DNA of 64,000 bases, from positions 86,484-150,483 of the forward strand of contig NMRA01000183.1 of the NCBI GenBank assembly GCA_002633005.1, written 5' to 3'. Source of the stretch: Phoronis australis (Eukaryota; Animalia; Phoronida). This document shows positions 1-64,000 of this stretch, piece after piece. The notes under the pieces were generated by a model. The model was not told the DNA's origin. It saw only the letters and a program-made list of their open reading frames with translations, and searched no databases. Numbering within the stretch: position 1 is the stretch's first letter; each line of letters opens with the position of its first letter. The position numbers and the translations under genes were made by a program.

Positions 1-433
1 TGTGGCAATTTTAATTTTTGCGTTTACCTCTGTATCTTCTACGGATTTTCACAAAATTTGTCATATAGGCATCTATTATGGAGATGACGCTATCCTCTCA
101 TTTTCGGATGGATTCAAGGTACTTTGCGCCACCTAGTAGCCATTTTTGCTGTTTTCAAGTCTGTTTTTTGGCGTCCGCCCCTCTATCAACCAAACTGCTC
201 TAAGGATGATTTTGAAATTTGGCATGTATGTTCTCACTAGAAAAGGATGGCTGATGATTATTTTCCGACCACTTTGACTACTGTGACACCTAGTGGCAAT
301 TTTGTTTTTTTTCGCCCATGGCTGTATCTCCTAAACCCTCTGCAAGATCTATTATACTAAATTTAGTAAGTGTATTTATATGAAGTTCACAACAAACGAC
401 GATGACTTTCAGACGGATCTGACTACTGGTGTG

Positions 434-3400
434 CTGGGCGTCAAGTTTCCTATTTTTTCCTATTCATATTTTGTTGAGAGACTCCATTTTCTCCTACTTT
501 TCTGTGAAATTCCTATTTTTTCCTACTTTTCACTCATGGTGAGTCCAAATAAAAGGCCAACAATAAACCATTGTTTCTCGTAGCTGACATTTAGTTCATT
601 TAACTGTTGGGCTTAAAGTAATAGATGCTACAGGGTTAGGTGAACTTGTTTCTTTGAACTTCAAATACGTTACAACTGGGGGATCTAGTTGTGTTTGTGC
701 ACTCTTGAAAATGTGAGGTACTAAAGCAATTACCAATGTCCCCTCCCCTCTCATGCAAATTGCTATATATGTACAGACAACACTTCATTGTGGTGAAAAT
801 ACTTGTAATAATTGTAAGTATTTCAATAACAATGAAACGAAAGTTAATTAAAATGATAAACAGACAAGGAACTGGTCATGAGTGAGACTACATGAAGGGA
901 GCTAGAGAAACTACTGAGATGAAGAAGTCCTCCATATGCGCTCTTTCATCATTGTTTCCATACAGTGCTAGGGTGAGTAAAGCAAAATGCAGATTTCATC
1001 AGAAACACTTGAAAAGAGTCTTAAGTGGTAGCTTAAGACATGCCATTTAAACAACTTTTTGAATTTTTGAAATCTGTTGGGCAGTTCTTAAGTTATTTAA
1101 AAATTTAGAGTCTCAAAAATGGCCTTTTTTGGCCAACAGCTCTGTCCCAGAAATTTCAAGTCACAGAAAATAGGTTAACAACATGGCATCGACTCCAAAC
1201 CACAAGCTATTATATTTTGCTCAATCATGAACATAAACAATTGAAAAATTCACCATCGACAGGACATTTTTTCCTGAAGTTAAGTTGAAAAGGGATGTTT
1301 TGAAAAAAGAGCAACTTATTACTTTAAAAATGCAGAACTCTTCAAGAATTACTATGGTTTAGTGGATATGTTTCTTTTGTTCCAAAATATTTTAAAAGAA
1401 TTCTAAAAATTAAATTTGCATAAAATTGAATTCACAAGTAGCAAAAACCAGAAATCTAGTCTTCTGAGTATTTTGCCATTTATTTGAAATTCTGGGAGGT
1501 TATGTGAATTATTCTTTTTGCCCATATAAGATCAATGTTTTTGCAATCTTAAGTTGCACACCTTATGGTGAAAAATGATGATGTGCCTTTTTTAATTAAA
1601 GCAAACTGAATTGGACCCTAAAATATCTAGAATTTCAAAAATATTCTGTACTATTTAAATGAAAATATTTCACCAATTTGGCTACTTTTTGTAATTTAGA
1701 GAAGTTTTGACTGGTTCTGTTTAATACATTTGACCAATAAGGTTTGAGTTCAATTTGAACCCTGGAAAGGTCAACATGGTTCTTGAAAAATGACGGAGTA
1801 TAGCATTTGGAAATGTTCCTAAACAGAAATGGTGAGATAAAGTGAAAAAAATGATGAATGGATTAGGAGGTGATTGGTGATTACGACGTTAAGTGTACAC
1901 TTTCAGAAATTTTCTAGGTGAGAGTGGCGATGCAGTAAATTAAAAAAGTATGTTTTCTCATATTTTTATAAGAAACGTGTACACTCAGGGTTGAAAGCAG
2001 AATTTTTTAGTAAACAGTTTGACATACCAGTAAATATTAAAATCGGTTCAGTGACGGCCATTTAGCAGCTGAAAGTTTGACCCCAAGAATTGACCGGGGA
2101 GTGAAAAATGTGCTGAGTGCTCGTACGACTTCAAAATATTCAACAATGTCCCCATTTGTTGTAATGGATATCAATAGGAAAAAGAAAGCTCAAATGGTTT
2201 GCTGGCATACTTTTCATTTTCCACCACTTAGTATGCTAATAGATATGAGCTTGTAAAAGTCATGAAAAATGGCAAAATTTCGCTCTTGCTGAATTTTGGC
2301 CATATTGTTTTGGTCACCCTAACGATAGCTGCAGAGCCGCTTGCCACTTCACTGCTGAGTCCTCTGAGACGGGAAATCAAGAGATCTGGGGTGAGGAGTG
2401 ATGAGGAAGGTGCAACCAAGTGCTGACATGTCTCGGGTGGTGGATGAATGGAAAATGTATTGGTGTGATAGAGATGTGCCACCGTTTGATTCCAGTGCAG
2501 CTGCAGTCGACGATTTCTGGAACGGTGTTTTTTCACTGTGTGGTGTGGAAGGGAGAGTTAGATATGAAGTGTTCCCACCAATAGTGAAAGCTGAACTGAT
2601 GCTGAGTGGAAAGAAGTATGTCCATTAATTCTTACATACTTTATAATTACCGGTATGGGCAAACGACCATGGTGGGTTTCCGCTCTGTGAAGGAAGCTGT
2701 TAAGTTTTAAAGATCCTGTGGATGGCAAGCTTGAGAGAATTCCAATGACAAAGGAACTCAGATTGGCTTACAAATCTGCACATTCAAATTATCTGGCATG
2801 ACTTGAAGAATGTTGACAAGAACAGGGGCAATTATGGCAAGAAGCATGAGCAAGTAAAGTTGAACTGGAGATTGCACGGAAACATTAGGAAGAGTTGAAA
2901 CATGCGAAAAAAAAAACTTTTTGAGTCAGAAGACGATCTCGCTAAAGAAGACAATGTCTTAGGAGAGTTTAAGCTTGTGATGAGCTCATGTGTGATGCTA
3001 ATGTGAAATTGTGAGAAGCATAGTCTGGTTCATCAGCCATCTCTAAGCAGTCAGTGACTGTTGCATCCATGATGCTTGACTCTCCAATGGCAAAACGTGA
3101 TGAACTGAATAAACACATTGATGAATTCCATAGAAAACGAAAGCGTCTTGAAAGCAAAACTTCACGTAAGCTCCTTTAAAAAGCTTCATGTATGTCCAGT
3201 GATCCAGTCTCTGCAAAGACATCCAATAAAGCAATGAATGTGTGCTGAGAACATTAATTTGTTGAGTGTAACGTACAAAATGTCTTTAGTGTTTTGCATG
3301 TGGACTGATATGTAGAATATAGTTGTTTTGTTGTTTGAAGCTACTTTTGTTTTTGTGTTTTGTGCAGAGACCACAACGTAGAGGTGCTCCTGCTTTTCCT

Positions 3401-3485
3401 ATTTTGTCATGATTTCTTCCTATTTTTTTCCTGAAAATTTCCTATTTTCCTATTTTTTCAAGGCCTTACATTACTTGCCGCCCTG
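434..3485 (+). mobile_element. Degenerate hAT-like DNA transposon with transposase remnant
   Basis: TIRs CTGGGCGTCAAGT / CAGGGCGGCAAGT (11/13), 6-bp TSD GGTGTG (428-433, 3486-3491), subterminal TTCCTATTTT repeats. Peptide remnants VDDFWNGVFSL..GRVRYEVFPPIVKA and IPMTKELRLAYKSAHSNY resemble the hAT C-terminal dimerization region; stops and frameshifts present. Confidence 0.75.
969..2321. mobile_element. Non-autonomous TIR element (TAGGGTG ends, hATm-like) nested in the hAT remnant
   Basis: TAGGGTGAGTAAAGCAA vs reverse complement of right end TAGGGTGACCAAAACAA; no clear TSD. Confidence 0.5.
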
Positions 3486-3680
3486 GGTGTGTTCCCCTAA
3501 TGGCAATTTTAGCTTTATACGTTTTCCTCTGTATCTTCAAAGGTCCTCAACGGATTTTCATAAAATTTGGAAGAGAGGTATCTATTGGTGAGATGACGCT
3601 ATGCTCCCATTTTCGAATGGATTCAAGGTATTTTGCGGCACCTAGTGGGTATTTTTGCTGTTTTTGAGTTTCCTGTTTTT

Positions 3681-6178
3681 ATGCGCCCACATATTTATAT
3701 GTAAACTCATTATGCCGTCATCTCCATCTGTCCAGCGTCCTCTGCTCTATCTCCAAAATGCCTTGACGTATGATCACGAAATTTTGCGCATGTGTTCCTT
3801 CTGTGAATAGGACAGCATGAGCAAACTTTCGGGCGGATCCGATTACCGGTGTGCCCCCTAGTGGCAATTTTAGTTTTTTACGTTTACCTCTGTATCTTAA
3901 AAGTCCTGAACGGATTTTTGTGCAATTTGGTATATAGGTACCTATTAGGGAGATGATGCTGTCCTGTCGTCTTGAGGTGGGTTCAACGTAGTTTGCGCCA
4001 CCTAGTGGCCATTTTTACTGTTTTTGAGTCTGTTTTTTTGCATCCACCCCTCTATCAACCAAACCGCTCAAAGGATGATTGTGATGATTGGCAAGCATGT
4101 TCTTACTATGAAGTGGATGGCTGACGATGATTTTTCGAGGATTTTGACCACTGTCGCTCCTCCTAGTGGCAGTTTTTTTGTGCCTATAGACCCAATTCAC
4201 GCCGACAGGGGGCGCGTTCCAAAGCGAGGCTCGCTACGATAGCTCTGTTGGCTTATCGGCATACTCAGGGTTGTATTCCGCGTTGGTCGGACGGGCTAGA
4301 AAAATACGGACACTCAACTCTCTGTTTTACAATCCCTAAGGACATTAGGATTTGAAAGCGTTGGCTCGTTGCCATATACCGCGACGAAGGAAAACATGTC
4401 CATGTAAAATTTAAATGTTTTCGAAAAGTTAGATCATATTTTGTCGCATCTCAGTTGCCGAACATCATAGCAACGACTGGAGAATCTTCAGCCAGCCAGG
4501 CTGTGTTTTCATGACTACGGGTTGAAAGATGATGCATTTTTTCCCAAAAAGACGGGGCCTTCAATCCCTCTATTTTGGGGCCGAATATCAGCCGTAGTCC
4601 CCTCTCAAAAAAATATTGAAAAATTCCCCCGAAATGCCCTGGCCCGGCCATGAGACCTAAAAATTCCTATAGGGATAGAAAAGCTCTCTCCGAAGTTCAA
4701 ATCACCTGTTACCACACAAGTGACAATTTGAAAGAGCACAAAATGCTACTTGAGAGAGAGCCTATGAGAGCTTGCAACAGGTCGCCGTGGGTGCTATTGA
4801 TCTGATCAGGAGGTAGATTTTTCCCCTCACTTCGCTCGGTGGAAAAATTCCCCTCGCAGAAGGCACAGGCACCTTTTCTCTTGGATGAACGAGGCCCCTG
4901 AAGAAACATGATAACTATGCTTGCTCTGTCCAGTTAACTGAAATTGAGCTCTACTAAACGAGGTTATGCTTTGGACGAATGAATTGGGTGTTTTAATTTT
5001 AAAATTCAACATGACTTTGTCCAGATTGATACGCATAAAATAGACGTTAGAATTATTAAAACCAAGAAAGCAGAATTGATGGTCAAATAATTACTTGTGA
5101 ATGTGTGCAAGGGAGTGAATGAGAACCTGGATATAATGCCAAAGCGGGGCTGTACTCGTTAATTTTTCAAGCATCTTTTATTGAGGTGACGCTATCTCTC
5201 TATTTTGAAATGGATTCGACATAGTTTGCGCCACCTATTGGCCATTTTTACTGTTTTCGAGTCTGTGTTTTGGCGTCCACTTGTCTATAAACCAAACCAC
5301 TTTCAGGATTACTTTGAAAATTGGCATGTATGTTTTTACTAGGAAGTGGACAGCTGGCGATGATTTTCCGACGAGTTCGACTACTGTACCACCTCCTAGT
5401 GGCAGTTTTGTTTTTATTTTTTGCGCTCATGGCTGCATCTCCTAAATCGTTTGCGGGATCTTTACTTAATTTAGCAAGTTTATATGATATTGACAACAGG
5501 CAGCGACGACTTTCGGAAGTGTCTGACTACTGGTGTGCCCCCTAGTGGTAATTTTATTTTTTTTACGTTTACCAGTCTGTATCTTCAAAGGTCCTCAACA
5601 GATTTTCCTAAAATATTGAATTTAGGCATCTATTGGTGAGATGACGCTATCTTCCTGTTTTTGGATGGAATCGAGGTATTTTGCGCCCCTACTGCCCATT
5701 TTTGCTGTTTTCAAATCTTGTTTTTGGCATCTACCCCTCGATCAATCAAATTCTAGGGATGGTTTTGAAAATTGCCGTATATGTTGTCAGTGTGAAGAGG
5801 ACGTTTGATGATGGTGGCTACTGTTGCGACTCCTAGTGGTAGTTTTGATTTTTGCCCATAGCTGTATATCCAAAACCCACTGCAGGATCTTTATTAAATT
5901 TAGTAAGTGAATTTATATGAAGATAACAGACGACGACTTTCAGGTGGATCGAACGGACAGTGTGCCCACCAGTGGCAATTTCGTTTTGTATTGTTTTCCT
6001 TTATTTCTCTGAAGTTCCTTGACATATTTTTATAAAATATGGCATGTTCCTGTTTTTGGATGGATTGTACATTTTTGCGCCATCTAGTGGCCATTTTTAT
6101 GATACAAATATGTAACCCTAAAAGCACACCATTTGCGATGCATTCTTGGGTGCATTTCAACACTCCGCGTTGCTCTTG
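3681..6178 (+). mobile_element. Complete non-autonomous Helentron-type (HINE) element nested in a T-run of an older copy
   Basis: 5' sub-terminal IR ATGCGCCCA (3681) after TTTTT, then a TCCR-like microsatellite remnant and central tandem repeats. 3' inverse IR TGGGTGCAT (6147-6155) followed by stem-loop CAACACTCCGCGTTG and CTCTTG|TT. The host repeat subunit resumes in register at 6179. Confidence 0.7.
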
Positions 6179-6696
6179 TTTTAGTGTCCGTTCGCTATCA
6201 ACCAAACCATTCTAAGGGTGATATTGAAAATTGCCATATATATTCTCAATGTAAAGAGAACGGTTTAGCGATGATGACTTCGACTGCTGTGGCACCTAGT
6301 GGCAGTTTTTACTTGTTTCGCCAAGTATGTTGCTCTTCCACTAAGTTTTTTTTTTTTTTTTTTTGTTCGCACGATACAGGTCGCAATTTTCGTCCGATCA
6401 TCACGAAATTTACACATAACACGTACTTCCGGAAGTACTGGAAGCCTATTGTTTTTCGTCAAAATCGGATCCAAGGTGGCGGCTGTGGCGGCCATTTTGT
6501 TTTCATTTGTTTTGTGTTCATAGCTGTATCTCCGAAACCCACTGCAAATGTTCATGTATTTCTATCAAATTACTTTATCTTCATTCTCAAGGAACTTCAA
6601 ATGTGAAATATATACCATGTAGTGAGAAAAAGAGATTGAGCAGGATCACATTCAACTGCATGGAAATTTGCTTACTACTTACTTAGGTCAAAGGTT

Positions 6697-6940
6697 CAGG
6701 GCTTGGAATTTTCCTCTTTTAAGAGCATTTCCTCTTTTTTGGTTTTAATTCCCTCTTGATTTCCAGTTTTCTCTTTTTTTCTCCTTTCTTCTATCATTAT
6801 TTTGGTTTTATTCATGCAAAGACGTTCTGTTCTGTGAGTTAAATTTTACAACAGAAAATCATATTTCTGTCACCCAAGCCTATTTATTTTGTGGAATGAT
6901 ATATAACCTGGAAAATTTTCTTTTTTTGTCATTGTCAAGG
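6697..6940. mobile_element. ~240-bp MITE, copy 1 (CAGGGCTTGGAAT end)
   Basis: Collinear with 18556-18789. Confidence 0.6.
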
Positions 6941-8057
6941 TTACATGGCTATCTTTCGAATCGAATCTCCTGCCAGGCAGAGCAGTTCTGTATGTACCCT
7001 CAGTTCTTTCATTCACCGAGCCAAAATGACATTGGGTCAGCGAGGTGTACATAGCATAAAAAGATGCTGGGGAAAACAAAGACAAAACATAGTTTTGATC
7101 CTGAGAGAGTTGTCACTTGTGTGTCTGCATGCATACGATCATTGACTCCGAGTCGCCACACCGCCTCTGTGATTTTGTATTCACAAACGCAACAAATTCA
7201 TTGATTTTGTTTGTTCTTTTGGCATTTTATTTTTTTGATCTTGTGCTCATGACGCGTTTTACCCGCGTACTCTATTTCTGTTGTTCATTTTGTATCGAAT
7301 TTCTTGATATCAGTCTCTCTTGCATGTAGTGTGAAATGTTGACCTACTTAACAATTGACCCCACCTTGACTTAGCTTGAATCGTGGCACATTCACAAAAT
7401 TAAAATGTTTTAGTGATAATTAAGTTGATTACGCACTGCATATTAGTTGACATTGTGAATGAGTGTTGAAATAGCATGGTAAAGACTTGTGTAGGTTTTA
7501 TTGACCAAAAAGAAGTTTTCACCGAATAATAAAAGCGATTAACCAACAGATTTTGAAGACTCCCAATTTTTTCTACTTTTTCTGTGCAAATAATGTGTAG
7601 CATTGTAAGTGAGAACAATTTGCCTTTTGAAAGCATGTCTTATATTGAAGGCGTGATGGGGCAACTGAAATGCCTAGGTGGAGATTTTGCACTCACCGAG
7701 TTGCTTATATTTTATGGTTGTTTGAAAACAAATGTGATGTCAAAATCTCGATACAGAAAAGCTGTCTTCTGAGTCCAGTACGTTGACAGTGGCGTTGTGG
7801 AAACGTAGTGAACAGAAATATCTGGTACTGACTCTACATATCTCCATTACTTCATAAAACAGTTTTAAAAGGAATAAAAATGGCATTACCACACCAGTGG
7901 TCTATATAAATATATGTGCAGTCAATGAAGAAAATTTTTGTCACAAATATTGACCACTGGCAGGTTTATAAATTCATAATTTTTCGAAGTTGTATGCATT
8001 CTGAACCTTAGGTAATGTCTTGTGGGAATGTAGAATGTTTAATGTTTTCTTCTTCAG

Positions 8058-11000
8058 TTGGCATCCTGGACAAACCAGTGGTTATACAGCAAGGGAAGCG
8101 TGAAAGAAAAAAGACAGAGCGAATGTCTTATGAAAAGGTTGTAACTCCAGAGAAAAAAACCCTTGAGATTCCTGAAGGAAGGGGAATCAAACTGGGCGAC
8201 TGCCCTCGAAGTAAGAATTACCTTCAGTGTGTTTAATAAAGTCATGTGTATTTGTGTCTGCAATTTTGTTTGATCGCTTTTTTGGGTCTTTCTTTTTGAT
8301 ATGAGTCTAACTTTGGTTTTTGCTAAATTTTAATGAACAGACATAGTCTAGTGATGAGGGAAATTCTACACACTACTTGCAGAAAACCCGATTTTATGTA
8401 GTTCAATAGCGGAGTTGCAAAACCGCCATATTGGAAATGGGTTAGAATGTTGCATTGTGGTTAAGCCAGTAAACAAGTACAGGCGACAAACGTGGGGGCG
8501 AACCGGCCACAGGGAGGTTGTATGTGTTGTGTGCCTGGCTGCAATAATACCAGTTAGCGAGATAAAGAATTTAGTTACTACCTGTTTCCCAAGGATCAAG
8601 AACTGCATTAAACATAGGTTAGAAACATCGGTAGAGCTGGTAGCAAAGGCCGACTTAGTGAATTCTTTCCGACTTCGTATGCAGCGCTCATTTTGAGGGC
8701 GGCAAGAAAACGTATCTTGGAAACTGCCCAACAATATTTCCCTTGAAAGAAACAGTAACAAATACTCCAAAGCGGATGGTAGTGAAAAGAAAAACTTGTT
8801 TTCGGTTGACAGAACCAAGCCAACATGAGCAATTTTGAGGATCATGCCTCTTCACAGCGCACCTGTTCTGGGTCGACTCACTTAACGTGTGCACACTATA
8901 TGCATTAATGCACTAAGAGAAAGCGTGCAGAATATTATTATTTACTTTCTACAAAATTGTGGTGCATTTTTATCAAAATTCATTGTTAAAATTACAATCA
9001 TTTTTCAGAGAATTGTGCTGAAATCCCAGGGCGAAATCTCGCCGACAAATGCGTAGCTGCCGGTCTCGCAATCGTCGATAGGGCTTGAATTCTTGAATAA
9101 GAATACAGCTTCGACTCAACAAATTACCTGAAATCTTCCTCAAGTTTTCCAAATAGCATCTCTAAGATTTTTAAGTCCTTGTGGAGTCTGGATTAACTGC
9201 AGATGAGTCCAAATCTGCCCTAGATTGTAGCCCGCAACACGAGAAAAATCTCTGGAAGAACACACATGTTGTCACGTGACGTTTGTTCTGAAGTTTTTAT
9301 GCGTGTGTGTGAAAGTTTGTATGCGTGTGCTTGTCATCAGAGTTCATTTGCCAGAGTAAATGCGATGTAATGATCTTGGTGTGCATTGTATCCAAAGAAA
9401 TTAACTCAAGCAGTCAAGCGTGTTTTAATATTTAGCTTAGCACTTGCTGGCCTCATCTGCTAAAAAAGGTTCGAGATTTGTTTCGGTAAGACTGATATGT
9501 CACTCATTGAGTCACCGGGTGAGTGGATGCGTGACCGTAGTCACGTAGTGAAACAGCTATTTTCCGGAAGATTTGGGGGGTAAGGGTGCGAATGTGTTCA
9601 TTATCAGTGGATCATTTTGATTTTAAAAACACCAATTATGATTAGTTAAATAATTTCTCTTAAAAATAATGCAAAAGCTTTTTACGATATTAGAAACTTT
9701 CGGAGAATTGTTTCAATATTTATTTCTTGCCGATGCTATGTTACCCGTTTCATGTATAGATAGTTCCCCATTAAATGTCTTTGATGACAGCCGGTACGTT
9801 ATGCAGCGCGCGCTTCTTAGCCGCGTGCTAACACTGGTCAAGTTTTTTTATTAGTCTTCGATCCACGGTTTCCACCTGTACAAAGAAGTTTGAATTCCTG
9901 TTGAGGCCGGAGAAGATCTGTACCGGAAAGAAACAATGCAATCCCGCTGACAAGTACACTGCGTCTGTTTTCCATCCAGACCCGCGTAGTGGGGCACATC
10001 CCTCGCAAGAGCAGCAAAACTTTTGCGTTTTTTTTTTTAATCGCGGTGTAAGTTTGAAGTGTATACGGACATAACGGTGAGGCTCGTGGTCTACAAATTC
10101 AGGACTGTCGTATCTTTCAGTTGATAAATTGGAGATGTTAGAACTGTAGGTAAGGCATTTTTCGCGTGTAGTTCATGGGCTGGGCACTGACTTTAGCGAA
10201 GTCTGAAAACGCGTTGGGGCACTTATTGGGGCATGGGCGCTTATTAGGGCGAATAGCGGCAGAATTACATAGAGCAGCGTAGTTTAATGCACACAAATCA
10301 CACGTCGTGCAAACCAACCGTCCATTCCATATACCCTTATCAATCCCAATAGCCTTTGCGTACCCTAATTTCGGTACATGCGCAATCGTTAAATTGATTC
10401 AGTTGCAACTCTGCTATTTGGTCTATAGTTTTGTAGGTATTTAGATAAATGCTCTGTGGAGACCTTGGTTTTCTGTTTCCAAAAACAGAAATCCGTTTTA
10501 GGAAACATGAAATGCTGCTTTCTTCCATATTATCAATTTTGTTTTATTTCAAATTAATAAATAGCAGAAAATCATTTGGAAAATCTTTTTACTTTTAGCT
10601 GAATTATGTCACAGCTTTATTTACCTATAATTACCTGCATGTCAGGTTAAGGCTGTTGCAGCAAAATCTGTATGGGAGGGGGGGAATGCACTTTTATTTT
10701 GTACCCACCGCCCATGTTTTTCATTTATTTCTCCAACCCATGACCCATAATTTTTTAATTATTTTTAATAGGTTAAAATATAAAATCCAACACTTGCAAA
10801 CAAATTGCCTCAAGGAGGACCTGTTAAGAACTCAGATGATTGACAGACAAGAACTAGTTGTCTTGTCCAATATTGTCAAAAACTAAAGTGTAGCCTGTGA
10901 GCAATACTTTTGGCAGCCACCAGGTGTCTCTGTTAACCATGTGTCTATAATTTCAATGAACATTTCTTCAATTATAAGGATCTATGAATCTCAAACTGTC

Positions 11001-14000
11001 TCCACGAACTCTTTTATACTTCTGTGTCAAGTGAGTATTGGAACTTGTTTATCTTACTCCTCATACTTTTTATTTAAAAATCATCAATTTTCTTATACCA
11101 GTTTAGTGTTGCATAACTTTTCAATTCAATAGGACTGCAGACAAACAGTTGGCTCAAATCAAGTTGCCCATGGCTTGATTAATGGCTTAGTGAACATATT
11201 GCACTCTGTTCACTGGCAATATGGGCTTTTTTGTATTGGGATAAGTTAGGATATATGCCAATTGCATTTGTTTTGAGTTTAGATGGCTGAAGTAAGCAAC
11301 CTGTCAACATTAACAGGTCAAAAAATACCACCCATTTTTAATGCATCACTTCTTACAGGAACGACCACCCATAATTTGAGTTTTTTTTGTGAAGACCACC
11401 ACCCATGAATTTTTATTTCTACTGCCGCGCCCCCCCCCCCTTCCCACACGGATTTTACTGGAACAGCCCTTAATTGTCTCCCAAAACTCCCCAAAAAACT
11501 TCCGCCTTCAGAAAGAATGAACTACTTGAACAGGTCTCCTTGTAAACTATCATTTTTAATTTGTGGCCGGTATATGTAGAATTAATGGATTGAATCTCTT
11601 AAGGTTTGGTAATTAATCACAAAAATATCAGAAGTATTGTATTTCTTACTGACTGAAGTATTCCATTTGAAATCTCCAATTCCATGAAATATGTCAGATT
11701 CCGTGAATTCAAACCTTTTTTGGTTACCACGAAAAACCAGGGTCTCTATTGCTGCAGGTACACATCGCCTTAAATGTCTCATCTTAACTTTCTGTTTGGT
11801 GTCTGCTTACAGTTGAACACATGTTGGGAAAGACCAAGTCAGCCGACTGTAAAACTCTACACAAAATCTTATTTTCAAGGGCTGGCACAGTAAGTAGTTT
11901 GGACCATATACTATAGTTGTCAGGTATGAATTAGTGAAGGAACTGGGTTACGATAAAGGGATTTCCCGAGATCTAGTTCTTGAAAAGTAATTTCAGGCTT
12001 TTCTCGTGATTTTTTTTAAGTGATCTATATTTATTGAAGAATACACAGAACATACAAAGAAATAATAACAAACCCAGAAACTGCAAAGCATTATATCTGG
12101 GTTGTAAACAATTCATAAATGAAACTAATATACATAGAGGTATATACAATTAAGTAGTCTCTAATATAAGTATTCCAATACTTAGATATGCTGTTAAAAT
12201 ATATATTTTCTCGTGATCCTCACAAGTATTTCTGAAATCTCCATTTAGCAAAAGTACAGTGGCTATGAAAGTATTCCTGTATCTGCTCTTTCTTGATGTA
12301 GTTTTGTATTAATTCTAGGCTGTGATATGCTTATAATTACATCACTGAACTATTACCGTACTCGTCCGGGTTACCGCCCAGGTCGCTTATATGGGGAATC
12401 TAAAAAAACAAAGGGTGAGCGGTAAGCCGAGCATGGGCGGTTAAAATCGTAATTTTTGAAATATCAGGAGTGATTGCTTACTGTATGGAGGACAGAGCTA
12501 CTCTGACGTCGGACTTCAAGCTTAGTAGTTCAAATATACGTTGGCTTATTGAAGGAACGGACTTCGGCTCCCTGAAGTGGAATAGCACACACACTATACA
12601 GTGGTGTCGTGATTGTTTTTTTTTACATACCTCGGGTCGCTGCTTGTCATCTCTTAGAACTAAGGTATTCCTACAGGTAGGCGTGCATTCAGTCGGGCAA
12701 GTTTCTTAAGAGAAAAGACAGATCAAGCGAAGCTTTGCTATTGCGCTGCGTGGTTTTGTAGATTTGCTCCCTGCTAAACACTTTGGCAACCAAAACATGT
12801 GCTAATGATTGACAGGTCTCAGTTCTTTTAAGAACATTAAAATGCTTTGTGGATGGTAAGCAGAGCATTAACCCATATCCTGCTAAGCCTCTATTCAGAC
12901 AACTTTCCCTGTGCCCTGAGCTAAGTAGGTCACCACTGCTGCTGTGCACTGGGCTGTTATGAAGGTCACTCAGATTTATAATGACCTAACATTTTTAGAT
13001 TGGAAATTTGGGGGGTTATGTCAACTTTACATAAAAGTGGCCTGTACGAAAGTTGTTCAGAATTTACTGGAAATTTTCATCATATGCATATCTTTACCGT
13101 AGCATTGGTGTAAAAAATTCTATAAACTTTCAAACTGGACACCCTTTGCTTTTATCTGTTTTCGTACATACGAACATTAGAGCTGACACTCAAAAACTGA
13201 AATAAGCATTTTGAAAAGGGAATTCATGAGACTTGCATGTTTAATAAAACACATTTATTGTCTGTAATATCACATCTACAAACAAGAATGTACAGTATAT
13301 AACATACCTCAACTTTGCACAATGACAAATTCATGACTGGTGCAGTTGCTTGCTAAAGTCTGTTTTGAAGTTCACCTTGGTGTACAAAAACTTGAAACAC
13401 GGGTGGGACACAAAGCTATTCTGTGAAAAAGTCACAAAAATATCTAGTTCTGAATGAGTTCCATCATGTTTCAGAGGCCCTTTCATTGTGCCTGAAGGGC
13501 GTGAGCCAAGCATTGTCGTAGACCCCTCCAAGTTCAGCTTCAGGGACCGATAACTCCTCCAAAATTGCACTGAGATCCGAATCGATAGAATCTGCATTAC
13601 TGTAACTGTTGTGTGAAAGGCGAAGGCAACCTTTTTCCATGTCATTTTGAGCTAAAATAAGGTTGGTTGGTTATCCTAGACATATTTTCCACTTAATTAC
13701 AGCTTTTCGTAATTTTATTAATTACTCGTCCGCTACTGCGGAAGTGACGTTTTAGGAGGCAAGCATTTCGCGCCAATTTCTTTTCATATAGTCTGACTGT
13801 GAGAGCTGCCGAGTCAGTCATTGTTNNNNNNNNNNNNNNNNNNNNNNNNNNNNNNNNNNNNNNNNNNNNNNNNNNNNNNNNNNNNNNNNNNNNNNNNNNN
13901 NNNNNNNNNNNNNNNNNNNNNNNNNNNNNNNNNNNNNNNNNNNNNNNNNNNNNNNNNNNNNNNNNNNNNNNNNNNNNNNNNNNNNNNNNNNNNNNNNNNN

Positions 14001-17000
14001 NNNNNNNNNNNNNNNNNNNNNNNNNNNNNNNNNNNNNNNNNNNNNNNNNNNNNNNNNNNNNNNNNNNNNNNNNNNNNNNNNNNNNNNNNNNNNNNNNNNN
14101 NNNNNNNNNNNNNNNNNNNNNNNNNNNNNNNNNNNNNNNNNNNNNNNNNNNNNNNNNNNNNNNNNNNNNNNNNNNNNNNNNNNNNNNNNNNNNNNNNNNN
14201 NNNNNNNNNNNNNNNNNNNNNNNNNNNNNNNNNNNNNNNNNNNNNNNNNNNNNNNNNNNNNNNNNNNNNNNNNNNNNNNNNNNNNNNNNNNNNNNNNNNN
14301 NNNNNNNNNNNNNNNNNNNNNNNNNNNNNNNNNNNNNNNNNNNNNNNNNNNNNNNNNNNNNNNNNNNNNNNNNNNNNNNNNNNNNNNNNNNNNNNNNNNN
14401 NNNNNNNNNNNNNNNNNNNNNNNNNNNNNNNNNNNNNNNNNNNNNNNNNNNNNNNNNNNNNNNNNNNNNNNNNNNNNNNNNNNNNNNNNNNNNNNNNNNN
14501 NNNNNNNNNNNNNNNNNNNNNNNNNNNNNNNNNNNNNNNNNNNNNNNNNNNNNNNNNNNNNNNNNNNNNNNNNNNNNNNNNNNNNNNNNNNNNNNNNNNN
14601 NNNNNNNNNNNNNNNNNNNNNNNNNNNNNNNNNNNNNNNNNNNNNNNNNNNNNNNNNNNNNNNNNNNNNNNNNNNNNNNNNNNNNNNNNNNNNNNNNNNN
14701 NNNNNNNNNNNNNNNNNNNNNNNNNNCGCTTGCCTCCTAAAACGTCACTTCCGGAGTAGCGGACGAGTAATTAATAAAATTACGAAAAGCTGTAATTAAG
14801 TGGAAAATATGTCTAGGATAACCAACCCACCTTATTTTAGCTCAAAATGACATGGAAAAAGGTTGCCTTCGCCTTTAACAGTTTCCCCGTCACTATGACC
14901 GTCTATTTCGAGTACAAATTCCAGTTCGTTTTCACTATCTGAGTCCATGAACACTTCCTCAAGAAACTGGTCAACAGTCACCTTATCACGTTTGGCACCA
15001 GCCAAGATAAAACTTGCGTAAACTTTCAAATATCTCTGAAACAAATAATCACAGCCATATGTTGTAAATCAGAAAAATGTACAGGAAACTATGAACTGTG
15101 GAATGTGCATGCTCACATATATAAACAGCATACGGGGCTTTCACAGTTTCTGAATGAAAAAACACCAGTGTCCTGGGGTGAATACACTCTCCTTGCGCAG
15201 CCTAGCCATAGCTAATTAGAGGCGATTGAGTACACCCGATGCATTTTAATAGGATAATACGCTTGTCGGCTGACCTCGCCTAGCGCAGGATAAGGGTTAA
15301 AATTGAAAATTGAAAATTTTGGGGGTGGGCGGTAAGTCAAGCATGGGCGGTAACCCGGACTTGTTCGGTATACAGTAACTGTCACTTCATTAAACAGAGT
15401 CTCAAGGATGGATATGGCAAGAAATGATTCCATAGCCGCATCTCTAAATTCTTGCTGCTTTCCTCTAAACTGCAATCCCAGTCCAGCTGAAACTCAACCT
15501 GTGATACATATCCGGTTTCCCTGAATTGCACACGCATGCCCAAAATGCTTCGTACACTGTAACCAAAGTCGAGTGTAGAGGACCAGATTCTTACAGACTT
15601 TGTTGTTTTATACCTATATACGAAACAATAAGGCCCATTCACGTTTGCAAATTTTGCTTATGGTGAGTATTTTGTTTCACTTGTGAACAAAAACACAGGC
15701 ATGCACAGAAGTTAGTCATCACTGCCTTCTTTTTTTACAATTCGAAAGATTATTTTAAATTTTGAAAAAAGAGTGACCTGTTTGTCATAAGACAATATAT
15801 CGAATACAACTGTCCTTTGTTTAGCGTAGATGTTCAAATAGCATTGTCGTTTAGTTCTTGCTATACATTAGCAGGGATTTACCTTACCAACTTTAAACTT
15901 TTGCCCTTTGGACACCTCATGATAAAAGTGTGCTTTTTTCAAAAAGTTGTGCCCGGCAGATTTAGTGTAATTAAGTGGTAACATATGAAACAGAAACCCC
16001 ATGTTCATGTAAAAGTTGCATTTTTACTTATAGTTCCCTACAGAAGGGCAATCTGATTGTTCAGCTGTGGCGTAATAAGAACACAGTCATGTTATGTAAA
16101 ATCTGACCTGCCAAATGGAAAAGCATGCAATCTGACAAAGACTTTAATTTTGATCAAAAACGACTCTGTTCTTCCTAAAATCTTGCATTGTTGGAAGAGT
16201 GTTACATTTTAAAAGATGTGCCCGGGGAACACACTGCTGCAATGTACTTGCATCTTTTTATATTTACGCGTTATTGGTGCAAACCGTGCTCTAGGAATAT
16301 CCCTGCATCGGCATAGCTAGGAGCATGCAAACACATCTTTAATCATTATGTATTTCAGGCTCTTGAGGTCAAGAAAAATATTCGAAAATTCTTTGGATTT
16401 ACTTTTGAGAAAGATTCACCAGAGTATGAGAAGAAGAGAGCACAAGTTGCAAAGTGAGTTTACGTCTGCTTCGGAGATTTTTGTATTTAAAGGGACATTA
16501 TCAGTCTTACGGCTGAAAAACGGGGATTATTATTGGATGGAATTGATTTCTTGAAGTTATTAGCTTGATGAGAGCTACGAGACAACAAAAATTTGTGTTT
16601 TCATGATTTTATTCAGATTGCCAATTCTCACAGTTGTCTGTCAGCAGGGCCTCATCTAGCGGCCTTCCTTGGGACGGCCCTTTTAAAAAAATGACGGCTT
16701 TTGATGGCATGGCCAAGACGGAAAAAAGACGGCCTGTTCCAAGACAGCCTCAGCGAAAATGAAGGCTAAACGAAGAATTTTAACATTTATTATTCATAGA
16801 TTTTATTGAAACCTACAATTCATTGTTTAAGTTTGTTAAATATTAAGAAACAACTCGACATTACAAACTTTAGCATCTATTTTTACTATAAATGTCCTAA
16901 TGACGATCGGCAAATACTGGCAGCCATCTTTGGGGAATACCTTCCTGTTCTGTGACGTCAAGGTGACTTCATACGGAATCCCCCGCACAACTAGTGTCGA

Positions 17001-20000
17001 GAAATATTGCATCCAGCACTAACTACCCGTACATGGACACTTAATCTTTGAAATTGAAGAACCCACACACCCGAAGTTCAAAGGATTTGCCGTACCCTTA
17101 ATGCTACTTGCCGACGCGGAAGTTGAAGCGGCACTCGATGTATTCCACGGAGCAGCCAATTTAAAATAGCTGCAGAACTTACACTTCGAAAAAAATGATA
17201 CCCGCCGAAATTCTAGCACTGACCTGCCGTTCAAATGCCATCAGTGTCGTTGAACATGCAAACCAGATAAAACTTAGCGCAAACTTCCTTAGTTTGTTTG
17301 CATAGTTCCGTTGCTACTCGAACGAATGAATGAAAAAATATCAAAAAATCCGCACGGCCGAACGACTTGTATTGATGCGTGAGAATGCAGTGCAAACTTT
17401 ACGAGAAAAAATGTGTGTAATGTTGGTTACGTATTCAATTACTAACTTGGCATGAAAGTAAATGCCTCGAAATAGTACAACTTTTTGTGGAATTCCATGA
17501 TTATTGGGCGATTCGACTTTATCCTCTGTGTGTGGCACTACATGCCATATATGGAAAAAGTAGGTCAGCCAGTCACGTGTACAGCACCTGTTACATCGGC
17601 CGCGAACCAGGCTGGGGAATTTGACTCTTAAACTGCGAGAAAAGAATGGTTCTTTTTAAAAATAAATTTCTTAGTGTACTATGAAGGAATGTGATTGACT
17701 TTCGACCTGGTAAGTTTCAATTCAACAAAGCGTCCTCGTATAATGCACTGTAGAAGACGTTAACAACTACGATGTCCCCAGCGACCACTGGCGACGCTTG
17801 TAGCCAAACGACGTGAAATTCACGAGTAAAGCGCTCAGAAAAACGTTAAGAATCATAAAGATATGAATGCCAAATTCAAACGCGGAGTTTCGACGTTTTT
17901 TTTTGTCAAAATCCTTTTCTAAGCCAAGTCTTGGTATACACGTGCGAGTGCACATACGCCGTCACTCCTATTTTCCAGCAGAGATTTTCGCCCGTGTTGA
18001 GCACTGGTGGTACTGGGTTGTGAATTTGTTGAGGATGTGGTCTTCTTTTTGTAGACTCGTGAATTGCAGTACTGTGCGATGTAATGAAACATAGACATGT
18101 CCTCTAGGAACATATTTCTTCATGTCCTTTCGAATGCAACTTCATTGTCTTCTCATAATTTTAAATGGTTTCTCAACTGCATTAAAGTAGTACACTTCTC
18201 TTTTGAGAGCTTCAAGAGACATTGAGTCCTGTACTCATGCCGCGGATTATCTGTCTAACATGCAACTCTACTCAGATTGTACTAAAAAGATTTACAGATC
18301 TTGATTTTTGCAGTCTAGTGACAATACACACATCCTGAATGGAACAAACCTCCTAATTTTTGTTTAATTTCCCTCTGTGCCGTCCTTTGAACAAGAAAAA
18401 ACATGCAAATAAGATGCGCTTTGCACGACTCGTCAGTCCCACGAATTTGGACCCCCAATTTTCAAATCCTAGATGAGTCCCTGTCTGTCAGTCATTCGTG
18501 CAAATCAAGGCCGGTGTCTTTACCATTTAAATACTCTTAAAAATGCTACTTAATGCTTGGAATTTTCCTCTTTAAGAGGATTTCCTCTATTTGGCTTCAG
18601 TTTCCTCTTGTTTGATTTCCAGTTAACTCTTTTTGCATTTTTTTTATCATTATTTTGACATTATGCATGCAAAAATATCTATTTCAGTTAAACACAAAAA
18701 TTATTCCTATCACCCAAGCCCTTGAATTTTTGGAATGATACATCACCTGGAAAGTTTCCTTTTTTGGTCATTGGTCATTCCAAGCCTTGATAATGGATCG
18801 GAGTTTGCTCAACAGTGGAGTGCTGTACTGGGGAGCTATTGGGTTAGATTCTGTTGTACAGCTAATTTCTAATTGAAAATATCCTTTAATGAATGAGTGT
18901 CAAGACCATCATTTGACCCGTTTTCACTTTGCACTTAATGTCAATCTAAAAGTCATTCAACTGAGCATGTTGTGAGGCACTATAATCAAAACATTTGATG
19001 ACCTGTTTTCACTTTGCACTTAATGTCAATCTAAAAGTCATTCAACTGAGCATGTTGTGAGGCACTATAATCAAAACATTTGATGACCGGTTTTCACTTT
19101 GCACTTAATGTCAATATAAAAGTCATTCAACTGAGCATGTTGTGAGGCACTATAATCAAAACATTTGATGACCCGTTTTCACTTTGCACTTAATGTCAAT
19201 CTAAAAGTCATTCAACTGAGCATGTTGTGAGGCACTATAATCAAAACATTTGATGACCGGTTTTCACTTTGCACTTAATGTCAATATAAAAGTCATTCAA
19301 CTGAGCATGTTGTGAGGCACTATAATCAAAACATTTGATGACCCGTTTTCACTTTGCACTTAATGTCAATCTAAAAGTCATTCAACTGAGCATGTTGTGA
19401 GGCACTATAATCAAAACATTTGATGACCCGTTTTCACTTTGCACTTAATGTCAATCTAAAAGTCATTCAACTGAGCATGTTGTGAGGCATTATAATCAAA
19501 ACATTTGAATTAGCACGTCGTCTGATGCTGTCTGTGCTGTGTTTACGTACTCATTGACAACTGTATTTTGCTTCATCTTCATTTCATCTGCTCTGTGATT
19601 GACCACGTCCGTATGATGTTGAAACAGCGCTAATTAAACAGTGTCTCATCCCACTTGTTACAGGCTGTTCACTGCACCCTTAAAAGATGTGTGTACTATA
19701 TTGGACATTCACCGGGGTGGAACCAAGGATGAAGTGATCAACAGAATTATGGACTTCCTATTGAAACCTGAGGACAGTGGACGGGCACTACCCAAGTCCA
19801 AGAGGAGTAAGTTATCTTACCGTAATCGTTCGGGTTAACGCCCATGCTCAGTTAACCGCCCATCCCCGACTTTAAGTGGATTTTCGATTTAGCCGCCCAC
19901 TGCTCGGTTAAGCGCCCCGCCTGCGATTTTTGAAGATTTCCAGTTAAGCGCCCACCTCTCGGTTAAGCGCCCATCCCCGATTTTTAAAGAATGAAGATTT

Positions 20001-23000
20001 AGCGCCTCGTGCTAAGGAAACGCGCAATTCCCCGACTTTTAGAAAAAGATCGATGATCGCAATGAGTGCAACGACGCCGTGACTCCGAGACGGTGGTTTA
20101 GCAATCTGAATTACAATACAGGTAACGAGTTATTGTCTTGGGTCATGAACTCACGTCAAAAATATAATACTTGAACCTTTTTGTCACTTTATTTTCTTCC
20201 CTTGTTTGCAAAGTTTAAGAACGCCGCCGGCGTCAAAACCTCCGCTTTCAGCGGCTTTGTCTGCCACGCTGAGTTTCCGTCTGCAGTGCACTAGATAAAG
20301 CATATATTCGAAAAAATCAGGCCAGAGAAATGTGACAATGGTTTTGCCAACCCTCCAAATTCTATTAAGGTGGGAAGCTCTCGTATTTTGAACAAATCTC
20401 ACAACTCACGGAAAGATGTCAAATTCTCAATATTTTGATGAATATAACTGCCGGGTTATAGAGGATGTGGGGCGACCGAAGGGACAGTACAAGTGCCTTA
20501 CTGGGTTACCGATTTCGTTGCTGCCTGTCGATTTCTGAATTCAAACGTTGGCAATAATGTATGTTTGTGTATGATCTTGAAGTAATAAAAAACGGCTAGT
20601 CAAATTTTGTTTTTCGCTTATTGCATCTCAGTCAAACTGGTTAGCAGATTTAACTAATGTTACTGGCTGTTTTACTATTCTTGCGTCAGCCTGCACGTGA
20701 GCATGACTGTGTGAATTATTGTTTCCATATCCCCTTTTTAGCCATCCAGAATAATTTTGTTAATACATTGGCCATTTTCAGCCTGAACAAAAATTCTTAC
20801 CATTCGAGTCTGAAATATCTACAACGAAAACTGCTTGACGATAGTGGGTAGGAGATTCACACAGCTATTTACAGGCATGGGCTAAGGGAGCTTCGAGCCG
20901 GGAAATATGGCAACAGACTTGACATCGCAGTTTTGGGGAACATTGGCAATGGATGAATATCGTAAAGAACTGGGTCTTTCGTAACAACAGCATAAGCACA
21001 TAGTCACGCCCGTTTTTGTTAGTTCGGACTGTCCCTATGTGTGACTGATTTGTAGTGGTGCACGTGCGCAAGTTCCCAGACTTTGGAGTGCATGTTACCT
21101 TGACACCAACATGTGATTGATAGGTGACTCACACGTAGGCCCTGCGAGCGTGCTGAATACCACCACTATGTTTGGCCATAAAAAACGAGATGCATATTGA
21201 AAGAGGCCGTTATATTACTTGGCGGCATTTCCAAGTCACGATTGTCAGCCAACTGAGACATTGCGCGATGACAGCGGGACCAATCAGTGCCGCAGTGCGA
21301 TATTACAAGTGATATAATAGGATAATCTGGACATCTTGCATGAAAAATAAATGTTTTTCCACCACAATGTTTGGTAAGGTGATCGTTTAGAATAATGAAT
21401 TGAAACATTGCTGTTTTCTGACATTTTGTAACATATTTATACAGTCGCTTGAAATTTTATTTTTGATCGACGACTGGCTTGACCACCCCCGATCCTTGTC
21501 TTACTTCTTTGCATAGCATGTTTAGCGCAACGGCAAGAGAGCAATGGCGGGCTGTTGAGATAAGACAGCCAGCCACAGAACCATACGCTGAAAATGTCAT
21601 TGAGTCACGGAGTGTCGGCTATAACATCCCAAACACAAAAAAACAACAGAGTTAAGTTTTTCAAACTTTTATTACAACCAATTTTAAAACTGCTCTCTGA
21701 GTCGGAACTTGACAGCTACATATAGTACGAGACTGTAACCATAAGTTTGATGTCTGACCTCTGCAACACGTGAAGCTTGCACGCGCGCACTTAAGCAGGG
21801 TCACATCTTGAAACAGTTTTAATTCTAGTGGAGGCTGCGTGGTCACTGGTCGTCTGCGCACCGCAGGACGGCACAGGGCTATTACTCAGCAATTTTGTAA
21901 ATTTAATAGTGAATGACTAATCTGAGGGCAAGAGAACCTTTGTTGGGATCATCCGCTGTTATGATGTTTTCACAGTCATTTGGCGACGTGACGATAAAGC
22001 TCTTTGAAAAGGGCTACGCATTCCGAGTATGATTGTCGTGTCGGGATTTATATCGCCAGGTAAGATTAACCGCCCAGGGCGGTTGTCTGTCGTAATAAGT
22101 GCCCATGTTCGGTTAACCGCCCATCCCCTACTTTAGGTGGATTTTCGATTTAACCGCCCACTGCTCGGTTAACCGCCCTCCCCCGATTTTTTGGATTCGC
22201 CAATTTAACCGCCCAGGGCGTTAACCCAAACGATTACGGTATTATATGGACTCAATTCTATGTTCTGCGTGATGCATTGTTTTCTACAGATGCAAAATCA
22301 CCATTTTATGTTAGGTTATAAATGCCTATTCTGGGGCTGCCAACTGTTGCTACTGCCGTATGTAATCCTGTGAAAATGGTTTGATAAACATGTGTAGCAA
22401 TGGACTCAATATTTCTTGTGTCAAACTTCAAAAAAACAGTATGCATTGTTGCTGACTAAGTAACAATTCTGATCAATAACAAACCATTGTACATAACTTT
22501 GCAATTTTTTTCATCATTTGGTCGGGTTGCTGAGAGCCAATTTTCGAAGGTCATAACATCGTATTTAGACTGCGCAAACTCCTGCACGTCTTCAAACTTC
22601 ATCTGAGCACCGTATCTTTTGTCCGGCTCCTCTGTTAAAACAAAATCAAATCTTGGCAAACTTTCTTCCCTGAATTTATTAGCCATTTTGACAGAGCATC
22701 CAACATATATTCCTGTATTTTTGTTGTAATTAGTGTTGACCTGATGACCTATGACGTCTTTTTTGGAAAATTGCTTGCTACATTGGCTTGCCTCATTGTG
22801 ATCATACATGATAATCAGCCTGTAGTACTCATATACAGGGTGTGATCATACATGATAATCAGCCTGTAGTACTCATATACAGGGTGTGATCATACATGAT
22901 AATCAGCCTGTAGTACTCATATACAGGGTGTGATCATACATAATAATCAGCCGGTAGTACTCAGATACAGGGTGTGATCATACATGATAATCAGCCTGTA

Positions 23001-26000
23001 GTACTCATATACAGGGTGTGATCATACATGATAATCAGCTGGTAGTACTCATATACAGGGTGTGATCATACATGATAATCTGCGGGTAGTATCCATCTTG
23101 TCAGTCAGCTGTTTGTTGAATGACATTTAGCGCATGTACGCATTTATCATAAGTGAGAGGGAGATAAGAAATTCTGTGGTGACTACAGAGTTTTTCCTTC
23201 GCATTTTTTTCTAAAATCATGAATTTTGGGATTTTTTTTCTGGAAATTCCCTCACAGGGGAAGTGAATAACCCTTGCGACATGGTAATTTCGTCAGGAAT
23301 AGTTTAAAAGATGTTCTTGACGAGCTTTAGCGTTCCGTGCCTCTTTAAAATCTATTTTGTAAATGGTAGTCTAGATATGAGCAAAATTACATATTTGATT
23401 TCGATATTTTTTGTGTTAGAACCCAAAACAGAAAGCAAGAAGCGTAAGAGGAAATCAAAGAGCTCGTCGTCAGCCAATGTAAGCGCATCTCCTGATGGGA
23501 GTGATGGGGAAGATGAGGCAGAAGATGTTGATGGTGATGATGAAGATGAAGGGGGTATTGATAATGAACACGAGGCCAAGAGCAGTGATAGTGACGGTGA
23601 AGAAGCTGAAGTGGAGGAGGTGAGACGACCTTTGCTCTTTGCACTATAACCTCAGGTTTGTGCCCAGTGTCAGTGAGCATGATGGGTAACATAATATGTG
23701 CTTATATTGAGATGGGTCAACACTTTTGTATATGTCGAATAAAATGTGTGGTTTTTCAAGGTATCTTGTTTTTGCGCCTAGTATCTAGCNAATAAACAAC
23801 CCTAGAAGGATACCGTATGCGGTGCAATTGTGGGCGCATTTCAACGCTCCACGTTGCTCTTGTTATTATTTAGCCTCAACCAAAAAAGCAGAAAGTTGAA
23901 ACTCCCAAACGAGGAAGGCCAAAGAAGGATCAGTCGGCGAAAAAGGCCAAGGTTGCGAAGAAAGAGAAAAAGGAGAAAAAATCTGTGCCTCCAAAGAAAA
24001 GAAAAGGTTAGTACCTTCAGTTATTTATTACTTATGAATTAGCAACTCGTAATCCCAAAAATTCTGAATGAACAGTCATGTCTCTGTTGCCTTAGCGGGG
24101 TCCCTAATGGTCTTGTGCTGTGTTGCCTTGCAGTGAGTGTGAGTGAAGATAGTGACTCAGATGATGAACCGTTAGTGAAGAAAAAGTCTCCTCCTACAGT
24201 GAGTAGCAACATTTGTTTAGTTGTGTCATCCAAGTAGAGAGAGCTAAGTATCAGATTTTTCTCTCTTATTTGCTTCATTTCGTTTTATTTCACTTGAGTA
24301 TGGACAATTTATCTCTCGATTGAAAAAAAAAATTGACATATGTTTGGATTTTCATTCAAACTGTTTTTTATCAATAACTTATCCCTTTTGGGGAAAAAAT
24401 TTGTTTTTTCCTCTGCTAATAAATGTACGTAACTGTTGTTTTGTTTACAAATTTGGCGAAATTAACTTCCGCTGGCCCTCTTCCTCAATGGAAACTGGAA
24501 CGCTCAATACTCAGTTTTTAAGTTAGTGTATAAAGAATGCTCAATATTCAGTCTAAGTTTAACCTTTTGTTGAGTAGTCCTACATCTAAAGTATTCCTTT
24601 CGTTGTCTTGCACAAAAATAACAGCCAAAACAGTTATTCTACAAGGATCAGTACAAATGATAAAAAAATTTACTGTTACTTTTTATAGTAGACTGCCGAA
24701 AATTGTCTGTGTTTTTGTTGATAAATTTGTCCGCCACATTGTGTTCTAAAGAATTAAGTTGTGTTGACCTTGACCTACCATCATTGTTGTTATTGTATAG
24801 GATGATGACTTGAGGGATGTGGTGAAGAAAATATTGGACGGCGCCAACCTCGAGGAGGTCACAATGAAGACTGTCCTTAAAAAGGTCTATGATAAATTCC
24901 CCGAGTACGACCTGGCAGACAGGAAAGACTTCATCAAAACAACAGTGAAAGAGGTGAGCTGACTTAACCATTTAAGTATGCGGGTAATGTTATGGTAGGC
25001 TTAGTCACGCCCTCTTATGGTCATGCAGAAAACTAATGCTTGGGTGATCAACACACACAGAGTAAACCTGCTGTAACAGGTAGTATGAATGTAGTCCAGA
25101 GAATGTGTCAATGAACGAGCAGCACTCAGCAAGATCAGTGCTGTAACCAATCTCTCTGTTCATAGAATACTACACTGTATTGTCAGTGTGATTATCAACA
25201 GGTTGGTATGAGTGGTGCAATTAGATCTGTATCACAGTAATCCTCAACTAAAGCAGCTGCATAATTTTGGAATTCACGAGTGCCAGATATTTTTCTGAAA
25301 TTCAGAACTTTTGTTGGGTTCAAAAGTCAAAGTTTAGTGGAAGCCAGTGGTAATTCAGAACAGTGTGTTGGTACATACCAGTCACACTAACGTATTTGCG
25401 ATGATGGGAGATTTTTCATATAGTGAATCCCAGTTTGCTAAGTGCAGGATGGCCATTCCAGTTGAAAGACAGTGTGTGCTGCAACGCGATGTCGTAAGCT
25501 TCCTGAATCTTGTAATAACACCTGCGCCACTCTCTGATATTGTGTCACGGTTTAATATCACGTCAGGAAACTGATAGTATGTATTGGTTTGAGACTAAAC
25601 TGTCTAGGAAATACACAAATAAGGTAACCTGATGGAAGCGATCAGGAAGTCTAGTAGTTCAAGGAATTCTAATGTTGTTGTAAATTTAAATTAAGTAGGT
25701 TTCTCCTCACATGACACTATATGTGTGTTACTTAAAACATTTGTTCAATTATTGAATGGTCTGTTTATCATGAAGATTTTGTATAGTTTGTCATAAGGTG
25801 TAATGGTTACTATAGCAACTTGAATGGTGTGCAAACAAGCTGGTGAATGGTGTTCAAGATGCTTTGTCTGAAGTGCAGCAAAACAAATATCACACAGCTT
25901 CATAGGAAAACTTCAAAACGTTATATCAAATTCAAGTTGTCTTAAGTCCAAAATTCTAAGTCAAATAGATAACCTGCACATATACATGGTTGCAGCCATG

Positions 26001-26410
26001 ACAAAGGCATGTAAGTAAACATCGGTGCTTTTAACAGCCAAAAAAGAAATGTACAGCACCACCTATAAATCAGGTGTTAAACTTCGCATACGAAGACTTG
26101 GTCAAACTGTGTGGATGACTCTTAAGCCACTAAATGTATGCGGGTAATTATCTGCACTTGGTGATGTGACAAACACAATACTAAAACAATAAATGAGAGA
26201 AACGGTTATATTTGCCATCTGAGAAAGGATTTTTGCAAAATTGAGAGCCTCCAGCAATAAAAAGAAGTGTTTTGGTGACCAACATGGCCATAGAAGTGAG
26301 GGTAGGACAAGGGGAAACTAACAAATATCTAAAAGACGGCTTAGTCATTCATCAAATAACTATAATCATGTGATTGCGAACACTGAATTGTTTTCCAGAT
26401 CATATCCTGA
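8058..26410 (+). CDS. DEK: Protein DEK (chromatin architectural protein), 3' nine coding exons; 5' exon(s) not found in the window
   Basis: Exons with GT-AG borders and consistent phases: 8058-8210, 11813-11889, 16359-16453, 19664-19806, 23420-23619, 23874-24006, 24134-24198, 24801-24953, 26399-26410 (TGA). The spliced peptide GKRERKKTER...IPEGRGIKLGDCPR/IEHMLGKTKSADCKTLHKILFSRAGT/ALEVKKNIRKFFGFTFEKDSPEYEKK/LKDVCTILDIHRGGTKDEVINRIMDFLLKP (SAP)...SDSDDEPLVKKKSPPT/DDDLRDVVKKILDGANLEEVTMKTVLKKVYDKFPEYDLADRKDFIKTTVKE/IIS* follows vertebrate DEK motif by motif, including DEK_C. Confidence 0.95.
10650..11470. mobile_element. MITE with ~35-bp TIRs (PIF/Harbinger- or ISL2EU-like)
   Basis: AGGCTGTTGCAGCAAAATCTGTATGGGAGGGGGGG vs reverse complement of right end AGGGCTGTTCCAGTAAAATCCGTGTGGGAAGGGGG; TTAA/TAA context at both ends. 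Confidence 0.75.
13618..14874. mobile_element. Kolobok-like MITE with ~150-bp near-perfect TIRs spanning the assembly gap
   Basis: 13618-13764 is the reverse complement of 14728-14874. AGG...CCT ends, flanked by TGAA (left) and TTAA (right). Confidence 0.7.
13826..14726. other. Assembly gap (901 N)
   Basis: Run of N. Confidence 1.
16645..18483. mobile_element. Non-autonomous hAT element
   Basis: TIR CAGGGCCTCATCTAG / CAGGGACTCATCTAG (14/15), perfect 8-bp TSD TCTGTCAG (16637-16644, 18484-18491). Confidence 0.9.
18556..18789. mobile_element. ~240-bp MITE, copy 2
   Basis: GCTTGGAAT...ATTCCAAGC inverted ends; homologous to 6697-6940. Confidence 0.6.
18911..19507 (+). repeat. Minisatellite, 85-bp unit x7
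   Basis: GTTTTCACTTTGCACTTAATG... starts at 18920, 19005, 19090, 19175, 19260, 19345, 19430; copies nearly identical. Confidence 0.97.
19820..22239. mobile_element. Non-autonomous Tc1/mariner (pogo-like) element, 2.4 kb
   Basis: TA|CCGTAATCGTT(C/T)GGGTTAACGCCC TIRs with one mismatch, TA TSD, many TTAACCGCCCA subterminal repeats at both ends. Confidence 0.9.
22797..23090 (+). repeat. Minisatellite, 44-bp unit x~6.6
   Basis: Unit TGTGATCATACATGATAATCAGCCTGTAGTACTCATATACAGGG. Confidence 0.95.
23791..23864 (+). mobile_element. 3' terminus of the HINE element in a DEK intron, next to a single N
   Basis: GTGGGCGCATTTCAACGCTCCACGTTGCTCTTGTT matches 6145-6180. Confidence 0.7.
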
Positions 26411-27238
26411 TCATCAGAAGTGTGATGAAGACCATCCAGTGTAGAATGGAACAGTGGATCTTTGCAAGATTTTAACGTCATCCAACACGAGCGTATCTTA
26501 ATTGAGCCCCATGTTCATCAACTTGCCACAGTACCAGAGTTTTGGATTGTAGCAGTGTTGTCTGTTGTCTCTGTACTCACTGCTCGGTGAGGTTACCATG
26601 GCGATCATGGTTGACGTTGGGAGAATTGAAGGACGCAAATAATCATGTTTTTGTGAGAATAGAGTCTTGTCTTTTCATAAAGTAAAGGTTAGTAGAATGA
26701 AGTGCCCATAGCACAGTTTTTCAGTTGCAAACGTCTACAAGCTTTTTGAAATCATGGGCTTACAATGCAATACTTATTGAGGGGTTATTAGTGGATAGAA
26801 TTGATAGTGTTCGGTCAACTGTAAAAAACCACACTCGCACGTCAGATTCACCCGGAAGTAGATCTGTTGTACTGTGAAACTTTGTCCAAGATCAGACTTA
26901 TGCACGTCCGTCTTATGTGAACTTTACTGTAGCATTCTTTCATTTGCCCCGTGCAATTCTTGTGTGCATTTTCTGCACTGAACATGTTTATTTTATTTGA
27001 ACTTCTCAAGAGGTCACTTTCACTCATGGTGTCCACGTTATCACAGTCAATTCAATTTCTGGAGTGTGTGTCATGACAGGTGACTTAAAAAATAATTATT
27101 TAGTCGGAAATTTTGTCTCTTTCAAAAGAACGAAGTCTCTGAAAATACACCCATAGTTATTAACTGCTGAGATGCATTATTTGTTGGTCCAAGATGTTCT
27201 TATGGTTAAACTTTGTTCATTAATTATGAAGTGGGGAG

Positions 27239-40100: not shown

Positions 40101-42036
40101 GTAGGATTACACAGTGTATTCAAGTATTTTGATCTTGGCACAAGGTTCTTGTAGTAGGCTCTGGTGCTGTCATCAGTTGATAATTATGAGCACGTCGACT
40201 TCAGGCCACTTCAATTACTGAATTAGGCGAAAGTTGGCACTTAAATACGCAAAAACACTCGATCTCGGAGAAAATAGTACATTATCAGAATAAAAATTTA
40301 TGACACGGTAATCTTATATTTGTTTCTGGCCACATCCGCAATAGTATCATTCACTGTTACGGTGAATTGACTATTCCAATACGGTATAATGGATGTTGAC
40401 GGTTGATAAAATGCTGGTCAAACCAGTGTTGCGTCACTGAAAGAAACAAACTTTTATTCCAACAATTTAAACAGGCTTAGCAGCCACGCATCTGAATACA
40501 AAAATTTTAGATTCTGAATCTCAAAATATTTTTGTTGTTTACTGTGAGTGCAGGTGCATCGTTCTGAAACATCTATCGGGCTCCCTTGTGAGTAGATAGT
40601 CAGTTTATCCATGTTTATGACTATTTGTTGCTGAAGTGTTCGACCTTGGGTCGATAACGGTCACCAAACTGGGGGTACTCAAAATCCGGTACCCGTAATT
40701 AATGACTATTTCCTAATAACAAGTGCATGTAAAATTGTGTGCCTGTGTCATATACGTTACAATATTCCATGTCAGTTTGTGCCCCACTACTGTCAAGAAT
40801 AATTCATTCCCTTCACTAACTCTATCGATGCGCGGTGTCGACACACTAGCATGCACTGTAAACGAGGTTTGGATTTTTTGCCAGTAGACAGCTCCTATTT
40901 CATTCCCACCGAATTCTGGGCCGTGAGAGATACCGACAGTAGCATATTGATAAACATAACAAGATCTACCATAAGTAAAATACGAATAAAATGGCTTTCA
41001 ACTGTTTTTGTAATACACAATAGTGCACACAGCCCACCATGGGTATTAATGTCAACAAGGAAATAAGTCACAGCTATCGATTGTTGACATTCCTTCTTCC
41101 AAGTTAAGCTTTTCCTGGCGTACGAATCTGAAACACACACGAATAAGTGAAGTGCAGTAGGCCTTCATTCATTGCCATGAGAGATCCCTGTTTCGTGACA
41201 TGATGCACATGTACGATTTAGTGAAGAAGTTGGCGAAGTGAAGACAGTTTTTGCACCTAAAGGAAACTTGTTCTGTCCCGTGGCCAGAATAGTGTGTTTG
41301 AACAAAACGTAAGTATGGACGCAGCGCCGACTGGGGGTATCTAGACGTATTAAATAGCTGTGGGTTTTTGTTGTAGCGCTTGTTTACGACACATGCCATT
41401 AGATACAATGTACAGCTCACGGTATTCAGCACTGAATTTTCAACACTGATCGACACTAATCTCTTTTCAACAACGTTTTGCTAATTTCAACTGGATCTGC
41501 AAGTTAAGACGCATTCCACGAGAAAATCAAAAGATATAATTTTTATGGGTTTTTGAAAGCTTGCAAAGCTTTGTTTCCTAAAGTGGAGAATAATTGAGTT
41601 ATGTCAAATTGGCGCATACATAATCTTGACGCCTTTACAAATTTTTGAATGCCGTACCTTGTTTCAACAATGGTTACGAACGGGCCTTAAACATGTCCAA
41701 ACTTTGCTAACAGCTGAACACTCTATCTCGATAATGCTGCACTGATTGTATTTAAACTTTGAGGCTCTATGCTTTAATGCACTGTAGCTATTTGGCTAAG
41801 CAGTTCGCAAATTTGTTAATAAAGTCCTACATAGTTGCCGTCAACAGCTCTTCACAGACTAGCGATTAGTAAGTTATCCTTTTAATGATTGGCCTGTAGT
41901 GGACTAGAAATTTCTCCTACCGCTTTAGCTTATGTAGAATGTGGTCTTCTTGGACTGTTGATTTATTGTCACATCAAAGTGGCAAATGTCAGTGAGTCTT
42001 CGCTTGTTTATTGTAATCTAAATTTCAGTTGGGAAC

Positions 42037-45000
42037 ATGGGAAGTGGTTCGAGCCGTCGCGGATCACCACGTGGTCCGTCAGTGGCTGTGGTGGTTGAAG
42101 CAACACAAGACGACGTTGGAGATAGCAAGAAGGTAGGACCACAGGTTGGGTAACCACAAAAACTAGATATTCCACTCTTGAACTGAACTCCGATTCAAGC
42201 TTTTCACTAGCCAAAATTTTCTTCCTGTAGTCTCCCATGTTTTTTTGAGATCCAGCTGGAGTATTGTCAAACTATAAAACGATTTATTTCAAGTCACAAA
42301 TAGAGTTAAGGTAATCGTCCACATCTCAATTCCAGCTTCATAAATATCTTAGCAGGTGCGATTGAGAAACAACGTCGAATTAAGTTTGGGTAACTGAGGC
42401 GTGTTTTGACATCAAACGGCGATTGCAGCTCTTTCATAACCGAATATAAATGTAGCCGACGTGGAGTCGTTGCCAGATTTCTATTGTGTTCTAAGCTCAA
42501 ACAATTTGCGTAGTCATCAAACTAAGCAGGGGGTATTGGGTTTATAAAGTGATTAAAGACACATTGACTTAATGCATAAAGTCATTAGTGCCTCTATTAT
42601 TGCTGTACACATCGAGTCAGTCTACAGTTGGTGGTGGTCGCCGGGGCAATGACGTTGTACAAGTAGTTCGATTTAATTTTGAACCAAAAAGCAAACGAGT
42701 CCAGGGATTGCTATCAGTCAAGAACTAGTTAATATGGACATATTGCTACGTGAAACAGCAAAGTCGGCGTGCTCGGCTAGAGTATCACCATGGAAACTGG
42801 AAAGAAGTGTAAGTGTGTGGGTTTTGAAAAGATGCCGATATGAATAGAAACAGGGTCAAGATGGCAACTGTTTGTTGGATTTGGCTTATCACCAGTCTTT
42901 CAAGGACAGACGAATCTTGTTGTTTTCTAATAAAGTCTATTTTCAGACGACCATTCTAACGCTAAAACACATTAGTTTCGCAAAAATGTTTCAAACAATA
43001 ATAAAAACAATTGAGATGTTGGCTTTCTTATTAAAGTTTCAACGTGATACGGTAGACAAACCAAGACCTAATATTTTGTGGCAGGGGATGACGTTGTCGC
43101 TATTGGGTATTAAGTATGGTGAAGACGCCATGTGAATTAACTTTGCCTTTCAATCGTTTCAGTTCGGCGAAATTAGGTACAATTGTCAATTATCATCAAG
43201 AATAACAGGAACCAAGTTCAAAATATCTTTTATCGGAATATTTAGATCCATATTCAATTTTCATTCACTCAAATATCGTTTACCCGTCATTTCTAGTTCA
43301 CGTAACACGTGGTATCATTGTAACTTAGGTTTTTTTGTTCACATACTTTTCGATATTAATTTGATGCACGTTTAAAAGAGCTGGAACAAAAGCCACAGTT
43401 TAATTCCATTGTAAAAATGAGAATGATCTAAACAAATCAATAAATACATATATGGTATCAATATATTTGATTAACTGGAGTTTGAAACATACAGTGTATG
43501 TGTGTCACCGTATTCGTACATGTACGAGAATGCTGGAAGGTTGATTCATCCGACTAGACCCTTGGAAAGATAGAGAGGATTGCATGCCCGAGGAAGTTTT
43601 GTTTACATATGACATATGAGGCGAGGCTATGCTATGCTTGTCACAGGAGACATTATCATAATATTCTAAATCAAAGGTGACATTACCAGAATGCTCTAAA
43701 AAAATAAAAAAAATCTGTCTACACATAAACCGTGAACATGCTGTCATTGATCAATGTAATTCACAAATTATAGCTGCCAAAACCGGGGTTTTCAAACGGT
43801 TGACTGAAATGACAGCAGAATAGCACCTGGAAACATACATTTGGATTCCGAGAATTAGTTCAAGATAAGCTAATGTAATTCCACCTCATGTATTTTGGTG
43901 TCTTGTAGCCGTCAACGAATGGAGTCCATCATCATCGACCCACAAGTAAGGCGAAATCAAGAACGCAGCCGCGGGGTAACAAAATACTATTTCCTGACGA
44001 CTACCCTCGGCCGTTGCCCCCATCGGACAGTAGAGACGACATTTGCTGTCAGACCATATTAAATTCAATAGACGACTACATTTTTGACGTACGTATCTAA
44101 TCGATTTTGTCTATGCTAAATCGTTCAATATATGTTAGTTAACCTATCGTCAGCCAAGACCAGTTTTTCCTATACTTATCTAGATGATCTTAGTGGACGC
44201 TAAAGCGCGTAAAACATCAAAATTGGAAACTCATCCCAACAACGGAATGTTTAAATAGCGAAACTGCATCTATGCAAGCCAATCGGAACGGAAAATCGCT
44301 TTGACCGACCATAGCGTCAGGTACTTCATGTACTCGTCACGAAGACAACCAAAAGTGAACGAGATTCTCCAATTTCGAATGTCTTTGTATATTAGTTGAG
44401 CAAAGGTAAGGAAGATTGAAATTGACCCTAAGTTTAAGACTTGTCAAAAACACGAAAGCTTGTCACGAGTCGACTTTACAGAAAATCACCTGGGTTTTAT
44501 TGCGTTCGTAAATAACCGTAATCGTATTCTTAAAGTTTACGTTTTCAGCTATTCCTCAGAAATGGCCACGGAGATCAACTAGTCTGTGCAATCAAAGACT
44601 GATTGATGAGAGAACGATTCTGTAGAATCTTAGAAGCCAACCACCTTTAAATCATCCGTGAATCTGTCCTGTTTAAAAGTTGAAGGCTTAAAATATCTTC
44701 GTTTTGAGTCGTCTCTCCTAGATAATGAGTTTGAATCCTTGAACTTTTAATATTTTTAACTCGATTTCGTAGCTTCGACTTAAATGTTTATGTTTTCAAT
44801 TTATTTCGTTTTAGGCACCGGAGGATCTATTGACTGGCTCCTACACAAACCTTGTGAAGTATCTTGTGAATGACGGGAAATGGGGCGACGTAGGGAAGGT
44901 TCGCGCCATCTTTCGGTGGATAACTACGATTGATATATACGGCTTGCTGGACAAGGAGGCGCCAGTGGATACCCCATTAGAATATTTTCAAAGGATAAGA

Positions 45001-48000
45001 AAAGGGACCGGAAATCATGCCCATCTTTTTGCGGGACTGTGCAAGTGAGTCTGTTGCACGTTTTTTTAAATTCATAATTAATATAAACAGGTAATATACA
45101 CTACACTTATTGCCTCGGATGAATCTAAAACTGCCGCGACAGATTTTAATCTACCGCGGGTACCGGAGTTGTGCACCTGTAAGATTTTGAGGGGATGTAT
45201 TGGGAAGCAAATCCCTTCACTAAAATGATCAAGCTTCTATTACTGGTTTTGAAACTTATTCAAATGACGTGGACAGGTGCAAAGGAAGTGGGTCAAAAGC
45301 GGTTTGTTCTACACAACCCTAACCATGGAGAAACATTGTTATGAGCTTAAATCCTGTAATTTGAACCCAAATTGTGCTAGAATGAGTCTAATTCAAAAGA
45401 GGTTGTTATCAGATTGAAATGTCAAACTACTCACTCTTTTTTATATACAACGTATGTTGGGTATTGGAGAGTGACATGGCAAACCTTATTTCGTACTAAA
45501 TCCCCGCAGACCCTAATTTTGCGGCCTGAGATTCTGTCCTCCACAGGGTCCTACAAGTACATGTACAAGTATTTGCAGAATGCAAAGCGGGTGCGAACCA
45601 ACAGGCTCCTTTGCTCGGTTGAAGCAAACGGTCCCAATATAGACACGTAAACAATGTTCTTTAAATTTTCAGCACATTTATAGACTAATGCTACTTTTCT
45701 ATCATTGTATCGTTATTATGAGGTCCTCTTTTGCTTAAAAAAAGTTTATAATAATGTATGTGAAAATTGATTCCTTAGATCAGCGAAACCTAATATGGAC
45801 TACGTCCTTAAATTAGGGAGTGTATGCGAAGATCCCTGTTTATTTTTAAAGATAATATGAATTCACCCAGTGTTTATAACGGTTTCGAATTACGCTAACA
45901 GACTTTGTAGAAAGTTGGACATGGTTCCAGTGTTCCAAAGCTAGCAAAGAACTGTATGGTTTCAAAAAGCCAATTGTTAAAATCCGATTTATTGCCTCTT
46001 TAACGGATCGTTGAAACCTTTTACAGATTTGCTGGTCTAAAATGTGTCATTGTGAATGGAATAAACAAGAGCGCCGCTTACGAGGTTGGTGAAAAAATAA
46101 ACCGCCGCAAGATGGCTGCGCAATGGAATGCCATTTATCTCAATGGCGCCTGGCGATTTGTTGATGTATTCTGGGCATCGACGTGCATTGTGGGTAGAAA
46201 AACCGGAAAATGGACATTGTTGCAGTATGACGGAAGGACAGTGGACAGGCGGATATCCCGTGATGATGGCCGACAAGAGCACAGATCCAACGATTTTTTC
46301 TTCCTGACAGAACCAGAGCAGCTTATATACACGCATTTTCCAAACGATTCTCAGTGGCAGCTACTGAATCGCCCTCTAACATTCGAGGAATTTGAAGAAG
46401 CTGCATACGTCAGAGAGATGTTTTTTCTGATGGGACTGTCTTTTACTGATCAGTCTCATCATAAATGCATTGTCCATGCAGACACTGGTGAAGTAAAAAT
46501 CGAACTCGGCCTACCGCCTAATTCAGAAAAGTACACTTTCAAGTACACGGTATATTTGGAAGAAGACAACAATGACGTTAGGTCGTTTAATGACGATGTT
46601 CAGTTGGAAAACTTTGTGCTCTATCAACAGTCCGAAACTTTTTTGCGTTACTCGTCGAGGTTCCCAGTAGCAGGAACATTTAAAGTCGACATATATGGTC
46701 ATGATGCTACTACGTCTCAAACTTTAGATCTGCTTACTTCATACATTATAAAATGTAAATCTCCATTTCCCAATTGTCAACCATTACCTGACACACCCGC
46801 TATTGGTTGGGGAGTTGGGAAGAAGGCACGGGATATCGGGATACGCGCAAAGTCGCACGAGAATGGTATCATTGAGAGTGCGGACGGAACGTTCGAGATA
46901 AGGCTTAAGTTGGAAAAGGAAATTAATCTGAATCAACTTATTCTGCACAACACAATAAACTCTGAAGACCTCCAACATCACGCAGTTACGCGAATAGAAA
47001 ATGGCGAGGTTATAGTAAACGTGCGCCTTCCAGCAGGCAACAGCCAATATGCTCTTAAGTTGTATGCGAACGAGGCTAGCAATGAAGGCGAGATGGAGAA
47101 TGTTTGTAACTACTTGCTTCGTTCGATGGCCCACCCGCCGCAGCAGAGTTATCCCAAACTTGCGTCAGCTATTCTTGGCGAGAGACCCTTCAATGACAAA
47201 CTTGGTGTGACTGCTTTGACTCATGTGAATGGACTAATAGAGACTACGGACGGAAAAGTAGTTCTGGACTTTGCCAAAGAAAAAGGAGTAGAGCTGTCGT
47301 GTGAGTTAACTAATAACGACTTATTCGAAGAGGCTCTAAAGAAATGTGTGCAAGTTGAACAGGACGAAGATACCGCGAGATTTACGCTCAGTTTAAACGA
47401 AATTGGAGAATATGGATTCAACATCTATGGTCGGCAGAGCGATGACAGACGTCAAATATTTAATTTGCACAATTACCTCATCCAAAAACATTACGATGAG
47501 ACCAGTGAGCGACGTGCCCTTAAACCCTTGCGGCCACCCGTTGGTTTCAAGGCAAATGTTGACGATTTGACAATCCAAGGAGACAAGGCGATCGAAAACT
47601 GGAAAATTGTAACGGCTGACAGAAAGCACAAACTCCGAATTCCAGCGACGTCAAAGAAGACAATTGGTGAACTACGTCGAGTGAACGCCGTTGGGACACA
47701 TTTGAAAGGCGGTGTGAAAATAAAGCGCGACGCAGATGAAGACGTGGTTACTTTAGACCTTCCAGACGACGGAGAGTACGTGTTGAATATATTTGAAAAG
47801 CGCGGGAAAAATGTTTTGTCGACTACAAAAACATATCACGTGGTCAGAGACAGCTCCCTTGTTACAGGAGACGATGGGCTGGACATTGTATCTAGTGATG
47901 CCGAGTCTATGGATAGTTGCTCAACAGAAATACGTCAAATAGTCGAAGAACCTGAGCCCAAACCACCTGGTCCCAAAAGAGGTATGCGTTATATCCGTGT

Positions 48001-51000
48001 GTGTCATTATTGCTGCCGAACGTTTCTTGAACGTACATGTTTGTTGGTACGAGTGAATGAATGAATGTACAGGTTGAATGAAGTACCCCTGGTGTATCTT
48101 AGGTATAAAAGGTAATTTGATGGTATAAGAATCACTTTTCTGTTGTAGTTAGCCAACCAGCAGATTAAATAATCACCAAAACAACTTTTAGAGAATCTAA
48201 AACTTTCTAGAATTATAGTCACGTAATTGTGTGACCATATCTTGAGCAGTATTGCTGTGTGTTTTCATTGGATGTCGCTCTGTTATAACTATTGAAGCCG
48301 CTACAAAACACGCCTTCGCGGGCCGCCAGATAATTCACCCCTGATTCAGACCAATCTCCACTAAGCATAGGAAATTGATTTGAATTTTTGCCTTCATAGG
48401 ACGAAGAGTTTTTTGGTGTAGGAAAGAACGGGTAGTGTTCGAGACCATGTTGGAGGCATAAACTTATCCTCTTTGACAAGCTGGGCCATAAGCAATAGCA
48501 AACTGTCAGTTGTTACCATAAAAGAATATCGTATAAAAGAACGGGAAATGTCCTTAATATGATGTTAAGTTTGACGGAAGGCGGGTTTGTAGGTGCTTTA
48601 ATGAACCATATTATGTAAATAATAGAACTATATTTACTAGACGATGCACAGTTGTCTGATTACGCGGACAGTTTTGACGAAACAGATTGTGGAAGAGAGT
48701 TTAGAGATGTCGACGAAGGCCCAAACATTCTGGTTATCTCCGCCACCCCGCGTGAGTATGACGACGAAGAGGACTTTTCTGAATTCTTCGAAGACGATGA
48801 CTATGATCCTGGCGTACTACTACGCCCAGACGTATTCTACGACAGCGACATCAGTGGGGAATGCATTGCTGATATTATCGTTGTTGGAGAGGAACACGAG
48901 CATATTCCAGCTGACGACGAAACCAGTGACGATATTGTCAGCGATCTGAACAGTAACAGTCAAACTGACGAAGCAACAGACGCATTGTCAGTTGTGGATG
49001 ACTTCGATGAAACGAATGCAATGGGAGAAAATAGCGTGATTGGCTTTTGTAGGGAGGAGCGTGAAGTGAACTTAGATGTTAAAAATTATTCGCAAAAATG
49101 CGATGACAATGAAGTAGCTTTATTGTGTGATGAAAATGAGAAGGAAGAAAGCAGTTGTCAGGATTGCCAGGATGAAGTCATATTGGACGACACAGAGGAG
49201 ATTACACACGAGCATCGTGTAACGGTGGAGAATGAACGTGACCATCACGAGACGGAGGAGAATGAACATGTACATCACGTGACGGAGGAGAATGAACATG
49301 TACATCACGTGACGGAGGAGAATGAAGATGAACGTCACGTTGAAGAAGATCAAGTACAGGATGCTCACGCTGAAGACACACGTAGTTTACATACTCTAGG
49401 TATTTACGTATGAAATTGACAATCCCGTGTGTATACCGTTCCAGTGCACTGTATATACCTGCGTGTTTGACAACCCGCCTGTTTCAATCAAACACTCGGC
49501 ATTGCTTCTTCAACAGAGTGTGGATATGTGCGTGTGTGTGACCTTATGTGTATGTTTGGGTTGAAGTGATACATAAGTTTTTTTTTTACACATTACAAGA
49601 TCTTTGTGTGACCAGGGTTGCTGTCCTTAGAGTATTTAAAATAGCGAGGCGCTAGGAGTTTTCACAGTAAAGTGACAGTATAAATTTTTTGGTCTTTCAA
49701 GTCTGTGAGTAGGCCTTCATTCAAAGAAAGTGATATTTAAGACATTGACACATTCTCCTGCCTCTACTACATCTTGTCAAATGTCATGAATACAAAGAAC
49801 TGCACGAGATATATTAGTACAACTATGGCTCACTCTTTTATGTCGCGTTTCTATATATTGACAAATACTTTTATAAATATCATACTTACGTTACAGATGA
49901 CCAGGAAGAGATAGCAGCAATGCAGACTATCGAGGAGGAGTCTCCAAGACTACTTGTCAATAAAGCAGACGATTCAGCTACCGAGTCTGTTGATGGGGAC
50001 AGCGACAAAGATGTAGAAAGCCCAGTTGTAGCAAAAACAGAAGAAGAGTTAGAAATGGAACGAATTGAAGAAGAAAACCGAATAGCCGAAGAGGCTGAGA
50101 CAAAGAAAGGTATTCTGCTCCTTGTTGGATAGTCTAGGTCATGGCTTTTTTAAAACACAAGTTCATATATTTTGAATTTTCGAAAGCCGAAAAGCGATTC
50201 TTATACCATTGATGTGATCGTCTGGTATTCTTTGAATTTCCATTTGTTTTGTCTGTCTCTCCTGGTTTTTGTTCGTGTGTGTGAATGTGTGTACATCTTT
50301 AGTGCCATTGTGAATGTTTCCAGGGACTTTTTGAAGAATGCAGTTGTTGTAATATAAGTCATTCAGGCCTCTCCTTGACTAGAAACGTATGTTTACGTTC
50401 TCTGTTTTAATTGGTTAGTTGCTTTGGATGACCGACATCTCACGCTACATTAAAATGTGACGTATGTAAAAAGGTCAATGACATTGTTGTGCAAAGTTAT
50501 AATGAGTAATGTTAATGCCGGGCTGCAATAACTTGCTGTTCCTTTATTTTGTTTTGGAATTTGGAGTTCATTGACATGTAGTGCACTTATGAGCTAGAAA
50601 AAATATAATATTAACAACAAATAACAAGCAAAATGCATGTCATGTAGATAGCAACTAGCTATGAAGCTCACCAGATGTCAAATGTCACCCGAGAAATTCT
50701 ATATTTTATGAATCCCACCAGATGTCACTAGTCACCCGAGAGATTCTATACTTTCAGCTCGACAAAAGAAACGGCTGACCGAGCGGCTGCAGGAGGCCAT
50801 GAAAGTACGTCTGGACGTGGATCGTTTGAGCCGTGCTATTTCAAAGTTCATCTCAGCTGGTATAGAGAACGACGCGTTACTAGCCGAGGGCAAGAGGATG
50901 CTGGAACTGTGGACTCTAATACTAAGTTAGCATGTTTCTATGCCATATTTTAGTTCTTGTACTGCACACAATACCCTATAAAGCCACGAAACGACGTAGT

Positions 51001-54000
51001 GTATGGCTAGAAGTTTTCAATTAAAGTCTCATTGGAAGTTCAAGATAAGAAGTTTAAACATAATTCTGTACCACGCAAGAATTTTTACGCACTGTCTATC
51101 AGTCGTTAGTAGTTTCTTTCCTCAGGACAAGAATTGTACGATGACACTTGGCTTAGCTCAAAATCATACTCTGCCACACGGTTTGGTAATTGGCGAAATT
51201 ATTTTTCACAATTAGCAGAATTAATTAGGAGCACAATGTGGCAAGATTATACAAAAGTTTCAGGCTGTAAAAGTCAAATTTCTTGCCGGTTTGCATAATT
51301 CAAAAACCTGATCGCGTGTACTTTTCACGAACTATTCAAATATACTATATAAAAACTTTCGAAACGAAAACTTAAAACATACAAATGTCGCACCCAAGTG
51401 GTTATAACGGTCCGATTATCTAGAGAACGATAGCATCAGCAGCCTGAGGCAATAATTAACTGTGATATACCGGCAAATTTCAAGGTACGCTAACCGATCC
51501 AGTTGCCCAATCTCGCCCAGAGAGAGTGTCAACATAGCATTCTTTTGAAGGTGTCCAGATTAAAACCGCGTTCAGAAGTGTAAAAAGGCGGAGTGGAAGT
51601 TTCATTTGATTGTAGGTCTGCAGCTTAAGACTAGCGTTTACAAAGGCTTCGTAACAGCCGTCTTATGAGTAATTTACCAAACTCGTAAGATCACCATGGG
51701 CGAAGAGAGCCAAAACCCACGTTACGTCACTAGATTGTCTTCTCTAGCAAATAGGGTAGACGTGTCATGTCTGATTTTCGGGGCTGAATATATGCAGGCA
51801 GATCAAAGGTCCAACGAGCGTTCACATGTGATTTTTTCAGAAGGCAGGCTTACCTTTTCAATGGACGGCATGTGAGCGCTTTGTAACGTCGTTTGTGTGT
51901 TTCCGCAAAACCCAATCACAGAATATACATAATGACTTTAATAACTTTTGTGACGCCCTTGCAGATTTGAACACCGGTATCCGGACCAGAAACATTAAAT
52001 TGGTTGAGCCAGCCATACAAAAGGCGGCTCGTCACGACGACAGTGAGTTAAGGAATTACGTGGCCTTAGCACATCGAATGATGGAACAGGTACGCAAAAT
52101 AGAACGCCTGCGCCACTCCATCTTAAAGTTGAACCAAAAGACAATTGCTGAAATTCGCGCCTATAGTCGACCGCCGCCAGCTGTTGAGCAAGTGATGACA
52201 GCCTCTTTCCTTCTGATGGGGGAAGAAGAATATGAACTGAAGGTACGATTAAAAGATCTAACCTGCAACCTGGATACCGCCATAAGTTCTCATAACTTTC
52301 GTTGTTCATATTGTACGTTCTTGGTAAATGTACTGAATAATCGTAAGAAATACCTTTCAGCATTGGACAGTACAATGTACTTTCGTTTATATTTATCGAA
52401 ACTCTACCAAAGAATTTTTGGCATAGACCTGGGCCAGGTCTAACCTTTTTACTAAAAATATAAACTCAAATTTAATTTTGACTGTTTTATTCTAGTTGTG
52501 TACGAACTCAAGAAAAGTATCTGTTGAGCAATGGTCGAGTACATGATGTTGTAGTCCTACAAACGTGTATATCTCCTTGTCCTACACTGTATATCTCATT
52601 GTCCTACACACGTGTACATCTCATTTTCCTACACACGTGTATATCTCCTTGTCCTATACACGTGTGTATCTCATTGTCCTACACACGTGTACATTTGTTG
52701 TGATCTGAGTCATCTGAGTGAAGAACCGACATCACTGCACAAGGGATATCCCCATAAACACTCCATCCCCCGAAGAAGTAGATCCCGAAGTGTGTAGATG
52801 CTGACAGTTCCAATCAGTGGATGATTCACTAGCCTTCTGTTTCTTCCACAAAGTCTTGATTTTCTGCAAGCAGCCCATCCAACTCCTAGCTCACGAAGTC
52901 GTTCCAAATGATGATGTTCCGATTCCTCTTGGTCCTTCTTCAGCTTCTCCCTGACCATATTCACAATTTCCGGTTTAGCAGGGCACAGCTTCCCTTCTGG
53001 TTTTGCTTTCCCAGCCAGCTCATCAGCACGTTCATTCCCCCTAGCTCCAGCATGGCCTGGGGTAAATATCCAGGTGATCTTTTTCAAAGTCGCCTTTGTT
53101 AGGAGCTCAGTCAATTCAACTCTCAAATGCCCACTTTCAATTTTCTTCAGAGTGCTTTGTGAATCTGTAACAAAGATCAAATGTGCTTGCCGAGTTGTTG
53201 TCACCCACTCGAGAGCCTGTGTAATTGCTTCTATCTCCATTCTCATGCTGGAAGTTGTCATACTGTAAGCTCCCTGCTGTTCCTGCTCTAGTCTGCCATT
53301 TACAATCGCTGAGAAACCCCATCCAGATTGTTCTCCTCTTTTAACAAATCCATCCGAGTAAACAACTACATCTCCATGCCGAGAGTAGTCTTCAATAAGT
53401 TGTTGTACACACGTATATATCTCATTATCCTTCACACATGTATATCCCATGGGGAGGATAAAATTCTATGCATATCCAAATATTTCTTTACAAGGACTGG
53501 AAGTGGATTCAGTGTTTGATGGGCAGAATAGGACCCGATAGCGTGAAGAAGCGGGTGGCTGATACAAACGTGGACGATGTTCCAATCGAAATTGCACTCC
53601 GAGCTCAGCAGATTTATGAAGGGTTTACACTAAACGACGTGAGAGACGTTAGTGCAGGCGCGGCAGCCTTCTACGTTTGGGTACGTATTGCTCTTTGCCT
53701 AGATGATGTTGTTTAATTCAAGTGGCTAATAGATGAAAATCTGATTAAAAGGTTTAAATATTTTCCTGAAAACCAGCCAAATGAGCTCTAAAGACCTTCT
53801 TTTAGAAACTGTCACGGTACTTTTTTGACAAACGCCGGTCACCTTGAACTTATATTTTATAGACTTCAGGAATGATTGAAGCTTGCATAAACAACTTCAA
53901 GGCCGCCGGAGGAAACCTATTCTCTGTACGACCGAAAACGTGCCGCCGTCCGGGCACTCGAGGAAGGCCTTTCACAATGGCGGGTAACCGGCCCCAAACA

Positions 54001-54138
54001 CAAGCTGGCAGACGACCTGCGACGCAAGCAACGAGACCATTCACGCAGGGCGACATCCCACGTTCTGAGAGTCAAGTGCATCAGGAACGACGCTTATCAC
54101 ACGAACTCCCACCAAAACCAAAGATTACACAATGGTGA
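42037..54138 (+). CDS. Hillarin/kyphoscoliosis peptidase (KY)/LTD-1-family protein, ~1446 aa, with a C-terminal dynein-MTBD-like domain
   Basis: Phase-consistent exons 42037-42132 (MGSGSS..., alternative in-phase donor at 42144), 43909-44088, 44815-45044, 46027-47981, 48641-49399, 49897-50109, 50758-50925, 51965-52242, 53495-53680, 53863-54138 (total 4341 nt, in frame). Family motifs: YPRPLPP...IDDYIFDAP, KVRAIFRWIT, HLFAGLC, VNGINKSAAYEVG, QWNAIYLNGAWRFVD, NDFFFLTEPEQLIYTHFPND..WQLL, then four KY-type Ig-like repeats. Confidence 0.88.
52553..52693 (+). repeat. ~25-bp minisatellite, continuing at 53404-53450 beyond the LINE insertion
   Basis: Unit CACACGTGTATATCTCATTGTCCTA on both sides of the RNase H fragment. 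Confidence 0.85.
52694..53403 (-). mobile_element. 5'-truncated non-LTR retrotransposon (I/Ingi-like LINE) fragment encoding RNase H, antisense in an intron of the hillarin-like gene
   Basis: ORF 52710-53450 carries RNase H motifs VYSDG, MRMEIEA, FVTDS, WIFTPGHAG..GNERADELA. Short 3' terminal repeat (CTCAGAT x2 on the minus strand). Possible TGTACA TSD at 52688-52693 and 53404-53409. Confidence 0.85.
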
Positions 54139-55384
54139 CCGTCGCCGCTGCCAGATAAAGCCCCATCATGCACGCCATTGACTCCTTTGCTATGCTTGTC
54201 TTTATTCGTAACACTCGTCAATGCTATCTATCATATAATACTTGTTCTAAAATTCAGAATCTTCCAAAATTTGACGAAGGTATGACACGAGGAATCCAAA
54301 GGTCAACTTCCATTCCTAATATTATGAATGCGCCCGTATCACGTCCAGAACCCTCCACAAAGAAAATCCAGTCATTTATCACAAATGTGACGGAGCTTGA
54401 TTGCAGCCGTTCAACTTAAGAACACGGGCACCCACGCAAAATTGAACAAGGCACGTGTATGCAATGTTTCAGTCAACCAAACCAACAAAGAAATACTAGT
54501 AACGTGGAAAAGCCCTTAAAGCGAATCACATAGACGTTTAATGCAGTTACGTTTGCTTGTAGACAAATATTCATTATCAGTTCTGTCTTTATATTATCTT
54601 TATTTACCCCTTCGTTAGTTTCTGGAACTGCTCACAGGCGCCTCCTATCCTGTATATTTGGATTTTAAAGGGACCATAAACCCTCACTACTCTATCCAAA
54701 ACATCTTTTGATGCAGGCCGCTTGCCGTTATACAGTCAATCTCATAGTTATTTCTGGGTTTGAGAAGAGCTGACAATTCCCTATCATTGTTCGGACCAGG
54801 CCCATGAAATTTGCTTGTCACGGCGGGGCAGTTTTGCCGACGAATGATGTCAAAAGGTTTTCAGGCATTTTTATGTTACCACTTTTGATTTAAGCAAAGG
54901 TAATGACCTTACTTAGGACCAACAAGAACGCCTTTGAAGACAATCTGATTGACACTTGCACATTATTTTAGCGGCTGTGAATTTGTAGCACATGCGATTA
55001 TCTATTTCTTGTAGCGCATTTTGCTTTTCGCGCACTTTTATTGTTATAGTGTTGTCCTTGACAATGAACATGTATATGTTCGAAGATTTGGAATCGTCAC
55101 ATTGACGTTGATTCTTGTCCACGTTTACGATCAGACAGTGGCTCTGTGATAACCTCCGATCCCTCAACTGGAGAGTGTACGGAATACAATTGAGTTGTTC
55201 TACATTCCGTGTACATGTACATGTACGTGTACACGCGTGGGTCTGAGATATCTTGCGCCCTTTTTGATTCCTTGTCTAACTTGTAAAGTAGATACTTTCA
55301 TACCCGATCTAAAATGTACAAACAGTTAGAATAACATGAACTTGATTAGGTAATGTATAAGTTGCATGGGATGTGTACATGTTC

Positions 55385-55390
55385 AATAAA
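55385..55390 (+). terminator. Probable poly(A) signal of the hillarin-like gene
   Basis: AATAAA about 1.25 kb after the stop codon, followed by T-rich sequence. Confidence 0.45.
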
Positions 55391-56339
55391 TATATGGCTT
55401 TTATTCACGACTGTTTAACATTCTACCAGTTCTAGCACTTGCGGTAACTCCTGAGACCGACCAGTATATGTCCCGGTTACGAAACATCCCCTTGCAGCGT
55501 GACGCGCGTTTATGCAGCAACCCCAATTACTCACAATCGCCTTGAGAAATCTATGCTTACGCCAAGAACCATTATATGCCAAAAATCATCAAAATGTTTG
55601 ATCTAAGTAATGTTCTTTCGTTTCGCAAAACTTCACGGTAATTGCAAACGAGGGAAGGTTATTTGAAAATTAAACTGAGTGTTTTCTGTGTCATCAGATT
55701 GCTTACGAGGCTTTTTCTTGAAGAGCAATATCCACGTCAAAATTATATTGCTTCTTTCGGCAAAAACTTGCCGTTTGAGACTTCTCGTAATCTTCATCAT
55801 CCAATTTCAAGACTTTCGATATTCGGATGCTTTTAGAAATTAAAGGAAAACGTATGGAATCTTTATTTACTGTCTTAACAGCGGAGATATCCTGACTTAG
55901 GAATAAGACTAGATGGGATATAATGTGGGGACTAGTCAACAGAATTGCACTATAGTTCGTCTCGGGATGTTGTTGATAACGATCACCCTCAGACTCAGGA
56001 CGTTGTTTTAAAAATGATGCTGGCATCATTAAATTGAAAAATTATTAAATACAGATGTTCGTGCTCCTCCTATGGCTCGTCACAAAGTTTAAAAACGTGC
56101 AAAAGTTCCACGCAAAGTAAAACATGAAAAGCTTCATAGAAAATCGTGGTCAACTGCAGTCATTACGAACAAATATTTGACGTTTCAGTGGGAATGCATA
56201 GATTCAGAATATATTGTCAGGCAGGATTCAGAGCTTAAATTATGAACCTTGATGGGGATAACAAGAGTCAGTTTTGGCAATTGGCCACAACTTCCAAAAT
56301 GCGCATCTCAAAACATCAGCTTCCGCACAGTCACTTCCC

Positions 56340-56611
56340 TTGGCTCGGGTTGCATGTCGCCGACAGGCCGGATACCAAAATTACGAATGAGCCCCCATTT
56401 GGCAAAGTGGGCAAAAAGGTCCGCCTCAGGGAGGCAACAAGTCCGAGAAAATGAGACAAAAGTTCATTAAACAAGTACATACAAACGCGCCATTCACAGT
56501 GGTGCCCCCGTTTTTTTTTTTAGTCCGCTGGCGCTTTTGTTACCAAAAGGTCCACAACGACAGCAATTCGAGCCCCCATATTGAAGGTATTGAAGACTGG
56601 GTGCGCGCATG
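56340..56611. mobile_element. MITE, copy 2, downstream of the methyltransferase stop codon
   Basis: Ends in CTGGGTGCGCGCATG; homologous to 34209-34449. Confidence 0.6.
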
Positions 56612-56839
56612 TATCCATATATGCCAGTATAGTGAAAACTGACAGGCATCTCGCAAAAAAACGACAAAATTTAGGAGAAAAATCTTTTGTTTAATTCTCT
56701 GGCGATTTACAAATAACATGGTTTCAATCCCCCCGACGTCAACTTCCATTAGAAAACTACTGTACATATAGCTTCAGGACACCTTTTCTGGAAAGACATG
56801 CTAACAATACTTTTATGCCACAAAATGGTACACGTGCGT

Positions 56840-57667
56840 TTAGTGTGGTTTTCTACACAAAATTAACAACATTGGAACACTGAGTTTCAAATAAAAACTG
56901 TCACGTTCTGATGGCTCAATACCAACCTCTTTTATTATGTCTTCGTAGAGATCCTCGAGCAAATCTCTACCGCCTAGTGCAAATTTGAGATAATTTTGGT
57001 AGGCGGAATAGCTCTTCATAAATCCAGTAAATTGTGGAAGGCTCATGACTATTTCCTCTTTCTTGAGACGTCTCTGAACCACTGCATACGGTAATTGTAA
57101 ATCGTTGTATAAGTTTAATACCGTACGTTTCCTCTGTAACCAATCAGGGGACTGGAACTCATATAATCTGTTTTCGTAGATGTTGATTAAATCATTAATT
57201 CTTGTTGATTTTTTGTTGGAGACAACATGAGGTGGGAATCCAACGTAGAGAAAAACCGCAAAACCTCCTCCAGGGACGAGGATTCTATCTACTTCGCTAA
57301 AAAACTGAGACAAGTTAAAATAATGAAGAGCTGCAAAAGTGGTTACCAAATCGACTTCGTTGTTTTTGAACGGAAGACACTTGGCTTGGGCAATGCGAAA
57401 TGCAACGTTGTCACTCTGGTTAGTCATCGCCGCCATATTTATCTGACTTTCACTTTCATCAATGCCAACAACTCTTGAGAAATACCGCGAAAGTGGTGCG
57501 CATGCTTGTCCTGTACCACAACCCACATCCACAGCTAAGTCGAACTTCCTTCCCCCGCGTTCCACGAACTTGACAATGTCTTCAAAAACCCATGCAGGAG
57601 GTTGAAAACGAAATTTCTGATAGAGAAGTGAGTGGGCTACTCCAGCAAAGTACTTGGTGGTATTCAT
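56840..57667 (-). CDS. Class I SAM-dependent methyltransferase (Methyltransf_11-type, DDB_G0268948-like), 275 aa, uninterrupted CDS
   Basis: Motif I AVDVGCGTGQ, post-I VVGIDESESQI, motif II LPFKNNEVDLVT, ALHYF, motif III DRILVPGG; N-terminal YQKFRFQPP and C-terminal SYSAYQNY typical of this subfamily. Confidence 0.92.
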   Translation of the reverse strand: MNTTKYFAGVAHSLLYQKFRFQPPAWVFEDIVKFVERGGRKFDLAVDVGCGTGQACAPLSRYFSRVVGIDESESQINMAAMTNQSDNVAFRIAQAKCLPFKNNEVDLVTTFAALHYFNLSQFFSEVDRILVPGGGFAVFLYVGFPPHVVSNKKSTRINDLINIYENRLYEFQSPDWLQRKRTVLNLYNDLQLPYAVVQRRLKKEEIVMSLPQFTGFMKSYSAYQNYLKFALGGRDLLEDLYEDIIKEVGIEPSERDSFYLKLSVPMLLILCRKPH

Positions 57668-58639
57668 TACTTGCAGATGTTGTCAAATTCCCTTGAAGCA
57701 GCACACAAGATAGAGCGACAGATGTTGAGCTTCTCAAGCGGTTCAACGACCTTTGCCAGCCGGCCCTGAAATGCACACAAGAAAGTCAACGTATTTCAAT
57801 GCACGTGTCCTGAGAAGAGGGCTAATCTCAATAGGAACATGTTTGGTTTATACTACGCATTCTATAAAGATTAGTGGGCATTTGAAGCAACATACATATT
57901 TAGACATAATATTATTGTGGTGCTGAAACAACATGCCAATACGGTGTCTGGTAAACGTACATTACACTGTTTACTTTTTGGTACGTTCCACCCACTGGCA
58001 GGTGAAAAGCACCTCCCACGTGGTTGAAAAAATACCTTTCAACTAGGTGGTAAATCAAGTGGTATCGAATCCTCATTTTAATTTAAAATGGCGACTTTGA
58101 AAAGTTCAATGAAAAAACTCAGCATAATATCGACTGTGGATTGCCATCCATTGCATACCTGTAGTGATGCACCTATGGCGCTGAGGAACACCAGGGGTGA
58201 AGTAATCACCATCTACGTCTGTGTGGGATTCAGTAACATGGACATTATCTGCCTCAGTGGCAGCACAGATCATAGGCAACTGTAGTATCGACGTGATCCA
58301 AAAGAACTGAGGCCTACTGCCGACTGCTGCTGTTATAGGTGACTTTATGGTCTAAGGACAAAGGTGTTGTGGCTACTCCTACAGGAACACCTGAAAAAAA
58401 TGTACAAGCGATCTTTCCGAGAAGAATGTTATCACTGAATATAAAGCGACCTTAAACCAGAGTGTCTTTTGTCAAAACGAGTTTTGATTTAGATCACTTA
58501 CCGTTGGTCTTACATGTACCTTGGTCCTCACTCAGTTTAGACTGATATCTCGACTCAGAAAGAACTGACAGCACGTTATTAGTTCAGAAGCTCATACACT
58601 TTCACTTCATGGAACTCCAAATTTTACAGATACGAGCGT

Positions 58640-59120
58640 GGAACAGCAAATTGGCGTGTGACGTCAACCTAGTAGAAATACACTTGCTAAAGTTCCAAAA
58701 GATCTTGCAAGGGGGGTTAAGAGATACGGCCCACAGATGCAAAAATGCTACTAGGGGACCACAGTAGTTGGACCCATATGAAAGTCCGCGTTAGTCGGGC
58801 TCTTTCTAGTAGGAGTACACCCTTTCATAAGGATTCTCTACGCAGTCAGATGACTCGAAAGTAGTAAAAATGGCCGCTAGGTTGCGCAGCATACGTCGAA
58901 CCCATCCAAAAATAGAAAGGTGCTATTGCCTTCATAATAGAAACTTTTTCGCCACATTTCATGAATAATCGTCAAAGAACTCTGAGGGTACAGAGACAAA
59001 TGTCCAAATTAAAGTTGCCACTAAGGGGCACAGTAGTAGACAGTCGTGGGCACTTGTTGACTAGAGAACATTTGTAGAAATTTTGCAAAGATCCTGCAAA
59101 TCATTAAAGAGATACAGTCA
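58640..59120 (-). repeat. Inverted, diverged copy of the HINE internal repeat
   Basis: AAAATGGCCGCTAGGTTGCGC (~58870) and TTGCCACTAAGGGGCAC (~59015) with flanks homologous to the 1-6600 array. Confidence 0.7.
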
Positions 59121-60016
59121 ACTCGAGGACGTAAAAATACGCTTATACAACTCTGCTTTAACGTTTTTGCGTTTGCTGAAAGTTACAATGGTAAATGATA
59201 AAGTATCTGCCGGCGAGTACTTATCGTAGCACATCAGTGCATTTCTTTTGAAAGAAATTCCCGCTCTATTGCTCTGAGTGTCTCACATGGTCGTGATAAC
59301 AGTATTAAAATGAAGATGTTATGTCATAACGGGACAAGACCTTTATTAGCGCCGTTGTCAACCAATGAGCTCCATCAGCCCGGCGCACACCATTTAAGTA
59401 TGGGGCCCGTTCCAAGAAAACGGACTTAGCTAAGGCAAATCTTAAATTTAAGCCAATAAAACTTCAATCTGTCTTCCGTCTTTATCAAGAAAGTGTAAGT
59501 GTGACTTAAGCTTCCACTTAAGTTTTTTGTCTTAAGTTCGACTCATTAACTTAACAGATGTACAAGTTTCATACATGTAGCTTGGAAACTGAGACAAATC
59601 TCAGACTTAGTCAAGAATGAATTTTGGTCCCCCTAAACAAATTTCAATCCCGACCTGTTCATAAGCGGAATTTTGCATTAAGCAGGCCACTGAAGATGTA
59701 AATTTTGTCACTTCAGTGCCACCAGAAACTAACACATGCATTTGGACAAATACAGCACTGTTGATGTCGAATTTGTATTAGATTGTTATGACGTGCCAGC
59801 CAGTGAGACGAGTACATATATATGTACGCTGATTGCTGGTGCCGATGACTCTCATTTATAAATTTTCCGGATGAGTTCAACACAACAAGCACTTTGTACA
59901 GAGAATCGCTTTACAGACACAACTACACATATGTTTTAAACTGAACCTGTTGACAAAGGTCGTGCCTATTGTCCCTCGGATCAAATTCTTTTGCAGTCAG
60001 GTTGCGATCCCGGATC

Positions 60017-60095
60017 GCAATGACCATCGCCTCTGTTGGCCCGAACCAGAGGCCGGGCGCCTCTGGTCTGGGCCAACAGAGGCGATGGTCATTGC
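60017..60095. repeat. GC-rich hairpin with perfect 26-bp outer arms
   Basis: GCAATGACCATCGCCTCTGTTGGCCC (60017-60042) / GGGCCAACAGAGGCGATGGTCATTGC (60070-60095), inner stem ACCAGAGGC/GCCTCTGGT. Confidence 0.9.
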
Positions 60096-60354
60096 CTAGG
60101 TTAACTAAAGTCAGGTTAGCATCACGTTGCAAACGCCGTCAAAGCTCTCACACAGAGCCGTACATGGCCAGTATTACACGTCGGCTCAGCCGTGCATATA
60201 ATCCAGGGCTCTAGCAGTGATCTCCTCAGTCGTGGCGCGATGAAAATCGTTACAAGCCTTACGGGACTACATAACCTACTACTGAATGCCGCAGGCATAC
60301 ACGATGATTTGGCGTAGTTGGCAGGCCCATTCACTCAGCTAGGGAATATTACCC

Positions 60355-60427
60355 CACAGGCGTCCTCAGCTTCTGATCGTCCCCGATGTAGTGTACTGGG
60401 GACGATCACAAGCAGAGGACGCCTGTG
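60355..60427. repeat. Second GC-rich hairpin
   Basis: CACAGGCGTCCTC-AGCTTC-TGATCGTCCCC / GGGGACGATCA-CAAGCA-GAGGACGCCTGTG. Confidence 0.88.
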
Positions 60428-61427
60428 TATTACCCGTTAGCGAGTGGCTAACAGAGGCTCATATATGCACCGGAACCACGTTTTCACAACAGTAAGGTCC
60501 GCGAGCCAGACCTAACATTTGACTGAAAACATACTGAAACACCGAAGAGCTCAGAATTACCTGTCAATAAAACTCGAGCCAAAACAACAACGGCAGTGCC
60601 TTCAAGTGCTATTACCTCGCCACAATTTTAATAAATGTGTCGTTGCCGTCGCGCACGTGTTGCACCTGCCTTTCAGATCTATGACTATGGCTATGTCTTG
60701 TTTCTCGTCCTGCAAAGTCATTTTAGCCTGCTTTATCTGACATAGAAGGTAACCTTTGTGACTTACAGAGGTAAAATACTACATGAAACTCGAGCAAAGC
60801 TATGATCATGCGCACGGCATGTTTTTAATTAGCCAGCCATCTAGCTGTTATGTATAATGTAGCCTTGGTAGGCTTGGTAGCCTTGGTAGTTGGTACAAAG
60901 CTGTATATTTATATACAGCTTTGCACCGATGCGGGTAAAAAAGTGGTAAGATAAAATCTGACACAAAATTAGTGTCATTAAAAACTACAGCCTTCCTTGA
61001 GTAAATTAAATTATTTAACGGTGTTGGCAAAAATGGCGTTCTACCGTTATTCTGCTGCTAAAGTTGTGGAGCGATCTTTAAGTGACGGCTTTCGGCATCA
61101 TGAAATTTTGCGTCACCTATTGGCCAGTTTCTTTTTTCGCCGATTCTTCAATCAACTGTTGTTCTTTCACAGGGTTGCGTACACGTCACAACAAATTATC
61201 AGAACTGGTTTCACGTCATTAATAGTTTTTAGAATTTTGGTACCGAAAAATCGAATTTCAGAAGAAATTTTGTTGCTGCCAAGCTTTCATCATCTCCCGA
61301 GAGATGTCGCAAAAATTTAGGAAATGGCGCGTGCGTGTGACATGAGCGTAATGTTTTCAAAACGACGAAATACTAATCATTGTTAGAAAATGACGTTTAT
61401 TGCATTGTTTTTCACTTAAACGGATGT

Positions 61428-61809
61428 AACGGGCAAGGTGAGTGTCGGTTGACTCCCAGATTTTGCATGCACACTGTCCGGTCTTTAGCTTTACATGTTG
61501 ATACAAGTTTCACGGCGCGGTGACGAGTAGAACTAAACTAACTGCGTGCAATTTCGGGGTCTACGGAAGAAATACACGCAGTGGGACCAGTCTTCATACA
61601 GCTAGCTGGCTGGCTACTGTATATGAAGACTATCGGTTGTAAAAAATACTCTCGAGTACAGATCACTGTGACTTTGCGTTAAAATGCTCTCCAATAGACC
61701 TCGAAATTTCACACCGTCCGTGTAGTTGTGCTCGTCACCTCACTGTTAAACAGAGCAGGCAGGAGTGCATGCTGAATCTGGGAATCAACCAACACTCATT
61801 TTGCCCGTG
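61428..61809. mobile_element. MITE nested in the left arm of the foldback
   Basis: ACGGGCAAGGTGAGTGTCGGTTGACTCCCAGATT vs reverse complement of right end ACGGGCAAAATGAGTGTTGGTTGATTCCCAGATT. Confidence 0.75.
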
Positions 61810-61943
61810 GCATTAGAAGGCGTTAGATGTGACTCACTGTCTTACTTAAGCTGGCCTCAGTAGAGATGTTGAAGGGAGCGTTATACGTCAGAAGCTTTTG
61901 GGGGAATTATGCCTCACACTGATTAAAACAACAAAGTCCCAGG

Positions 61944-62644
61944 CACTAGTCGGATATAATGGACCCTAACTTATTCCAAATAAATCCACTAAATGTGGGT
62001 CTAAATGAATGATTTTGATATCGTTGCATTCCTTAAACATCTGGCTATCCATACATGTCCACCTCACGACCCTCAATTACTCCGTTCTATAACTACGCTA
62101 TTCCGAACTCAGTCCACTTTAGCCACGTGCACTGTGAAATCGGCAGCCATTGCAGGGAACTTACTATACCTAGCGCCATCTATTCGTGATCTGCTACAAC
62201 ACGCGCTGTTTCTTTTTCATCAGTCAACATCATTGGTCGATTTTGTCAATTATTAACGTCGTCATTAATAATCATCGTTATGTCTGCTCTCGTCATCCTC
62301 TCTCGCCATTTTATCGGTCATCGTCATGTTATCATCGTCCATGAGACACGTACTATGATGTTGACTGATGAAAAAGGAACAGCACGTGTTGTAGCAGATT
62401 GCTGATAGATGGCGCTAGGTATAGTAAGCTCCCTGAAATGGCTGCCAATTTCACAAGGCACTTGGTAAAGTGGACCGAGCTCGGAATTAGCGTAGTTATA
62501 GAATGGAGTAATTGAGTGTCGTGAGTTGGATATGTACGGATAGCCAGATGTCTGAGGAATGCAACGATATCAAAATCACTTATTTAGTTCCACATTTAGT
62601 GGATTTATTTGGAATAAGTTAGGGTCCATTATATCCGACTAGTG
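61944..62644. mobile_element. 701-bp MITE with ~280-bp TIRs near the foldback centre
   Basis: First 55 bp perfectly inverted (CACTAGTCGGATATAATGGACCCTAACTTATTCC...); ATC/GTC-rich spacer; TCCCA flanks both sides imperfectly. Confidence 0.9.
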
Positions 62645-63732
62645 TCCCATTGTTATAAGTACCTTTTGCGCTTGCTCCTGGCGGGCGTGGTAAAAATGGG
62701 ACCACACGCAGTTGCTGATTTGGGCTGCTCGAAGAAAGAGTTTGATTACAGGAAGTATTTGTCGAAGTTGTAAGGAATTAAAGACATCGACAGCCTCTTA
62801 AGGTGTTCCTCTATGCGCAACAGCTACACATAGCAACGTGACTTAAATATTTTAATCAGTGTGAAGCATAAATTGCCATATTAAGCTCTTATATGAGCTT
62901 CACCGTCTCTACTGGGGCCAGCTAGATATCATGGTCTCTGGCTACTTGTCCATTACAGCCATTTAAGTGCAAAACAATGTAATAAATCATTTTCTTGTAT
63001 AATTCTCTGCCATTTGTAACGAAGAAAAGTTTATCGTCGTCTTGAAAACAGTCCGTTCGTGACATGCACACGCGCTATTTCCTAAATTTTTACGACATCT
63101 CTCGGGACATTTGGCAGCTTCTCAGCAGCAAAGCTTGTTCTCAAATCCGATTTGCTGGTGGCAAAATACCAAAAACTTGTAATGAAGTGAAACCAGTTCC
63201 AATAATTTGTTGTAACATATACGCAACTGCACGGAAAAAAGACAATTGATTGAAGAGTCGGCGAAAAAATAGACCTAAAGGTGACGCTATATTTCGTCTT
63301 ACCAAAAGCGAGCACATAGATGACTTCACAACTGTAGCTGTAGTATAATGGTAGAATGTTTACTGAAGATGAAATGAAGTTTTTAATGACACTAATTTTG
63401 TGTCAGATTTTATCTGGTCATTTTTTTACCCACATCGTCACAAAACTATGTTTAGTTTGTAACAAGGCTAGTTTTTAATGAGAAGCCCAGAGCCAGAAGA
63501 CCAGCTTATCGAACTTTTTTGCATTCGATTACAGTTATTGTAGATGACTGTACATGTGGCCGAAGCTTCAAATGTAAGGAGGGCTTGCATACTGAAATCT
63601 AATGTGTGAACAGTGGTTTTCAGCAACTAGCTTGTTTTGTTGTTTGTAGGTCACATGCTTCATGGAGTCTTCCGACGAGGATGTTCCTGAGTTGGTTCCA
63701 TTAGAGCGTTCTGCGTCATGTGTCAAGAAAGT

Positions 63733-64000
63733 GCCAATAACCATCATAACAGGATGTCTAGGTATCTTGGTATTAGTACCAATAACCATTATAACAGGAT
63801 GTCTAGGTATCTTGGTATTAGTACCAATAACCATTATAACAGGATGTCTAGGTATCTTGGTATTAGTACCAATAACCATTATAACAGGATGTCTAGGTAT
63901 CTTGGTATTAGTACCAATAACCATTATAACAGGATGTCTAGGTATCTTGGTATTAGTACCAATAACCATTATAACAGGATGTCTAGGTATCTTGGTATTA
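63733..64000 (+). repeat. 45-bp tandem repeat x~6, running off the window end
   Basis: CCAATAACCATTATAACAGGATGTCTAGGTATCTTGGTATTAGTA. Confidence 0.97.

Follow-up and report, generated by a model that had tools for sequence, protein, structure and literature searches.

A conserved invertebrate scaffold protein with a predicted motor-less homologue of the dynein microtubule-binding domain at its C-terminus

The analysis of a 64,000-nucleotide stretch of the Phoronis australis genome (contig NMRA01000183.1, positions 86,484 to 150,483; hereafter the window) revealed a gene whose predicted product joins a KY/hillarin-type pseudo-transglutaminase and Ig scaffold to a dynein-type domain. Judged by sequence profile and by modelled fold, the C-terminal domain is a homologue of the dynein microtubule-binding domain (MTBD) without the motor. 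The gene lies at 42037–54138 on the + strand and has 10 exons with GT-AG introns throughout, which give a single stop-free frame of 1446 aa; the spliced translation without the acidic exon 5 is 1193 aa. The start codon was placed from homologues. The parts of the gene are as follows.

42037..42132, +, exon 1: start codon, then MGSGSS, a predicted motif of the N-myristoylation type
43909..44088, +, exon 2: the flexible N-terminal arm ends and the folded part begins
44815..45044, +, exon 3: first half of the transglutaminase-like domain, with Thr in place of the catalytic Cys
46027..47981, +, exon 4: remaining transglutaminase-like domain, where Ala stands in place of the His, followed by four beta-sandwich domains of Ig type
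48641..49399, +, exon 5, optional: in-frame acidic low-complexity insert of 253 aa, skipped by junction reads
49897..50109, +, exon 6: acidic linker leading into the first helix of the module
50758..50925, +, exon 7: capping bundle, first helical hairpin
51965..52242, +, exon 8: the bundle's second helical hairpin, then the CC1 stub (about 52042-52122) and MTBD helices H1-H2
52150-52152, +, exon 8: codon of the invariant Glu
52713..53465, -, intron 8: RNase H open frame of a retroelement fragment (PF00075, E 3e-15), not part of the protein
53495..53680, +, exon 9: MTBD helices H3-H6 and start of CC2, with the invariant Trp and the basic H3-H4 loop
53645-53647, +, exon 9: Asp where yeast dynein has R3201
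53863..54138, +, exon 10: remainder of the CC2 stub, then a basic low-complexity tail and the stop codon

The initial annotation had spliced exons 8-10 in frame, and its coordinates proved correct: the exon ends are AG/GT, the joins are phase 0/0 and the translation equals its peptide. The Pfam scan of single exons placed PF23265 on exon 4 (E 5e-56, in three stretches) and returned no hit in exon 5. Transcripts were drawn from three raw RNA runs and one contig set with the same species label; 18–19% of each raw run was used, and a splice joint was counted only at three or more reads. Joints were found between exons 2 and 3 (44088-44815, 3 reads) and between exons 4 and 6 (47981-49897, 5 reads, exon 5 skipped), while exon 5 had weak sense depth (0.6–0.7) in one run. 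No joint reached three reads at 1-2, 3-4, 6-7, 7-8, 8-9 or 9-10, at a depth under about 5 over the gene in the 18–19% of the runs used. The transcript link from exon 4 to exons 8-10, by which the annotation proposed to check the gene, was thus obtained as far as exon 6, with no joint from exon 6 to exons 7-10. Because no joint reached that count there, exon 6 was linked to the MTBD exons by the reading frame and by colinear homologues.

Sense-strand RNA depth covered exon 4 and exons 8, 9 and 10, reaching 4.5 in exon 9 and zero in the bin inside intron 9. It continued past exon 10 to at least 54700. One RNA contig of 162 letters terminates exactly at the exon-8 donor (52242). The 3′-end of the gene is overlapped by reads in either orientation (window 53891-54178 on the + strand, reads 53934-54612), which suggests an antisense transcript or the 3′-end of a neighbour.

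With exon 4 as the query, 14 proteins were retrieved. Five of them are long, from Lottia, Mytilus, Lingula, Paralvinella and a close relative, and all five aligned colinearly with the whole model at 34–36% identity; the alignments (E 3e-40 to 2e-54) included the C-terminal domain. The other nine were records of 512–691 aa that cover the exon-4 region only. The layout is identical end to end in the limpet, mussel, brachiopod and annelid proteins, so the fusion of the scaffold with the MTBD homologue is, on this comparison, real and conserved and not an artefact of prediction. PF01841 was above its cut-off in all five homologues and was not detected on the split exons of the window. Together with the single frame and PF23265, this agrees with the earlier proposal of one gene with KY/hillarin-type pseudo-transglutaminase and Ig domains.

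The dynein relationship of the C-terminal domain was visible from exon 8 alone. When its 92 aa were compared with 177,635 PDB sequences, DNAH2 was matched at E 2.9e-4, and 17 of the 19 matches up to E 10 were named dynein heavy chains. A five-sequence profile matched DNAH6 at E 2e-7. A 40-sequence profile matched the yeast dynein MTBD (E 1.7e-13); of its 78 PDB sequences, the 56 best were dynein chains, one of which (4583 aa) is labelled radial-spoke. A word-indexed search of longer proteins with exon 8 alone, too short a query for it, gave 105 candidates, none significant.

The fold comparison used the AlphaFold model of the Lingula homologue and not the spliced protein of the window. Against 48,161 chains, the Lingula domain (pLDDT 89) gave Z 17.1 to 3err and Z 16.9 to 5ayh, with an rmsd of 1.7 Å over 123 residues for 5AYH; unrelated helical proteins started at Z 8.8. 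The match to 9fqr_Xl (Z 10.2, rmsd 7.9 Å) was set aside as generically helical. Foldseek also ranked dyneins first for this model, with modest E-values of which one was below 0.001. The homology proposed in the initial annotation, and the structural check that it named, were therefore borne out by the profile and the fold. Its expected match to Pfam MT (PF12777) was absent: no single exon of the window matched this 344-position model, which includes the stalk. Lingula scored 16.3 bits against a gathering score of 24 bits, four other homologues had no match, and 2 of the 105 scanned carriers passed the cut-off. Since Pfam MT mostly misses the carriers, they are labelled hillarin-like, KY or uncharacterised in databases. 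The absence of a motor was rightly called: the 1446-aa frame contains no AAA+ ring or long stalk, and no AAA family is listed for the 105 carriers.

The full-length Lingula model (pLDDT 85) begins with 55 disordered residues, followed by the transglutaminase-like domain, four beta-sandwiches and a loose linker. Its C-terminal part comprises a helical bundle and then the head, which is framed by a CC1 of 25 residues and a CC2 of 24. The six-helix head stands between antiparallel CC1 and CC2, and the bundle occupies the place of the long stalk and AAA ring of dynein. In the window protein, the acylation motif and the flexible arm precede the transglutaminase-like domain and the four Ig-like domains, after which come the acidic linker, bundle, stub and MTBD fold. 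The bundle, coiled-coil stub and MTBD travel together as one module of ~220 aa, a unit that the first reading of the sequence had missed.

The family resembles the dynein heavy-chain stalk tip (PF12777; 3ERR, 5AYH, 6KJO, 6RZB) in its six-helix head between CC1 and CC2, in the Glu/Arg of H1, in the PP loop and in both core Trp residues, at Z 13–17.5 and 13–20% identity. Unlike dynein, it has no AAA ring, long stalk or CC1 proline and carries a helical-bundle cap instead; the proline of the aligned dyneins occurs in at most 1 of 135 domains at each of 11 columns. It also differs from the dynein MTBD by a three-residue basic insertion between H3 and H4 and by the usual replacement of the H6 Arg.

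The scaffold half resembles KY, hillarin, LTD-1 and Cyk3 (PF01841 and PF23265) in having a transglutaminase-like core followed by KY-type Ig domains. Hillarin and LTD-1 carry LIM domains, and Cyk3 carries an SH3 domain. Unlike these proteins, the family has an acylation motif at its start, the MTBD module at its end and no LIM or SH3 match. The first reading had noted that the characterised proteins carry LIM or SH3 and not an MTBD; here, neither LIM nor SH3 was found in the Pfam scans of the five homologues or among the families listed for the 105 carriers; the disordered start of the model is in line with this. The window has Thr, Ala and Asp at the positions of the Cys-His-Asp triad. Neither a Cys at the nucleophile column nor a His at the second column occurred in any of 85 aligned domains (10 were gapped at the first column); the triad columns were set in part from the KY motif and the His column from the FAP246 alignment. 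Passages of PMC3718969 describe Cyk3 and related proteins without catalytic residues, as in this family.

Among solved structures, the scaffold half was matched best by Chlamydomonas FAP246 (7N6G chain 6E; sequence E 1.4e-4, fold E 6e-16), described in part of bioRxiv 2022.01.23.477438 as a C1b protein of the central pair, a ciliary microtubule structure. FAP246 is likewise a transglutaminase-like and Ig-like protein, and it is built into a ciliary microtubule structure. According to the same passages it has guanylate kinase and EF-hand domains, unlike this family. Its matches stop short of the MTBD and of the acylation motif.

The module profile found 1583 cluster representatives at E ≤ 0.001 and 678 at 1e-10, among which dyneins are possible beyond the best 150. 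The family survey covers the best 150 of the 1583; 105 of the 148 new ones were scanned, after the removal of 41 short records and two long repeat proteins. In this sample, KY Ig domains were present in 50 of the 105 scanned carriers. VWA was present in four, two of them with CLCA, and EGF, CD20-like or EF-hand domains were seen in single or paired carriers (CD20-like and EF-hand below the cut-off). Many of the 105 had no other family. The module is nearly always at the C-terminal end, and it is also found by itself and attached to other proteins. One copy per protein is the case for most members, and tandem copies occur in some (three in P0015, two in P0122). The exon-8 segment (profile 56-66 to 152-163) was a separate short protein in 15 of the 27 short matches, which suggests that intron positions are shared.

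An organism was named for 24 of the 30 proteins looked up: nine from molluscs, five from tunicates, four from amphioxus, two from annelids, two from sponges, one from a hemichordate and one from a flatworm. KY fusions were seen in molluscs, annelids and amphioxus, and in one brachiopod and one flatworm. The named organisms included no vertebrate, arthropod or nematode, in a sample from the best matches that is too small to define the range. As far as these sequences go, it is a mobile module that spans sponges, spiralians and invertebrate deuterostomes. The earlier idea of an MTBD grafted onto a pseudo-transglutaminase/Ig scaffold thus stands as a conserved fusion and falls as a one-off event, and the architecture survey that it called for was run on this sample instead of on whole proteomes. 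Atlas look-alikes at 0.88–0.89 were MT-bearing mollusc clusters, which serve as a lead only.

Three KY-type carriers (P0023, from amphioxus, P0025 and P0029) have a CARD-like domain inserted just before the module. Two long proteins, P0082 and P0159, have 19 and 21 matches to the helical-bundle part alone. The cap is therefore a repeat unit that exists also without the head.

A membrane theme runs through the family. The window protein begins with MGSGSS, a predicted N-myristoylation-type motif that the initial annotation had overlooked, and such a motif was present in all five full-length homologues. Counts were made on 127 carriers with a complete head, after five near-duplicate cluster members were dropped; 122 of them start with Met, and many other records are fragments. 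The myristoylation pattern, MG-x-x-x-S/T at the N-terminus, was found in 42 of the 122 Met-starting carriers, compared with 15 of 1803 internal Met residues (0.8%), and an MG start with a Cys by position 6 in 22 of the 122. The motif also heads stand-alone module proteins. A membrane span upstream of the module was predicted in 14 of the 127 carriers, among them CLCA/VWA, CD20-like and EGF proteins; the hydropathy scan behind this count is crude and picks up a few KY proteins and signal peptides too. Proteins acylated at their N-terminus are often directed to the ciliary membrane.

The residues by which dynein contacts the microtubule were compared by hand on the 40-sequence-profile alignment in yeast numbering. 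A passage of PMC7042235 gives six salt-bridge residues of yeast Dyn1: K3117, E3122, R3124, R3152, R3159 and R3201. In PMC4298687, passages name the H1 Glu as the partner of alpha-tubulin R403, and describe this Glu and the H6 Arg/Lys as both central to strong binding; parts of PMC6629372 and PMC4987762 concur on the mouse equivalents. Passages of PMC4298687, PMC4987762 and PMC7042235 show the arginine of H6, R3201 (R3382 in mouse, R3469 in Dictyostelium), as a main alpha-tubulin contact.

At these six positions, the window protein carries Q, E, R, K, G and D. Three of the six contacts are kept, and a basic residue lies one position off each of the three that are lost. Glu was present at the E3122 position in all 135 complete domains. 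K or R was found in 105 of 135 at R3124, in 45 at R3152 and in 22 at K3117; at R3159 it was found in 20, and one residue later in 103. The R3201 position was D or E in 64 of 135 and K or R in 15. One residue before it, K or R was present in 80 of 135, which may or may not replace the H6 arginine. A family-specific basic loop follows H3, with 103–111 of 135 domains basic at four columns. Seed bias does not explain the invariance of the Glu, because only the H1 Glu and the core Trp of 31 seed-invariant columns stayed at 135 of 135; the invariant Glu could be structural. The net charge of the head is −3 in the window, compared with a family median of +2 and +2 in yeast (the latter counted by hand). 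The interface thus reads as mixed, with the H1 half kept and the H6 half altered, and microtubule binding is a prediction. In the domain tree, the window protein grouped with two annelid proteins (support 0.8). No donor dynein, date or order of fusion was drawn from this tree, because its deep support is weak and a dynein outgroup is absent.

Two further solved chains matched the head at 11–12% identity, both below the caution line of about 13 that applies to Z for helical folds: 9YA2 chain L from the Toxoplasma intraconoidal microtubule (residues 1207-1457; Z 10.8, rmsd 2.9, 125 residues) and 7JTK chain C from the radial spoke (Z 11.6, rmsd 3.8, 147 residues). Neither was among the listed sequence matches of the profile. 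We take 7JTK chain C to be RSP2. The end of the radial-spoke complex that bears this MTBD-like chain sits off the microtubule lattice. The structure papers on the radial spoke may already describe the MTBD-like fold of that subunit. From its size, 9YA2 chain L is probably ICMAP2, which a passage of PMC12819142 places on the microtubule surface with an 8-nm repeat. The main text of that source does not mention dynein outside the references, and the passages of the two papers on ICMAP2 make no mention of a dynein-like fold. By analogy, these precedents would cut both ways for tubulin binding, 9YA2 chain L for it and the radial-spoke chain against it.

The gene encodes a motor-less scaffold ending in a dynein-type MTBD, and we propose that this protein acts as a static tether between membrane and microtubule; we give this reading about an even chance of being right. 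The N-terminal Gly would be myristoylated and would hold the protein at the membrane. The invariant H1 Glu and the nearby Arg would let the MTBD-like head dock at the intradimer site of alpha/beta-tubulin, with the family-specific basic H3-H4 loop standing in for the lost contacts. The helical bundle would replace the long stalk and AAA ring and fix the register of CC1 and CC2, so that affinity, in this proposal, would be constant and not cycled by ATP. This affinity is probably weaker than that of dynein and likely modest. The pseudo-enzyme and Ig domains may serve as a spacer and partner-binding platform. The protein would most likely sit at the membrane of cilia or flagella or at the cell cortex in ciliated cells, which is the weakest step of the proposal.

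The main rival, which we hold to be possible, is that the dynein-derived head is reused as a protein-protein interaction module that no longer binds microtubules. The protein would then be a KY/hillarin-type scaffold, anchored in a membrane, for other partners such as septins, filamin or a small GTPase. The charge reversal at R3201 and the loss of K3117 and R3159 fit this idea, and so does the occurrence of an MTBD-like fold in the head/neck of the radial spoke (7jrj_I, Z 7.1; 7jtk_C, Z 11.6). Inactive transglutaminase-like scaffolds with such partners exist: in passages of PMC3718969, Cyk3 binds Rho1-GDP and hillarin acts with septins. However, the residues conserved most strictly are the acidic tubulin contact and the basic residues of H1 and of the H3-H4 loop, and a C-terminal module on many unrelated membrane-linked proteins fits a generic cytoskeletal grip. 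An intermediate case, which seems unlikely to us, is that the head binds tubulin weakly or in another geometry (diffusively on the lattice, on free or curved tubulin, or on a specific doublet protofilament) and needs membrane clustering or tandem copies to hold. The partial contact set and the tandem copies of P0015 and P0122 point this way, as would the globular domain dimer of Toxoplasma ICMAP2 between protofilaments (a passage of PMC12819142) if 9YA2 chain L is ICMAP2, yet most members are single-copy.

Two other explanations touch the reality of the protein and the nature of its core, and both are very improbable in our judgement. The join could be a gene-model artefact, with exons 1-4 and 7-10 belonging to two genes or exons 8-10 being the relic of a broken dynein gene, and the lack of counted joints over exons 6-10 would permit it. 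Canonical splice sites, one open frame and the RNA joint from exon 4 to exon 6 argue against it, as do the five full-length colinear homologues and the KY Ig domains in nearly half of the scanned carriers. The transglutaminase-like domain could also be enzymatically active and be brought to tubulin by the MTBD-like head, in the manner of a vasohibin-like modifier. Vasohibins do have a transglutaminase-like protease fold acting on tubulin tails (a passage of PMC13406575), but Thr and Ala stand at the Cys and His positions of the window protein, and none of the 85 aligned domains has either catalytic residue.

The dynein MTBD is usually treated as part of a motor, its grip being switched by the ATPase ring. 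If the membrane-microtubule tether is correct, a large animal family has kept the head, dropped the motor and added a membrane anchor, which would amount to a new kind of microtubule-associated protein and make the family a candidate for the bridges between membranes and microtubules. More broadly and more tentatively, the module may define an overlooked invertebrate class of membrane-microtubule linkers, from sponges to tunicates, built from a domesticated dynein stalk tip. In this class, the bundle, stub and MTBD would sit on lipid anchors, transmembrane receptors and pseudo-transglutaminase scaffolds and would supply the bridges, observed for long but poorly identified, that link the ciliary membrane or cell cortex to microtubules. 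The family further provides a natural experiment for separating the MTBD residues that matter for binding from those that matter for allostery, with the H1 Glu invariant and the H6 Arg and CC1 proline gone. The domain is small, predicted to fold well and directly assayable. The initial annotation knew of no functional description of this architecture; likewise, no literature on it or on motor-less dynein MTBDs in animals was found in a search of open-access main texts. The term 'MTBD' does not occur in a 2026 review of microtubule-associated proteins. Literature matches to 'MTBD-like' concern TTLL11, which is unrelated, and were rejected.

Several other features were observed in the window. 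The RNase H frame in intron 8 is flanked by short tandem repeats, and divergent reads from other copies pile up on it. Intron 7 contains, at 51128-51500, a mosaic of short high-copy repeat pieces with many loose-ended reads. A 148-codon frame on the - strand (30025-30468) has one membrane span and matched ISK_Channel, the KCNE-type potassium-channel beta subunit (E 1.4e-6; 28.5 bits, cut-off 22.1); to our knowledge, KCNE-like genes are little described in spiralians. A single-exon-looking class I SAM methyltransferase gene (56843-57682, - strand; PF08241, E 5e-21) is convergent with the MTBD gene. A tRNA-Asp(GTC) gene is located at 36475-36546 on the - strand.
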